Shown here: piece by piece, positions 1 through 64,000 of the stretch | How the letters are laid out: each line of letters begins with the position of its first letter | How positions within the stretch are numbered: position 1 is the stretch's first letter | The notes under the pieces: model-generated | Databases searched by the model: none | Seen by the model: the letters and a program-made list of their open reading frames with translations, nothing else | What the model was told of the DNA's origin: nothing | Source of the DNA: Candidatus Hydrogenedentota bacterium | GTDB taxonomy: Bacteria; Hydrogenedentota; Hydrogenedentia; Hydrogenedentales; SLHB01 | Assembly (NCBI GenBank): GCA_963745075.1 | Contig: CAVUWV010000008.1 | Coordinates: 64,001-128,000, forward strand | Direction: 5' to 3' | Length of the DNA: 64,000 nucleotides | Program-made: the position numbers and the translations under genes

Positions 1-227
1 GTTGACCGGGCCGACGGATCGGGATTCGCGGCGGGTCGGGGATCGGGCCAGCAGTTCGCTTACGTCGCCCAAGCGCGAGCGGCTGGAAAATCCGGGGCAT
101 TGATTTTGCCGCTTTGCGTGGCTGCAACTCAAGAAAGAACGTGTCCGCTGTCGAAACTCTTTGATAATGTCCCCTGGAAAACTCATTAGAAATGTCCCCA
201 TGGTTGCGGCCTTAGAAAGGAGGCTGC

Positions 228-1490
228 GTGGAAGGGGACATTTTGATGAGTCGCAAGGAGCGTACGCGCAAGTCGGTGTTGGATCGTGTGAAGAGTGGTG
301 CGTTGAAGCTGCGTGAGGCGGCGGAGATGCTGGGGTTGAGCTACCGGCAGTGTAAGCGGGTGTATGCGCGGTATCGCCGGGAAGGAGATGTAGGGCTGGT
401 TCACCGGCGGCGCGGGAAGTCGTCTGCGCGGGCCAAGCCCCCGGAAATGCGGGAGAAGGTGCTGGCGCGTTACGAGGAGCGCTACAAGGGCATGGGTCCG
501 ACGTTGGCGGCCGAGAAGCTGGCGGAGGAGGGTTTGGTGCTGGACCACGAGACGCTGCGGCGCTGGCTGATTGCGGCGGGGCTTTGGCAACGAGCCCGCA
601 AACGGGGTCCCCATCGAACGCGGCGGCCGCGTAAGGAGCACTTCGGAGAGTTGGTCCAGTTCGACGGCAGTCACCACGCCTGGTTCGGTCCCGACTATCC
701 CCGAGCGTGTCTGATGAATCTGGTGGACGACGCCACGGGGCGTACCTTGGCTACGATGGATGTCCAAGAAACCACCGAGGCTGCCATGCGGACCCTGTGG
801 AAGTGGATTGAGCGTTACGGCGTCCCCAAGGCGCTGTATTGTGACCGCAAGACCGTATATGTCACGGAGCGCGAACCGACGGTGGAAGAGCAGTTGGCGG
901 ACGAAGAACCCTTGACCAGCTTCGGAAAAGCCTGTAAAAAGCTGGGAATTCAGATCATTACCGCCTACAGCCCTCAAGCCAAAGGCCGGGTGGAACGCAA
1001 TCACGGCGTCTATCAAGACCGCCTGTTCCACGAACTGCGCTTACGCCAAATCACCACCATTGAGCAGACCAATGCCTTACTGGAAAACGGCTTCGTCGAC
1101 CACCTCAACGAAAAGTTTGCCCGTCCCGCACAAAAGACGCATAACCTCCACCGTCGGCTCCCCAAGAACGTCGACCTGCGCGACGTGTTCTGCTTTGAAG
1201 AGTACCGTACCGTAGGCAATGACTGGACCGTTCGTCACCAAAACCGCTTTTTCCAAATACACAAAACCAAGAAGCACTTGCCCAAACCGAAGCACAAGGT
1301 CCTCGTACGCACTTGGCTCGATGGAAGCATTCACCTCGTGTACAACGGTCACAAACTCGACTATGAACAACTCGACGAACCGCCGTGCAGACCCGCCAAG
1401 CCCGCCGCGAAAAAGCCCAAGGCCAGCACCCCCCCATCAAAACCAAAACCCCGCCACGACCACCCATGGCGCAAGCGGCGCGTGGCATGA
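228..1490 (+). CDS. DDE transposase (IS1202/ISNCY, IS481-like integrase core)
   Basis: N-terminal HTH (LREAAEMLGLSYRQCKR); catalytic motifs VQFDGSHH, LVDDATG, LYCDRK, PQAKGRVERNH; C-terminal HPW motif. Confidence 0.92.
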   Translation: MEGDILMSRKERTRKSVLDRVKSGALKLREAAEMLGLSYRQCKRVYARYRREGDVGLVHRRRGKSSARAKPPEMREKVLARYEERYKGMGPTLAAEKLAEEGLVLDHETLRRWLIAAGLWQRARKRGPHRTRRPRKEHFGELVQFDGSHHAWFGPDYPRACLMNLVDDATGRTLATMDVQETTEAAMRTLWKWIERYGVPKALYCDRKTVYVTEREPTVEEQLADEEPLTSFGKACKKLGIQIITAYSPQAKGRVERNHGVYQDRLFHELRLRQITTIEQTNALLENGFVDHLNEKFARPAQKTHNLHRRLPKNVDLRDVFCFEEYRTVGNDWTVRHQNRFFQIHKTKKHLPKPKHKVLVRTWLDGSIHLVYNGHKLDYEQLDEPPCRPAKPAAKKPKASTPPSKPKPRHDHPWRKRRVA

Positions 1491-1553
1491 TGGCCAGTGG
1501 CATCGGAAAGAACCAATGAGTTTTTCGCTTTGCAGGATTCCGGTTACAAAAAG

Positions 1554-1589
1554 CCGGGACAGCCACCCCACCCGGGGTGGCTGTCCCGG
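1554..1589. repeat. Perfect 16-bp hairpin in the IS 3' non-coding region
   Basis: CCGGGACAGCCACCCC-accc-GGGGTGGCTGTCCCGG. Confidence 0.85.
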
Positions 1590-1843
1590 AACCGTCTATC
1601 CACCTGACGGGCGCTCAGGTCGCTCTCCAGCGTTGCCCTATCCTCCCGCCAAGTCCACCTACTGTAGCAGAAAACAAAAAACAGGGGACATTTCTAACGA
1701 GTTAACACCGGGGACATTTTAATCGAGCTTTGACAGAAAGAACGTGTCCGCAGATGGCGCAGATTGTCGCAGATGAAAGCAATACGATGAGGTTCCACAG
1801 ATCACACAGATTTTTACCGATGCAAGAAAAAGGCGAGAGTTGA

Positions 1844-2058
1844 GGATAGAGTATCACACGCTTCGCGTGACCGTGACTTAATTTAAGAAACGGGTATGGT
1901 GCGACTGGTTCAGGGAGGAACCCGCGAGAATCGCGACAGGGATTGGCCCTCTTGACTGTGACTTTGCAGAGTTCCGCCGACAAGCAGAATGCAGTATCGT
2001 CGGCGGACCCACCAGGAGCCTACCCGGGCGTCTTGCGACGGCCGGGCACTTGGTATCC
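1844..2058 (+). ncRNA. Candidate structured ncRNA (6S-like?)
   Basis: Nested complementary segments: GGATA/TATCC, CCGT/ACGG, CGGGTA/TACCCG, CTGGT/ACCAG, GGAAC/GTTCC, TCCGCCGAC/GTCGGCGGA. No convincing ORF. Confidence 0.3.
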
Positions 2059-2262
2059 GATCCGTAAATTCCTATGTAGCACCGGGCCTCAGATTCGTCG
2101 ACCGCGGTTGAGGAGTTTTTGGCCTTTGCAGCGATCACTATGAAATACGCAAGAACTGCGGCAGGGTGCGGTAGAGTTGTGCCCGGCGGGCGGACGCGCT
2201 AAGCTGGTGGGGCAACCACGGGAGAGCGGCGGCATTCATTCACCTATCGGGAGAGAACGACA

Positions 2263-2904
2263 ATGAATCGGTTGACCCGCATGATGATTCTCGCACTTGC
2301 CATTCTGGCCGTATTCTGGGCGCCTGCGGCCCGGGCCGATGTGTCCATCTCGATCACGATTTCGGGGAGTATCGAAGAATTGCTCCCGATTCTGCGGCAG
2401 TTGCAGACCATGGGGGTGGGCACGGGGACCTCGGATGAGGATCCGCTCAAGCTGAACGTCCACAGTGTGATGACGGGGGAAGACATGAATCTTCCGGAGG
2501 CCGCGTCCGCGCCCTCGGAAGCTGCCGCGCCCGCGCCGGAACCCCAACCCGAACCTCCGACGCTTGGTTTCAAAGAAGCGTCCGCGACCCCTGACACTGC
2601 GAAGGCGGGAGAGAGCGTGTTGTTTACGGCAGGGATCAGCGATCCCGACCACGTGGTGGACACGGTGGGGTTGACGGTGGGGGAGATTTCTTTCGATCTG
2701 TTCGATAACGGCGCGAATGGGGATCTCAAGGCCATGGACGGGGTCTGGTCGCGGAATTACGAGCTTCCCACGACGCTGGATCCGGGGGACTATGTGGCCA
2801 TGATCACGGCATACGACGTGAACGGCGCGCCGGTTTTGCGCGGCGAGGCGGAGAACAACCCCGAACCGGTTACGACGGAAGTCTCGTTCAAGGTCGTGAA
2901 ATAA
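2263..2904 (+). CDS. Secreted protein with choice-of-anchor X-like domain
   Basis: Signal peptide (..APAARA), Pro/Ala linker, motif LFDNGANGDLKAMDGVWS. Confidence 0.7.
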   Translation: MNRLTRMMILALAILAVFWAPAARADVSISITISGSIEELLPILRQLQTMGVGTGTSDEDPLKLNVHSVMTGEDMNLPEAASAPSEAAAPAPEPQPEPPTLGFKEASATPDTAKAGESVLFTAGISDPDHVVDTVGLTVGEISFDLFDNGANGDLKAMDGVWSRNYELPTTLDPGDYVAMITAYDVNGAPVLRGEAENNPEPVTTEVSFKVVK

Positions 2905-3091
2905 TTGTGCGGCCGTCGCAACAACTGACATAATTCCCCCGACGTTCCGAATTGAGTTGATGCAGGCAGCAGTAGTGGTAGTTCGAGGGACACGGCACTT
3001 TTCATAGCCTGCGCAAGATTATCGTTTGGGCCCGGGTGCCGGGCACTGGCCGTGCCCCTCTCTCCATGAAGTACAGGAGGCAGTACCGGAA

Positions 3092-4297
3092 ATGCGTGTC
3101 GCACGGTGTCCCGGCTTGCTCCTGGCGATCTGTGCAACCAACCTCTTCGCGTTTCCCATCTACGCCGCCGACGGCAACGAACTCATCGGAATAGGAGCCG
3201 TTCAAAGCGGGACCGCGGGCGCAGGGGTGGCCGCGCCCCAGGATTCGACGTGGGCGCTGTTGAATCCCGCATCTATCGTAGCACTCGATAAACGGCTCGA
3301 CCTGTCCATCGAGTTTCTCGATCTTTTCCGCGGCTCGGAACCGGAAGGGTTGAATATCGCCGTTAACCCGCACGCGTATCACCTCACCGACCACGGTATG
3401 ATTACCATCCCATCCTTCGGGATGATCTGGCCACTCGAGCACGGCACGCTGGGCTTCGGCCTGTTCGGGGTCCAGGGGAACAACGCCGACTACGATCGAC
3501 CGCGGACGACGCTGGGCCTTTCCCGGGGCAACGACCGGCGGTCCGAGTGGCAGGTCGCCAAGATTCCCATCTCGTACGGATATCAATTCGACAACGGCTG
3601 GGCCGTCGGTGGATCGGTACTTGGCCTAGTGACCGAGTTTCGCACGGACTCGCTTACGTTGAAGCTGCGCCCCACCGAGGGCAACTACGAAAAGGACTGG
3701 GCCCTCGGCATCGGTCTGCAACTCAGCCTCTACAAGGAGTGGGACCGTTTCCGTTTTGGAGCTACGTGGACGTCGCGTCAGGCGGTCCAGCAGTATGACG
3801 AGTACGAAGACATCATCAAGTGGAACCTCGATCTCCCGCAGAAGGTCCAGGTCGGCGTTGGCTGGAAGGTCACGCCCAAGCTGGAATTGCTTGCCGACTA
3901 TAAATGGCAGGACTGGTCGAGAATCAACCAGCTCTCCAAGAAGACGATTAGCGGCGGGCTGGGCTGGATCGACCAGAACATTTTCAAGGTCGGTGCGATT
4001 TACCAGTACAACGACGTATGGACCTTTCGAGCCGGGTTCTCGCACGGGAACGCGCCCGTCACCGAAGAGTTCGTTTTTGCCAACGCCCTTTCACCGGCCA
4101 TCGCCGAGGATCACTTCGCGATGGGCTTTTCCCACCGGCTCAACGATCACCACCAAATCCACCTCGCGTGGACCCACACCTTTGCACGAGATTTGACGGA
4201 CAACGGCCGCGGCGATCTGTTCTCGAAACTGGGGAAGGGCACCAAGATCGAGTACGAGGCGGACGCGTACGTGTTCCAGTACACGTTTATGTTCTGA
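3092..4297 (+). CDS. OmpP1/FadL/TodX family outer-membrane transporter
   Basis: AGGAGG upstream of ATG 3092; hatch motif GAVQSGTAGAGVA..D...LLNPA; beta-barrel strands; terminal Phe (YTFMF). Confidence 0.85.
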   Translation: MRVARCPGLLLAICATNLFAFPIYAADGNELIGIGAVQSGTAGAGVAAPQDSTWALLNPASIVALDKRLDLSIEFLDLFRGSEPEGLNIAVNPHAYHLTDHGMITIPSFGMIWPLEHGTLGFGLFGVQGNNADYDRPRTTLGLSRGNDRRSEWQVAKIPISYGYQFDNGWAVGGSVLGLVTEFRTDSLTLKLRPTEGNYEKDWALGIGLQLSLYKEWDRFRFGATWTSRQAVQQYDEYEDIIKWNLDLPQKVQVGVGWKVTPKLELLADYKWQDWSRINQLSKKTISGGLGWIDQNIFKVGAIYQYNDVWTFRAGFSHGNAPVTEEFVFANALSPAIAEDHFAMGFSHRLNDHHQIHLAWTHTFARDLTDNGRGDLFSKLGKGTKIEYEADAYVFQYTFMF

Positions 4298-4375
4298 CCA
4301 TCGATAAGTCCGTCCCGACTCTGGGACGGATTTCGGAGTAGATGGAGTCGAATAGAAGACACCGGGGGCGGCAGG

Positions 4376-5299
4376 CTATTCGGTGTCTTCGGCTTCGTAG
4401 AAGGTGGGATCGATGCGGACGAAGTGGCGCAGCATCAGTTCGGCAACAAGACCGAGGCTTACGGTGAGGGCGGCGGTGGCGCCGAGAATGACGCCGCCGG
4501 TGATAAAGATGGTGGCCGAGGTCTGGGCGTGCCCGAAGACTCCTTCCATTACGCCCGCAAGTAATGCGACGGCGGAAACGGCAAACTGCGTCATGCCGAG
4601 TTTTCCGAAGAAATGACCGGGTGCATGGCGGTAGCGGCTGAGGAACCACATGGTTAAGACGTCCAGCGCGCCGCGCGAGAAGCGCTCGAAGCCGTACTTG
4701 GACTTGCCGTAGCGGCGGCGGTGATGCTCGACGGGGATTTCGGCCACGCGGTAGTTCATGCTGTGGGCCAGCACCGGAATTAGCCGGTGCATCTCGCCGT
4801 AAAGTTGGATGTGTTTGACCACGTCGAGCCGCAGCAACTTGAACCCGCAATTCACGTCGTGCAAGGGAACATCGAACAGCCAGGAGACGAAGCCGTTGTA
4901 GATCCGCGACGGCACCGTCTTGTGCAGGGGATCGTGGCGCTTGGCTTTCCAGCCGCAGACCACGTCGCACCCTTCCTCTAACTTTTCCAGGAACCGGGGG
5001 ATTTCCTTGGGGTCGTCCTGCAGGTCGGAGTCCATGGTGAAGACCAGATCGCCATCGGCCCGGGCGAACCCGGCGGCGAGGGCGGCGGACTTCCCGAAGT
5101 TGCCGCGCAACCGGATGATCTTGACCGTGTCGAACCGGTCGCGCAGTTCGCACATGACCTCGAAGGACCCGTCCGTGCTGCCGTCGTCGACGAGCAAAAT
5201 ACGGTGGGCGTGGGGCGCGACGTGTTCGGTAATCCCTTCCACCAGGGGCACCAGGGTCTCGCGCTCGTTGTAGACCGGAATGACGAATGTGATGTTCAT
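4376..5299 (-). CDS. Glycosyltransferase family 2 (ArnC/DPM1-like polyprenol-phosphate glycosyltransferase)
   Basis: VIPVYNE, VDDGSTD, NFGKSAAL, MDSDLQDDP, two C-terminal TM helices. Confidence 0.9.
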   Translation of the reverse strand: MNITFVIPVYNERETLVPLVEGITEHVAPHAHRILLVDDGSTDGSFEVMCELRDRFDTVKIIRLRGNFGKSAALAAGFARADGDLVFTMDSDLQDDPKEIPRFLEKLEEGCDVVCGWKAKRHDPLHKTVPSRIYNGFVSWLFDVPLHDVNCGFKLLRLDVVKHIQLYGEMHRLIPVLAHSMNYRVAEIPVEHHRRRYGKSKYGFERFSRGALDVLTMWFLSRYRHAPGHFFGKLGMTQFAVSAVALLAGVMEGVFGHAQTSATIFITGGVILGATAALTVSLGLVAELMLRHFVRIDPTFYEAEDTE

Positions 5300-5646
5300 G
5301 GGCGTCCCAACTGCTTGATTCGCCGCATTGTAGCACGGGCGCAGGGCCGGGCCAATCGGGGGGTACTCGTCATTCGTGAGGACCGGGAAGATGCCGGACT
5401 CTGGCGTTGTTCCTGTCGAGGAGAATGAAGAGCCAAGCTGGAGCCCGGCGCTCCCAGTGGGGCTGTTCTTAGTACCACTCGGTCCCCAAGGTCGATCGGG
5501 GCACCATGGGAAAGCGGCGTACCGTTGAGCGTGCGTTGTGTGTTTGAGTAAATCCGACCCGTGTGGTGGTGTTTTGGTTCCTGGTAACCCGGTACTACCT
5601 TCATTTTCATCGGGATTGGTCTAACTAAGCTGCAAGAGGAATCCGC

Positions 5647-6058
5647 GTGCATCGTTCTCGTGCAACGACGCGTGCCACGGCACGTCTGATCGTTTGTCTC
5701 TATGTGCTCGCTTCGTGCCGTGCGCTGGTACCCGGGACTGTGCGCGACGCAGGCCGCAATGGAGGCCGCGCACCAAGATGCCGCGGAAGCGTCCGTCGCG
5801 GGGGCCCATTCTTGTTGCTCCCTCGCGAAACCTCCCCAGGACTGGTCCGACAAGTCCCCGGCGCCCAGCGCCCCAAAGGTTCGGTGCGCGTTCTGTGAAC
5901 TCGCCAAGGGTCTCGTGACGCCGTCGGCCTACGTCACGGTCTATGTCGACACGGAGACCTTGGTCGAGACCACGCCGATTGCCCACGTCCATCGATTCGC
6001 GTCCCGCTTGTGGGATCCGAGTCTCGCCCGCGATCCTCCCCTGCCGTACCTCGTCTAA
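5647..6058 (+). CDS. DUF2946-like CxxC / R-x-P-P leader protein (one-base frameshift near 5735)
   Basis: Frame from 5647 gives hydrophobic LIVCLYVLASCRALVPG. Removing one G from CCCGGGA joins it to LCATQ...HSCCS...CAFCELAK...ARDPPLPYLV*. Confidence 0.6.
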
Positions 6059-6106
6059 ATAGCTGCCGGTTGCCTTGAACTGTGGAGCAAGAGGCGCTCC
6101 GCGTCA

Positions 6107-6193
6107 CGCGTCATTCTGAGCGAACGCGAAGAATCCCTTTGTTCCGGGATGGCGTGCCGTGTGAGATTCTTCGCGTTCGCTCAGAATGACGCG
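6107..6193. repeat. REP-like palindrome with perfect 29-bp arms
   Basis: CGCGTCATTCTGAGCGAACGCGAAGAATC (6107-6135) and its exact reverse complement (6165-6193). Confidence 0.85.
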
Positions 6194-6314
6194 ACGGATT
6201 GTCACGAGCCGGCCGGCTACCTATCACCCCCCAACAGAATCGAGTTCCCCAATTGGTATGGCACAACTGCGCCGCGCCCTCCCCCTGGCGTGGCGCGTGG
6301 AGGATGTCTGAATT

Positions 6315-7235
6315 ATGCATCGCAAAGGATTTACGTTAATTGAACTGCTGGTGGTCATCGCCATCATCGGTATTTTGGCGGCCATTTTGTTGCCGGCCTT
6401 GGCCCGCGCGCGGGAAGCGGCACGGCGGAGCGCCTGTCAAAACAACCTGAAGCAGATGGGGCTGGTGTTCAAGATGTACGCCGGCGAAAGTGCGAGCGCG
6501 AAATTTCCCCCGATCCGCTCGACTTACTGCAACGGTGACCCGGTCTTGTTCGACCAGATGATGAACGTGGCGACGGTCTACCCGGAGTATCTCACGGACT
6601 TCAATGTGCTGATCTGCCCGAGCACGCTCGAAAACGGAAACGCGCTCGAACTCTGGGATCAGCGTCCCAACAACAGTCCCGTCGGCATGGCGGACTATAT
6701 GGAGATGTCGCCGGAGGGCGCCGTCCTCACAGGTGACGGCCGAGTCGAGCCGTGTGAAGTCACCGGCGCGGTGCCGTACTCCTACCTCGGTTGGGCCTTG
6801 TCGGAAGACATGATGGATCTCGTGTCCACCATGCCGCTGATGACGGACATCAATGACCACGCCGCGGACTGGGACCTGAGCACGGACGATGCCATCGAGG
6901 CCGCGGACAGCGACTGGGAGTTTTCGATGCCTATCAATGGGTACGACGTCGCGCTGCGATTGCGGGAAGGCGTGGAACGGTTCTTTATCACGGACATCAA
7001 CAACCCGGCGGGTAGCGCGGTCGGCCAGTCGGAACTCCCCGTCATGTGGGACGCCATCGCCATGGGCGCGGCCATGTTCAACCACGTCCCCGGTGGCGCG
7101 AACGTCTTGTATCTGGACGGCCACGTGGAGTACCAGGGCTGGAATGGCGGCGAAGGTCGGTTCCCCCTGAACCAGGCCGGCCTGCAATTCCACCGCTCGA
7201 ACCACATGCTCAACGGGACTTCGATGGGTATGTAG
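6315..7235 (+). CDS. DUF1559 prepilin-type N-terminal cleavage/methylation protein with H-X9-DG motif
   Basis: [43 protein letters not shown]-terminal [18 protein letters not shown]. Confidence 0.92.
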
Positions 7236-7244
7236 GAATACCCT

Positions 7245-7278
7245 GGGGGAACCTTTTCTCGGCAGAAAAGGTTCCCCC
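7245..7278. repeat. 14-bp perfect hairpin (REP-like / possible terminator between convergent genes)
   Basis: GGGGGAACCTTTTC-tcggca-GAAAAGGTTCCCCC. Confidence 0.7.
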
Positions 7279-7333
7279 AGACCCCTTCCAAAAGACTTTT
7301 ACGTTCGCTTCTCGCAAATGATGCGGCGGGAGA

Positions 7334-9229
7334 TCAGGGTAGTAGCATTAGGATCGCGGGTTTGTCGGGCAGCGGCTGATCGAATCCGCCTTGTACGTAG
7401 ATCGCGAAATCAAATCCCAGAGCTTTCCAGGCCGCGACGTATTCGGAGCTTTGGTCGACCGAGTTTGGCTTGTCTCGATGCAATCGCGCGTCAACCGCAC
7501 CGTCCGGAGCCCGGACAATTTCCCACCAAGTCGGGCCCGAATGGATGCCGTTAGTGGCGAGTGGCGCAGGGCGGGCATCGTGCGTCAACCAAAAGACGTT
7601 TGGGATACCGGCTTTCATTCGGTCCAAATCAACGACGGTGCAAGTGCCGAGATTGGTCCCAAAACGAATCGCTGCGACAACCGGCAGTTTCTGATTCGGG
7701 AGAGAATTGGGCTCAATATGCAAACCCCAGTTCTTCAGGAGGTTCCAGATACGATCTGGCCGTAAAGACGAATTCTCGATCAGATGTTGGTCGCACCCCA
7801 ACACGGTGGACATTATCAGCAGAAGAGGAAGTTCTCTATCAGGCATCCCTGCATTGTCGCGCAGTACCCTGGCCTTTTGGGTGAGCAGTGCCAGCGCCGA
7901 GGCCTCCTTTCCCGCAGCGATGAGCGCCAATTCGTACGCATATTCCTGGTCCGGATTCGGCACGGTCGAACAATAGTCGCGAAGACGTACGAGATATGCG
8001 TCAAGCTCAGACTCGGACGGCGGCGGCAATACCGGCCACCCTTTCCGAAAGACATGGAGTCCCAGTCGGAAGTCTTCCGCCGACTCGTAAGGGAATCCGA
8101 ACTCGAGCGCGAGACGCGCGCTCCAGAGTCTAGTCCGCCGTTCCTCATGCCAAGAGCGTACAAGTGACAACCGTTTCCACGCGCGGTCGAGGCGATTCGC
8201 TTGCACATCCTTCCGCAGTTGGACTTCATAGTTGCGAGGGTCGTCCGCATTCGCGGGATACACGCGCAGGAGATTGAGTCCGAGCAGCGCGATGGCGGGT
8301 AAAATGCAGATCGTTGCTGGCAGCGTTCGGTATTCTGGTATGTGCGAATTGTCCCCGCGTCCTGCCAATAGTGCGAGGACGATGAGAATCTCTGGGAACG
8401 ACAATTGCTCGGCCAAGAGCAGCAAGCCCACGAAGGCCACACTTACGAAGAACACCCCGGTCCGAACGCCTCGTTCGCGTTCGCGCCGCGAAACGGCAAT
8501 GCGTGCTGTCGTACGCGCCGCCAGCCATAGCAGAATCAGCAAGAATGCCGCGTGTATCACTCCCGGTGCGTGCAACTCCGGCAACGTGATCCACCAGTGC
8601 TTTGCCCCGATGCCAAGCGCCACGACAAACAGCGGTACCACAAATGCGCCGATGACCGGCACCGCGACGGTCCGGGGTACGCGTGGTTCTCCGAGCCAAC
8701 CGGCAAACACAACAAACAGGCATACGATCAACGTGAGCGCGTACTCCCAGAACGCCTCCGATGACGCAATCATGGGCGCGACGACAATGCCGGGCGGTGC
8801 AAAGTAAAGAAACGATTGGTACGGCAAGGCGTTGATCGCCGAAATAAAAAAATTCACCGCAGCCAGACCGACGAGAATCGTACCGGCCGTCGCCGTGGTG
8901 CGCAGGCATGAGGTCACGAATCGCTCGCCCCGGGCGAACTGCACGACGGCCACAAACAGCCCTAAGCCGATGGAATACTGAAGGGGGTGCTCGATCTGCG
9001 GATCGAACCAGACGAGGACAATCGCAACCGTTACCGGCCACACCAACTCGAAGGGCGGGCGGTGGTCGCGGTGTTGGATGGCGTCGATAAGGGCGAGGAC
9101 CACGACCACGGCGCCGGCGGCCGGCAGCAGCGTGACATCCAGAACCGGGATATACACTATCGCGCCGAAGGGCCAGGCAAAGGCCAGCATGAGGATCAGC
9201 GCGCGCGCGATGCTGGGGATCTCGCGCAT
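7334..9229 (-). CDS. Polytopic membrane protein with soluble C-terminal domain (possibly O-antigen ligase/polymerase-like)
   Basis: About 10 hydrophobic segments after MREIPSIARAL; next to GT4 and flippase; start coupled to upstream small ORF (TGATG). Confidence 0.6.
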   Translation of the reverse strand: MREIPSIARALILMLAFAWPFGAIVYIPVLDVTLLPAAGAVVVVLALIDAIQHRDHRPPFELVWPVTVAIVLVWFDPQIEHPLQYSIGLGLFVAVVQFARGERFVTSCLRTTATAGTILVGLAAVNFFISAINALPYQSFLYFAPPGIVVAPMIASSEAFWEYALTLIVCLFVVFAGWLGEPRVPRTVAVPVIGAFVVPLFVVALGIGAKHWWITLPELHAPGVIHAAFLLILLWLAARTTARIAVSRRERERGVRTGVFFVSVAFVGLLLLAEQLSFPEILIVLALLAGRGDNSHIPEYRTLPATICILPAIALLGLNLLRVYPANADDPRNYEVQLRKDVQANRLDRAWKRLSLVRSWHEERRTRLWSARLALEFGFPYESAEDFRLGLHVFRKGWPVLPPPSESELDAYLVRLRDYCSTVPNPDQEYAYELALIAAGKEASALALLTQKARVLRDNAGMPDRELPLLLIMSTVLGCDQHLIENSSLRPDRIWNLLKNWGLHIEPNSLPNQKLPVVAAIRFGTNLGTCTVVDLDRMKAGIPNVFWLTHDARPAPLATNGIHSGPTWWEIVRAPDGAVDARLHRDKPNSVDQSSEYVAAWKALGFDFAIYVQGGFDQPLPDKPAILMLLP

Positions 9230-9396
9230 CACTCGACCGGCTCCGCAATGGCCGGTTTTGGCGCCGGGGCGGGCGTCGCCGGGCGGCTCGCCCAGACGAG
9301 GAGCCCGTACAACACGGCGACGACGATCAGCAGCACGGCGGCCAGCTTCACCGCCAGGCGGCGTTCCGCGCGCGCCCGTTCGATGGCGTCCATCAT
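9229..9396 (-). CDS. Small single-TM protein (55 aa), absent from ORF track
   Basis: MMDAIERARAERRLAVKLAAVLLIVVAVLYGLLVWASRPATPAPAPKPAIAEPVE*; stop overlaps the next ATG. Confidence 0.6.
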   Translation of the reverse strand: MMDAIERARAERRLAVKLAAVLLIVVAVLYGLLVWASRPATPAPAPKPAIAEPVE

Positions 9397-9481
9397 GGTC
9401 GATTCTCACTCCGCAGTTGGTCGGGTATGAGGCTACCGCTGTGGATGGGCGGAAGTAAACCTCGATGGGTGTGGGGATGAA

Positions 9482-9527
9482 CACGGACCTACACGGACAA
9501 GCACGGACTGGTACGGCCGACACGGAC
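9482..9527. repeat. CACGGAC heptamer array, ~10-bp period
   Basis: Copies at 9482, 9492, 9502, (9512 degenerate), 9521. Confidence 0.7.
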
Positions 9528-9605
9528 CAACGCCAACGACGAGTGGGTATAGGCGGACATGGTCATGGTTTCTCGGTGCAGGTACGCGGCATACTATCGG
9601 GCATC

Positions 9606-10778
9606 ATGGGTGGTTCCGCCGAAACAAAGCCGCGAGTTCTGCTGCTGCACAACTTCTTGTCACCGTACCGTATCCCCTTGTTTGCGGAACTCGCGACGCG
9701 GTTCGAGTTGGAGGTCTGGATTCTCGGCGACGTTCGTTCTGTCCGGGACTGGCCGGCGGAGGCCAAGGATGCGGGGTTTCGGTATCGCGTCCTGCCGCAC
9801 GTGACGATTCCCTTGGGCAGCCGGTATAACGTCATCCTGATCAACTACACGCTGCCCGTCGCCTTGGCGCGGCACCACCACGATGCCATCATCTGTTGCG
9901 CGTGGGATACGCCGGCGACCTTCTACACCTCGTACCACGCGACGCTGACGGGTACGCCGTTCATCCTGTGGAGCGGCAGCACGGCGGCGGAGGATTCGCG
10001 ACTGCGACGGATGACGGCGCCGCTGGTGCGGGGACTGGTGCGTCGCGCAAATGCGTGGCTCGCTTACGGCACCCGTGCGAAGGAGTACCTCGCGTCGCTG
10101 GGCGCGGATCCGGACCGGACATTCCTCGCGTACAACACGGTGGAGACCACGGACTTCGCGGCGCGGAGCGGCATAAGCTCTGAAGAGCGCGAGGCGTCGC
10201 GGGAGCGGTTGGGAATTCAAACGCAACACGTGCTTCTCTATTGTGGGAATCTGCTCGACTTGAAGGGCGTGGGAGACCTGCTCGAAGCCTTCGCCGCATT
10301 CGCCCCCGATGCGCCGGACCTTACGCTGCTGTTGGTCGGAAGCGGTCGCGACGAAGCGCGGTACCGTGCGTTTGTGGCGACCGGAGGGTTGTCGGATCGC
10401 GTTGTCTTCGCCGGGTTTGCACCGCGCGACGAAATGCCCCGATACTATGCCCTCGGCGACGTGCTCGTCCTACCGTCGCGCAGCGAGATTTGGGGCCTGG
10501 TAATTAACGAAGCGCTGGCCTGCGGGGTGCCGGTCATCGCCACGGACGTGTGCGGGGCGACAGCGGATCTCATCGAGGAAGGAGTCAACGGAATCATCGT
10601 GCCGGCACGCAATCCCAATGCCCTCTCCCAGGCCTTCGCGCGCTACTTTGCGCCGGAAACGGACCGGGCGGTCATGGCCGAACGCGCCCGCCAATCCATC
10701 GAATCCTTCTCCATCGCCCGCACGGCCGACGCCTTTGTCGACGCCGTGTCGGCCGCCCGCGAGCGTACGCAAGCGTGA
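9606..10778 (+). CDS. Glycosyltransferase family 4
   Basis: SPYRIPLF; GNLLDLKGV; PSRSEIWGLVINEALACGVPVI (E-x7-E). Confidence 0.9.
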   Translation: MGGSAETKPRVLLLHNFLSPYRIPLFAELATRFELEVWILGDVRSVRDWPAEAKDAGFRYRVLPHVTIPLGSRYNVILINYTLPVALARHHHDAIICCAWDTPATFYTSYHATLTGTPFILWSGSTAAEDSRLRRMTAPLVRGLVRRANAWLAYGTRAKEYLASLGADPDRTFLAYNTVETTDFAARSGISSEEREASRERLGIQTQHVLLYCGNLLDLKGVGDLLEAFAAFAPDAPDLTLLLVGSGRDEARYRAFVATGGLSDRVVFAGFAPRDEMPRYYALGDVLVLPSRSEIWGLVINEALACGVPVIATDVCGATADLIEEGVNGIIVPARNPNALSQAFARYFAPETDRAVMAERARQSIESFSIARTADAFVDAVSAARERTQA

Positions 10779-12277
10779 GCTACGGTAGACAGTACGCCTG
10801 GCACACGGCCATCACGGTGGCGACCACCGTGTTGTCCGGCGCCCTGTTCTATGTCCTGCGCATCGTCTTCTACAAGAACCTGACCGCCGAGGAGTATGGA
10901 CTGTTCTTTTCCGTCTACTCGTTTGCCATGGTGATTCAACCGGCCCTCAGTTTTGGGTTTGACCCTGGACTGGTACCGCAAATCACCCAATACCGGGAGG
11001 AAAAGAATCCGGCCGCCATCAAGAACGTCATCAGCGGCGCGCTGATCGTTCAGTTAACGTTTGCCGGGGGTTGCGCGCTCCTGGCCATCGCGGCAGCGCC
11101 CTTTGTCGGACGCCAGTTTCCGGATTATCCGGCACTCCCTTTCTTGATCGGTGTCTTGGCCCTTCACGCGCTTGGCATCATCGTCTATAAGGCCGGGCAG
11201 CAGTTCTTTCTCGGGATGCAGGCCTTGGTGTGGCGCAATACCGTCGATGCGGTCCGTTCCATCGTGTGCGTGTCTGCAGCGGTGTTGCTGGTTGGGGGTC
11301 GTTTCGGCCTGAAAGGCGCCGCGCTGGCGTACTTGATTGCGGTGCTGGCTGCCGCGCTGACCCAGGCGACGGGGCTCTTCGCGGGGTTCTCGGAAATCGC
11401 CCGTGCCCCGTTTCAGTGGCGGCGCGACCTGGTCGATACCGCGTTTAGCGCGGGCAAATACCTGTCGCTGGCTTTTGGTGGGATCGCGGTCTTTTCCTCC
11501 CTCGACACGACGATGATTACGGTCGTTCGCGGAGACTTGCGCGAAGTCGCGGCCTACCAGATTGCGCTGCCCACGGTGATGATTATATATAGCCTGATGA
11601 CGGCGGCCGGGCTCACCTTCATGCCCATGGCCCGCATGCTCTGGCTGCGCGAAGAGCGGGAACTGTTGGCGGACGGCATCTCCCGAATCTATGAGGCTGC
11701 GTGTGCCCTGGTGATTCCTGCCGGGGTCCTGATGGCCGCTTTCTCCGACGTACTCATGCACCTGCTCTTCGGCAAGGACATACTCAACGCGCCGGAAGCA
11801 TTCAACGTGCTGGCCGTCGCCGGGGTCTTCTATTTCCTGGGGTATCTGAACCTGCATATTCTAGCCGGAATAGGCCGGGCACGGGCCGCGGCGGCGGTCA
11901 TCGCCATCGCGTTGGCCCTGGACCTCGTGCTCGATCCCGTGCTGATTCACTTCCTGGGTATTCGAGGCGCCGCGATGGCGAGTTTTATAGGCTATTCCAC
12001 CGCAACCATTTTGGGGTTCCGAGCGATTCGGGCGGAGATTCCGGTTGTACTTCCCATAAAGACGGCGGTTGTGGCTACGGTTCTGTCCGGCGGGGCGTGG
12101 TTGGGTTGTCACCTTTTCCGGTCGACGCGCGTCTTTACAGAGCATGGGACTGTATCCGCCGCGGTGGCGAGCGGGGCGAGCTTTGTGTGTGTTGTCCTGA
12201 TACTGGAGCTGTCGGGATGTGCGCGGCTGCATGAACTGGCCCGGGTGGTGGCGCCCAGGCGGCGGCTCGGCGATTAG
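10775..12277 (+). CDS. Oligosaccharide flippase (Wzx/MOP family)
   Basis: GTG overlapping GT4 stop; LTAEEYGLF motif; many TM helices; LGIRGAAMA. Confidence 0.85.
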   Translation: MSYGRQYAWHTAITVATTVLSGALFYVLRIVFYKNLTAEEYGLFFSVYSFAMVIQPALSFGFDPGLVPQITQYREEKNPAAIKNVISGALIVQLTFAGGCALLAIAAAPFVGRQFPDYPALPFLIGVLALHALGIIVYKAGQQFFLGMQALVWRNTVDAVRSIVCVSAAVLLVGGRFGLKGAALAYLIAVLAAALTQATGLFAGFSEIARAPFQWRRDLVDTAFSAGKYLSLAFGGIAVFSSLDTTMITVVRGDLREVAAYQIALPTVMIIYSLMTAAGLTFMPMARMLWLREERELLADGISRIYEAACALVIPAGVLMAAFSDVLMHLLFGKDILNAPEAFNVLAVAGVFYFLGYLNLHILAGIGRARAAAAVIAIALALDLVLDPVLIHFLGIRGAAMASFIGYSTATILGFRAIRAEIPVVLPIKTAVVATVLSGGAWLGCHLFRSTRVFTEHGTVSAAVASGASFVCVVLILELSGCARLHELARVVAPRRRLGD

Positions 12278-12325
12278 ATTTCGCATCATTGATCGTTTTC
12301 GCATAATTGTGCTATGTATAATGCA

Positions 12326-12363
12326 ACTATTGCTTGACAGCCTACGAGGAGCAATAGTATTGT
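12326..12363 (+). promoter_or_regulatory. Putative sigma70 promoter overlapped by a 9-bp inverted repeat
   Basis: TTGACA at 12334; ACTATTGCT (12326-12334) / AGCAATAGT (12350-12358); AT-rich gap before the peptidase. Confidence 0.4.
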
Positions 12364-12587
12364 GGGGAATGGAACTATAGGAAGCAGGGGTAGGCATTCC
12401 ACAGAGTATGGTTCGTTCAGAATAGCGCAAGTAACAGAATCCCGGGGATAGGTGTGCCGCGCGGTCTTGTCTCCGATAGCGAATGACATTTAATCAAGTG
12501 GATTAGTTCGTACAGGAGCGGGTTTCCCAGGCCATTCCCGAGCGGCCGCCGTGGGGAAACGGGCAACGACCATGGAGTGATTGCGCA

Positions 12588-15500
12588 ATGGGTAAGTTGG
12601 GGGTCTCTAAGGCATTCTTAATCGTCACGCTGGTGACTTGTGGCGTTGCCATGACCGCCTGGGGCCAGAGTCGCGGACCGCGACGCAATCCATCGGCTTT
12701 TGGGGACGCTCGAAGGGCCGAACGCGGTTGACGCGCCACGGCAATCGACCACGGACGGGGGCTTACCTGAAGTATATCGGGGCACCCGCGGGCGACGCAT
12801 TTGATATTGGCGCGACGGCGAAAAGTATCACTTCCGCGGATGGGGCCGCGAAATCGTTCGTGCTGGACCACGCGGGCGCATTCGGCGTGGCCAGTCCAAA
12901 ACTGAACTACGGCACCAGCCGCATCTCGACGGGCCTCGGTCGCACCTACGTACACCTGCAACAGACCTATGATGGATTGCCGGTGTTCGGCAGCGGCGTC
13001 ACCGTGCAAATGAACGGTGAAGGAAACGTGGAATGCGTGATGAGTGACATCATGCGGTATTCCGACGGCCTGTACAGCGGTTCGCTGGAATTGATCCCGG
13101 ATCTCTCGCCTGGGGAAGCGAAGGTCGCGGCAATCGCTGCGCTTCAGGCGGACTATCCCGACCTTACGTTCAGCGCGACCGATCCGGAATTGAAGATCTA
13201 CGAACCGGACGTCATCGGCGACGTAGGCACGACCAAGCTGGTATGGGATCTGGTGGTAAAAAGCGCTTACGACACTTCAGAAGAAGAGCCGGTTAAGGAA
13301 CAGATGCTCGTTGACGCACACGGTGGCGGGATCGTGCTGCATTACACGCTAATTGAAGGTGCCAAGTCTCGCCAAGTCTATGACGCCGAAAATACACCCG
13401 CCGACCCCGGAATCCTGAAACGCGTCGAAGGCGGTCCCGTTTCTGATATAGCGGACGTGAACGTGGTCTATGAATACGCTGGGGACACCTACGACTTTTA
13501 TTTGGACCAGCATAATCGAGATAGTCTCAACAATGCAGGGCTAACAATCCAAGCGGTTGTACGGTACTGCGACTCGCTCCTTTTTTGTCCTATGTATAAC
13601 GCTTTCTGGGACGGTTTACGGGTTCATTTTGGAGACAGCTATACCGCCGATGACGTGGTCGCCCACGAACTTACCCACGGCGTGACTCAATACGAGTCGG
13701 ACCTCATTTACTATTCCGAATCGGGAGCCATTAATGAGTCCTTCTCGGATATTTGGGGTGAATTCGTCGATCTTACGAACGGTGCGGGTGACGATTCGGC
13801 GGGCGTGCGATGGTTGCATGGGGAAGACTTGCCCGGCGGGGCCAATCGCAACATGAAAAATCCCCCCGCAAAGGGCGATCCGGAAAGATACCTGGGTACG
13901 TTCTGGTATTTCGGCATTGAGGATAACGCAGGTGTTCATATCAATTCCGGGGTCGGCAACAAGTTGTGCTATCTGCTGACGGACGGCGATACGTTCAATG
14001 GCTTTACCGTGGGCGGCATGACGCTTCCGGTGGTGGCGGATCTGTTCTACGAGTGCCAAACGAACCTGTTGAACGCCGGCAGCGATTATCCGGATTTGGC
14101 AAACGCGCTCCTTCAAGCGGGCGTGAATCTGGGGTTGTCCAGCACGGACATCGAGAACATTGCGAACGCGCTCTATGCGACGGAGATCATTACGGAACGT
14201 GGTCCCTTCCTACGGGATTTCCGGGCCACCGGAATGAGTCAATCCGGGCAGGTTGCCCTTACGTGGCAGAATCCGGAAGGACCCACCGACTTCACGGGCG
14301 TCGATCTGGTGCGTCGAACGGACCGCTTCCCCGACCCGGCCGTTCCGCTGGACGGCACCGTCGTCCATAGCATCACGGGCGGCGAAGAGAGTTACGTGGA
14401 CGGATCCTTCACAGCGGGTACGCAGTTGTTCTACGCGTTGTACCCGCGCGCGGGTTCGTTCCCCAAAAACGAAGTTCAGCTTGCCCGCGTCATCGTGGGA
14501 CAGGATGTGGACTTCCTGAGCGAATCGTTTACGAACGGCACCGATCTCTCAGGCCATCAAATCACCTTTGTTCCGGTGGCCAACCTCGAGGAGGCCGCCA
14601 ATTCGGGTGCGCCGGATTCCTACGTGAACCACACGAACTACACAGCCAGTGTGAGCGACGGATCGGGCGCCAAGGTCGCGCCACAGTTTGATGGAACCCT
14701 GCCGGTTAAGCAAGAGAACATCTTCACGATTCCGCTCTCCGACGAGGGTTCGATTACGCTGTATCCTGCGGTGCCGTTCCCATTCTTTGGTGAGTTTTAC
14801 AACAAGCTGTACCTGTCGGCGAACGGTTTCCTTTCGCCGGCGGCGCCGAACATCTATACCGATCCTCTGGACGCGGTGCCATCTCTGGAGAACCACTTCG
14901 CGAAGCGAAGGATATCGTTCCTGTTCGGCGATTTGGACCCGGGTAGTGGCGGCTTGATATGGGGTCGTTCGTTGGACGATCGGCTCGTTATCACCTTCGA
15001 GGATGTGCCCTCGTTCTCCGACGTTGCGGTGCCGGGCACTTTGTCGAAGAACACCGTTCAAATCGAATTGTTCTACAGCGGGGAAATCCGGTGCACCTAC
15101 CTCGACCTGAGCGTGAAGCGGGCGGTGGTTGGATTGTCGGACGGGCGCGGCGTGCCGCTGGATCCCGCGGACATCATCGGAAACAATCTCCCGGCCAATG
15201 TAGTGGAAACGGACTTCACGGGTATGACGAGTCCGGTGGACCTGGAATTGCTGCCAATTTCGATCCAATTTGGGACGATTGGGACTACGCTGGGATTTAC
15301 GGCGGAGGCCGTGTCGAATATCGGTCCGGTCACGTATTCATTGAGCGGACCACCTGTCGGCGCGCAAATTGACCCATCAACGGGCGAGTTTACGTGGGAT
15401 ACGACCGGCTACAGTCCCGCGGTCTACAGTTTCCTCGTATGCGCGACGGCGAATGCCGTCGACGCCTGCCAGGTGGTGAATGTGCTCCTGTCGGATTCGT

Positions 15501-15994
15501 TCGAGAAACCGATTGCGAGCAACGTGGTTGTCACACCAGCCGAGCCGCGTTCGTCCGATCCGCTGTCGTTGACCTATAGCTTCTCACATCCGTCGGCGCC
15601 GGAAGGTTCGACGGTGATCTTGTGGTTCCGGAACAATACGGTGATCCCGGCGTTTAACAATATGACGACGGTGTATCCGGCGGCAACGTCCGTGGGCGAG
15701 TCCTGGTACGCCATAATACTTCCGACCACCGCCAGGATTGGGTACGATTACTATGGAACGGCGATCTATCTGCGTGGCGATCCGACCCAGTCCAATATCG
15801 TCACCATCCAGCCCGACTTGAAGACCGACGCCAACAAGGACGGCCAAGTGAACAGCGCCGACTTGCAGGTCGTGGTCGGATCGGTATTAGGCATCCAGCC
15901 CCAAGGAATCGACGGCGACGTGAACAGCGATGGCAGCACGGACGTATCCGACGTGCAGGTTATCGTGAACACGATCCTGAAGGGCGGCAACTGA
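12588..15994 (+). CDS. Secreted M4 (thermolysin-like) metallopeptidase with Ig-like and C-terminal dockerin-like domains; 5' end frameshifted
   Basis: FTP propeptide (LQQTYDGLPV), NAFWDG, HELTH, GAINESFSD, GVHINSG; dockerin-like DANKDGQVNSADLQ / GDVNSDGSTDVSDVQ. Signal peptide MGKLGVSKAFLIVTLVTCGVAMTAWG from ATG 12588 is in another frame. Confidence 0.9.
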
Positions 15995-16014
15995 CGCCTA
16001 ACGCATAAGCGAAG

Positions 16015-16053
16015 AAAAAGCCCCTCACACGGGATCGCGTGAGGGGCTTTTTT
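16015..16053. terminator. Bidirectional intrinsic terminator
   Basis: AAAAAGCCCCTCAC...GTGAGGGGCTTTTTT between convergent genes. Confidence 0.85.
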
Positions 16054-16100
16054 GATCGGACCGATCGGCCGGATCAGTCCGAACCGTCCGATCGAATGTC

Positions 16101-17516
16101 TTACTCTTGAACCGGTTCCAGCGACGCCGTGTCGCCGTCCATGGTGTAGGGGAAACGCCGCACGTTGTCGCCGTCCTTGTTGCTGATGTAGAGGCGCGAC
16201 TCGGAGGGTTGCCGGCCGTGGCCGTCCGCCCAGAAGGCGTAGAAATCAGGGTTCGCATTCAACGGCCGCCGACAATAGGTTTGATTGAACGCACTGTTGT
16301 TCGTCAGTTGCCGTTCCCTGGTCCAGGTTACACCCTGGTCCTTGCTGATCCACATGGCGATCTCGCCGCCGGGGTTGAACGGTTGCGGCCCCGTCTCCGT
16401 GGGGCCGAATACCCGCCACGTACCGTCCGGCTCGATATGGATGCTGCCGGTATCGTAGTTGTTGTCGGAATCCGTAATCGTGTGGAACTCCCACGTGTCA
16501 CCGGTCCAATGGGCGACGCGCCATTCCCGCGGGGCGTATTCGGGCCCCGGCATCCAGGACTTCGCGGTGACGTGAAGAATCACCGGGTGGCCGTCCGCGT
16601 CATAGTTCACGTCCTTCATGTAGGCCAATAACCCCTCCGACTGATAGTCCCGCACCAAGGCCGGATTCGCGGGATCGCGCAAGGGTGCTTCCAACACCTG
16701 CCCATCGACGGTTCGCCACGTGCCGCCCATATCCGGCGTTTCGGCGTAGTAGAGGTTGGTGCGCCAATTCAGTCCGTGACGCGTGGCGTCGCCGTGATAG
16801 GCCTTTGGATGGTAGTTGAATGCCGTGCCCACCGTACCGTCCTCTTTCGGCCAGCTCACCTGGTAGTGCCCCTCATCGATGAGCGCGAGCAGGGACCGGT
16901 CCGACCATTCGCGGCCGTCTTTGCTCGTCTGCCAGTAGAGGGCGCGCCCGCCGTCGTAGCTGGTGTGGAGAAAGAGAAAGCCCTTCCCTTTCAAATGCCA
17001 CGGTTGCGGGTACGAGAAGTTGGTTTCCAGCACAATCTCAAAATCGTCGATATTGTAGGGATTACGGCTCGTGAAAATGTACGAAGGCCGCGACTTGCCG
17101 TGGGAACTGGCGAAGACCCAGATGTACCCGTCGTCGTCAATGGATATCACCGGGTTGTCGTGGGCATCCGACGTCTTCTTGTCGATCAGAATTGTCGGCC
17201 GCGGCACGGTGCCGGTCTTGTGGTCGTAGTACGAGACCATTTCGAGCAGCGCGTCCTGCCCCTCCTTGGTGCCGCCATAGACGAAGAAGGTCTTGTCCAC
17301 TTCCGGCGCGTAAATCGCCATGGGGATATGCTTGGCGCAGTACGTTCCCAAGCCGCCGCTGTATTTGTAAACGTATTCGTCGTTCGTCTTCTGGTTGTAA
17401 TACCAAATGCCCCGGTAGCCGGTGTCTTTCGCGTAGTCCTGGGCGCGAGCCGTAACGGTACCGGTCACAATCGCTGACGCCAACAAAATCCGCGAAACCC
17501 AAATCTTGTACTTCAT
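16101..17516 (-). CDS. Secreted BNR-4 repeat (beta-propeller) protein
   Basis: Signal peptide; YKYSGGLGTY, DAHDNP, SYPQPW; Asp-box-like TSKDGREW and SKDQGVTW. Confidence 0.8.
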   Translation of the reverse strand: MKYKIWVSRILLASAIVTGTVTARAQDYAKDTGYRGIWYYNQKTNDEYVYKYSGGLGTYCAKHIPMAIYAPEVDKTFFVYGGTKEGQDALLEMVSYYDHKTGTVPRPTILIDKKTSDAHDNPVISIDDDGYIWVFASSHGKSRPSYIFTSRNPYNIDDFEIVLETNFSYPQPWHLKGKGFLFLHTSYDGGRALYWQTSKDGREWSDRSLLALIDEGHYQVSWPKEDGTVGTAFNYHPKAYHGDATRHGLNWRTNLYYAETPDMGGTWRTVDGQVLEAPLRDPANPALVRDYQSEGLLAYMKDVNYDADGHPVILHVTAKSWMPGPEYAPREWRVAHWTGDTWEFHTITDSDNNYDTGSIHIEPDGTWRVFGPTETGPQPFNPGGEIAMWISKDQGVTWTRERQLTNNSAFNQTYCRRPLNANPDFYAFWADGHGRQPSESRLYISNKDGDNVRRFPYTMDGDTASLEPVQE

Positions 17517-17531
17517 CGACAACTCCTGTGT

Positions 17532-18644
17532 TTACCGTTCGGCGATGGGTTTGACGGGCCGGACGGCCGGGCCGACGTACCTGCTGAGGGGCCGGTAGAT
17601 GCGGTTGTTGGCGGCCTGTTCCATGAAGTGGGCGCACCAGCCTGTCACGCGCGACGCAACGAATAGCGGCGTGTACAGGTCCAAGGGCAGCCCCAGGATG
17701 TAATACGTCAAGCCGCAGGGGTAATCCACGTTGGGGTAGATTTTCTTGTCGTTGACCATCGGATCCTTGATGGCGTCGTAGATGGCCATGAGTTCCTGCT
17801 GCCCTTTGCTTTCGGCCAGCTTTCGGAGTTCCCGCTCCAAAATACGCGCACGGTGATCACCGTGTTTGTACACCCGGTGCCCGAATCCCATGACCTTCTG
17901 TTTCTTTGCCAAGGCTTCCTTGATCCAGGCGGCGGCCTCATCCGCGGTCTTGAACTGCCGGAGCATTTCCATGGCAGCCTCGTTGGCGCCGCCGTGAAGG
18001 GGGCCTTTGAGTGCGCCAATGGCCCCGACGATCGCCGACACGAGGTCGGACATGGTCGAGCAGATCACACGGTTGGTAAAGGTGCTGGCGTTGAACTCGT
18101 GCTCCGCGTAGAGCACCAGCGTAAGGTCGAGCAGGTGGGCCGACAAGTCATCCGGCGCTTCGCCGTGGGATTGATAAAGAATCTGCGCCGCGTGGGAGAG
18201 TCCCGGTTTTGCCTCGACCGGTTCTTTACCATTGAGGAGCCGGTACCGCGCCGCGATGATGCTGGCGATCTGGGCCGTGAGCCAGATGGAGCGCGTGCGG
18301 TAGTCCGCAGGGTCCGAAACGGGGTCGAAGTGACCGGTCATGGAGACGCCGGTCCGAAGCACGTCCATCATCGGGATCCCCTTCGGAATCAGCCGAACGG
18401 CATCGACCACTTGGGAGGGCAACGCCCGGTACTGGAAGAGGGCTTCCTTGAAGGCCTTCAATTGCGATTCATTCGGAAGATCTTCATGGAGTAGAAGATA
18501 GGCCGTCTCCTCGAAGGTGGTGTTCTCCGCGAGGTCTTCGATGGCGTATCCCCGGTACAGCAAGACGCCCTGGTCCACACAGGCGATGGTCGTTTCGCCG
18601 GCGACCACGCCCTCGAGCCCAGGCCGAATCGTCGATTCCGTCAT
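17532..18644 (-). CDS. prpC: 2-methylcitrate synthase / citrate synthase
   Basis: GLEGVVAG, YRGY, AEHEFNAST, GPLHGGANE, MGFGHRVYK, PNVD; directly downstream of prpB; AGGAGG upstream. Confidence 0.85.
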   Translation of the reverse strand: MTESTIRPGLEGVVAGETTIACVDQGVLLYRGYAIEDLAENTTFEETAYLLLHEDLPNESQLKAFKEALFQYRALPSQVVDAVRLIPKGIPMMDVLRTGVSMTGHFDPVSDPADYRTRSIWLTAQIASIIAARYRLLNGKEPVEAKPGLSHAAQILYQSHGEAPDDLSAHLLDLTLVLYAEHEFNASTFTNRVICSTMSDLVSAIVGAIGALKGPLHGGANEAAMEMLRQFKTADEAAAWIKEALAKKQKVMGFGHRVYKHGDHRARILERELRKLAESKGQQELMAIYDAIKDPMVNDKKIYPNVDYPCGLTYYILGLPLDLYTPLFVASRVTGWCAHFMEQAANNRIYRPLSRYVGPAVRPVKPIAER

Positions 18645-18732
18645 GGCAAACATCCCTCCTTCTCACCTTGTCACCCGCACAGCGTTGTGCCGTGCGCATT
18701 CGAGGGCCTGTGAACGAACCGGCAGGGGTTCG

Positions 18733-19578
18733 TCAAACCCGGTAGTTCAGCAAGTGATAGAGTTCGTCGCGGGTCTGCATTTTGTCGAGCAGGGCGTGCT
18801 GGCTGCCTTCGTTGTGCAAGACGCGGAGCGCAGATTCCATGGCGCGGGCCACGATTCGCTGGAGCGTGACCGGGAAGATCACGATGTTGTAGCCGAGTTC
18901 CGCAAACCGGTCGACCGGCAAATAGGGGGTCTTGCCGAATTCGGTCATATTGGCCAAAAGAATGGTGTCCACATCCTGGGCGAAACGCGCCAACTCCTCG
19001 ACGCTTTCCAACGCCTCGGGGAAAATGGCGTCGGCCCCGGCTTCGAGATAGGCGTGAGCCCGCTGCACGGCGTCGTCGTAGTCAGTCACGCCGCGCGCGT
19101 CGGTCCGCGCAATTAAAAGAAAATCCTCGCTGGACTTGGCCTCCGCCGCGGCCGCGATCTTCTCGCAAAACTCCTCGGCCGGCACCAGCCGCTTGCCTTC
19201 CAGGTGCCCGCACCGCTTGGGGAACTCCTGATCCTCCAAGTGGATACCGCTGACCCCGGCGGCTTCGAGTTCCCGCACCGTTCGTGCGGCATTTTCGGGA
19301 CCGCCGTAGCCCGTGTCCGCGTCCGCGATGATGGGGAGCGTAGTTACCGACGCGATGTGTTTGCAGTGCTCGACAGATTCCGGCAGCGTCATGAGGCCCA
19401 CATCGGGGACGCCACCCACGCTGTTCGACAGCACCGCGCCCGACACGTAGATGGCCTCGAAACCTTCGCGCTCGATGAGGCGGCCGCTCAGAGCATTGAT
19501 CGCGCCCGGCATAGCGACTGTGTGGTCCGCCAACAGGGACCGCAGCCGGTCGGATCGCGTTGCAGAGTCTGGTCCCAT
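18733..19578 (-). CDS. prpB: Methylisocitrate lyase
   Basis: DADTGYG, HLEDQ..PKRCGH, IARTDA, GADAIFPEA, LANMTEFGKTP. Confidence 0.9.
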   Translation of the reverse strand: MGPDSATRSDRLRSLLADHTVAMPGAINALSGRLIEREGFEAIYVSGAVLSNSVGGVPDVGLMTLPESVEHCKHIASVTTLPIIADADTGYGGPENAARTVRELEAAGVSGIHLEDQEFPKRCGHLEGKRLVPAEEFCEKIAAAAEAKSSEDFLLIARTDARGVTDYDDAVQRAHAYLEAGADAIFPEALESVEELARFAQDVDTILLANMTEFGKTPYLPVDRFAELGYNIVIFPVTLQRIVARAMESALRVLHNEGSQHALLDKMQTRDELYHLLNYRV

Positions 19579-19777
19579 AGATCATCCTCGGAAATGCGCC
19601 ACGGAATCCACGCGCTGTCCAACACAAGCTGTTCTTGGCCGGGACAGTGCAATAATAGAACCACCATGCAGCTTGACACCCCGGCGCGGGACCTGTCAAG
19701 CGGGGGCTGATATCCCGAACCTGATGGACTCTATCGACCCGATGGACGTAAGAAGTCCGGCAGTCCGGGTTGCTCGA

Positions 19778-20131
19778 TTACTGAGGATCAGAGTGGTCGA
19801 CGGATCCGCGTTCCAAGGCGTCGATGATGGCGAGGTACCGTCGCTCGTTGGAGAAGATGGCGAAACCGAAGAGGACTACGACGACGGTCACGGCAAGACA
19901 GAGCAAGAAGACGACAGGGAGCATCATCGCCATCAGTTCCAGGGTCGAGCGTTCGAGCCCGCCCGTCTTGAGCAGGTCGGCGACGTACATCGGATTCGCC
20001 AGGAATGGGACCCGGAAGAACAGGGTCGCGGCGAGCGCCAATAGTACGAGCAGGAGTGCCGCCCCAACGAGGTTCCAGGACCGGGCGAGCCGCCGGCGTC
20101 GCTGCAGGAATCGGCGATCGGATTCGTTCAT
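19778..20131 (-). CDS. Hypothetical two-TM membrane protein
   Basis: Two hydrophobic helices; same strand as and just downstream of yjbQ. Confidence 0.6.
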   Translation of the reverse strand: MNESDRRFLQRRRRLARSWNLVGAALLLVLLALAATLFFRVPFLANPMYVADLLKTGGLERSTLELMAMMLPVVFLLCLAVTVVVVLFGFAIFSNERRYLAIIDALERGSVDHSDPQ

Positions 20132-20155
20132 TTCAACGTCTCCCACAGTGTGTTG

Positions 20156-20569
20156 CTATTCGCCCATCACCTTGATAATCAACCGCTTACGTCGTTGCCC
20201 GTCGAACTCGGCGTAGTAGACTTGTTGCCACGGGCCCAAGTCGAGTTTGCCGTCGGTAATAGGCACGATGACCTCGTGATGGATGATGAGGCTTTTGAGG
20301 TGGGAGTCGCCGTTGGTCTCGCCGGTCTGGTGGTGGCGGTAGTCTTGCCGGAAAGGCGCAAGTCCTTCCAGCCACTCGTCGATATCGGCGATGAGGCCGG
20401 ATTCCGCGTCGTTGACGTAGACCCCGGCGGTGATGTGCATGGCGCTCACGAGGACCATGCCTTCCCGAACGCCGCTCTTTCGCACGATCTGCTCAACGTC
20501 GTCGGTGATGTTGATGTATTCCCGGTGTTTTTTTGTGTTGAACCACATGTATTCGGTTGCGAATTTCAC
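20156..20569 (-). CDS. yjbQ: YjbQ/UPF0047 family (secondary thiamine-phosphate synthase)
   Basis: [35 protein letters not shown]. Confidence 0.9.
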
Positions 20570-20802
20570 GACTCGTCCCCTCTCCTGGTCTCTGGTATGA
20601 TGTGGCCGTGCGGGAGCACGCGCACCAAGGGTTTAAGTATACTGTTCGCAGCAAGAAACGAACAGCCCAGGCCGACCGGGCGGCGTGATCCGGAAACCGC
20701 ACAGCGGAAACGATGCGCGGCGTATTCTTGTGTGAAACGCCGGGCCACTTTGTCGAGTCATTAGTCTTGCGGGGTTTTTGACCGACTGCAACCGTAATTC
20801 AG

Positions 20803-21705
20803 GTGAGAATGCAGCATCATCGTGGTATTTGGCTCTTTACGGGCGTTTTCGTATTGATTGCCGCCATCATTCTGGCGGTGCGCGATGCGCGAGCCCCCGC
20901 TCGCACACCGGTCGTAAATACCCCGGTCAAGACGGTTGCGTCTCATTTGAGCGAACCCCAGATCCAGATGCTGGTTACGACGATGAAGGCGTGCCTCGAG
21001 AACGATCCGCAGGCGCGGCGGGCAAACACGCGGTCGCTCGTCGACGGGGTAGCGGCGCTCGCGGCGGACGGGGTGTACGAGAGCGCGGACACGTACTACG
21101 CGTTGGGTGTGCTGCGCACGGCGCAGTTGGATTTCGACAGCGCGGAAGCGGCGTATCGCAAAGCCATCGAACTGCGGCCGGATTGGAATTGGGCGTACAA
21201 CGGGTTGGGGATTCTGAAACATACGCAAGGCAAGTACGCCGAAGCGGAAACGGCCTTTCGCAAGGCGATCGAGCTGGACCCTGACTGGAGCCGCGCCCAC
21301 AACGATCTTGCGATTCTGTTGCGCTTGACCGGACGTCTCCAGGAAGCGGAAGTGGAGGCGCAGCGCGCGTTGGAACTGAACCCGAACGCGGTGGCCACGC
21401 ACAACAACTACGGCAACTTATTGGTGGCGCTCAAGCGGTATGCGGAGGCGGAAACCGAATATCACATCGCCATCGACCAAGAACCGGATCATCCGGCGCC
21501 GTATTACAACCTCGCGTGCCTGGCCAGTCTGAAGGGGGACACGGAAAGCGTGGTCCCGCTGCTTTTGTGCGCCATCGAGTTCGATGCATCGTACCGCGAC
21601 GAAGCCCGGTACGACGACGACTTCGATCCGGTCCGAAACGATCCCACCTTCCAATTGTTGTTGCAGGCTCCCGAGGGTGAGCCGAAGACCCGCCTGCCGG
21701 AATAG
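20803..21705 (+). CDS. Tetratricopeptide repeat protein with N-terminal membrane anchor
   Basis: Repeated YNGLG/HNDLA/HNNYG/YNLAC TPR units; C-terminal D.DFDPVRNDP. Confidence 0.85.
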   Translation: MRMQHHRGIWLFTGVFVLIAAIILAVRDARAPARTPVVNTPVKTVASHLSEPQIQMLVTTMKACLENDPQARRANTRSLVDGVAALAADGVYESADTYYALGVLRTAQLDFDSAEAAYRKAIELRPDWNWAYNGLGILKHTQGKYAEAETAFRKAIELDPDWSRAHNDLAILLRLTGRLQEAEVEAQRALELNPNAVATHNNYGNLLVALKRYAEAETEYHIAIDQEPDHPAPYYNLACLASLKGDTESVVPLLLCAIEFDASYRDEARYDDDFDPVRNDPTFQLLLQAPEGEPKTRLPE

Positions 21706-21794
21706 CCCGGATTTCGCCATCCAGATTTCCCCGCCGCGGCCCGAGCTGTGATACAGTTGGCCGACTATTTGGAGCGGACGAAGGGGGCGAGAAT

Positions 21795-23099
21795 ATGCCG
21801 TACTATCGCGACATTGGAGAATTGGCGGAACAGGTTTCGCTCTGGGCGGATTTGCGCCGGGAACAGGGGGCCGAACCGGAGGTGGTGCTGCGCCGCGTTC
21901 GGGCGGAATTGACGCGGGCCGCGCGGGACTTGGAACGAATGCAGCCGGGCGACGCGTCGCGCGCGAACGAGCCCGATGACCCGCGGGGCATTCGCGCATT
22001 GCGGCCGAAGGGGCCGCGGCGGTTGTGGGAACGGTTGCCGTCTAAGGGTTTTCGAAAGCAGGTGCTGGGCGCATGGTTGGGCCGGGCGGCGGGTTGCACG
22101 CTCGGGGTGCCGGTAGAATCGTGGTCCGTGGAAGATATGGCCGCGCTCGCGGAGCTGGGCGGGCAGAAGTTTCCGCCGACGGATTACTGGGCCGTGCATC
22201 CGCAGGCGGGCCGGGCCCATTACGGCACGAACACCATGGGCGACTATTTGCGCGGTCGTATCCGGATGGTTCCGGTCGATGACGACTTGGGGTACACGCT
22301 TCTTGGGTTGCTGATTCTGGAACGGTTCGGTCCGCGTTTCACGACTGCTGACGTAGGCCAGGCCTGGCGAAGGCATTTGCCTATCGCATGCACGGCGGAA
22401 GATGTGGCGCTCCGCAATCTGAAAGCGGGGGTGCGCGCCGTGCGTGCGGCGGAACGGCGGAACCCCTATCAGGAATGGATCGGTGCGGATATTCGCAGTG
22501 ATCCGTGGGGATACGTCGCGGCCGGTTGGCCGGAAAAGGCGGCGGAACTCGCCTATCGCGACGCGTACCTGTCGCACCGGAAAAACGGGATCTACGGAGC
22601 GATGTTCTTTGCCGCGGCAATCGCAGCGGCTTTCGTGGTGGACGAACCTCTGGACGCGCTCCGCATCGGGCTGACCGAAATTCCGCGGAACTGCCGGCTC
22701 GCTGCGGATATTCGTTGGGCGTTGCGACGCGCCCCTGCATTGCGTGGATGGAAGGACGCGCACGACCTTGTCGCGAAGCGATTCAAGAGGATGCACCACG
22801 TCCACACGAACAACAACGCGTGTTTGACCGTGTTCGGTCTGGCGTTGGGAGGAGGGGACTTCACGCGGACGATTGGCTATACCGTTGCGATGGGTTTCGA
22901 TAACGATTGCACGGCAGCGACGGCCGGTTCGATCCTTGGCGCTATTGTTGGAACGGAAGGCATTCCGGAACACTGGTGGAAACCGTTCCGGAACCGGACG
23001 GTTACGTATTTGAAGCATTGCCCGCCGATGAAGAACACGGCGATCGCGCGGCGGTTCGAGGTGCAGGCCGAGCGGGTTTGGGAAGAGAGTGTGGGCTGA
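21795..23099 (+). CDS. ADP-ribosylglycohydrolase family protein
   Basis: GAWLGRAAGCTLGVPVE, VDDDLGYT, WIGADIR, GFDNDCTAATAG. Confidence 0.88.
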   Translation: MPYYRDIGELAEQVSLWADLRREQGAEPEVVLRRVRAELTRAARDLERMQPGDASRANEPDDPRGIRALRPKGPRRLWERLPSKGFRKQVLGAWLGRAAGCTLGVPVESWSVEDMAALAELGGQKFPPTDYWAVHPQAGRAHYGTNTMGDYLRGRIRMVPVDDDLGYTLLGLLILERFGPRFTTADVGQAWRRHLPIACTAEDVALRNLKAGVRAVRAAERRNPYQEWIGADIRSDPWGYVAAGWPEKAAELAYRDAYLSHRKNGIYGAMFFAAAIAAAFVVDEPLDALRIGLTEIPRNCRLAADIRWALRRAPALRGWKDAHDLVAKRFKRMHHVHTNNNACLTVFGLALGGGDFTRTIGYTVAMGFDNDCTAATAGSILGAIVGTEGIPEHWWKPFRNRTVTYLKHCPPMKNTAIARRFEVQAERVWEESVG

Positions 23100-23176
23100 G
23101 GTGAACCTTCGATTACGAGCACGAGTGCGAAGTCGTGGGCATGGGAATCGTTTTGAGTCATTGCCGGAGGGAAAGA

Positions 23177-23845
23177 ATGGATCGAGATTTGTTTGTTGCG
23201 GTGGACCAATACATCGACCAACTGTTCGTGCCGGAAGACGCGGCGCTGGAAGCGGCACGGAAATCTGCGGTGGACGCGGGGCTGCCGGAGATCCAGGTGT
23301 CGCGTGGTCAAGGCAAGTTGTTGTACCTGCTGGCGCGGTTGTGCGGCGCGCGGCGCATTCTGGAACTGGGCACGCTGGGCGGATACAGCGCGATTTGGCT
23401 CGGCCGCGCCTTACCGCCGGACGGGCGAATGATCTCGTTGGAACTGGATCCCCACCACGCAGACGTGGCCCGCGCGAGCATTGCCCGGGCGGGTCTGGAT
23501 GATCGCGTCGAGGTGTTGGTCGGTCGGGCGCTGGATTCGTTGAAGCAATTGAAGGAGCGCGGCGTGGAACCCTTCGACATGGTCTTCATCGATGCCGACA
23601 AGGTGAGTTACCCGGCCTATCTGGAGCGAACGTTACCCTTGATTCGCCCCGGCGGATTGCTCGCCGCCGACAACGTCGTTCGCGCCGGAAAGGTGCTGGA
23701 CCCGGACAGCGACGACGAATCCGTTCGCGGTGCGGCAACGTTTAACGCCGCACTCGCCGCCGAACCTCGCGTCGAGGCGATCGTACTTCAACAGGTCGGC
23801 GCGAAGGGACACGATGGGTTGGCCATCGCAGTCGTGAAGAAATAG
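23177..23845 (+). CDS. SAM-dependent O-methyltransferase (family 3)
   Basis: ILELGTLGGYS, FDMVFIDADK, ADNV; GGAGG upstream. Confidence 0.92.
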   Translation: MDRDLFVAVDQYIDQLFVPEDAALEAARKSAVDAGLPEIQVSRGQGKLLYLLARLCGARRILELGTLGGYSAIWLGRALPPDGRMISLELDPHHADVARASIARAGLDDRVEVLVGRALDSLKQLKERGVEPFDMVFIDADKVSYPAYLERTLPLIRPGGLLAADNVVRAGKVLDPDSDDESVRGAATFNAALAAEPRVEAIVLQQVGAKGHDGLAIAVVKK

Positions 23846-23883
23846 CAGACACTTTCATTCTGGCCCGAGGCGCGAACCGGAAT

Positions 23884-24618
23884 TCAGAAGGCGTCGCACT
23901 GGTGGCTCATGGGTTCCCAGGTCAGGATATTGGCGTGTTTGGCGTGTTTGACGAGGATCAGTTTGTCTCCCTCGCCGAGTTGCACGTAGTCCGGGCACGT
24001 GTCGTGGGCCAGCATCGCGGGGCCCCGGGTGATCAATACGCGAATGGTCACGTTGTCCGGCACGACGAGGTGACTGGTAAGTTCGGTGGTGTTTTTGAAC
24101 GCGATGCCCAGCCCGGCGTGGAAGATGCCGCGGGTGATCTGGTTGTAGTAGGCGGTGCTTCCAAAAGGGGTGCTGACGACCACGCCGTCGCCGATGATCT
24201 CCGCGCCGTCCGCGAAGCCTTCGTCGTTAATCCAGACTTTCAGACGCACCGCCGAGTTGATGTTGCCCATGTGGACGTTGAACTCATTCATGGCGGTCAG
24301 GGTGTGTTCGGGTCGGTCCTGGTTGTCGCGGTACACTTGGCACTCGATCTTGATGAAGGCAATGCGATTGAGGTCGTCGTTGGCCAGCCGTTCGATCACC
24401 TTTTCGGGGGGATGGGCGATGCAGCGCTTTCCCCGGCGGCTGTTGCGGATGGGCACTTTCGGGATTTCCGGCCAATTCAGTTCGGCCGACAGCAGGGTGC
24501 CGTCGCCGCCGTAACAGACCACAAGTTCCGGATCGCGGTCCACGAGTTCGAACTGTGGATAGCGGGCGAGGATCGGATTCAGCTTTTCCGCTTCAGCGCC
24601 AAAGAGAAGAGTCTTCAT
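23884..24618 (-). CDS. NAD(+)/NADH kinase family protein
   Basis: GGDGTLL, MNE, GDGVVVSTPFGSTAY. Confidence 0.85.
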   Translation of the reverse strand: MKTLLFGAEAEKLNPILARYPQFELVDRDPELVVCYGGDGTLLSAELNWPEIPKVPIRNSRRGKRCIAHPPEKVIERLANDDLNRIAFIKIECQVYRDNQDRPEHTLTAMNEFNVHMGNINSAVRLKVWINDEGFADGAEIIGDGVVVSTPFGSTAYYNQITRGIFHAGLGIAFKNTTELTSHLVVPDNVTIRVLITRGPAMLAHDTCPDYVQLGEGDKLILVKHAKHANILTWEPMSHQCDAF

Positions 24619-24929
24619 GAGACGTTTGTAGTCCTAACGTGGGTTCCTGTGATGACTTACCAAACCCACGGCTTGCCCAAATTCGAATCTCGAAACAAAT
24701 CTCAGTGATTTAAATCCGAATAACCGAAACAGCGAAGTGGAATTCCTCTTTAAGGCGCTACGTGTTTATACCTGCCGACGCGAGCAAGCAGGGATTTCTT
24801 CGCTGTGTTTCAATCATTTGGATTTCGGGTTTCAATTTCAACGCGCGACCCTAGTTCGTACCGAACACTTCGCTCTCACTACCGCAAAATCGGTTTTTCA
24901 GGGTTTCTATATGCGCCTGAGGATCGCAC

Positions 24930-26561
24930 TTATAGAATGCGCGATGCAAATCGGCGGGAGAGGATGTAGGTCAAGGCGACCAGCACCATCAGAAACACGC
25001 TGTAGGCGAAGGCGGCGCCGATGCCCGAACCGCGCCAGGCGATGTTGATCTGCACGGCGATGGGGAGGTTGGCCGGAACCCACAGCAGAATGGACGCGAC
25101 GAATTCGCCCAGGCTCAGGGCGAAGACCAATGCGGCGCCGGCGGCGAGGGACGGCGCGAGCAGGGGCACGACGATTCGCCGGAAACAGAAGGCCCGGGAG
25201 GCGCCGAGCGTCCGGGCGGCTTCGATGAGGGTTGCGTCGAAGGGCTCGATGGCGGCGGTGGCCATGCGGGTGAGCAAGGGAATGTTGCGCACGAAGTAGG
25301 CAAGGGGCAAGAGCCAGACGGTGCCGACGAGGGGGAGCCAGCGGTCGTTGAAGGCGACGATCAGGTTGATGGCGATGACCGTGCCGGGTAGGGCCCAGGG
25401 GATCATTACGAGCACGTTGAGCAAGCGACCGCCCGGGCGTTTGCGGGCGATGAGGTAGGCCGATGGCATGGCGATGACGAGGGTGGTCACGGCGGCCACG
25501 GCGCTCATCCACAGGCTGTTCCGAATGGGCCAGAACGCGTTGGGGTCGCGGAAAATGGTCAGGTAGTTGTCGAAGGTAAAGGCGGTGGGAAAGACTTGTG
25601 TGTACCATTCCCGGTGGTTGACGAAAGATAACCAGATGATGGTGATGTGGGGGATCAGGAGCACCATCAGAACCGCACCCGATACCACGCCCGCCAATAT
25701 CCGGCCGCGCCGGGATCGCACCCGAACGCGGACGCCTTTGGATGCGCCCCCTCCAGCAGCGCGGCGTGCGCGGAAAATCACGACGCCCAACAGCGACACC
25801 GCGGCCAGGACTACGGTCAGCGTCATGGCGGTTGCGTCGTTGTGTTGCGTCTGCTCTTCGTAGATGCGAACGCTGAGCATAGGATAGTCGTTCCCAAAAA
25901 TAAGCGGCGCGCTGAACGACGCGCCGGAAGACATGAAGGTCAGCAAGGCCGCGCCGCGCAGGGCCGGCATGAGCTGGGGCAACGTTACCTGCATGAAGAC
26001 CCGGAGGCGTTTCGCACCCAGCGTGCGGGCCGCTTCGATCTGGGCCACGTCCAACGATTCCATGGCGGCGGATACCATGGCGTAGAAGAAGACGTAGAAC
26101 GAATAGGTGTGGATGAGCAGGATGGCCGAGGGACCTTGCAAGAAGGCATTTTCGATACCAAAGGTCTGTGCCAGAAAACGGGGGACGAATCCGTCGCGCC
26201 CGACGATGTAGTAAAAGGCGACGGTGCCCACGAGCGGCGGCAGGGTGAAGGGCAGATAGGCCAGGGCCGCCATCAGGCCACGTCCGGGGAATGCGTAGCG
26301 GGTTACGAAGAAGGCCATGGCCGTGCCGATGGTGCCGGAGGTAGCCACCGACAGGAACGCGATGAAGACCGTGTTGCGGACGGCGGTCCAGCCGGCATTG
26401 TCGCGCAGCGCGTCCCATTGCCACGATGTCAGGGTTTCCGCAAGCAGGCGAACGGTGGGATAAGCGATGGTCAGGCCCAGGACGACCGCACACGCACCGA
26501 GCAAGACGCGGTCCAGGGATCGCTGATCGGAAAGGCGGGTCGAGGCGGACCGGCGTCTCAA
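24930..26561 (-). CDS. ABC transporter permease, Fe3+/thiamine type (duplicated domain)
   Basis: Two EAARTLGA motifs, about 12 TM helices. Confidence 0.9.
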   Translation of the reverse strand: MRRRSASTRLSDQRSLDRVLLGACAVVLGLTIAYPTVRLLAETLTSWQWDALRDNAGWTAVRNTVFIAFLSVATSGTIGTAMAFFVTRYAFPGRGLMAALAYLPFTLPPLVGTVAFYYIVGRDGFVPRFLAQTFGIENAFLQGPSAILLIHTYSFYVFFYAMVSAAMESLDVAQIEAARTLGAKRLRVFMQVTLPQLMPALRGAALLTFMSSGASFSAPLIFGNDYPMLSVRIYEEQTQHNDATAMTLTVVLAAVSLLGVVIFRARRAAGGGASKGVRVRVRSRRGRILAGVVSGAVLMVLLIPHITIIWLSFVNHREWYTQVFPTAFTFDNYLTIFRDPNAFWPIRNSLWMSAVAAVTTLVIAMPSAYLIARKRPGGRLLNVLVMIPWALPGTVIAINLIVAFNDRWLPLVGTVWLLPLAYFVRNIPLLTRMATAAIEPFDATLIEAARTLGASRAFCFRRIVVPLLAPSLAAGAALVFALSLGEFVASILLWVPANLPIAVQINIAWRGSGIGAAFAYSVFLMVLVALTYILSRRFASRIL

Positions 26562-26923
26562 CGCTCGGCAGACGCCTCGGCGGAGAGATCGTGCTGCACG
26601 AACTCGGAAATGGCGTCGCGGTCCTCTTCGGCCATCTTGGTATACAGGATGGCGACCTTGAAGTGGTCGTCGCCCATCTCATGGGGTTCGCATCGCACGA
26701 CGATGCCTTCGCATTCGATGCGCCGTTGGTGCGGTTTTGGTAATTCCAGCGCAATGCTCATGCGCGTCATGAGCGGGACGGGCTTGACCGTATGGCACAA
26801 CACGCCGTTGGCGCTGATGTTGTCGATATGATTCAGAACCCCCGGGCCGCTGTCGTCAACGATCGCCGGGAACCCTCGTCGGCTCCGCGCGTACCGCCGC
26901 CGTTCATCGCCTGTATACCGCAT
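26558..26923 (-). CDS. PilZ domain protein
   Basis: ERRRYAR (RxxxR) and NISANG (D/NxSxxG). Confidence 0.85.
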   Translation of the reverse strand: MRYTGDERRRYARSRRGFPAIVDDSGPGVLNHIDNISANGVLCHTVKPVPLMTRMSIALELPKPHQRRIECEGIVVRCEPHEMGDDHFKVAILYTKMAEEDRDAISEFVQHDLSAEASAER

Positions 26924-27058
26924 GCCTTTCCCTCCGCAGCCGTACCGCAGCCCCAGATTCCTTGCCACCACCCGTCATACTAGCGCAGAACGGGCGAGAT
27001 TGCAATGGCACGAGATAGCATAAGGAATTGTAAGTGCATGTTGACGCGGTTCGGCGGT

Positions 27059-30000
27059 TTACAGGCCCAACAGGGCCTGCAAGGACTCAAGTCCCAGGCC
27101 ACTGCGCTGCACTTCATCCGTTAGAGTCCAGTCTTCGGTAGGAAATGTGTATATCCGGTCTTCGGGAGCTCGGGTGATAAGCGACCGGCCGTCGGCGGAG
27201 AATGTCATCAGCCCAATGCAATCGTTGAGGGACAGGAGCGGCCGGCCGTCTTCGACTGCAAATACCACAGCATGGCCTCGGCTCTTTCCAACGAACCGTC
27301 GTCCGTCAGGATGCACCGCGATCTGCGATACGTCATATCGTTGTACACGGTAAACTTCGCGATGTGTTTCCATATCCCACAGCACGGGTTCACGCGAATT
27401 CCCCAACACCAGCAGGTAGGAACTGTTGGGTACGGCGATAACACGATACGGCCACCCGATAGCCTTGATATGGTATGGCTTGAGCGAGCCGTCGTTCGAA
27501 TCAAAGAAATGCACACATATCTCATCCGTACCATACCGGCCCCAGGAACCGCTCATGATTTCCTGTCCGTCCGGTGTGAACGCAACAAGCGATTTCCTGC
27601 GGACCGCGTCGTCAAGTTCAAGTTCAGTCTGACCGGTGGTCGCGTCGACAATACGCGTCGGGTTGGTGCCGCTGTTAACCGGCGAATCTTCCCCAAAGCC
27701 TATCGCCACACGCGACCCGTCCGGCGAACATCCCACGGAAAAGACCGGTTCCCGGTCGTCGGCGGATACGGTCCATAGCAGTGTCTCATCTTCAATTCGC
27801 CAGGCCTTGGCGGTACATTCGACCGACGTCGTATAAAGTGTCTTGCTGTCCGGACTGAATGCCAACGCGGTAACTACCCCCTCATGGGCGTTCCACTCGT
27901 GGAGCAATTCGAACGATGGTACGGACCAAAGGCGCACCTGTCCGGTATCGTCCCCTCGGGCGAGCAACGTGACGGCGTCGTCGTACGCATAGGGGAGGTT
28001 GGGCCACGTATTCTGGTTGACGTGATCCTCGCCACTGATGACCGGATCGTATGGGAAGGGGGTAATCACGCGCCCACGATCGGCTGCCACGTCCCAGAAC
28101 TTCAAGGTGGACTCGCTACCGTAGGTGACTGCACAACGGCCGTTGGGACTGAATGACAACGATTCAATGTTTCCCGCGTCGGTGAGCTCGGATCTGATTT
28201 GATGGCCGGAGGTCGCGTCGCAAAGTATCATTTTGTTCAAGCTGGCGACTGCGCAATAGTGGGCATCCGGCGAAACCGCGAGATCGCGGATTCCGTACCA
28301 ATCGAACGGTACTTGTTTCACCCGTTCCACGGGGTCGAGCCCCCAGACTTCCATGATTCCCTGGTCGGTAATTGCGACGACGCGTTCGGCGTCCGCGGCC
28401 AGCTTCGCGTAACCCCACAGGCATGGGGTCACGGTCGTTGTCTCGCCGGACTCCGTGTCCAAAACACGGACCTGGTCATCAACGTAGACGAGCCTGCGAT
28501 TGTCCTTGAGAAATCCCAGTACGGAACCGTTCGGCACCAGGTGCTGGCTGGACCAGTGCGAGAGATCGTAGTTCAGTTTTGTGACGGGGGTCAGATCGAA
28601 GCGACGCAATTCCTTACCAGTGGTTGCTTGCCAAAGCACCATCGTGCGCGCGTGCTTATCCGGTCCGAACCGAAGTCCGGCGGCAATTTCGTTGTCTTGA
28701 GAAAGGACCAATGAACAGAGCCAGCCCGATTCGATCGAATACCGCGCGAGAATCCGGTTATTCGCAAAGTCGAACAGCACCGCGTTACGGTCGTCCTCTC
28801 CGACCGTAATCGCCCTGGAATCGCCGGTAAACCCGTTACAGTACGGCCAACCTGAGAAACGGTCGGCCTCGCTGACGTAAATGGTGTCACCCTTGGCGAT
28901 GTCGAATATCGTCTTTACGCCGCCAAAATCGTGCGCCACCAGCACGTAGCGATTGTCCTTGCTGAATACCGCGCGAAGGGGCATGCCGGTCATGCCGCGC
29001 ATGGGATCGTCCCGAATCGTAAACACCGCCGGATTACTTTCGCGAAGCAGCCGCCCCCATTCCCAATCGCGGAGGCGTTCGGGTAGCCGTTGCAAAATCT
29101 GCGTCGCCTTCCAACCATTCTGATCGTCGATGTTCTTTTTGGCTTCCACCAGCGCGGACGAATAGTACTCCCACTCGAGTTGCGCATTGATCGTCTGCGT
29201 CTCGATGCGGAGCGCGCGCTCGGTCTGGCGCGCACGATAGAGGTAGATGTTGTAATAGACCTCGACCGACAAAAGCGCTATGAGCGACACCGCGACTGCT
29301 CCCAGAACCGCCCGATGTTGGCGGACATAGCGGCGCAGATGTTCCGAAAACCGGTAGCGGTACGCGCTCACCAACGCGCCCGACAAGTAACGTTGAATGT
29401 CGTCGGCAAAGTCCTTCGCGGTCTGATAACGCCGGTCGGGATCCCGGTCGATGGCCCGCGAACAGATGGCAACCATTTCCGGAGGTGTATCCGGTTCCAC
29501 GCTTTCGATCGACGCCGGTTTGTCGGAGATGACCTGGTTGAGAATCTCCGCCGGTGTCTTGCCTCGAAACGGCGGATTCCCCGTCAAGATCTCATAGAGG
29601 ACGGCGCCGAGCGCGTACACATCGCTACGTTCATCAACCTTGTCGATGGCCCCCGTGGCTTGCTCCGGGGCCATGTAGTGCGGCGTTCCGAGTACTTGAC
29701 CGTACTGCGTCTTATCGAGATCGAGCAGCCGGCCATCACGGCTTTGCAACAGCGCAACTGAAAGCGGATCGGCGTGGACGTCCGGCTGATTCTTCGCCTT
29801 GGCAAGACCCCAGTCGATCACCACCGTTTCGCCGAATTCTCCGACCATTACGTTGGCCGGTTTCAGGTCGCGATGAAGCACCCCGCGCGAATGCGCGTAC
29901 GCGATAGCCTGGCAGAGGTCGATGAAATGCGGCAGGAGTTCCAATCGTGCCGCCAACCCCTGCCCTTCCTTCAACGCTTTCGCGAGGGTTCGGCCGCGGA

Positions 30001-30673
30001 CCAACTTCATTGTGTAGTAGAGGGAACCATCCGGCCGGTGACCGAGTTCATACACCGGCACGATGGACGGATGCTCCAACTGCCCAGTGATGCGGGCCTC
30101 TTGCAGAAACCGCGCCGTGATTTGCATCGCCTGCCGCACGGGGGTCGGCGTCGGTTCGGCGTCTGCTTTCCTGCGAACCGGCAATAATTCCTTCAATGCC
30201 ACATCGCGGCCCAGGTACACGTCGTGAACCAGAAACACGCGCCCCATACCGCCCCGGGCAAACTCGGAACCCCCGGAATACCGGCCCGGCGTTTCGGGAA
30301 CACCCAGCGATTCGCCCAACTCGAGCTTGACCGGTTCGGGTCCCGGCAGCACGACCTCCACACCGTGGCGGGTCGCCAGAATAGAGCCGGTCAGTGTGTT
30401 GTCGATGAGTGCGGTCCCGCCGAAGGTTTCCAGTGCCGCGACCACGTCGCCGACGTGCGCTTCGACGGTCCGGTCGACCAGCGACCAAATGAGGTCCCGC
30501 TGTTCGGGAGTCACCAATTCCCCGTCTACCAGGCGATCGGCCAAATCCCGGGACGGATCGACGGCCCACGCGGCCGCCACCTCCATCAACTGTCCCGGTG
30601 CAACCCTGAAAAGCTGCACCGCCAATACCGCGAAAAGCAGATTCCGGTCGCGTTGTTGGGGGTCATGTTCCAT
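27059..30673 (-). CDS. Ser/Thr protein kinase with TM segment and WD40 repeats
   Basis: ARGGMGRV, VALK, HRDLKPAN, DWG, GTPHYMAPEQ; WD40-like SLSFSPNG, ALAFSPDS, LKFWD. Confidence 0.92.
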   Translation of the reverse strand: MEHDPQQRDRNLLFAVLAVQLFRVAPGQLMEVAAAWAVDPSRDLADRLVDGELVTPEQRDLIWSLVDRTVEAHVGDVVAALETFGGTALIDNTLTGSILATRHGVEVVLPGPEPVKLELGESLGVPETPGRYSGGSEFARGGMGRVFLVHDVYLGRDVALKELLPVRRKADAEPTPTPVRQAMQITARFLQEARITGQLEHPSIVPVYELGHRPDGSLYYTMKLVRGRTLAKALKEGQGLAARLELLPHFIDLCQAIAYAHSRGVLHRDLKPANVMVGEFGETVVIDWGLAKAKNQPDVHADPLSVALLQSRDGRLLDLDKTQYGQVLGTPHYMAPEQATGAIDKVDERSDVYALGAVLYEILTGNPPFRGKTPAEILNQVISDKPASIESVEPDTPPEMVAICSRAIDRDPDRRYQTAKDFADDIQRYLSGALVSAYRYRFSEHLRRYVRQHRAVLGAVAVSLIALLSVEVYYNIYLYRARQTERALRIETQTINAQLEWEYYSSALVEAKKNIDDQNGWKATQILQRLPERLRDWEWGRLLRESNPAVFTIRDDPMRGMTGMPLRAVFSKDNRYVLVAHDFGGVKTIFDIAKGDTIYVSEADRFSGWPYCNGFTGDSRAITVGEDDRNAVLFDFANNRILARYSIESGWLCSLVLSQDNEIAAGLRFGPDKHARTMVLWQATTGKELRRFDLTPVTKLNYDLSHWSSQHLVPNGSVLGFLKDNRRLVYVDDQVRVLDTESGETTTVTPCLWGYAKLAADAERVVAITDQGIMEVWGLDPVERVKQVPFDWYGIRDLAVSPDAHYCAVASLNKMILCDATSGHQIRSELTDAGNIESLSFSPNGRCAVTYGSESTLKFWDVAADRGRVITPFPYDPVISGEDHVNQNTWPNLPYAYDDAVTLLARGDDTGQVRLWSVPSFELLHEWNAHEGVVTALAFSPDSKTLYTTSVECTAKAWRIEDETLLWTVSADDREPVFSVGCSPDGSRVAIGFGEDSPVNSGTNPTRIVDATTGQTELELDDAVRRKSLVAFTPDGQEIMSGSWGRYGTDEICVHFFDSNDGSLKPYHIKAIGWPYRVIAVPNSSYLLVLGNSREPVLWDMETHREVYRVQRYDVSQIAVHPDGRRFVGKSRGHAVVFAVEDGRPLLSLNDCIGLMTFSADGRSLITRAPEDRIYTFPTEDWTLTDEVQRSGLGLESLQALLGL

Positions 30674-30881
30674 GGACGACAGTATCGCAACAGCGCTGTG
30701 TGGTGCGCAACGAGGAGATCCCGGTTGTCGTTTAGGACTAGTGCGTTGCGGCAAGATGGGCCGCAGACCGATCTCAATGGCGACGATTCCGCGCTTGCAA
30801 CGGAGCTGAATACGGCATCCTTCCACGTCAACGTTTCCCGTTCGAGACGAGTATATAGAGTAGGAAACCGGGGAAAAGCGG

Positions 30882-31784
30882 ATGACCCAATTCGAGGGAG
30901 AGCTGATCCTGAGCGGATGTCAGGGGAGACCACGCCAGGGCGCGGCGGAGACGCCGGATTCGGACGCCTTGGTGATTCGCGCGCAATCGGGCCAAGTGAA
31001 GGCCTTTGAGCGGTTTTTGGAACGCCACGAGGCGCTCGTCTTGCGAACGGCGCTTCGGATGTTGGGGAATCGTGAGGACGCCCTCGACGCGGCGCAGCAA
31101 ATCGTGGAAGACGGATTGCGCACACTTCCCGAACGGGAACGGGCGGCGATCACGTTGCGGGACATTGAAGGACTTTCCACGGGCGAAGTAGCGTCCATCA
31201 TGAACGTCGGCGAGTCGACGGTGCGCTCGCTGATCAGTAAAGCGCGCAAGGTTCAACGGCATGTGGAGCGGTGTGTGACGTGTCAGACCGTGGAAACTGA
31301 GTTTCGAGAAGGTCAGACCACGCTGCATACGCTACGTGAATCCAGCATTGACGAAAGCTTGCGTGGCGCACTGCACAGCCGCGTGCTCGGGGCGATTCCG
31401 CGGTCGCACAAGCCGGGACCAGAAGATGCCGACTTGGCGAGCGACGCGCCCAGGACGCACCGTATGCGTCAAGATCGACGGCGGATGGTGCATGTCACGG
31501 TTTACGCGGGCCTCGCGATTTCCATTGTGAGCATCGCAGTGATTGGCCTGACGTTGCACGAGCCGGATCCGCCCATCAACGCGCCAGCGCAAACTGCGAT
31601 GGTGCCACCGGATGTCCAGCTCCCGATGGAATCCATAGATACGAGTAGTTCAGGATCTCAAATCTCAGATCCTCAGATTGTGAATTCAATTGACGGAGAA
31701 CCACTACGGTCAACCGTAGTGAGAATGTACACCAACGACCCGCGGGTCGTATTTTTCCTCGTATCGGACCAAACGGGAGGATGA
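30882..31784 (+). pseudogene. Internally deleted ECF sigma factor fused in frame to a zinc-finger anti-sigma remnant
   Basis: Sigma2 start (AFERFLERH..DALDAAQ) runs straight into sigma4 (LPERERAAITLRDIEGLS..TVRSLISKAR), then HVERCVTC and a TM helix. Confidence 0.6.
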
Positions 31785-32698
31785 ACCCCATGACTGCCAA
31801 ATCGTGTATGTTTCGAGTGTTGCTCCTGATGGCTCTTCTGCCGATTCTCGTGGTGGGGATAGCGCCACGTGCCATCGCGCAGGATACACCACCTCAAGCC
31901 GTCCAACCTCAGTTTTGGCAACCCACAAACGCGCCAGCTCAGGCGGTACACACACAAGACCAACTCTTTGCGGAAGCCGAAAAGACCACGACGCGGATCG
32001 TGCCTATCGAGTACGCCAATACGGGCGACTTGATGAACGTGCTCCAGTTGTTCGGTGTCCAAGTCATCCCGATTGACAAGCCCAAGGCCGTGGCGCTGTC
32101 CGGCGCCGAAAGCGCAGTGGAACTGGCGGAAGACGCCGTGAGACAGTTGGACGTTCCGCCGCCGCCGGTGAAGAACGTGGAAGTGATCGTGTATCTGATC
32201 GTTGCCACCAAAGGGGGAGATATACCGGAGGGGTTTGAGCCTTGTGGACCGCAGTTGGAGCCCGTGATGGAGCAGCTCCGGAGTGTTTTTGGGTTCGAGC
32301 AATTTGGGTTGATTGACACGCTGTTGATGCGCGGGCGTGATGGAAGCAGCGTGGAAGCGTCGGGGTTCTTGCCGCTGGTAGCCGGTGACGCGTCTGGTGC
32401 GGAAGATCCGTCCAACTACCAGGTCGAAGTTCGTGAACTCCGCGTGCAGTCCGCGCCCGATAGGCCAGCCCGATTCAGCCTGAATGGGTTCACGTTTGGC
32501 ACGGATGTGCCCTTCTCGGCGGGCACGCAGCGAGGGCCCAACGGTCAAGTCTTCAGACAGGTCCAGCGGCGGAACGTGGGCATCAGTGCGGATCTGGATG
32601 TGCAAGAGAGCCAAATGGCCGTCGTGGGGAAGGCGAATCTGTCGGCGCAGGGGGATGTGGTGTTTGTCGTGGTTACCGCGCATGTGGTGCCGGAGTGA
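31781..32698 (+). CDS. Exported protein with secretin N-domain-like region
   Basis: Signal peptide; IVPIEYAN...VRQLDVPP; C-terminal AVVGK...VFVVVTAHVV; overlaps upstream stop. Confidence 0.6.
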   Translation: MNPMTAKSCMFRVLLLMALLPILVVGIAPRAIAQDTPPQAVQPQFWQPTNAPAQAVHTQDQLFAEAEKTTTRIVPIEYANTGDLMNVLQLFGVQVIPIDKPKAVALSGAESAVELAEDAVRQLDVPPPPVKNVEVIVYLIVATKGGDIPEGFEPCGPQLEPVMEQLRSVFGFEQFGLIDTLLMRGRDGSSVEASGFLPLVAGDASGAEDPSNYQVEVRELRVQSAPDRPARFSLNGFTFGTDVPFSAGTQRGPNGQVFRQVQRRNVGISADLDVQESQMAVVGKANLSAQGDVVFVVVTAHVVPE

Positions 32699-32711
32699 TT
32701 GGGGGGACTTA

Positions 32712-32738
32712 CACGGACGGACACGGACTTACACGGAC
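32712..32738. repeat. CACGGAC heptamer array, 10-bp period
   Basis: Exact copies at 32712, 32722, 32732. Confidence 0.75.
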
Positions 32739-32768
32739 AGGTGCGAGGGAATGACGTGCCGGCAGTGT

Positions 32769-34616
32769 TCAGGTTTCTGGTGACGCGAAGTAGGGTTGCG
32801 CTTCGACGAAGTTGATCATGAGTTCCTGCCCTGCGGGGGCGCCGGGTTCGTCGGGACGGGCCCAGTCGGAGATATGCAGGGTGGCTTCGTCGCTCGTGGC
32901 TCGGAAAACGATGCGGTGCAGGTTGAACCAAGCCGGGTGTTGGCTGTCGAAGGGCAGGTTGGACGGCGACGAATTCCGGCTGCTGACCTGGCCGACGAAG
33001 GTCTTGTCCGGGATGGTCTCGGCCCCTTCGACCGTCACGGACGTGGGTAGCAGCTTCTTCTCCGACGCGCCGAGGGTAATGTCCTCGAAGTTAGCGGCCA
33101 TGAGTTTCACGGAATACAGTTTTCCGGGTTCGAGGCCTTTCATGGTTTGACTGACCACGTTTGGTTTATCGGCCTGGCTGCGCATCCAGAGGAAGGTGTT
33201 GCCTGCGGGTTCATCGGGAAACTCGGCGCGGTGCCAGTAGCGTCCCTCGAGACGGCCAAAGCGTTCCATGTAATCCGTGCGGACGGAATCCGGCGTCGCC
33301 GCGTCGACCGTCCACCCCTCCAGTCCGTCGGCGAAGTCGGCGTTGGCAATGAGGCCGGGGAAATACCGGTAGCCCAGAGACTCGGACAACAGGTTCGTGT
33401 TGCCCTCAATGGCGTAATGTCGGAATAGCCGGGACATCCAGCGCAGCGTCTCCTCGTCGGCGGAGGCCGAATTCCACCAGTGGAGGCCGAACAGGCCTTC
33501 GAACGCCGGGTTCGTGGCGAGGTACTGCATCTGCATGTCCATCCAAACCTTGTAATCCACCTCCGGTTGCACGTCGAGGCTCAGGCCGGTGGTGAACAAC
33601 CCGGACACCAGCACCATCTGCTTCTGGCAGTCCGGGAACGTGGCGCGCCACTTCTCCATTTCTTGGCCGAGATGGGAATCGAGCAGGGCGTTGGCGCCTT
33701 CGAGGGTGGGCATTTCATGGAGATACCGTTCCCAGGCCATGTAATAGCCGGCGTCCAGGACCGTGCGGACCAGCTCCCGCGTCTGCGGACGGCTGTACAT
33801 TCCCGGCCCGCCGCAGTAGCCGTAGAAGGCCTTGCCTTTCAGCGCCGGATCCTCACCCAGCCTCCGCATCGCTTCGGTCCACGCGGGATACCATGCGTTT
33901 TGCCGGCCCTGGAACTCGTCGGCAATGAGCCCCGACAGCCGGGGATCGGTAAAGCCGATGTTGTTGCGCCAATACTCGAAGGCCTTGTCCGCCGTCAGCC
34001 CTTGGTCGTGCGGCAAACTACCATAGGCGATCCACTTGCCGCCCCGCTCGATCCAGGGCGCGATATGCGCGTCGGATTCCTCGCCCGGATTTCCAACCAT
34101 CGTATTCACGTTGGGAAGCACGTACTCGCTCAAGTAATCCCAGTCGTAGTCGCCGTATTGCTCCACAACGGGGTCGGCCGGAAACCGGCAATAGTGGAGT
34201 TCCGGGATGGCGCGCACGGTGACGGATTCGATTTCCTTCGCGCTAACCGCTTGCACGGTAATCGTGTGGCTTCCGGACGGGAGATACCACATGCCTTCCG
34301 TCCGTCCCCTGCGATAGGAGCGGGCGGGAACGCGAGGTGGGCGCCGTTGTGGGGTGTCGAGGGCGACCGGCAGCGCTTTCTCGGAGGATATCGACACGAA
34401 GACCCAACTGTTGCGCGGGTTCGAGAACGTGAATTGCACGCCGCCGCTTGGATCGGTTGTCTGCGAATAGGGGAGATCCCAGACGAAGTTATTGCGTTGG
34501 ACCGGCGGTTCAGCGCCAGCGGACCAGCCCATGGCGACCAGCAAACCCACCACAGAGGCCGCCTGAATCCGCCGGCCAGAAAGACGATTCCGCATCTCGA
34601 TTCGTAATTCCCGCAC
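32769..34616 (-). CDS. Secreted hypothetical protein (possible carbohydrate-active domain plus CBM-like domain)
   Basis: Signal peptide; GLIADEF; ANADFADGLEGW CBM-like motif; GGAGG upstream. Confidence 0.6.
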   Translation of the reverse strand: MRELRIEMRNRLSGRRIQAASVVGLLVAMGWSAGAEPPVQRNNFVWDLPYSQTTDPSGGVQFTFSNPRNSWVFVSISSEKALPVALDTPQRRPPRVPARSYRRGRTEGMWYLPSGSHTITVQAVSAKEIESVTVRAIPELHYCRFPADPVVEQYGDYDWDYLSEYVLPNVNTMVGNPGEESDAHIAPWIERGGKWIAYGSLPHDQGLTADKAFEYWRNNIGFTDPRLSGLIADEFQGRQNAWYPAWTEAMRRLGEDPALKGKAFYGYCGGPGMYSRPQTRELVRTVLDAGYYMAWERYLHEMPTLEGANALLDSHLGQEMEKWRATFPDCQKQMVLVSGLFTTGLSLDVQPEVDYKVWMDMQMQYLATNPAFEGLFGLHWWNSASADEETLRWMSRLFRHYAIEGNTNLLSESLGYRYFPGLIANADFADGLEGWTVDAATPDSVRTDYMERFGRLEGRYWHRAEFPDEPAGNTFLWMRSQADKPNVVSQTMKGLEPGKLYSVKLMAANFEDITLGASEKKLLPTSVTVEGAETIPDKTFVGQVSSRNSSPSNLPFDSQHPAWFNLHRIVFRATSDEATLHISDWARPDEPGAPAGQELMINFVEAQPYFASPET

Positions 34617-34940
34617 TTTACTCCGCCTCCAGTTTGATCATCGGTCCGCAAACGTGCTCCGCCGTGCGGAGGCTAGCTTATCGCGGCCCGGGTCATTGGG
34701 GCAACTGGGGAGCGCTTTGCGCGTTTGCCGCGGTGCAATGCGAGGGGGGTAAGGGTAGGTTGTGCGGGGCTTTAGTGGGCACAAGATGAAGTGCGATATT
34801 CGAGCAAACGGTGCTTAATATTCAATACGTAGTATATGATATTTGACAAACATCTACATGTTGTGTAGTAGAGCTTCTACAAGAAAAGGTGCAGGGGGGG
34901 ATGTCGTGAATCCCGGCACAAAACGGTAGTCGGGTGACAA

Positions 34941-34958
34941 TTTTTGTCGCGACAAAAA
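34941..34958. promoter_or_regulatory. Perfect 18-bp palindrome, putative operator in a divergent promoter region
   Basis: TTTTTGTCGCGACAAAAA; TTGACA at 34843. Confidence 0.45.
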
Positions 34959-35207
34959 GGGGCACTGACCACCAGCCTTGCCACTTCTTCGTAGCTGCGG
35001 ACCGGAGGCCTTAGCGTTATGTTACTGGGAATAAAGGATTGCGTATAAGCCGTGAAACCCGTATATCCTGCATTTGATGCGATTGATATTATTGGCATGA
35101 ACCTTTCATATCCTTCGCTCGGTTGGCGAGGTGCTCGATGGTCGCCAACCGACGGAGCCCGGAGCGCTCCGTCGAGCGAATTGAAAACGAATTGGGGATG
35201 GGAAAAA

Positions 35208-38200
35208 ATGCAACATCGCAAAGCACATCAGTTACTTATCGCCGCGCTCTTGCTTGCGTTATTGATTCCGGTCACGCTTGCCGAAGTGACCGGAATCGCC
35301 AGTGAATTACCAGCGACGGGGAGCCAGAATCTTGACGGATCGACGGTCGGAACGGCAGTTGCCAATACACCGACCGTCGTGCACGTCACCGACGACATAG
35401 TTCAACCGGTCACGAAGCGACTGGGGGTCAATATCGGCGGTCCCGAGCCGTGGGGCGCGTCGCAGTATCTGAAGAACATCGTTCACAACCCCGGATTCGA
35501 ATCGGGTGAATACGGGACCATGTTTCACGTGGGGCCCGGTTCGACCGACGGCCGGGTGGTCCAGGACTTCTGGTACACGGAATGGAACAACGACCTGTAC
35601 GGGATTGGGCAGCCGGAAGGATTCTGGAACGGCGCAGAGTACGAGTTTGTGTATGGTCCTGAAAAGGGCCGGACCGGCGTCGTCACCAACTTCACGAATG
35701 AAGACAATCGCAATACCTGGTACCTCTCCCCCGAGGGCAACGACCCGAACCAGTGGGACGTCATTATCGCCCGAAAGCAATTCAGCCATAGCTTTGGGAC
35801 TCCGGACGCATCGCCGAAGGCGGATGTCAACTCGATACGTCCCGGCAGCCCGGGTAAACAGTCCTTCCATGCCGTATTTCCGGGTGCCGATTGGCAGCCG
35901 GTCTGGGCGACCTACTTTGATTCCTATTGGCGTGACGGCGATCAGTCTTGCGGCAAGCTTCTCAAGGTGGAGGGAACCTGGAAGCTCGAGTTTTGGGCAA
36001 AGGGAAAGCGGAACGGGGATCAAATGAAAGTCCGTTTTTTCCGGGAAGGGGAAACGGATTTCATCACGCACACGGTTATGCTGACCAATACGTGGCAGCA
36101 CTACGAGGTGACCTCCACCGTTTCGGATACTGCGGACCGGATGGGTCCGTACGGAGCGAGCGATTATCATCCGATTCTTTCGCTGGCATTTTACGTCCTG
36201 AACGAGGGTGGCGAGCTTTGGCTGGATGACTGCATGCTGTACAAAGACGGCCAGACGAACCCGACCGTGTTCACGGACACCTTCGTGAACCGGCTGAAGG
36301 AACTCCGGCCGGGCGTACTGCGTGATTGGCGTGTCCAGTGCGGCGCTTCTCTGGATAACGAGTTGTCCGTACCGTTCGCGCGGAAACTGACGGGGTACCG
36401 TCCTCAACAGCGGGCGTCCGACATCTACGGGTATTCGCTCCACGAATTCCTGGAGCTTTGCAAAGAAGTCAATGCTGAACCTTGGTACGTGATTTCTCCG
36501 ACGTTTTCCCAGGAAGACCTGCGCAATCTGGCCGCGTACCTGGCCGCTCCGGTCAGTTCCGGACACCCTTACGCGATACTCCGGCAAAACCTCGGCCAGT
36601 CCGAACCGTGGACGACAGTCTTCCAAAAAATACATCTCGAATACGGAAACGAGATGTGGGGCGCCGCGTCGGGTGGTGACCCATTCTTTGGAGCCTCTGC
36701 CCTTGGCGGTGTGCGCCTGGGCACAATCGCCCACGACCGGTTTGGATTCATCAAGGCAAGCCCGTATTTTGATGCAAATCGCTTCGACTTCATCATCGGC
36801 GGACAATCTGCGTTCCCGGGTCGGCAAGGTGAAATCGAGGCCAATAGTTCCAACCACGACAGCATCGCCCTTGCTCCATACTTTGGAATTCTCAACGATC
36901 GGTCCGATGACGCCAGCAAGTACTATCCGATGTTCGCCTTGTCGTTGAACGGTTTTAACGGAATCGTCGCGCAAAGCCAGCCCTACTTGGATGCTTCCGG
37001 CCAAGGTACCGAGTTGTCGATTTACGAAATCAACCTTCACTTGACCTGGGGCGACTCACCGCTTGCTGAGCGCAATGGGTTCGTGGCGAGCTTGGGCGCC
37101 GGCCTTTCATTGCCATTGAGCATGTTGTCATATCAGCGGGACTTGGGCATCAACAACCAATGCGCCTTCACGGCGGTCGGTTATTCCTTCCGATTTGGCG
37201 CTGCGCCCGAAGACTACGTTCGGTTGTGGGGCATGATGCGAGATCTCGAAGGCACAGGCCGCAAGCGGCCGACGTGGCTGGGAGTCGAACTCGCGAACAA
37301 GGCGATTCAAGGCAGCATGATCACGAGCGTGCAGGAAGGCGACGTGCCGACGGCGCCGCTTCCCGCGGTGAACGGCGTGACGGAAGCTGGCACCCTTCCT
37401 CTGATCCAATCCTTTGCCTATAAGGGAGGTGCGGAATACAGTCTGGTACTATTCAACCTGGACCTGACGCAAAGCCACGACGTAACGCTGAGTCTTCCGA
37501 ACGATCCCGAGCCGGGCGCGACAATTTCGACGCTGACGGCTGACGACATCAATGCGACCAATGAAGACGCGTTGAACGTGACGACGTCGGAAACCTTCAT
37601 TCCCGACTTTGCCAATCAGTACACCCTGACGCTCCCGGCGCACTCCATGTCGACGCTGACATGGAATGGCACTTCCGGCATTACCGTAACGCCGGACCCG
37701 CTGGACTTCGGCAACACGACCGTCCACGGGAAGAGTCAGAAAGACGTGCACGTCAAGAACAACGGCAAGAAGAAGAGTGGCATCACGCTGTTGAGCTTTG
37801 CCCCGGTCTCGGGCGACGTCAACGACTTCCGCGTCAGTTCGAACCTTCCGGCGCAGGTCCTCATGGCGGGTCAGCAGGTTGCGATCACAGTCGAGTTCCG
37901 GCCGACCTCCGCCGGGCCCAAGTCGGCCGTTTTCGAAGTGAAGTGTGACGACTCCCAAGCGCCCTGCAAACAGATCGTGGTGACGGGTCGCGCGCTGCCC
38001 GATGCGGACGGCGACGGAGAACCGGATTCCACCGACGCGTTCCCGAACAATCCGAATGAAACGCTGGACACGGACAACGACGGATTGGGCGACAATTTCG
38101 AACAGGAGATTATCCACCACGCCCAGACGGACGGCGACCCATTGAACGATTGGATCGTATCGCTGGCCAACGTCAAGCCGGGCGAGGATTTCGACGGCGA

Positions 38201-38360
38201 CGGCAGCGCCAACGTGACCGAATTTCTTTACGGCGCGAGTGGATCGGCGCTTGACCCGAGTAAGAGCGTTCCGCTGGGCGGCGCCTGGTTCCTGGTTTCG
38301 ATGATGATCGTGATGGCGTTCCTGATGCGCCGCACCTATCAATACGTCTACGTACGGTGA
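35208..38360 (+). CDS. Secreted clan GH-A (GH51-like) glycoside hydrolase with Ig-like/choice-of-anchor D domain, Asp-rich repeats and C-terminal membrane anchor
   Basis: LRPGVLR, HEFLELCKEVNAEPW, LEYGNEMWG, SIYEINLH; PDPLDFGNT; DADGDG..DTDNDGLGD; SVPLGG-TM-RR. Confidence 0.75.
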   Translation: MQHRKAHQLLIAALLLALLIPVTLAEVTGIASELPATGSQNLDGSTVGTAVANTPTVVHVTDDIVQPVTKRLGVNIGGPEPWGASQYLKNIVHNPGFESGEYGTMFHVGPGSTDGRVVQDFWYTEWNNDLYGIGQPEGFWNGAEYEFVYGPEKGRTGVVTNFTNEDNRNTWYLSPEGNDPNQWDVIIARKQFSHSFGTPDASPKADVNSIRPGSPGKQSFHAVFPGADWQPVWATYFDSYWRDGDQSCGKLLKVEGTWKLEFWAKGKRNGDQMKVRFFREGETDFITHTVMLTNTWQHYEVTSTVSDTADRMGPYGASDYHPILSLAFYVLNEGGELWLDDCMLYKDGQTNPTVFTDTFVNRLKELRPGVLRDWRVQCGASLDNELSVPFARKLTGYRPQQRASDIYGYSLHEFLELCKEVNAEPWYVISPTFSQEDLRNLAAYLAAPVSSGHPYAILRQNLGQSEPWTTVFQKIHLEYGNEMWGAASGGDPFFGASALGGVRLGTIAHDRFGFIKASPYFDANRFDFIIGGQSAFPGRQGEIEANSSNHDSIALAPYFGILNDRSDDASKYYPMFALSLNGFNGIVAQSQPYLDASGQGTELSIYEINLHLTWGDSPLAERNGFVASLGAGLSLPLSMLSYQRDLGINNQCAFTAVGYSFRFGAAPEDYVRLWGMMRDLEGTGRKRPTWLGVELANKAIQGSMITSVQEGDVPTAPLPAVNGVTEAGTLPLIQSFAYKGGAEYSLVLFNLDLTQSHDVTLSLPNDPEPGATISTLTADDINATNEDALNVTTSETFIPDFANQYTLTLPAHSMSTLTWNGTSGITVTPDPLDFGNTTVHGKSQKDVHVKNNGKKKSGITLLSFAPVSGDVNDFRVSSNLPAQVLMAGQQVAITVEFRPTSAGPKSAVFEVKCDDSQAPCKQIVVTGRALPDADGDGEPDSTDAFPNNPNETLDTDNDGLGDNFEQEIIHHAQTDGDPLNDWIVSLANVKPGEDFDGDGSANVTEFLYGASGSALDPSKSVPLGGAWFLVSMMIVMAFLMRRTYQYVYVR

Positions 38361-38752
38361 TTAGAATCATCAAGAAAGGGGTGCGATTGGTAGTTTGGTG
38401 AATCGCGAGTCGGCTGATACAAGAAGGAGTTCTTACGTGCAGTGGTGAAAGGGCATTGCAGTAAGGGACAAGCTGCAAAACCGGCCCACGTCAACGCTGT
38501 GGACAGAAAAGTGAGACAAAGCATAAAGAACTGTGCAGATCTTAACCGTGGGTTGCGCAGGAGAAGTAAACCGAAGCGCGACCTGCAGAGTGGTTCTTCC
38601 CTCATGGTCCGCCAAGAACTTTGGCCTACTACCTGCTGCTTAACGGCGCCGAGCACGATTCCGGCTCAGAACCCGCTGAGCTACAGCACACGCAAGTGTC
38701 ATCACGCGGGCCATGGTGCGGACCGAGGACACGCCAACGCCCCCCACTAAAC

Positions 38753-39652
38753 CTAAGTATTCAAACCCGTCATCCTGCGAATGCGATTCACTATGCGGTA
38801 GGGCAACGGCCGCTTGTACGGTCGTATGCGTGTTCTTTGAATCAAGTCGAGTCCTTCCTCCATGGGAAGACGTTCAAAATCGGTGAGCACTGCGTCGATT
38901 TGTTGTTTATAGAAATCGCGTTTGCTGATGCCGAAATACGGATCGATCCAAGAACCCCAATAGTGCTCGATGTAAGGTGAAGACGATATTACCCGTGTTC
39001 GCTGACACAGGACCGCGGAGAAAGCGAACTGCTCCATGATGAAATAGTGGACGCGGGACAACATGGAGTTCAGTACGCGAAGGGCCAATTCGACGAGGTG
39101 CCGGTCCGCATGGTGAACGCCGACGGTCCCAGCTATATGCATGAAGGCTTCGCGCTCGGACAGGGCCAAGCAATGGCCGTCGTCCAGGGGAATCCGGAGG
39201 TCCGGAAATCCTTCCCGAAATTGTTCAGCGAACTCGGCATAGCGTGGATCATGAAACACGTAGCCGTCGTTTCGGTCCATAACAGATACGCCGGGCTCAA
39301 TCTGCAAGAGCAAAGGGTCAAGAGCGGTTTTCACGAATGTGTCCGAGTCGAAGAGAATGCAAGGGGCCTCATAACGCTCCAGCGCATCCGTGAGTACGAA
39401 AAATTTGACCCGGTAAATGAAATTGTCGGGGCCGGTCCACGCGGCAAGCTGTTCGGCGGTTACATGGTGAAGGTCCAACGGATAGCCGTCGAAATACTCT
39501 GGATGGTCGGTATACACGGCGACCCGGTAATCGCAGTGCGAGTGTTTCCGCCACGCCAGGGCAGTCAGCACACTGAATTGTGCTTCCCGCAGCCAGCGAT
39601 GTCCCCCATAGGCGGACCAAACCAGTACCGGCGAATTGACACGCGTTGCCAT
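38753..39652 (-). CDS. Putative nucleotide-sugar transferase (GT-A-like)
   Basis: VYTDHPEYF, DxD motif (LFDSDTF), MEQFAFS, IEHYWG. Confidence 0.6.
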   Translation of the reverse strand: MATRVNSPVLVWSAYGGHRWLREAQFSVLTALAWRKHSHCDYRVAVYTDHPEYFDGYPLDLHHVTAEQLAAWTGPDNFIYRVKFFVLTDALERYEAPCILFDSDTFVKTALDPLLLQIEPGVSVMDRNDGYVFHDPRYAEFAEQFREGFPDLRIPLDDGHCLALSEREAFMHIAGTVGVHHADRHLVELALRVLNSMLSRVHYFIMEQFAFSAVLCQRTRVISSSPYIEHYWGSWIDPYFGISKRDFYKQQIDAVLTDFERLPMEEGLDLIQRTRIRPYKRPLPYRIVNRIRRMTGLNT

Positions 39653-39867
39653 TTCCAAGACCCCTGCCCCCGGGCAACTGTCAACCCGGATTTCGCTTAA
39701 TGTTTGGGACGTTTCCGGTGTAGGGTAGCACAGAAGAACCGCGCGTGAAACAGATCGATTGAGCGCGGTAAGGATTACCCAGCACAAAATCCGAAACAAG
39801 TGCCAACATCCCAAATGGGAAATGACCAAAACCGGTGTAAGCGCCCGGGCCGCGACGAGTCACCCGT

Positions 39868-41082
39868 TTATCGGGAATGTGGCTGATCGGGCCGCCAATG
39901 CGGCCACATGGCTCCCCACCCTTCAGCAACGTGCGTGATTTGGTGCGCTTCGCCGCCGTCGGATGGGGTTATATAAAGTTGGCGGGTACCCGATTCGTTG
40001 GATCCATAGATCAGGAAGGGTCCGTCTGGGCAGGGCGACGGATGGTACACGCTCGCGCCGGGTGGTGAATGGGTCAGTTGTTCGCTCGTACCGTCCAGGG
40101 AAACCCGCATCAACTCAACGCGGTCGCCGACCGCCGCGGTGTAATAGACCCATCGCCCATCCTTGCTCCAGACCGGGACGTCGCTGCTTCCGCCGTGAAA
40201 ATCGTCAACGTCGAGGAACGGTACAACCCCGCGATACCCGTTTCGATCCGCCAACTTTTTGAGGCCGCTTCCATCGGGCCGGACGAGGTAGGGGTGGCAG
40301 TTGTAATGTTCTCCGGAAACGAACAGCAACCAGGAACCGTCCGGCGACCACTGGGGCACAAAGTTAAACGGGTTGCCGGTTTCGATATGTAGCGGGTTTG
40401 ATCCGTCCGCCGCTGCGACGTAGACTTGGTAATCCTTGTGGTAGGCGATCTGCGTTCCGTCCGGAGACGCGCTGTAGCCGTAAGCGAATCCTTCCGGCCC
40501 GGAACTGACATCGCGTTTGTTCTTGCCGTCACGGTCCATGACGTAGGGATGGGAGATTCCGTCGATCAAGGCTTGGAATCCGAGTTTCCCCTCGTCACCG
40601 GGAAAGAAGAAGAGGCCGGTATTGTACTCGCTGACGCGCTCGACCGCGGTCAGGTTTTCGATAGCGCCGGTCTCCACATCGACGAGAAACATGTCGTAGC
40701 GCCAGCCCTCGGTCATCCGGAAAGCGCGATGCTCTTCCTCCCACGCTGCGTTCTCCGGGCTCTCCCAACCGGACCCGACAATCGCGTATCGCCCGTCGGG
40801 GGACCAGCCTGCGAACTGAGTCCAAGCGTCCGCGTCGCGAACGAGTTCTTCGGCGAGCACGCGCAGGCCGCTACCATCGGCGTGGACCACGCAGGCGCGC
40901 ATCGTGCGAACGTTGGCATGGCGTCCTTCGGGAAGATTGGTGCGAAATTCCGTGTAGCCAATCGGGATTCCGTTGATTTCCGTCCAATCGGCCGGCCCGT
41001 CATCGGCCAGGGAAAGAACGGGCAGGACGAGAAGCCCGATTGCGAGGACAAGTTCGATGCGGCTTTGGACGGTGCGCATCAT
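39868..41082 (-). CDS. TolB-like PD40 beta-propeller protein
   Basis: Signal peptide; repeated WSPDG/SPDG/WSKDG. Confidence 0.8.
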   Translation of the reverse strand: MMRTVQSRIELVLAIGLLVLPVLSLADDGPADWTEINGIPIGYTEFRTNLPEGRHANVRTMRACVVHADGSGLRVLAEELVRDADAWTQFAGWSPDGRYAIVGSGWESPENAAWEEEHRAFRMTEGWRYDMFLVDVETGAIENLTAVERVSEYNTGLFFFPGDEGKLGFQALIDGISHPYVMDRDGKNKRDVSSGPEGFAYGYSASPDGTQIAYHKDYQVYVAAADGSNPLHIETGNPFNFVPQWSPDGSWLLFVSGEHYNCHPYLVRPDGSGLKKLADRNGYRGVVPFLDVDDFHGGSSDVPVWSKDGRWVYYTAAVGDRVELMRVSLDGTSEQLTHSPPGASVYHPSPCPDGPFLIYGSNESGTRQLYITPSDGGEAHQITHVAEGWGAMWPHWRPDQPHSR

Positions 41083-41086
41083 AGAA

Positions 41087-42697
41087 TCAACGGGACGCCG
41101 TACGTTGCGGCGTCGGCGCATTCATTACACATTCAAGTGTCCTTCCATCGAGGTCTGCAGAGGGTTCGATGCCCAGCAGCGCGAGAACCGTCGACGGCAA
41201 GTCGAGAAGTTGGGCGTCCGAGAGCGATTCGCCGGACGCAATGCCCGGTCCGGACATCACCACGAACCCTTCGGGATGGTGCCGGCCCGAACGGCGTTCC
41301 GGATCTTCGCCGAGCACCGTGCCGATGGATGGCGATCGGAGTCCCGTTTTGGGGCCGTCCTGGGCCCAAGTCACGATGATGTCCGGGAGATCATCGGCGT
41401 TGTCGGTGTTCAGCTCCCGGCGTGTGCGAAGGATCCTCTCGACAGCGGAACGACCGGTATTCATGTTTTCGAGCGCCGCCAACTCCTGCTCGAGCCGGTC
41501 GCAGAGTGCATCGTATTCCGACGGATCGACGATCCCTTGGGGTTCACGGCCTTTGAGATTGATTCGAATGGAGCCGTTGCAGTCGTTGGGCACGGCGAAG
41601 GCGCGGCTCCGAGCCCACTGTCCGCTCGGGTAGACGAGGCGGCGCGTCCACTGGTCCCACGCGCGCTCGGGGATCATGTGTTTGATGGTATTGATCAAGG
41701 GCATTCCAAAGGTGTCTTGCACGCGGCGAATGCGGTAGTACGCCCAGCCCTTCGATTTCCGTGCCCTCAATGTCTCGGTGGACGCGGCTACGCCATCCGG
41801 TCCGAGACCCAGGTGCGCCAGGACGCCGGGCAGCAGGTGGCTGCCGGTGTAATTGGGTTTCATGCCGGAACCCGAGAAGACGATGAAATTGGCGTCCGGC
41901 GCACGTCTGACGAGGTCCGCAATGACTTCGTCTTGTTTGGCGAAGAGGCGGGCGAAGAAGTCACCGAATTCGTCATTGAACTCGGGTATGTGATCGGGGT
42001 GATTCGGTTCCGACAACTGGCAGAGCACGTGCATGGCCCAGTGGGTTTCGGGAAGCACGGTGAGAAAGAGGTCCCAGGGTTCCTTTTCCATCAGGTAGTT
42101 GAGCAGTTGACGTTTCTTTTCCATGCCATCGAGCAGCGCCATCGTCACAGCGCGGTATTCATCGCGAGTCGCCGGTTTGATGAAGATGCGAGCGTCGCCA
42201 TGCACGATCGGGTACCGCCCGATAGTCGTGTATACCTCATTCAAGAGATTCCGGGGCCAACTGTCTGGCGGCCAGCCGGGGAATTCGCCGCCCCAACCGG
42301 TGATGTGAATGCCGTTGAAGTTTTCTGCGGGCCGGGTCTGCGGCACGTCGGAGACGGCGACGCGCCGGCCTTGCGCCGCGGCACAATTCCAGAATGGGGC
42401 GCCCTTCAGGTCGTCCGCGTACCGCTTCACGATGTGGTAGGTTCCGTTCTTGAGCTGCATGTGCGTGAAGTACTGACCGTGCCGGTGCGGCAGGTGGCCC
42501 GTGACCAGCGAAGGCCAGATGGCGCCGCTGGAGTAATCGCTGACAGACGTGAGCGGCCCCCACGCGCCGTTGTCGCGGAGCCGTTGGAGGGCGGGCATGG
42601 TACCGCCGGAGCAATAGGCGTCGATTTGATCTGGGCGCGCCGTGTCGACGCCGATCATGATGACGCGCCCGCTTTGTGGTCGCGTTGTTGATTCCAT
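41087..42697 (-). CDS. Alkaline-phosphatase superfamily protein (type I phosphodiesterase/nucleotide pyrophosphatase-like)
   Basis: MIGVD, WPSLVTG..P.RHG, IRINLKGREPQG, SGRHHPEG, DLDGR. Confidence 0.85.
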   Translation of the reverse strand: MESTTRPQSGRVIMIGVDTARPDQIDAYCSGGTMPALQRLRDNGAWGPLTSVSDYSSGAIWPSLVTGHLPHRHGQYFTHMQLKNGTYHIVKRYADDLKGAPFWNCAAAQGRRVAVSDVPQTRPAENFNGIHITGWGGEFPGWPPDSWPRNLLNEVYTTIGRYPIVHGDARIFIKPATRDEYRAVTMALLDGMEKKRQLLNYLMEKEPWDLFLTVLPETHWAMHVLCQLSEPNHPDHIPEFNDEFGDFFARLFAKQDEVIADLVRRAPDANFIVFSGSGMKPNYTGSHLLPGVLAHLGLGPDGVAASTETLRARKSKGWAYYRIRRVQDTFGMPLINTIKHMIPERAWDQWTRRLVYPSGQWARSRAFAVPNDCNGSIRINLKGREPQGIVDPSEYDALCDRLEQELAALENMNTGRSAVERILRTRRELNTDNADDLPDIIVTWAQDGPKTGLRSPSIGTVLGEDPERRSGRHHPEGFVVMSGPGIASGESLSDAQLLDLPSTVLALLGIEPSADLDGRTLECVMNAPTPQRTASR

Positions 42698-42764
42698 AGT
42701 CGACCTCCTAATGGTGCGTTAAGGCGCGCAGAATAGCGTGGCTAATCCGCGTTTCTCGTCGCGG

Positions 42765-43709
42765 CTACACGGTAGGTGTGTCGTGCGTGTGAGAATTCCG
42801 GGCTAACCGTTTCAGCCCGGGAAAGACCGCGCGGGCGATCGGTCCGTGCAAGACGAGCCGGACGGAGACGAACGCGAGGCGTGCCGGGAGCGTGCCGAGA
42901 AAGCATGTCCACTGCAACATGTTGGCATGGCGCAGCATGAGGAAGAAGAGGTTGCGGAGTTTCCAGTACTCATACGACGCGACGGTCCCGCGACCGGCGT
43001 GACCGCCCCGGTGTTCGACCTCGGATTTGGGCGCATAGCGTAGCAGATAGCCCGCCTCGGCAACCCGAATCGAGTAGTCCACATCTTCCCATCCGTATCG
43101 CCGGAGTCTTTCGTCGAAGATTCCTGCGCGTCGCACCGCTTGCGTGCGCACGAGGAAGGCGAAGCCGGGGCAGGCCCGCACCTCGTGTGGCGTATCGTAT
43201 TGGCCCCGGTCGGTTTCTCCGCAGCCGATGTTCTGGAACATGCCGAGATAGAAATTCAGCGCCATGCCCCCAGCGGCGGCCAGGCATCGGTCCCCCATTG
43301 ACTGGAACGCCTTCGGCGTTACCATACCGACACGCGGACTCCGGGCTGCGTTTACCATCTCGGCCAAGGCGGTGGGGGCGAGAAATGCGTCGTTGTCGAG
43401 AAAACAGATAAACTCGGAATCAAATTGGTTCAACGTGGTGGCAAGTCCCGCGTTGCGTGCCGCGATCACGCCGGACGGTTCCGGTAGTACGATGGCGCGA
43501 ACGCCTGGCCAAAGCGATTGGGCCAGGTCCACTGAACGATCGGTCGATGCGTCGTCGACCAGGATCACCGCAGACGGTCTATGTGTTTGTGCTTGAAGCC
43601 GTTGGAGACACTGCGCCAGCAAATCGCGACGGTTGCGATTGAGTACGATGGCGACAACGCGTGCCCCGCTGGCCGGATTGCTACGTTCCACGTCGGAGAG
43701 TCCTTGCAT
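42765..43709 (-). CDS. Glycosyltransferase family 2
   Basis: VDDASTD, AARNAG, FLDND, GWEDVDYSIR. Confidence 0.85.
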   Translation of the reverse strand: MQGLSDVERSNPASGARVVAIVLNRNRRDLLAQCLQRLQAQTHRPSAVILVDDASTDRSVDLAQSLWPGVRAIVLPEPSGVIAARNAGLATTLNQFDSEFICFLDNDAFLAPTALAEMVNAARSPRVGMVTPKAFQSMGDRCLAAAGGMALNFYLGMFQNIGCGETDRGQYDTPHEVRACPGFAFLVRTQAVRRAGIFDERLRRYGWEDVDYSIRVAEAGYLLRYAPKSEVEHRGGHAGRGTVASYEYWKLRNLFFLMLRHANMLQWTCFLGTLPARLAFVSVRLVLHGPIARAVFPGLKRLARNSHTHDTPTV

Positions 43710-43881
43710 AACCGCCGATGATACAGTCCACGGGGAGATTGTAAACGATTCGACAGAGCGGGCCAAGTGAGTGAGGAAGAGTGTCGGCTGGAGGTGGAGA
43801 CTCCGGTCTCCAGACGCCCTGTCGTGATTGGACGGAATCTGGTATGCTGGACAGGTCTGCCAATACTGCAAGGTGGCTGGA

Positions 43882-46800
43882 ATGGAAACACAGACCCCAC
43901 AACTGTCTTTGCGAGAGGACCGTGGCCGGGCGATACAGCGGCGGATTACCCGATCCGTGCGTGGTGTCGTGATGGCGTTAGCGGTTATGACCGGATGCGT
44001 CACCTGGGCTGCGGAAAGCGCGCCGGTCGACTTCCAAACCCAGATAGCGCCGGTACTTGCAGAGCGCTGCGCAACGTGCCACAGCAAGGAGAAACGCAAA
44101 AGCGGGCTGAGTCTCGAAACACTCGCCGACGCGCAGACCGGCGGCGACTCCGGCCCGGCCATCGTGGCGGGGAAGAGCGGCGAGAGCGAGTTGATTCGCC
44201 GGATCAGTTCCGGCGAGGACGACGTGCGCATGCCGCCACGAGGCGAGCGGCTTTCGGATGAAACCATCGCGCTGTTCCGCGCCTGGATCGACCAGGGAGC
44301 GACGTGGACCGATGCTGAGGCGGATAACGGGGGCGCGAAGGCTGTCCCCGACTTTTGGGCGTTCCGCAAACCGGAACAGGCACCGCTCCCGGAAACCCGT
44401 GACGAACCGTGGGTGCGGAATCCCATCGACGCGTTTGTCCTAGCCGCCATGCGTGTGCACGGCTTTGAACCGTCGCCCGAAGCGGACCGGTACACGCTGA
44501 TTCGCCGGCTGAGCCTCGATCTGATCGGATTGCCGCCCACGCCGGAAGACGTCCAGGCTTTCGTGAACGACGCCGATCCCCATGCCTACGAGCGGCTGGT
44601 GGATCGACTGCTCGCGTCCCCCCACTTCGGCGAACGTATGGCGATTCGTTGGCTGGATGCCGCGCGCTATGCGGACACCAACGGCTACGAGAAGGACCGC
44701 CCCCGGTCCATCTGGCCGTACCGAGACTGGGTGATCGACGCCATCAACGACGACATGCCGTTTGACCGGTTTACCATCGAACAGATCGCGGGCGACCTTC
44801 TGCCGAATCCGACCGAAAACCAGCGGATCGCGACGGGGTTCCTGCGAAACTCCATGCACAACGAGGAAGGCGGCGTGGACGCGGAGGAGTTCCGGTTCGA
44901 AGCGATGATCGACCGCACGAACACCGTGGGCACGGCGTTCCTCGGCCTCACGGTCGCTTGCGCGCAATGCCACAGCCACAAATACGATCCCATTTCCCAG
45001 CGCGAGTACTACCAGTTCTACGCATTCTTGAACAACACCGACGACGTGGAAATGACGATCCACGATCCGGCAATCGCCAAGAAACGGGACACGATAGAGC
45101 AACAGATTGTCGCGCTGGTCGATGACCTACCGAATCGGTTTCCCGTGGACGATCTCAAACGCGACGTGCAGATCCTGGAACCCGCATCGCTGAAGTCGGA
45201 TGGAGGCGCCACGCTCACAGCGGACACCGACGGCTTCGTTACCGCGACCGGCGACGCACCGGAACGCGATTCGTACACGCTGGCCTACAATCTCGGCGCG
45301 GCACCTCTCGAATCGATCCGGGTCGAATTGGGTACTGACGCCGCGCTTCCGCAAACCGGCCCCGGCCGGGCCGACAACGGCAATCTCGTCATCTCCGAAA
45401 TCGAAGCCTTCGTGCGGCCGTTGCAGGGCGACGGCGAGCCCGTGCGGGTCGAGTTGGATCGGGTCGAGGCGAGCCGGTCGCAGAAGGGCTACGACCCCGA
45501 GAAAGCCATCGACGCCGATCCCGGCACGGGATGGTCACCGGGTGTGGACGGCGTCGAACCACGCGACGGTACGCTAACGCTGTGGTTCAAACAGCCGGTG
45601 CAGGCGTCGGAACCGTCACGGCTCGAATTGCGCATCCTGCAGAACAATGGCGCACGCCATACCCTCGGCCGGTTCCGCGTGACGTCGGTTCGGGAGTATA
45701 TGCCGGAATCCGACCTCCCCGACACGGAGCGGCGCGCCCAGCATCTCGCCCGCGAACTGGATGCGTGGGAACGCGACGTAACGGCCAAGTCGGCCCGTTG
45801 GACCGTGGCTCAGCCCGTCGAGTATGTGTCGAAAAACCATGCGACCTTTGAACGGCTCGACGACGAGTCGCTTCTCATGAAAGGCGACGTGCCCAACACG
45901 GACACCTACGACGTGGGCTACCGGACCGACCTCCAGAACATCACCGCCGTGCGCATCGAGGTGTTGCCTGACCCGAGCCTGCCGAACGGCGGCCCGGGCC
46001 GCGGCGTCATCATGTCGGCGGGCGGCGATTTCCTCTTGAGTGAAATTGCGGCGAGTGCCGCGCCGTGGCTCGATCCGAAGAACGCCCAACCCATCCCGCT
46101 GCAAAACGGCACGGACGACTATTCCGCGCCGGGGCGGGCGGCTGCGCTGGCGTTGGACGGCAAACTGGACACGGGCTGGTCTATCAAGGATCGAGAGGGG
46201 CAACCGCACGAAGCGGTGTACGAGTTCGCGGAGCCGGTCGGGTATGACGGTGGGACGCTGCTCAGGCTGAAGCTCGATCAGGTGTACGTGCATCAACACA
46301 CCATCGGCCGGTTTCGCGTGTCGGTGACGAGCGATCCCTTGCCGGTGCAAGCCTCGGGCGTACCGGCGAATATCGAAGCGATTCTTATGACGCCTGCCGG
46401 GCAACGGACGGACGCACAGCGGGAATTCGTCAAACGCTATTACCTTTCGGTGTCCCCCGAGCTGATCGAGGCGCACAAAGAAATCGACGAACTGCGCGCG
46501 TCCATGCCGAAGTTTCCGACCACCCTGGTGCTTGCGGAGCGTGAAAATGCCCGCGAGACCCACCTCCATCATCGCGGCGAATTTCTGTCGCCGCGTGAAG
46601 CGGTTACGCCGGACGTTCCCGCGGTGTTGAACCCGGTGGACCCGGGCGCGCCGCGTAATCGATTGGCCCTGGCGCGGTGGCTGGTGTCGGAGGACAATCC
46701 ATTAACCGCGCGGGTCACCGTCAACCGGTTCTGGCAGATGCTGTTCGGCCGGGGCATCGTGAACACGCCGGGCGACTTCGGCACGCGCGGCGAAGCGCCG

Positions 46801-47583
46801 AGTCATCCCGAGTTGCTGGACTGGATGGCCGTCGAGTTCGAGCGGCGCGGTTGGGACGTGAAAGAGATGATTCGCCTCATGGTGACGTCGGCCACGTACC
46901 GGCAGTCGTCGCGCGCCACGCCCGAGGCGATTGCCAAGGACCCCGTGAACGAATGGCTCGCGCGCGGTTCCCGGTTCCGCGTGGACGCGGAGATCGTGCG
47001 AGACATCGCCCTCGCGGCGAGCGGACTGTTGAATCCCAGGATCGGCGGGCCCAGCGTGAAGCCGCCGCTACCGGACGGCGCGTTGTCGCTGGTGTACCCC
47101 GGCGATCCGTGGAACGTCTCGGAAGGCGCGGACCGCTACCGTCGCAGCCTGTATACCTACTGGAAACGCGCCTTGCCCTATCCCACGGCGACGGTGTTCG
47201 ATGCGCCGGCCCGCGATACGACGTGTGTACGGCGCGTAGTGTCCAACACGCCTCTGCAAGCCTTGACGTTACTGAACGATCGCGAGATGATGGAGGCGGC
47301 ACGGGCGACGGCGAAACGCGTGCTCGACGAAGCCCCGGCGGATACCGCCGGACGAGCGGCCTATATGTTCATGGTGCTGGAGTCGCGGCCGCCGGACGAA
47401 CAAGAGTTGATTTGGGTCACGGAGTTTCACGACCGGCAAGTGGCGCGGCTTCGGTCGGGCGATGCGAATGCGAATGTCATCTTCGCGGCGGACGGCGACG
47501 CCGACCCGCAGATTGAACTGGCCGCGTGGACCTTGGTCTGCCGGGCTATACTGAATACCGACGAGACGATTACGAGAGGGTGA
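43882..47583 (+). CDS. PSD1/planctomycete cytochrome c domain protein (DUF1549 + DUF1553)
   Basis: CATCH, MPP, NPIDAF, WLDAARYADT, CAQCHSHKYDP, PSHPELLDW, NTPLQAL. Confidence 0.92.
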   Translation: METQTPQLSLREDRGRAIQRRITRSVRGVVMALAVMTGCVTWAAESAPVDFQTQIAPVLAERCATCHSKEKRKSGLSLETLADAQTGGDSGPAIVAGKSGESELIRRISSGEDDVRMPPRGERLSDETIALFRAWIDQGATWTDAEADNGGAKAVPDFWAFRKPEQAPLPETRDEPWVRNPIDAFVLAAMRVHGFEPSPEADRYTLIRRLSLDLIGLPPTPEDVQAFVNDADPHAYERLVDRLLASPHFGERMAIRWLDAARYADTNGYEKDRPRSIWPYRDWVIDAINDDMPFDRFTIEQIAGDLLPNPTENQRIATGFLRNSMHNEEGGVDAEEFRFEAMIDRTNTVGTAFLGLTVACAQCHSHKYDPISQREYYQFYAFLNNTDDVEMTIHDPAIAKKRDTIEQQIVALVDDLPNRFPVDDLKRDVQILEPASLKSDGGATLTADTDGFVTATGDAPERDSYTLAYNLGAAPLESIRVELGTDAALPQTGPGRADNGNLVISEIEAFVRPLQGDGEPVRVELDRVEASRSQKGYDPEKAIDADPGTGWSPGVDGVEPRDGTLTLWFKQPVQASEPSRLELRILQNNGARHTLGRFRVTSVREYMPESDLPDTERRAQHLARELDAWERDVTAKSARWTVAQPVEYVSKNHATFERLDDESLLMKGDVPNTDTYDVGYRTDLQNITAVRIEVLPDPSLPNGGPGRGVIMSAGGDFLLSEIAASAAPWLDPKNAQPIPLQNGTDDYSAPGRAAALALDGKLDTGWSIKDREGQPHEAVYEFAEPVGYDGGTLLRLKLDQVYVHQHTIGRFRVSVTSDPLPVQASGVPANIEAILMTPAGQRTDAQREFVKRYYLSVSPELIEAHKEIDELRASMPKFPTTLVLAERENARETHLHHRGEFLSPREAVTPDVPAVLNPVDPGAPRNRLALARWLVSEDNPLTARVTVNRFWQMLFGRGIVNTPGDFGTRGEAPSHPELLDWMAVEFERRGWDVKEMIRLMVTSATYRQSSRATPEAIAKDPVNEWLARGSRFRVDAEIVRDIALAASGLLNPRIGGPSVKPPLPDGALSLVYPGDPWNVSEGADRYRRSLYTYWKRALPYPTATVFDAPARDTTCVRRVVSNTPLQALTLLNDREMMEAARATAKRVLDEAPADTAGRAAYMFMVLESRPPDEQELIWVTEFHDRQVARLRSGDANANVIFAADGDADPQIELAAWTLVCRAILNTDETITRG

Positions 47584-47588
47584 GAACG

Positions 47589-49022
47589 ATGGATGCCAGG
47601 ACGAAGAACGAACGATTGCGCGGGATGACACGACGCCATTTCTTTCAGGAGTGCGGCGTGGGCGTCGGCAAGATCGCCCTGGCCTCGCTGCTCTGCCGCA
47701 ACGCGTCCGCAGCCTTGATCGAGAATCCCTTGGCGCCGCATCCCGGGCATTTCCTGGGCCCTGCGAAGCACGTCATCTATCTCTTCATGGCCGGGGCGCC
47801 GAGCCAACTCGATTTGTTCGACGACAAGCCGGTGCTCAAGAAGTACGACGGCAAATCCATTCCCGAAGATATCGTGAAGGACCAGCGGTACGCCTTCATT
47901 CAACGCGACGCGGCGCTCATGGCATCGCGGTTCAACTTTGCCCAATACGGTCAATCCGGCGCGGAGCTTTCCGAGATGTTGCCGCATCTGGCGGAAGTGG
48001 TGGACGATATCGCCATCATTCGGTCGGTCAACACGAACCAATTCAACCACGCGCCCGCGCAGATCTTCATGAATACGGGGTCGCCGCAATTGGGCCGTCC
48101 GAGCATGGGCGCGTGGGTCACCTATGGTCTCGGAAGTGACGCGGAAGACTTGCCTGGGTTCGTCGTGCTGAACAGCGGGCAGGGTTCCAGCGGCGGCGCG
48201 AACAACTGGGGCTGTGGGTTCATGCCGACGGTATACCAGGGCGTGCCGTTCCGGAGTCAGGGCGACGCAGTCCTGAACGTGTCGAACCCGGACGGAATCG
48301 ACGCGGCGATCCAACGGGACACGATCGATCTCATTGGCAAGCTCAACCACCACCAACTCGAACTTCAGGGCGACCCGGAGATTGCGACGCGGATCAATTC
48401 CTACGAGATGGCGTATCGCATGCAAACCAGCGCACCGGAGCTGATGGACATTTCCCAGGAGTCTCCCGAGACCCTGGCGATGTACGGCGCCGAGCCGGGC
48501 AAGGCATCGTTCGCAAACAATTGCCTGCTCGCGCGCCGCCTCATCGAACGGGGCGTTCGGTTCGTCAACTGCTACCACGGCAGTTGGGACCATCACAGCG
48601 ATGTCGAGGGCGGACTCAGGACGCAGTGCGGGGCGACGGACCAGGCTTGCGCGGCGCTGATTAAGGACCTGAAACAACGGGGACTCCTGGACGAGACGCT
48701 CATCATCTGGGGCGGCGAATTCGGGCGTACCCCCATGGTCGAGTCGAGTGCCGCCCTGGGCCGCAGCATGGGGCGTGACCACCATCCCCAGGCGTTCACC
48801 ATGTGGTTGGCCGGCGCGGGCGTGCGCGTGGGGCAGACCATCGGCGCGACGGACGATTTGGGATTCAACATCGCCGAGCGTCCGGTGCACGTCCACGACA
48901 TCCAGGCCACGATCCTGCATCTGCTCGGTCTCGAGCACACGAAGTTGACGTACCGGTTCAAAGGCCGCGATTTCCGCCTCACGGACGTTGCCGGGAACCT
49001 GGTGCCGGAACTGATCGCGTAA
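47589..49022 (+). CDS. DUF1501 domain protein (Tat-like N-terminus)
   Basis: TRRHFF, GAPSQLDLFD, WDHH, GEFGRTP, GRDHHP. Confidence 0.92.
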   Translation: MDARTKNERLRGMTRRHFFQECGVGVGKIALASLLCRNASAALIENPLAPHPGHFLGPAKHVIYLFMAGAPSQLDLFDDKPVLKKYDGKSIPEDIVKDQRYAFIQRDAALMASRFNFAQYGQSGAELSEMLPHLAEVVDDIAIIRSVNTNQFNHAPAQIFMNTGSPQLGRPSMGAWVTYGLGSDAEDLPGFVVLNSGQGSSGGANNWGCGFMPTVYQGVPFRSQGDAVLNVSNPDGIDAAIQRDTIDLIGKLNHHQLELQGDPEIATRINSYEMAYRMQTSAPELMDISQESPETLAMYGAEPGKASFANNCLLARRLIERGVRFVNCYHGSWDHHSDVEGGLRTQCGATDQACAALIKDLKQRGLLDETLIIWGGEFGRTPMVESSAALGRSMGRDHHPQAFTMWLAGAGVRVGQTIGATDDLGFNIAERPVHVHDIQATILHLLGLEHTKLTYRFKGRDFRLTDVAGNLVPELIA

Positions 49023-49129
49023 GGATTCCGAAATCCGCAATAGAATGGCGTGGTTGCCGCCGCATGCCGCAGGTTGTAGACTAAACAGAAGAAATAGACT
49101 CACGCCATACCAACAGGAGGCGATCCCCC

Positions 49130-49843
49130 ATGAGCTACAACGCCGAAACTTTCCGCCCCTCTGAATACACCTTGGCCGATCGGGCCTCGACCAACGAACG
49201 TGCCTCGTTCATCATGCTGACCTACCTGCATCTGCTCGGCGCTGTTGTTGCCTTCATCGGCATCGAGGCCGTGCTGCTGAGTCTGCCCATCGCGGAACGT
49301 ATGACGATGGCCATGACGGGCGGGTACATGTGGCTGCTCGTGCTCGGCGGGTTCATGGGGGTCAGTTACATCGCGAACCAATGGGCCGTGTCGACCACGT
49401 CGCTGGCCACGCAATACATGGGACTCGGTCTTTATGTGGTGGCCGAAGCCTTTCTCTTCCTGCCGCTGCTCTACATTGCGTCGCGATTCGGCGGCGACGG
49501 CGTGATCCCGTCCGCGGGCATCGCGACGATCGGTATCTTTGCCGCGCTGACGGTGTTCGTCTTCTTCACGCGCAAAAACTTCTCCTTCCTCGGACCTTTC
49601 CTAGGTGTCGCCGGCATGGTCGCGCTTGGGGTCATCGTGTGCAGCGTCCTGTTCGGGTTTAACCTGGGCGTGCTGTTCACCGTGCTAATGATTGGATTCG
49701 CGTGCGCCTACATCCTGTACAGCACGTCCAATATCCTCCACGTATACCATATCGGCCAACACGTCGCCGCGTCGCTGGCCCTGTTCGCCAGCGTGGCGTT
49801 GCTGTTCTGGTATATCCTGCAGCTCTTTATGTCGCGGAGGTGA
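49130..49843 (+). CDS. Bax inhibitor-1/YccA family membrane protein
   Basis: Seven TM helices; TYLHL, ILYSTS, LFASVALLFWYIL; AGGAGG upstream. Confidence 0.85.
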   Translation: MSYNAETFRPSEYTLADRASTNERASFIMLTYLHLLGAVVAFIGIEAVLLSLPIAERMTMAMTGGYMWLLVLGGFMGVSYIANQWAVSTTSLATQYMGLGLYVVAEAFLFLPLLYIASRFGGDGVIPSAGIATIGIFAALTVFVFFTRKNFSFLGPFLGVAGMVALGVIVCSVLFGFNLGVLFTVLMIGFACAYILYSTSNILHVYHIGQHVAASLALFASVALLFWYILQLFMSRR

Positions 49844-50067
49844 GAGGCGAAGGGGCGGAAATACGGCAGTCGACTACGTTCCAATGTAGGGGACGATTGT
49901 GCGTTTCCGATCTCTTCGCACTCTTCTACTCGGGAAACTGCGCGTAGGGAACGTGCGTTTCGCTGACGAATTAATGTTGATCTACAGAGTCCCGAGCTAT
50001 TGGGGGAGCGAGTACGAGTACGAATGAGAAAGCGAGGGTGGTTTTCATCGGAGGGCCATAAAAGACT

Positions 50068-51669
50068 TTAGGTGAGGGGCGGGAGGTATCTTCCCCGTGA
50101 AATAATATCCTTCGGATCCAGGGCGCGCTTGATGTCGCCTGCGACTTGCCAGAAGGGATCGGCGGGATCGGATAGACTCGCGAGTCCGCTCAGTCCCGCG
50201 CGATACGGGATGTAGCCTTCGGCCATGAGCGCATCGAAAAGCGCGTGATAGCAGCGGTCGGCCGCAGCGGCTTCTTCGGGGACGGCTTTGTCGAAGGCCA
50301 CGTTGAGAATGGCGATCATGGATCGTTCGTTGATCATGGTGAAGGTCGCCAGCGGTTCGAAGCGGTGCTCGGCAAAGATGGGTTCGACCATCGCCATGAC
50401 GCGCGACGCGTCGCGGCCCGTCATGGGAAGCACGGGCGAAATCCACATCAGCCCGCCGCCGTAGTCGAGAGGGTCGCTGGAGTCGGACGGCGGCTTCGTG
50501 CGCAAGCGCCAATGGGTTCCCCGCAACGCATCGTTCGTCGGTTTACCTTTCAACGTGGTGAAGAGCGTTTCGAGAGAATCCAGCAACTCGGCGGGACGCT
50601 TTGCGAAACCCATGCGATTCAGCTTCGGCACCGCCCACCGAATAAGTTCCATCTTCCGGTCGCTCACGAAGGTGAGTTTTCCCAGCGATCCTACGGCCTT
50701 TTTCAACGCGCGCCGGGTGGCACCGACGTGTCCGGCCCGACCCGTGAAGGCGCTGCCGACGTTCCATGCGCCGATGCCCATGGCGGAGCGCAGGCGCACG
50801 CGTTCAGACTCGGGCAGTGGTGTAACGCCGTTGGTTGCTTCCCAGGGATAGATGCCGCGGCTGCTGAAGATCCGGTAATCGTTTCCGATGTGCAACGCGG
50901 CGGGCAGCAGTCCGTCCATCCGTAACGGCCGCAGCGCATCAACGAGCGGCCCGATGTCCTCGTCGTGCGGCACGGTAACGTAGAAGAAACAAAAGCTCTC
51001 GGGTTTCGGCATGAGCCACAAACCCAGTCTTGTCACGATGCCGTAGTTGGATTGGCAGAAGATCCCGTCGAGGAACGGCCCCACGCCGTAGCGGTAAACG
51101 TGTTGGGCCTTGGAGTTCGGGTAGTGGCCGAATCCGGTGCGCACCACGCGACCATCCGCCAGAACGATCTCCATGCCGCACGCGGTGAGGAAATGATCGC
51201 CGTAGCGCGTGTGACCGAAGCCGCGGTCCAACGTATTGCCCACCAGACTCGCGTCGAGACCTGCGCCGGTGCAGTCCATCCAGAGTCCGGTGTTGTTCTC
51301 CTGTAGGTAGTCGTAGAGCTGGCCCTGGGTCACCCCGGGTTCAATGACCGCGTACGCGAGTTCCGTGTTCACTTCCAAAATGCGGTTCATCCGGCTGAGG
51401 TCGACAATCGCCGCGCCTTCGGTTGGTGCGCAGGCGTCGCCGTAACCCCAATTCTTCCCGCGCGAAATGGGATAGACGACCGTGTCGTGTTCCGATGCGA
51501 TGCGGAGAACGGCTTGCACTTCCTCGGTGGAGGTCGGATACAGCACGCAACAGGGAACGGTACCCTTGCCCTGGGTACTGCGCGCGTAACGCGTCCGCGT
51601 GGCTTCCGCGTCGTCGACCTTGTCCGCGCCCAGGGCTTGCCGCCACGCGTCAACCACGGCACTCATCAT
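50068..51669 (-). CDS. FAD-binding oxidoreductase, VAO/p-cresol methylhydroxylase flavoprotein family
   Basis: PISRGKNWGYG, EPGVTQ, GNTLDRGFG, SNYGIVT, GYIPYR, KRALDP..IISRGR. Confidence 0.85.
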   Translation of the reverse strand: MMSAVVDAWRQALGADKVDDAEATRTRYARSTQGKGTVPCCVLYPTSTEEVQAVLRIASEHDTVVYPISRGKNWGYGDACAPTEGAAIVDLSRMNRILEVNTELAYAVIEPGVTQGQLYDYLQENNTGLWMDCTGAGLDASLVGNTLDRGFGHTRYGDHFLTACGMEIVLADGRVVRTGFGHYPNSKAQHVYRYGVGPFLDGIFCQSNYGIVTRLGLWLMPKPESFCFFYVTVPHDEDIGPLVDALRPLRMDGLLPAALHIGNDYRIFSSRGIYPWEATNGVTPLPESERVRLRSAMGIGAWNVGSAFTGRAGHVGATRRALKKAVGSLGKLTFVSDRKMELIRWAVPKLNRMGFAKRPAELLDSLETLFTTLKGKPTNDALRGTHWRLRTKPPSDSSDPLDYGGGLMWISPVLPMTGRDASRVMAMVEPIFAEHRFEPLATFTMINERSMIAILNVAFDKAVPEEAAAADRCYHALFDALMAEGYIPYRAGLSGLASLSDPADPFWQVAGDIKRALDPKDIISRGRYLPPLT

Positions 51670-52064
51670 TCGGATTCCTTCTGAGCGAGGGCTTCCGCAA
51701 TGCGGCCCGCCATGATTTCGGAAATCCGGCGATCAACGCCGAGCGGTTGGGCGACGCGGTACGACACGTCCGGGAACTGCGCGGCGGCTTCCGCAGTCAT
51801 GCGCGGAATGTCGCTCGTGCTGTGGCGTCCCGGCGCGAGGAAGTACGGCATCACGACGACGCGCTTCGCGCCGCGTTCGACGCACCGCGCAAAGGCCTGG
51901 GCCAACGTCGGCTCGGTGATTTCCATATGCGCGACTTCGACAACGGGCACGCCCGTGGCCGCACGGAAGTCCGCGGCCACGTCCACCAACATGGCGTTGG
52001 CGGCCGGGAATTTCGATCCGTGGTCAACCAGAATGACGCCCAAGCCCTCCACGTTTTCGATCAT
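51666..52064 (-). CDS. Short CbiX/SirB-type chelatase domain protein
   Basis: VDHGS, AHME..EP, PYFLAPGRH..DIP. Confidence 0.85.
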   Translation of the reverse strand: MIENVEGLGVILVDHGSKFPAANAMLVDVAADFRAATGVPVVEVAHMEITEPTLAQAFARCVERGAKRVVVMPYFLAPGRHSTSDIPRMTAEAAAQFPDVSYRVAQPLGVDRRISEIMAGRIAEALAQKESE

Positions 52065-52163
52065 GCCTGTCCTTCCAATTACGTGTACCGTCGCGCGCCA
52101 TAGGGCTGCGCCCGGAGCAGAATGCATCATAACATAGCGCCCAAGTCAACCAATGTTGGACGC

Positions 52164-52244
52164 GTCTTCGTGAGCGCCAGCGAAGGATCTCTATAGACGA
52201 TTGCCACGGGGCAAAAGAGATCCTTCGCTGGAGCTCAGGATGAC
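52164..52244. repeat. REP-like palindrome related to the 6107-6193 element
   Basis: GTCTTCGTGAGCGCCAGCGAAGGATCTCT ... AGAGATCCTTCGCTGGAGCTCAGGATGAC. Confidence 0.75.
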
Positions 52245-52294
52245 GATAGGTGTCTTCTGTCGACGTGTACATTGGTACCATCGACGGAAGAGAG

Positions 52295-53245
52295 CTACAT
52301 GCGCACGCCAAGTGCATGTTCCCGCGCGTGGACGATGCGGGTCAGCAGCGTGTTTGTAGGGCAAGGAATGCCGTGCTCCTTTGCGTAACGGACAATCGCC
52401 CCGTTCAACGCGTCGATTTCCGTTCGGTGGCGGTGCTGGAAGTCGGCCCGCATGCTCGCGTAATGGGCGGCCGTTGGCGGAATCAGCTTCTCGAACAAGA
52501 GGGTGATGTATTCCTCCGCCGTCGCGGGTTCGAGGTCGACGTTCATCGCGTCGCCGACCGCGTAGATCTCGCGCACGATCTCGCGCAGGATCGCCCGTGT
52601 ATGCTCCGTTTCCGCAAGCCCGCCATAGGGGACGTCCAACAGCGCCGACAAGGGGTTGAGTGCGCAGTTGTACGTGACCTTGCTCCAGAGCACGGTGCGG
52701 ATGCGGTCCGTGTAAACCGTCGGCAGGCCGGCCTCATCCATGGCGGCGGCAATTTCCTGAATACGTCCTGCCGGCGTGGATTTGTGGTAGGTGCCGAGCG
52801 CGGTGGGGTTGGCGATGACGGTGACGTCAATCCAGCCGGGCTCTCGCACGACGACGCCATAAATGGCCCGAGCGCCGATAGTCTGTTCCCACCCGATGAC
52901 GGACGCGATGGCTTCCGCGTTGCCGAGACCGTTCTGATACGAGCAAACCAGTGTATCCGGTTCGACGAGGGGCGCGATGTCCTTCGCGGCGGCGAGTGTG
53001 TCGTAAGATTTGACGGTGACGAGAATGAGATCGAAACCACCCGGGTGGAGTCCGCCAAGATGGGTGTGCACGTCCAGATCGGTGACTTGGTGTTCGCCCC
53101 AGATCCCGGTGATGTGCAGGCCGCGTTCGCGAATGGCCGCCATGTGCGGGTCGCGTCCCACCAGCGTGACGGCGTGGCCGTGCCTGGCCATAAACCCGCC
53201 GACGGCGCTTCCCAACGCGCCCGCCCCCACAATCAACAACCGCAT
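52295..53245 (-). CDS. panE: 2-dehydropantoate 2-reductase
   Basis: GAGALG, VKSYD, QNGLG, WSK..NCALNPL, SMRAD, TEIDALNG. Confidence 0.88.
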   Translation of the reverse strand: MRLLIVGAGALGSAVGGFMARHGHAVTLVGRDPHMAAIRERGLHITGIWGEHQVTDLDVHTHLGGLHPGGFDLILVTVKSYDTLAAAKDIAPLVEPDTLVCSYQNGLGNAEAIASVIGWEQTIGARAIYGVVVREPGWIDVTVIANPTALGTYHKSTPAGRIQEIAAAMDEAGLPTVYTDRIRTVLWSKVTYNCALNPLSALLDVPYGGLAETEHTRAILREIVREIYAVGDAMNVDLEPATAEEYITLLFEKLIPPTAAHYASMRADFQHRHRTEIDALNGAIVRYAKEHGIPCPTNTLLTRIVHAREHALGVRM

Positions 53246-53417
53246 GCTACCCCCTCGAAATCGGAATCGAGAAACTACGTCAACGACGCACTCAGTATAG
53301 TGCACCCGCGCGGCAATTCCGAATGGCCGCTTCCGCCGTGTGCGTTCGAGTTATTACCCACCAAGGTCCTGTTTGGATGTTGGGCACGAGTTTAACCATG
53401 GACAAGATTTGAAGAAC

Positions 53418-53571
53418 ATCCCCCTTGATCCCCCTTCAAAGGGGGAGTTTCGCAACCCCAAGTTTCGGTAACATAGGTCGTTAAGAGAACAACTTGGAGT
53501 TCTCCGGTCTTCCAAAACGCAACACAAAGCGTTGCGTGATCAATTCCCCTTGAAGGGGGATCAAGGGGGAT
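53418..53571. repeat. Inverted-repeat element (REP/MITE-like) with 22-bp perfect arms
   Basis: ATCCCCCTTGATCCCCCTTCAA (53418-53439) / TTGAAGGGGGATCAAGGGGGAT (53550-53571). Confidence 0.8.
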
Positions 53572-53652
53572 TTTCTTCATTGTTCTCCAAGAGACTTGGA
53601 GAGGGCTGTGCACTTTGTGCAAGGGATCGGCGCAACCGCTGGACTCACGGGG

Positions 53653-54432
53653 TTACCGGAGCGCGAATTCGATTTGGATGGTGGAGATGGTGTTGTTCAA
53701 CACGTGCATGGCAAAGGGGACGTAGAGGGAGCTGGTCCGGGCGCGGGCGATTCCGAGCAGGAGGCCAAGGGTGAACACGGCGGAGACGTCGACGATGCCG
53801 TATTCTCCGAGGTGGGCCACGGCCCAGAGGAGCGCCGTCAAGACAATCGCGCCAGGAACACCGGCCGGGGACGCGGCGATTCCGCGAAACATGAATCCGC
53901 GGAAGAGGACTTCTTCGAAGATGGGCGCGGCGAGGGCAATCGTAAACCAGAGGAGCGGCGCGAATCCGGCGGTTTCAAACCATTTGGTGATTTCACCGGG
54001 AATGGGCGGTTCGCCTAAGGCTGCGCGGATGTAGTCGGTCCCAAAAACGCAGACTACGGTCAAAATTGTCCACCCGATGACGCGTAAGACGCCGACACGC
54101 CGCAGTGCGAGGTAGTCGCGAATGCCGATGTGTTTACGCGCCCAGGCCAGGAGAATTGTCGTGGCGACACAGACGGGGACGGCAACGCAGGTCGAAACGG
54201 CAATAAACAGGCCATTGGAACCCAGGGCCGCGGCGTATGCATGGGGATCGCTGCCTTGATGCCGGACCGCCCACACCGCCACCGCCAGAAATGCCACTGG
54301 AATCTGGACGATGGTGAACACGAAGTAGACGAAGAGGGAGAAGACGAGGGTCAGCCAGAACCCCCAAGGTCGCGGTTCCGGCGTAGCGACCGGCAGTGGC
54401 GACGGGCCGTCCGTGGTCTCCGGTGTATCCAT
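53653..54432 (-). CDS. CPBP (CAAX/Abi) intramembrane metalloprotease
   Basis: APIFEEVLFRG, WAVAH, HVLNN. Confidence 0.9.
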   Translation of the reverse strand: MDTPETTDGPSPLPVATPEPRPWGFWLTLVFSLFVYFVFTIVQIPVAFLAVAVWAVRHQGSDPHAYAAALGSNGLFIAVSTCVAVPVCVATTILLAWARKHIGIRDYLALRRVGVLRVIGWTILTVVCVFGTDYIRAALGEPPIPGEITKWFETAGFAPLLWFTIALAAPIFEEVLFRGFMFRGIAASPAGVPGAIVLTALLWAVAHLGEYGIVDVSAVFTLGLLLGIARARTSSLYVPFAMHVLNNTISTIQIEFALR

Positions 54433-54446
54433 AATCGGTCCCCGCG

Positions 54447-55229
54447 CTATTTGGGCGGCCAGGCGTAGTTGCCGGTATAGAGGTCGAAGAGGGTGCGGTA
54501 GAACTTCATGAAGCGCTCGGGTTGATCGTTGTAGCCGATTTCGGCAAGGCACCAGCCCGGATAATTCATGGCTTTGAACCGGTTGAACAAATCCTGCCAG
54601 GGGTATTGGTATACGCCGATTTCCGTGATGTGGCAGTGCGTGATCTTGTCCTTGAGCAAATTGAAATTTTCTTCAATGCTCTGGTTTTCGTCCATGTCGC
54701 CGGCGTTGGAATTCCAGCAGACCGTTGCCATGGGGTGATCGGCGTAGTCCATGATCCTCCGGATGATCTTCGGATTCGACGAATCCCGACCGTGGACTTC
54801 CAGCCGCACTTCCACGCCGATGTCCCCCGCGAATTGCGCGACCTGGCGCATGGCCTTGCCGATCTGTTCGCAGGTCTTCTCCACGGGCACCTCGTCCGGC
54901 AGCCCGTTAGGCCGCACCTTGATTCCCGGCGCGCCTACGTCTGCGGCCAGCCGCGCGTACGCGATGGAACCTTCAATGTTTTCCTTGACCACGGCGGGGT
55001 CCGGGCTGTGGAATTCAAAGGCGGACCCGAGACCGGCCAAATCGACCTTGGAATCGTCGAAACGGCGTTTCACGTCCGCCCGTTCCGCCGCCGAGAGGTT
55101 TACCTCGACGCCATGGGCGTGGGTCGTGCGCAATTCGACCCCTTCCAAGCCCGTGTCTTCACAGAATTTAATCAGCGTGGGCAAATCCATGTCCTTGCCC
55201 ATGTTGTAGGTAACCATACCAAGTCTCAT
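54447..55229 (-). CDS. Sugar-phosphate isomerase/epimerase (xylose-isomerase-like TIM barrel)
   Basis: GLEGVELR, RLEVHG, HCHI, CLAE. Confidence 0.85.
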   Translation of the reverse strand: MRLGMVTYNMGKDMDLPTLIKFCEDTGLEGVELRTTHAHGVEVNLSAAERADVKRRFDDSKVDLAGLGSAFEFHSPDPAVVKENIEGSIAYARLAADVGAPGIKVRPNGLPDEVPVEKTCEQIGKAMRQVAQFAGDIGVEVRLEVHGRDSSNPKIIRRIMDYADHPMATVCWNSNAGDMDENQSIEENFNLLKDKITHCHITEIGVYQYPWQDLFNRFKAMNYPGWCLAEIGYNDQPERFMKFYRTLFDLYTGNYAWPPK

Positions 55230-55466
55230 CGTTGAAACGTCCCTTCTGCATTCGCGTTATCCACGCGGCTCCCGGTCAATTCCCCCTATCGTAGCCGATG
55301 CCCGGGGAGATGTCCACGGGGTGAGCGAGGGAGGGGCGCGACAGAGACCGGAAGATGCGTCTCAGGCGTCGATATCCGTCCGTGCCGCTGACCAACTGCG
55401 GCACTGGCGTCCCTAGTCACACTTCGGTTCCGGCATCAGACTATACTGTGAAATCGGGAGACGCCC

Positions 55467-58400
55467 ATGTTTCAACAGCGCTATCGTCACGGACAGGGCC
55501 TCGTACGGCAGGTATTGGCCGGGCAACGCGACGCGTATGGAAAACTGGTCGACCGCTATCTGGCCGCCGCGTTTTCCGTCGCATTCCCCCATACCCGCAA
55601 CCGTCTCGACGCGGAGGACGCGGCGCAGGAGGGATTCTTACGCGCGTTGCAAACCCTTGACCGGCTGCGGGATCCGGAACGATTCGCGCCTTGGCTCCTG
55701 ACGATCGTTCGCAACATTTCCGTGGATATCGTTGCAGCCCGGGAGCGCGAGCGAAAATCCGGGACGAAAGTGGCGTCGGACGATGCAACGTGGATACCGG
55801 ATATGGAAAAGCGCGATATGTGGGCAAAACTGCACGAACAGATCCAACAACTCGACGATCAACATCGCGAGGTGCTGATGCTCTTCTACTTCGCGGGACA
55901 TTCCGCCAAGGAAATCGCCGGTCTACTCAATACGTCGCACGAGGCCGTGCGCAAACGTCTTCAACGTGCGCGCGAAGCGCTCGGTGCGCGGATGCTTGAG
56001 GAAATTGAGCCGAAACAGGCGCTGAGACCTTTGCTCAGAGCGCGCGGTACAAAGATTACCGCAGCAGCCCTTGCCGTGCCAGTGACGTGGCAAGCAACGG
56101 CCAGCGCAACAGCGGGTGGTGCGGGCAGCGCATTCGTCGGAGGCGCCGCGGTCAAATGGCTGGCCGGTGCAGCACTCGTGTGCGCGGGTGTAGCTGGTTA
56201 TTGGGCCACGTCCCGGACAACCGAACTTCCACCTGCAACGCGCTCCGTAACGCCGGGCAGTTCAGTGGTCGTTTCTCAGCCAGAGCCGTCGCGTTCGGCC
56301 CCGAATGCGCGACGCGCGATCGCGAGCCAAAACGCGCAATCCGCGAATGCGAAGATGACCGAACCTAGCCCCGCGCCGCCGGACGGTGGTATCGGCGTTA
56401 TTCGTGGACGCGTGGAAACTGTGAACCACCTTCCAATCCCCGGTGCTCAGGTACTACTCCATCGTGCAACGGTAGATGGACACTGGGTCGTGGACTGGAC
56501 CGAGAAGTTCCGGACCGCGACCTCCGCCGCGGACGGATCCTTCACCTTTGAGGGTCTACCGTTCGAGTCCTACGACGTACTTGCGGCAATGGACCACGCG
56601 CTATCCTGGGAGGAGGTGTCCGTCGATGAACACACTCCGTCGACTGCGATAACGCTCCAGCCTCGTCCCGCAGAGTCACTGCGTGGACGCGTGGTGAACG
56701 GTGACGGGGTCCCGGTAACGGGTGCGATTGTGTACCCCGACAGGCAATTGGAGGGTGGTCCTTCTTCCTGTAATTGGAATCGGAAGGCGGCTCTGGCGGA
56801 ACAAACGGACGAAACCGGCACGTTCACCTTTCCCGCGTTGTGGAGCGGTCATTGGCGCTTTAACATCCGCGCCCAGGACTACGCCACGAAGACGACGGAA
56901 TTCGTGCCGACGGGGGGTGATGAAGCAAGATTCGTGATTGATCGTGGCAGCGCGATTCGCGGTACGGTCGTCCGTACGGACACGGGTAACCCGATTCCCG
57001 GTGTCCGAGTGGATTACTTCGGCGCTCAGGAATGGGATAAGAAGAACGCGACGACAAATGATTCGGGACAATTCGAGTTTACTTGCGTGGAGCCCGGCGA
57101 CCGCTCGGTAGGATTAAACGACGCACGTTGGGCACCGCTTGACGGCTTGACGCGTGTCACGGTTCCGGTCGATCGCCCCGCGGAAGACGTCGTCATTCGC
57201 GCGTCGGAAGGGGCTACTCTGTCGGGGCGCATCTACGATGCCGGCACGCAGCAAGGTGTTCCGGGTGTCAAGGTGTACGTGCAATGCCGGGACATCGATT
57301 ACTATCGGACAAGCGAGCCCAGCGACGCGACCGGCCGGTACACGATTACGGGGCTGTCCGCCGGCGCCTACACGATTAGCCGGAGCCGGTTCATTGAAGG
57401 CTATCCTTTTCCTGAGGAGCCGTTTGAGCCGGAGTTGGATCTCGCCTTCGGCGAACATGTCATCCATGACATTCCCATGTCGCGCGGGATATCCATCACC
57501 GGTCGAATAACCGATCCCAATGGTGCGCCGATTCGGGGAGCGCAATTGAGCACCATTGTTGGCGATGACCGGCATCAGTACGAGTACTCAAAGGCGGATG
57601 GATCGTTTACGCTGATGGGATACCGTTCCGGCGATACCGTAACGATCAACGTCGAGAAAGAGGGTTTCGGGCTGAGCGCCTCAAGTCCAATCACGATCCG
57701 CGACACCGATGTATCCCGCGTCGACATTATGTTGGAGCCGGAGGCTTTTGTCGAAGGTGTTATCGTGGACGGATCCGGTCGCCCTCTCCCACATGCCAAA
57801 GTCCTCGCGCTGGCTGAGACAAAGGGCGTGGCCTTCATACCCACCACGACTTCGGGAACCGACGGACGTTTCGTGTGTGGAAGACTTCGTTCCGGCTCGT
57901 ACAAACTCAGCGTGGAGCCGCGCGGCGCGGAACGGTCGGTTGACACCGATACCACTGTATCAGTCGTGTCTGGGGAGCGGCTTGAAGGTATTCGCGTCGT
58001 TTGCCCGGCACCGGAAGAAAGGGCCGGTTTTCAGATCAGCGGGCGTGTCGTCGATGCCGCGGGCAAACCCGTCGTAGGAGCAACGGTCCGTGGTGAGAAC
58101 TACGCGGCGGGGTCGCGCGAGTCGACGACGACCGATGAGGACGGACGATTCACTCTCAACGGACTCGCCTTCGTACGATACGATTTGCGCGCATATACCG
58201 AAGGCGAGGAGTATCTGGGCGGAAGTGACGGAATACCTGCGGGAACCACGAATGCGGTAATTGTCTCAAGCGCGAATAACGCGCCCCCGGGGACAATTGC
58301 GGGACGAGTTGTCCGCGCTGACACCGGCGAGCCAATCCAGGATTTTGATGTCAACGCCAAGGGTAATGCCGTTCCGGTTCATGATCGGGAAGGGCGGTTC

Positions 58401-59667
58401 CAATTGCACGATCTGCCGGCGGGCGATGCGGCCGTATGGGTTCGTGCAAAGGACTTCTTGATCGGATACGAGAAGGCCGTTGTGGCGCCGGTGGGGCAAC
58501 TCTCAGCGGAAGTCGTCGTTCGACTGCGACCGGCGGCACGCATGGAGGGACTCGTACAAGACGCGTCGGGAACGCCGCTCCAGGGCGCACGCATATTCGT
58601 TGATGGACTTGTCTTCAATAGGGACGACCCGCGCTCTGCGGCTTCCGAAACCCGCGATGACGGGGTATTCGCCGTTGACGGGCTTGACCCGCGGGGTGCG
58701 CTGATCGCCATCGTGCATCCTACCCACGCGCCGCTTGTCGTACGCGTGGCGCCGAGTGAAATGGGGGCTCAACGGCAAACGTTTACCGTGGGCTCGGGTG
58801 GCGAAATCGAAGGGACAGTCCGTTACGACGGTAGGCCTGTCCCCGATAGTATTGTTTGGGTCTATATGGCCGACCTGGGTCCCGGCGCCATGTTCAATGG
58901 TCGCACGGACAAAAACGGCATGTATCGCATTGCCGATGTTCCTCCCGGTGCGGGGGAAGGGGGCGCCCGGCTGGCTTCCGGCTACGAAGGACTAAACACG
59001 GATTCGTTTCACGTGACGCAGTACGTGACCGTACAAGATGGTGAAGTCACATGCATGGATTTTGATTTCTTACCGCAATCGGGTGTCCTGGAGGGAATAG
59101 TATCCCTTGATGGCGTACCCATTGACGCGTCCGTCCGGCTGTATGTCACAACGCCCTCCGGAGAGCAGCAGATGAACACGTTTGCCGATTTATCAGGCGC
59201 CTATCGGTTCGACCGTGTCCCGCCGGGCGATGGAAAGGTCGTTGCGATTGTCCGTTCCGGAGCGGGAGTGGACGGTTCCAAGCGTGCCATGGTCCCCGTT
59301 AAGCTGGTTTCGGGAACCACCACGCAGCAGGACATATCCAGGAAGACCGGTGCATCGGTCGCGGTTTATGTTGCCAATCTGGGTGAGGATGAATCGACGA
59401 ATGTCTTTGCGTATTTCGGTGACGTTCGGGCCTATTGAATCGCGTTCAGACCGGGAAATGGTGGGTAGCGCGCGAGCCGCGATCGCACACCGTGGTGATG
59501 ACGGCGCGTATCACTTCACCGGATTGCAGCCCGGAGTCTATACCATCGTCGCGTATACGAATACCAGCCGCAATCCAAACGTCTGGCTCAACACCCGCGC
59601 AACACACCAAGTCATCGAAGTATCGGAAGACGGGAGAACAGCCACCGTCGAATTGAGACTGCCGTAG
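55467..59667 (+). CDS. ECF sigma factor fused via a TM helix to tandem carboxypeptidase-regulatory-like (Ig) domains; +1 frameshift near 59425
   Basis: DAEDAAQEGF..WLLTIVRN; KEIAGLL...VRKRLQRAR; TM; repeated GRVVD..G.PV.GA / TD.DGRF units. The 59182-frame tail DDGAYHFTGLQPGVY continues the repeat. Confidence 0.88.
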
Positions 59668-59846
59668 GTAACCGCGAATGAGCTCTCACGCTACGTAGTC
59701 CCCACCGGAATATCTCGGGACTTTCACACCGAATCGATCCGAACCATCCAAAAGTGTGCATAAGCCGCGCCATAGGCGGAAACGATTGCTGATTCCACCG
59801 GGCCAGCGGCGCGGGGTTCCGCTGGGGCTTGCGCGTCCCGCCAATG

Positions 59847-60244
59847 GGTTCCACTTGGTCGAGTCAGGACACCGATTAGCTCAGAGGAAGAGCAGTGCAC
59901 CGCTAATGCACGGGACGCGGGTTCGATACCCGCATCGGCTACCCTTGGAAAGGGTTGTGGGTGACTACCCACTCGATGGAACCGGAGGCGAAGCGCGGGC
60001 GGCGGGTCCGCCGGCTTGTCGCAGATTCGCCGGCGCATGGCGTCGGGCGGACGGTGGCAGGCAGCATCGGCAGCGGTCCTGCAGCGCGCGGATACCACGC
60101 CGTCGGCGTGGCCAGGGCCGGATGAAGGCCCGCGAGGCGTGCCTCGCGGCGCGGACTTCCGGCGAGGCTGCGCAACCGGCCTGGCTCACGTGGCGCTCCA
60201 CCAACGCTGGTGTGGCGGACTTCCGCCCGGCGCTTCGCTACGGT
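59847..60244 (+). ncRNA. Large structured RNA / leader containing the tRNA-like module, upstream of the SPFH gene
   Basis: Long-range helices 59847-59864/59971-59983 and 59988-60002/60223-60238 with nested hairpins. Confidence 0.55.
59872..59938 (+). tRNA. tRNA-like element (pseudo-tRNA; nominal anticodon GCT)
   Basis: CCGAT/ATCGG acceptor (5 bp only), TA, D arm GCTC-AGAGGAA-GAGC, GTGCA-CCGCTAA-TGCAC, variable GGGAC, T arm GCGGG-TTCGATA-CCCGC; C at position 33; no CCA. Confidence 0.8.
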
Positions 60245-60268
60245 CAATGGCCACGGTGATGAGTTTTA

Positions 60269-60297
60269 ATCGGACCGATCGGTCGGATCGGTCCGAT
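60269..60297. repeat. Palindromic GATCGG-type repeat (related copy at ~16054-16093)
   Basis: ATCGGACCGATC-ggtcg-GATCGGTCCGAT. Confidence 0.7.
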
Positions 60298-60324
60298 CAA
60301 GAAAGGAGAACAAGGAGAAGAAGG

Positions 60325-61432
60325 ATGTTTGGAGTACGGCGCGTACAGATTCGGTCCTTTGAAAAGGGCCTGTTGACGAAGCACGGCGAGTTCGTGCGCG
60401 TGCTGGGACCGGGCCGCTACTGGACCGTCGACGCCGTTGTTGCAGCGGCAGATCGACGTGTCTTCGATGCGGACGCCCTGGATCTGCCACGAACAGTTGG
60501 ACGTGATGATCCGGTCCGGCGCGTTGAAGAGCGACGCGGCCGTGCTCGACCTGGAACAGCATCAGCGTGCGCTGGTGTGGATCGACGGGCGGCTCAATGT
60601 GGTGCTCGGACCGGGGCAGTACGCCTTGTGGACCGGCGCGCGCAAGGTCCGCACGGAGGTCGTCGACACGCAATCGGTCCGCTTCCATCACTTGCAACTG
60701 CATGTGGTGTTGAACGCGCCGGGCGCGGAAGCGGTGTTGAACAAGTACACGGTCGAAGAGGGCCACGTGGGCGTCTATTTCAAGGACGGCGACTACGTCG
60801 AAACTTTGAAGCCGGGCACCTACGCCTTCTGGAAGGACGTGGCGAAGGTCGTTGTGCAGGTGCGCGAAATGCGCGAGTCCGTACTGGACGTCACGGGTCA
60901 GGACATCATCACGCAAGATAAGGTGACGCTCCGCGTAAACGCGGTCGTAACCTTTCGCGTGACCGATGCCCTGAAGGCCGTGTCGACCGTCGACGACGCG
61001 CGGCAGGCCTTGTACCGCGAAGCGCAGTTGGCCTTGCGGGCCGAGGTGGGCGCGCGCGACCTCGACGCGTTGCTCGCGGACAAGATGAGCCTCACCGAGG
61101 CCGTCGAAGCGGGCATCCGCGGCCGCGCCGCGGAGTACGGAATCGCTGTGACCGGATTCGGTATCCGCGACATCATCTTGCCGGGCGAGATGCGGGATCT
61201 GATGAACAAGGTCACGGAGGCCAAGAAGGCCGCCGAAGCCAACTTCATCACGCGCCGCGAGGAAACGGCCGCCATGCGCAGCCAGGCCAACACCGCCAAG
61301 ATGTTGGCCGACAACCCGACGCTGATGCGGTTGCGTGAGCTGGAGGTGCTCGAAAAGATCGCCGCCACTTCCAAGCTCAACGTCGTGTTGGGCGAGAAGG
61401 GTCTCGCGGATCGGGTTGTGAATCTGTTGTAG
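60325..61432 (+). CDS. SPFH/band-7 'slipin' family protein (+1 frameshift at ~60433)
   Basis: AGGAG-rich RBS, ATG 60325; QDIITQDKVTLRVN, ALRAEVG..LDALL, IRDIILP, RSQANTAKML.DNPTLMRLRELE. Deleting G60433 gives YWTVDPLLQR. Confidence 0.88.
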
Positions 61433-61456
61433 GCTGGAGACCGGAGGCTGGAGTAG

Positions 61457-61495
61457 AACGGGGCCCACACTGAATCGGTGTGGACCCCGTTTTTT
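61457..61495 (+). terminator. Intrinsic terminator after the SPFH gene
   Basis: AACGGGGCCCACAC-tgaatcg-GTGTGGACCCCGTT followed by T-run. Confidence 0.8.
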
Positions 61496-61569
61496 ATCAG
61501 GTCGCGTTTTGCTTGCCCCCGACCTGGAGATCTCTTAGTGTATTCGCAGAAGCAATTCTGTCCCGACAA

Positions 61570-63660
61570 GTGAGCGTGAACGTTTTGGCCACGATTCCGA
61601 AAGATGACGAGTCGCCTACCCTTCTTCTAACTGATCCCGTCACCGCCTTGCCCGGAGTTGGTGACAAACGGGCGGATCTCCTCCACAATCTCGACATCGT
61701 GACGGTTCGGGATCTGCTGTTTCTTTTTCCGCGGGACTATCAGGATCGGCGGACGATTGAGTCCATTGCCTCCATCGCCGAGGGCGACACGGTCACCATC
61801 GAGGCGGAGGTGGTGAAGGCGCGTCCGGTGCGGTTGCGGCGGCGGTTGTCGATGGCGGAGGTGACGTTGCGTGACGACTCCGGCGAGATTCGAGCCGTGT
61901 GGTTTGGGCAGGACTACCTCGTTCGGGTGTTGAAGCCGGGGGCGCGGGGATTCTTCACGGGAACGGCGGGGAAATGGAACGGCGTCGCACTGCGCAATCC
62001 GGAGTACGAACTGCAAACCGGCGACGAAGACGACTTGCTCAACTCCGGTTGCATCGTGCCGGTGTACCGGCTGACGGATGGCGTGAGCCAACGAATGCTG
62101 CGTCGACTCGTGCGCACCGCGTTGGACCTTGTGGAGCCGTTGCCGGATACGCTGCCGGCGCGGTTGCGTGAAACACACGCGTTTCCCCACGCGAACGATG
62201 CGATTCGTGCCGTTCATTTTCCCGACGAGATCGAAACCGGGCCCGCGGCGCGGAGCCGGTTCGCCTACGAGGAATTGCTCGGCATTCAGATTGGCGTACT
62301 GAGCGCGCGTACGAAACGGCATCAGGAGCAGAAGCGGAACCGCCACGTTGTCGATGGCGCACATCTGCGGGACCTGCGCGCGGCGTTGCCCTTCCCGTTG
62401 ACCAAAGGCCAGGAACGCGCGGTTGACGATATTCTCGACGACCTGGGGTCGCATCGTCCGATGGTGCGCTTATTGCAGGGCGACGTGGGTTGTGGCAAAA
62501 CCGTCGTTGCGCTGCACGCCATCGCAGCGGCGTGCGACGGCGGCTATCAGGCGGCGTTGATGGCGCCCACCGAGATCCTCGCGGAACAACATGGGATCAG
62601 TCTGCGCGAGTTGTTCGCGCCGTTGGGACTGGAAGTTGCCGTGTTGACCGGGTCGACCAACCACGCGAATGACGTGCGTGAACAGGTCGCGTCCGGCGCA
62701 TGTCATGTTGTCGTGGGCACGCATGCGCTCATTCAGGAAAAGACGCGATTTCACAACCTCGGTCTCGTGATCATCGACGAGCAGCACCGGTTCGGTGTTG
62801 TCCAGCGCAGCACGCTGGTGGAAAAGGGCTATGAGCCTGAATTGCTGCACATGACCGCGACGCCGATCCCCCGGACGTTGGCGATTACGGTGTACGGGGG
62901 CATGGATATATCCGTCATTGACGAGTTGCCGCCGGGCCGCACACCGGTCAAGACGCGGCGGATCACGCCGGCGAAAGTGCCCGATCTCTACAGCTACATC
63001 TCCAAACAGGCGGCGAAAGGGTTGCAGACGTACTACGTGTGCCCCCTCGTCGAAGAATCGGCGGCAAAGCAACTCACTGCGGTCACGAAACATTTCGAGG
63101 AACTGTCCGCCGGGCCGCTGGAAGGATTGCGGACGGGACTGATCCACGGGCGCATGGCGTCGCCGGAGAAGGATTACGTGATGCACCGGTTCAAACGCGG
63201 TGAGGTGGACGTCCTGTTTAGTACCACCGTAATCGAAGTGGGCATCGACTGTCCCAACGCCACGACCATGGTCATCGAAGACGCGGCGCAATTCGGTCTG
63301 ACGCAGTTGCACCAGTTGCGCGGGCGCGTGGGCCGGGGCGCGGCACAGTCGCATTGCTTCTTGCTCGGTAAACCCAAGACCAAAGACGGCAAGAAGCGTC
63401 TGGACGTTCTTTGCGCGTCGTCGAGCGGGTTCGACATTGCGGAAGCCGATCTCGAACTGCGCGGCCCCGGGGAATTCCAGGGGTTGCGGCAGGCGGGTCT
63501 AAGCGATCTGCGCGTGGCCGATTTGGTGCGGGACGTGCGTCTGCTGGATGCCGCCCGCCGCGACGCGCAAAGCATCCTGGAAGCGGACCCCGGGCTGACC
63601 CGGTCAGAGCACGTCGCCTTGGCCGAAACTGCGCGCAGCTTTGAATCCGTGTATACGTGA
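61570..63660 (+). CDS. recG: ATP-dependent DNA helicase RecG (start approximate)
   Basis: GVGDKRA, PRDYQDR, RLLQGDVGCGKT, MAPTEILAEQH, IIDEQHRFG, MTATPIPR, QLHQLRGRVGRG, DLELRGPGE. Confidence 0.96.
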   Translation: MSVNVLATIPKDDESPTLLLTDPVTALPGVGDKRADLLHNLDIVTVRDLLFLFPRDYQDRRTIESIASIAEGDTVTIEAEVVKARPVRLRRRLSMAEVTLRDDSGEIRAVWFGQDYLVRVLKPGARGFFTGTAGKWNGVALRNPEYELQTGDEDDLLNSGCIVPVYRLTDGVSQRMLRRLVRTALDLVEPLPDTLPARLRETHAFPHANDAIRAVHFPDEIETGPAARSRFAYEELLGIQIGVLSARTKRHQEQKRNRHVVDGAHLRDLRAALPFPLTKGQERAVDDILDDLGSHRPMVRLLQGDVGCGKTVVALHAIAAACDGGYQAALMAPTEILAEQHGISLRELFAPLGLEVAVLTGSTNHANDVREQVASGACHVVVGTHALIQEKTRFHNLGLVIIDEQHRFGVVQRSTLVEKGYEPELLHMTATPIPRTLAITVYGGMDISVIDELPPGRTPVKTRRITPAKVPDLYSYISKQAAKGLQTYYVCPLVEESAAKQLTAVTKHFEELSAGPLEGLRTGLIHGRMASPEKDYVMHRFKRGEVDVLFSTTVIEVGIDCPNATTMVIEDAAQFGLTQLHQLRGRVGRGAAQSHCFLLGKPKTKDGKKRLDVLCASSSGFDIAEADLELRGPGEFQGLRQAGLSDLRVADLVRDVRLLDAARRDAQSILEADPGLTRSEHVALAETARSFESVYT

Positions 63661-64000
63661 TCGGACAAATCCGAATGATTTGTGTGCACAATACGTACAC
63701 AATTGATTTCGCAGTCGAATCGGCATATTCAGGCGAAACTCCCTGTTACTGAGGCTTTTTCGCCGGAAGTGGTAACTGGTCGCGTCTGGTACGCCGGGCC
63801 GCCTCGGCCGAGGGCGTACCGATTGTGCGCACCTATTTGGCGATTCCTGCCTCCATGTCCCATACGTGCGCACAATGGCCCGTTTCTGTCCCCTGCGGCG
63901 GCGCGCCACCAATGAGGCGTCGAACCAACCTGTGGCACATCGCTCGCTCATAGCGGGGCGATCCGCCTTCTCGTACATGAATTGGCATCGTCTTTGCGTC

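Follow-up and report, generated by a model that had tools for sequence, protein, structure and literature searches.

The locus and its slipin gene

Within the window, by which we mean the whole 64-kb stretch of DNA that was analysed, a structured RNA and a slipin (SPFH/Band_7) gene follow one another on the forward strand, and the two are flanked by genes for an ECF-sigma fusion protein and RecG (Table 1).

Table 1. Coordinates of the RNA and slipin features in the window
Feature	Position	Strand	Basis
P1 stem-loop, 5′ domain; CCAGCGGCGC... with ...CCGCC-AAUGG	59803..59847	+	RNAalifold, 30 sequences
Outer helix P2, 5′ strand: GGUUCCA, 5-nt bulge, UCGAGU	59847..59864	+	sequence, fold
tRNA-like domain	59870..59941	+	ARAGORN, Rfam tRNA, covariation of stems across 30 sequences
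Acceptor stem, 5 pairs	59872-59876/59934-59938	+	sequence, cmscan alignment
D stem of tRNA-like domain	59879-59882/59890-59893	+	
Anticodon stem, loop CCGCUAA	59895-59899/59907-59911	+	
T stem, canonical T loop	59917-59921/59929-59933	+	
Two small hairpins between tRNA-like domain and closing strand	59941-59955, 59957-59972	+	folds
Outer helix P2, 3′ strand: ACUCGA-UGGAACC	59971..59983	+	sequence, fold
3′ domain	59987..60239	+	RNAalifold on 28 sequences, pair counts, window mapping
Long-range helix P5	59987-60000 with 60225-60239	+	window coordinates read by eye
Inner helices of 3′ domain	60010-18/60054-62, 60064-67/60210-13, 60075-77/60200-02, 60081-89/60190-98	+	
12-bp palindromic hairpin between RNA and ribosome-binding site	60269..60300	+	fold −23.8 kcal/mol, z −3.65
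Purine-rich ribosome-binding region, two GGAG motifs, ATG 60325	60303..60327	+	sequence
Slipin (SPFH/Band_7) gene	60325..61432	+	ORFs, Pfam, alignment with intact homologues
Intrinsic terminator after slipin, U run 3′	61455..61494	+	fold −29.9 kcal/mol, z −5.63

The original prediction had placed a second structured domain, a ribosome-binding site, an SPFH gene and a terminator after a tRNA-shaped cloverleaf, and all of these are present. The SPFH assignment holds (Band_7 domain, Pfam PF01145, 3e-29), the ATG aligns with the N-termini of the homologues, which are about 368 aa long, and the gene aligns with intact homologues at 91% and 81% identity. What had escaped notice is that the frame is broken: the ATG at 60325 lies in frame 1 and the body (60437-61432) in frame 2, one extra base near 60433 shifting the frame (+1) between codons D and P. 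The N-terminal parts are intact in the two same-genus genomes G001 and G002. The break may be an assembly error, because other genes of this genome are broken in the same way; if it is real, the protein partner is dead in this genome. It may be noted that contigs from four DNA sequencing runs span only 60054-60398 of the locus, short of the frame break. A further frameshift, where the upstream 1323-aa gene ends, was also considered and dropped, as no Pfam family was found in the 59182-59664 frame.

The predicted model of the slipin begins with beta strands in place of a hydrophobic helix, so that the protein would be soluble, as originally proposed, and have no membrane anchor. The stomatin core domain, from a protein whose structure was solved as 16-mer rings, matches the model at Z 17-18, and a long C-terminal helix occupies residues 287-348. 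The layout of beta repeats, SPFH domain and long helix resembles that seen in major vault protein (MVP): residues 6-327 of the model align to MVP residues 323-688 (Z 11.0 and 10.4 over 224-226 residues, rmsd 6.7-6.8), and no sequence similarity to MVP was found at a corresponding level.

Structure of the RNA

The region 59803-60239 encodes a structured RNA of about 440 nt made of three domains, namely the P1 stem-loop, a middle part with the tRNA-shaped cloverleaf and a large 3′ domain closed by P5. The proposal of a pseudo-tRNA inside a larger RNA is therefore upheld by a conserved fold with covariation support, except that the 5′ end lies about 45 nt upstream of the outer helix first described and begins with P1. 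When the RNAalifold model is mapped onto the window, 13 of the 14 mapped P1 pairs are standard; the third pair changes from A-U to G-C in 3 sequences, and in the four inner pairs both sides change 9, 2, 11 and 12 times. An early idea, in which a GUUCCG block pairs with GAGGGAGGCGG, was given up, RNAalifold instead pairing these two blocks with CCAGCGGCGC on the 5′ side (P1) and with CCGCCGCCC far downstream (P5).

The 5′ half has 31 pairs, with 95.9% of the cells paired against at most 48.7% with partners slid and 18 pairs with two-sided changes against at most 8 (0 of 500 shuffles as high), and the 3′ domain has 42 pairs, with 90.4% paired against at most 48.5% and 30 pairs with double changes against at most 17 (again 0 of 500 shuffles), these contrasts being inflated because the RNAalifold structures were derived from the same alignments that were then counted; the sequences are also mutually related and mostly from one phylum. 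A single-sequence fold of 59797-60245 also reproduces P5 and the inner helices (z −3.09), and within the genus both sides change in 5 P5 pairs.

The outer helix P2, which the original prediction had taken as the enclosure of the cloverleaf, is present in the sequence and in the folds, its 7-bp part forming whether the minimum-energy or the centroid structure of 59840-59990 is taken (−61.7 kcal/mol versus −50.0 ± 3.8 for shuffles, z −3.08, 1 of 200 as good). Both G001 and G002 retain it in a shifted register, and one of its pairs has undergone a double change from C-G to U-A. Across the family, duplex folding of the flanks gave weak and inconsistent pairings with no Planctomycete counterpart found, and where the 5′ GGGUU has an A-for-G variant, 2 loci have a compensating change and about 4 lack one, as judged by eye. 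P2 is a feature of the window's genus only, and the family-wide brackets of the tRNA-like domain are P1 and the long-range P5. The two small hairpins that follow the cloverleaf vary in number and sequence across the family; their fragment 59941..59972 folds no better than shuffles when taken alone (z −1.04), and the second of them is T-arm-like in G001 and G002.

Downstream of the RNA, the palindromic hairpin at 60269..60300 is one instance of a dispersed repeat, whose 10-mer arm is present at 94 places in the genome; the same palindrome is found in unrelated contigs from other sequencing runs. It is missing at the equivalent place in other family members and probably lies outside the RNA family. 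A small reading frame after a Shine-Dalgarno-like GGGAGG was rejected, since by eye the ATG of one locus (L026) is not preserved elsewhere. A sigma-70 scan gave no promoter near the RNA, and sigma-54 spacing misfits by eye. Rfam holds no family for the RNA of about 440 nt or for the b7a-tRNA, the RNA with which it is compared below.

The tRNA-shaped domain

The complete cloverleaf predicted at 59872-59938 was recovered by ARAGORN as the sole tRNA-type gene in the window (59870-59943, 'Ser gct') and by cmscan, where the Rfam tRNA family RF00005 matches 59870-59941 with 47.9 bits (E 3.9e-07), above the gathering score of 29. The grounds on which a working tRNA had been thought unlikely are all there. 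The 7-bp acceptor of a functional tRNA, with 1:72 and 2:71 paired or the initiator-type exception, is absent, these two positions being non-standard in the cmscan alignment (C x U and A x C), and by eye the stem has 3-6 pairs among family members. Position 33 is C59901 in place of U33, and the domain continues 3′ into CTACCC with no NCCA; by our own count, CCA is encoded by 41 of the 43 other canonical-looking tRNA genes of the genome. A normal class II tRNA-Ser(GCU) sits on a different contig of the same genome.

The anticodon loop is the most variable part of the domain and the elbow is nearly invariant. The window has anticodon GCU with C33 as against GAU with G33 in G001 and G002, with compensatory changes between them in the acceptor and anticodon stems, and ARAGORN reports more than 20 different anticodons across the loci (including AGG, AUG, AUC, UUA, ACU and four-base ones). 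In an alignment of 30 sequences covariation is present in the acceptor, anticodon and T stems. The D and T arms, which form the elbow, are retained, with G18, G19 and a canonical T loop, and the acceptor end is short, mismatched and runs into the rest of the RNA, while the anticodon loop is free to vary across the family. In related genomes, tRNA-Lys genes share about 72-75% identity with the body of the domain. We conclude that the domain is a tRNA mimic, neither a working nor a decayed tRNA.

Conservation of the RNA with slipin genes

A covariance model of P1 and the tRNA-like domain (R1) was used to search the regions around slipin homologues; loci detected in the analysis number 545. Full-length matches of 74.9-155.5 bits were obtained in 71 of the 80 slipin loci and in the window. 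All the R1 matches lie upstream of the slipin gene on its strand, with the 3′ end at a median of −455 from the gene start, and in 8 of the 72 strong matches (71 loci and the window) a gap of 800-1700 nt separates the end of the RNA from the gene. Of the 9 loci lacking a strong match, 4 have less than 360 nt of upstream sequence, 3 have a weak match at the expected place and 2 (L074 and L086) have none. R1 also matches each of 8 further loci belonging to the window's order, and among the metagenome loci with enough upstream sequence, 6 of 9 gave strong matches, 2 scored 52-61 bits and 1 scored 21 bits. Whole-genome scoring showed that ordinary tRNA-Lys genes reach about 75-81 bits with R1, because of which scores in this range do not identify the RNA without an adjoining slipin gene.

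The phyla carrying both RNA and slipin are Planctomycetota, Desulfobacterota, Lindowbacteria and others, and the RNA of the window is the local member of a family that, in several phyla, immediately precedes soluble slipin genes on their own strand. It is present in one copy in its own genome. The slipin gene is patchily distributed, being present in 11 of 133 genomes of the window's order; a DNA search of 61 related genomes matched only G001 and G002, and a metagenome scan gave nothing closer than 62% protein identity. The RNA travels with the slipin gene as a unit, and the downstream genes are mostly unrelated.

RNA repair genes and tRNA arrays

As had been noted from the sequence, no rtcB, rtcA, rtcR or TROVE (Ro60) gene lies near the RNA-slipin locus. 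RtcB and RlaP of this genome are encoded on another contig (C36), and RtcA, RtcR and TROVE were not found in the genome, which is 89.7% complete; the RNA-slipin module stands alone here with no repair gene adjoining. The link with Rtc loci that the original prediction drew is sound for the class: a b7a-tRNA paired with a Band-7 protein is in print according to the accessible part of bioRxiv 10.1101/312249, and RtcB/RtcA-type genes lie 3′ of slipin in 5 of the 61 homologous loci by blast clusters, with RtcB and RtcA confirmed by Pfam in both of the scanned loci among these five (L051 and L064). For the window's subfamily the repair link is indirect, because Rtc genes adjoin slipin in only these 5 loci. 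RlaP was identified 3′ of slipin by Pfam in one locus (L059, from the completely sequenced isolate Adhaeretor mobilis HG15A2) and by blast cluster only in two more, in one of which (L025) a Pfam scan found no family. In Citrobacter a divergent rtcR lies next to slipin and a nucleotidyltransferase gene. The enterobacterial rtcR-slipin loci (L146 and L147) gave no R1 match at E 0.001 and no Rfam tRNA match at E 0.01 in the spacer, hence homology with the RtcR-type versions is unsupported here.

In the 51 loci for which the upstream sequence extends to 4 kb or more, at least 10 same-strand tRNA genes precede the RNA in 21 loci and at least 20 in 14. These arrays have up to 30 same-strand tRNA genes, mostly without encoded CCA, and in many Planctomycetota a long one lies ahead of the RNA. 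The window itself has no tRNA array, its only tRNA-like element by ARAGORN being the one described above. In Anabaena, loss of a repressor derepresses the slipin gene alr0740 42-fold and rtcB 77-fold, and the same repressor also controls a long tRNA operon (PMC10272220); in the accessible part of that paper the slipin gene appears only in a table of derepressed genes and the term 'tRNA-like' is not used. Santamaria-Gomez et al. suggested that the tRNAs of long arrays could serve as sponges for toxin RNases (PMC8421152), and the accessible text of their paper contains no occurrence of SPFH, Band 7 or stomatin.

Interpretation and alternatives

We consider somewhat probable, as the best reading, that the RNA is the b7a-tRNA, that it is the RNA partner of a slipin oligomer and that its tRNA elbow has a role in translational stress and RNA damage. 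The RNA would be made together with the slipin mRNA or just ahead of it. By analogy with Y RNA and Ro60, or vault RNA and the vault, it may be the partner of a ring- or cage-forming slipin oligomer, in which the tRNA-shaped domain would offer a tRNA elbow to tRNA-handling proteins such as repair enzymes or tRNA-cutting nucleases. The particle would therefore, in this proposal, act in the response to translational stress and to RNA damage, alongside RtcB-type ligases and spare tRNA arrays.

An alternative to which we give a real though minor chance is that the 440-nt structure is a purely cis-acting leader, i.e. the 5′ untranslated region of the slipin mRNA with no protein-partner role, setting expression through attenuation, through RNase P/RNase Z processing within the tRNA-shaped part, or by sensing when its own anticodon loop is cut. 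As a leader would, the RNA always immediately precedes the gene on its strand, with a fairly constant spacing, and in most Planctomycete members a U-rich tract seen by eye after the P5 3′ strand is terminator- or attenuator-like, the last stretch of these RNAs also being able to form a small local hairpin. Also, tRNA genes co-transcribed with a protein gene are known, as in the tufB operon. But the tract is missing in the window and its genus, the longer spacing of 800-1700 nt in 8 of the 72 strong matches sits poorly with a leader, and such a large RNA, so conserved across phyla, would be unusual for a ligand-free one. A leader is in any case compatible with the partnership of RNA and slipin oligomer favoured above.

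A bolder extension of that partnership, which we hold to be rather doubtful, is that the soluble slipin forms a vault-like cytoplasmic shell with the 440-nt RNA as its resident, the tRNA-shaped domain drawing damaged tRNAs, tRNA-cutting nucleases or repair enzymes into the shell or to its surface under translational stress. If so, bacteria would have a counterpart to the eukaryotic vault with its vault RNA, perhaps one related to it, and in Planctomycetota the particle would be physically coupled to a spare set of tRNA genes.

It is distinctly unlikely, in our estimate, that the RNA is a stand-alone decoy soaking up tRNA-cutting toxins or phage or host anticodon nucleases, with slipin as a mere neighbour. 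The variable anticodon loop on a nearly invariant elbow would then reflect an arms race, and the module does adjoin long tRNA arrays, themselves proposed as sponges for toxin RNases in the available part of PMC8421152; however, the large conserved 3′ domain and P1, as well as the near-obligate linkage to slipin (71 of 80 loci), are left unexplained, and a single copy per genome makes a poor sponge. That the element is a tRNA gene in decay, or a scar left by an integrated element, with helices beside it that arose by chance, is very improbable: the domain scores as a tRNA, its body resembles tRNA-Lys and slipin is patchily distributed, but the element and its flanking helices are conserved across phyla with compensatory changes in all variable stems, and this reading is refuted in practice because a decaying gene would not keep its pairing as the sequence changes. 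A working but unusual tRNA, for example a class I tRNA reading AGY codons, is hardly conceivable, even though the cloverleaf is complete and has G18, G19 and a canonical T loop, given the missing CCA in a genome that mostly encodes it, C33, the two unpaired top acceptor positions, the different anticodon in the same-genus copies and the normal tRNA-Ser(GCU) elsewhere in the genome.

Significance

A large structured RNA that occurs across several phyla with strong covariation has so far had no Rfam family. RNAs of such size and conservation are rare, and they have often proved to be ribozymes, scaffolds or cages. For the nine-year-old prediction of a b7a-tRNA/Band-7 pair, boundaries, three domains and testable helices are now given, and the window shows that the RNA-slipin pair can exist without an adjoining repair gene. 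The association brings together three poorly understood subjects: SPFH proteins that are soluble, RNA repair of the RtcB type, and the long 'spare' tRNA arrays with their response to antibiotics that block translation. For the window as such the result is modest: it adds a member to the class, and the protein gene of that member may be broken.

Comparison with known systems

In the L-array/TrcR translational-stress regulon of Anabaena, a tRNA array, rtcB and slipin are switched on together, as far as the accessible parts of PMC8421152 and PMC10272220 describe it. Arrays of up to 30 same-strand tRNA genes likewise precede the RNA in many homologous loci, but the L-array unit of at least 20 dense same-strand tRNA genes is absent from the window and is found in 14 of 51 loci.

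The comparison with the eukaryotic vault (MVP cage, vault RNA and TEP1) uses the domain boundaries of MVP. In the predicted model the slipin, like MVP, has beta repeats in a stack, then an SPFH 'shoulder' and one long helix, and a dedicated small RNA is genetically tied to the protein, whereas slipin has about 368 aa against about 860 for MVP. The true bacterial MVP homologues are other, larger proteins (bioRxiv 10.1101/872010, in its accessible part). Looked at as candidate earlier accounts, neither that preprint on the large MVP homologues nor one on TEP1 (bioRxiv 10.64898/2026.05.01.722283) mentions this slipin or RNA in the text accessible.

With canonical tRNAs, tmRNA and viral tRNA-like structures the window element shares a cloverleaf with a conserved elbow; unlike canonical tRNAs and the other mimics it has no free CCA end and is embedded in a larger RNA. 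It differs from tmRNA in having no tmRNA-type reading frame, and its permuted tmRNA match of 12.6 bits is a chance one.

Ro60 (Rsr) with its Y RNAs, especially YrlA, offers a similar arrangement, a structured non-coding RNA that includes a tRNA-like module and is encoded next to a protein that forms rings and serves as RNA binder or scaffold, in RtcB-type operons, the tRNA-like part being thought to protect the RNA or to recruit other proteins. However, this 89.7%-complete genome has no TROVE gene, there is no Rfam match to Y RNA or YrlA here even at E 10, and the cloverleaf of the window follows the normal order, its anticodon arm being complete. In YrlA the RNA ends are said to exit through the anticodon side.

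Burroughs and Aravind (Nucleic Acids Res 2016) reportedly predicted a pair of a Band-7 protein and a tRNA-like RNA within RNA-repair systems. This pair, with its 'b7a-tRNA', is in print through Burroughs and Aravind 2016 as cited in bioRxiv 10.1101/312249, and according to the accessible part of that 2018 preprint it had been predicted in silico but at no time confirmed by bench work. Our literature search, whose reach did not extend to Burroughs and Aravind 2016 and its supplements, found no description of the larger RNA. The two systems differ in that no repair gene adjoins in the window, the tRNA-like part makes up just 72 nt or so of a conserved RNA that is about 440 nt long, and many Planctomycete members sit behind long tRNA arrays. 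They agree in having a tRNA-like RNA beside, and co-oriented with, a Band-7 gene whose product is predicted to have no membrane anchor, and in that some homologous loci have RtcB, RtcA or RlaP directly 3′. From this likeness we infer that the RNA and slipin of the window are the b7a-tRNA, as known from its second-hand description, with its Band-7 protein; the RNA-slipin class was already predicted in the literature (2016), and the window adds a further member to it.

The tRNA-shaped element and its enclosing helices

Over the whole 64 kb of the window ARAGORN called one tRNA-type gene and read it as Ser(GCU), where the original prediction expected a pseudo or undetermined call. The Rfam tRNA model also matches it above the gathering score, yet the pairs 1:72 and 2:71 are non-standard in the Rfam alignment, and because of this the acceptor stem is counted as five pairs. 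The complete but abnormal cloverleaf of that prediction is present in each of its particulars, since the window sequence also has C at position 33 and continues 3′ of the cloverleaf with CTACCC and not NCCA. The window's own genome has 46 ARAGORN tRNA calls, comprising two odd ones, this element and 43 others, of which 41 encode CCA by manual count of the ARAGORN listing; a normal class II tRNA-Ser(GCU) is present on contig C33. The two odd calls (92-94 nt; C18:130906-130997, 'Gly tcc', and C23:57662-57755, 'Pro cgg') look unlike normal tRNAs. No Rfam family besides tRNA matched anywhere in the structured-RNA stretch.

It was further proposed that an outer helix locks the cloverleaf. This helix is present in the window, and its two parts are retained in the same-genus genomes G001 and G002, where one pair is changed on both sides from C-G to U-A and the register is shifted by one base. 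In the Planctomycete members no consistent pairing of the cloverleaf flanks was found. There the end of the 5′ stem-loop (P1) and the start of the long-range helix closing the 3′ domain (P5) lie near the place that the outer helix has in the window, and therefore P1 and P5 bring the flanks together. By these comparisons the lock is real but local, and the general feature is a tRNA-shaped domain suspended between two conserved helices, without free ends. Some slipin loci have additional T-arm-like hairpins, or part of a second tRNA-like module, beside the main cloverleaf (L002/L003 at 1613-1629, and the upstream regions of L091, L098 and L127); in G001/G002 a canonical T loop lies on the second small hairpin.

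Features of the RNA and slipin locus (window positions)
Feature	Position	Description
Upstream gene	55467-59438	1323-aa ECF-type sigma factor (regions 2 and 4) fused to at least 9 carboxypeptidase-regulatory-like domains
P1	59803-59816 with 59829-59847	5′ block CCAGCGGCGC... pairs with block ending AUGG, directly before linker (RNAalifold)
Outer helix	59847-59864/59971-59983	7-bp part in minimum-energy and centroid folds (z -3.08; 1/200 shuffles as good)
tRNA-type gene	59870-59943	ARAGORN, whole window
Rfam tRNA match	59870-59941	47.9 bits (gathering score 29)
Acceptor stem	59872-59876/59934-59938	5 pairs
Cloverleaf (middle domain)		Double changes at 3 inner acceptor pairs, all 5 anticodon-stem pairs, 2 T-stem pairs
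Position 33	59901	C
Two small hairpins	59941-59955; 59957-59972	Between cloverleaf and closing strand of outer helix (folds)
P5	59987-60000/60225-60239	Closes 3′ domain; across the family, GAGGGAGGCGG block pairs with CCGCCGCCC...GGC block ~250-380 nt downstream (RNAalifold)
Palindrome	60269-60300	12 bp, just 5′ of ribosome-binding site; copy of a dispersed repeat (10-base arm 94 times in genome, often in tandem-like runs), recurring on unrelated contigs from two further metagenome runs
Slipin start	60325	ATG
Surplus base	between 60430-60432 and 60434-60436	Between D and P codons
Band_7 ORF	60437-61432	Pfam, 3e-29

A three-domain RNA with covariation

Conserved blocks in the homologous loci begin about 70 nt upstream of the cloverleaf and end about 60-130 nt short of the start codon. 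RNAalifold on sequence-based alignments arranges them in three domains, namely P1, the cloverleaf and a 3′ domain in which P5 encloses a hairpin domain as well as three helices that link the two most conserved blocks. The third pair of P1 changes from A-U to G-C in 3 sequences and its four inner pairs have 9, 2, 11 and 12 double changes. Covariation, named beforehand as a check, bears out this anatomy. In the 5′ half (31 pairs) 95.9% of cells are paired and 18 pairs have double changes, against at most 48.7% and 8 with the partners slid, and in the 3′ domain (42 pairs) the values are 90.4% and 30, against at most 48.5% and 17, with 0 of 500 shuffles as high in either; the structures come from the very alignments in which pairs were counted, and the sequences are interrelated, both of which favour the observed values, and the margins over the controls are nevertheless large. 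The inner helices of the 3′ domain map to standard pairs in the window. P5 was placed there by eye (MAFFT misaligned it), the single-sequence fold of 59797-60245 contains it (z -3.09), and it is retained in the three-sequence fold of the window, G001 and G002 with 5 pairs changed on both sides.

Across the family the D and T arms hardly vary, the acceptor stem has 3-6 pairs by eye, and either C or U occupies position 33. The anticodons read by ARAGORN include Lys, Pro(AGG), His(AUG), Asp(AUC), 'stop'(UUA), Ser(ACU), Thr(AGU), Val(AAC), four-base and others, and the anticodon loop is unconstrained. With such a variable loop, near-invariant D and T arms and a short acceptor, it is the tRNA elbow that is kept and not decoding. 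A pseudogene, an integration scar and a working tRNA are all excluded by the covariation and the variable anticodon.

Linkage to the slipin gene

The upstream regions of G001 and G002 have the layout of the window, with the cloverleaf read as Ile(GAU) by ARAGORN. Compared with the window, these genomes have CUGGU/ACCAG in place of CCGAU/AUCGG in the acceptor stem, UUGCC/GGCAA in place of GUGCA/UGCAC in the anticodon stem and CGGAUAA in place of CCGCUAA in the anticodon loop. As the original prediction suggested, we collected the regions upstream of slipin homologues, using the best 80 of 545 stretches that encode a slipin relative (599 candidates, species genomes). These are mostly from Planctomycetota, with some Desulfobacterota, one Lindowbacteria genome, Phycisphaerales and others. 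Built from 32 sequences, a covariance model of the 5′ stem-loop and cloverleaf matched over its full length, at 74.9-155.5 bits, in 71 of the 80 loci and the window. All these matches lie upstream and on the strand of the gene, with the median 3′ end at -455 from the gene start. The match ends less than 700 nt from the gene in 64 of these 72 cases and at 800-1700 nt in 8, while ordinary tRNAs of the same 80 loci score at most 62 bits. Nine loci lack a strong match: four (L029, L039, L044, L079) have less than 360 nt of upstream sequence, three (L082, L061, L077) have weak matches in the expected place, and L074 and L086 have no match upstream of slipin. All 8 additional loci of the window's order match (78-133 bits), and 13 metagenome loci gave 6 strong matches, 2 at 52-61 bits, 1 at 21 bits and 4 cases without upstream sequence.

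Slipin is patchy in the window's order (11 of 133 genomes). On whole-genome scoring with the model, more than 100 bits was reached only in the window's genome, which has one copy of the RNA, and in G001, G002 and G019. Because tRNA-Lys genes of the ordinary kind score about 75-81 bits here, the weaker copies of genus g45 are recognisable only by their place beside the gene. In genome G041, where the slipin query had no match, a tRNA-like element called with a four-base anticodon lies on a 1.9-kb contig (C444:344-419, L142). The ~450-nt spacers between rtcR (or DUF3811) and slipin in Citrobacter (L146, 4547-4994) and E. coli (L147) gave no RNA-model or Rfam tRNA match; a tRNA-like RNA there, if any, would be too diverged for both.

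Slipin homologues have about 366-370 aa. In the window, the frame opened at the slipin ATG encodes the counterpart of their first 37 residues and a different frame encodes the body, with one surplus base in the assembled sequence that may be a real break or an error; the N-terminal parts are intact in G001 and G002. On contig C36 of the same assembly (172600-176655, L021-L023) rtcB is broken over at least 3 frames, and beside it a dihydroxy-acid/6-phosphogluconate dehydratase C-terminal domain is broken over 2. These split genes point to indel errors in the assembly, at least on C36. This contig may lie outside the same replicon, or even be from another organism, because its G+C is lower (0.557 vs about 0.59-0.60).

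Repair genes and tRNA arrays

Blast clustering at 61 loci showed the genes downstream of slipin to be mostly unrelated among loci. RtcB/RtcA-type genes lie directly 3′ of slipin in 5 of the 61, and Pfam confirmed RtcB and RtcA in L051 and L064, the two scanned. RlaP was found by Pfam in L059; L025 and L062 share its blast cluster, and the Pfam scan of the L025 protein gave no family. In the Citrobacter record rtcR is divergent from slipin and a nucleotidyltransferase. These RtcB/RtcA, RlaP and rtcR neighbours tie the slipin family to the system of a Band-7 protein and its Band-7-associated tRNA-like RNA (b7a-tRNA), and the 2016 abstract of Burroughs and Aravind reportedly agrees with a Band-7/b7a-tRNA/RtcB description. 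According to a 2018 YrlA preprint (bioRxiv 10.1101/312249), the Band-7 protein with a predicted b7a-tRNA beside RtcB comes from Burroughs and Aravind and was unvalidated at that time.

In the 51 loci whose upstream sequence spans 4 kb or more, counting the tRNA-like element itself, ARAGORN calls ahead of slipin number at least 5 in 24, at least 10 in 21 and at least 20 in 14 (maximum 30), with none on the opposite strand. CCA is near the 3′ end in only 108 of 608 calls. The order Trp, Thr, several Arg, Cys recurs, and the array stops about 30-40 nt 5′ of the RNA. Examples within 5 kb of slipin in the 80 loci are L059, L093, L060, L034 and L028.

Predicted structure of slipin

The AlphaFold model of an intact homologue 91% identical to the window slipin (mean pLDDT 82.7) has three five-stranded beta units (3-47, 71-114, 138-181), an SPFH core and a long helix (287-348). 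Its SPFH part aligns to stomatin core domains (Z 17-18) and to stomatin, prohibitin and HflK/C ring structures (Z 14-17). Residues 6-327 align to 323-688 of two major vault protein chains (Z 11.0 and 10.4; 224-226 residues; rmsd 6.7-6.8), a stretch that we take to comprise the final repeat domains and the shoulder and to reach into the cap helix. The N-terminal unit occurs in extra copies in longer members of the family (P0004, P0006 and P0020, of 430-501 aa, have 1-2 more of ~65 residues each), which resembles the variable repeat-domain number of a vault-type protein. By these likenesses a soluble slipin ring or shell is plausible, as a resemblance and not a demonstration.

Discussion

The window most likely contains a member of the b7a-tRNA/Band-7 class of Hydrogenedentes type; among named proteins, the one closest to its slipin is annotated Candidatus Hydrogenedentes. 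The comparisons above establish the anatomy of the RNA, about 440 nt long with its tRNA-shaped domain presented between two helices, and its linkage to the slipin gene. We infer from them a partnership with slipin, in which the RNA would be produced with, or just ahead of, the soluble vault-like protein and would act jointly with it when translation is stressed or RNA is damaged. The chief alternative is a leader that acts purely in cis. In keeping with that, a U-rich tract (GGCGUUUUU and similar) right after the 3′ strand of P5 in most Planctomycete members (L026, L027, L036, L053, L062, L071, L096 and others) fits an attenuator and could equally be the end of a separate RNA; the window and its genus lack it.

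The class is already in print as a prediction. Four points may be new: that the RNA has three domains backed by covariation, that the class occurs without repair genes, that it is coupled directly to long tRNA arrays in Planctomycetota, and that the protein has a predicted vault-like fold. We found no paper describing these four, though Burroughs and Aravind 2016 and its supplements may cover some. When the TrcR repressor is lost in Anabaena (PMC10272220), levels rise 71-fold for alr0739, 42-fold for the slipin gene alr0740 and 77-fold for rtcB, and the tRNA operon is derepressed. Santamaria-Gomez et al. (PMC8421152) describe long tRNA arrays as silent operons induced with rtcB by translation inhibitors, in 7 phyla including Planctomycetes, and the words SPFH, Band 7 and stomatin are absent from that article. 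The window is without any array; the arrays at slipin loci resemble these 'L-arrays' and are there physically joined to the RNA-slipin unit.
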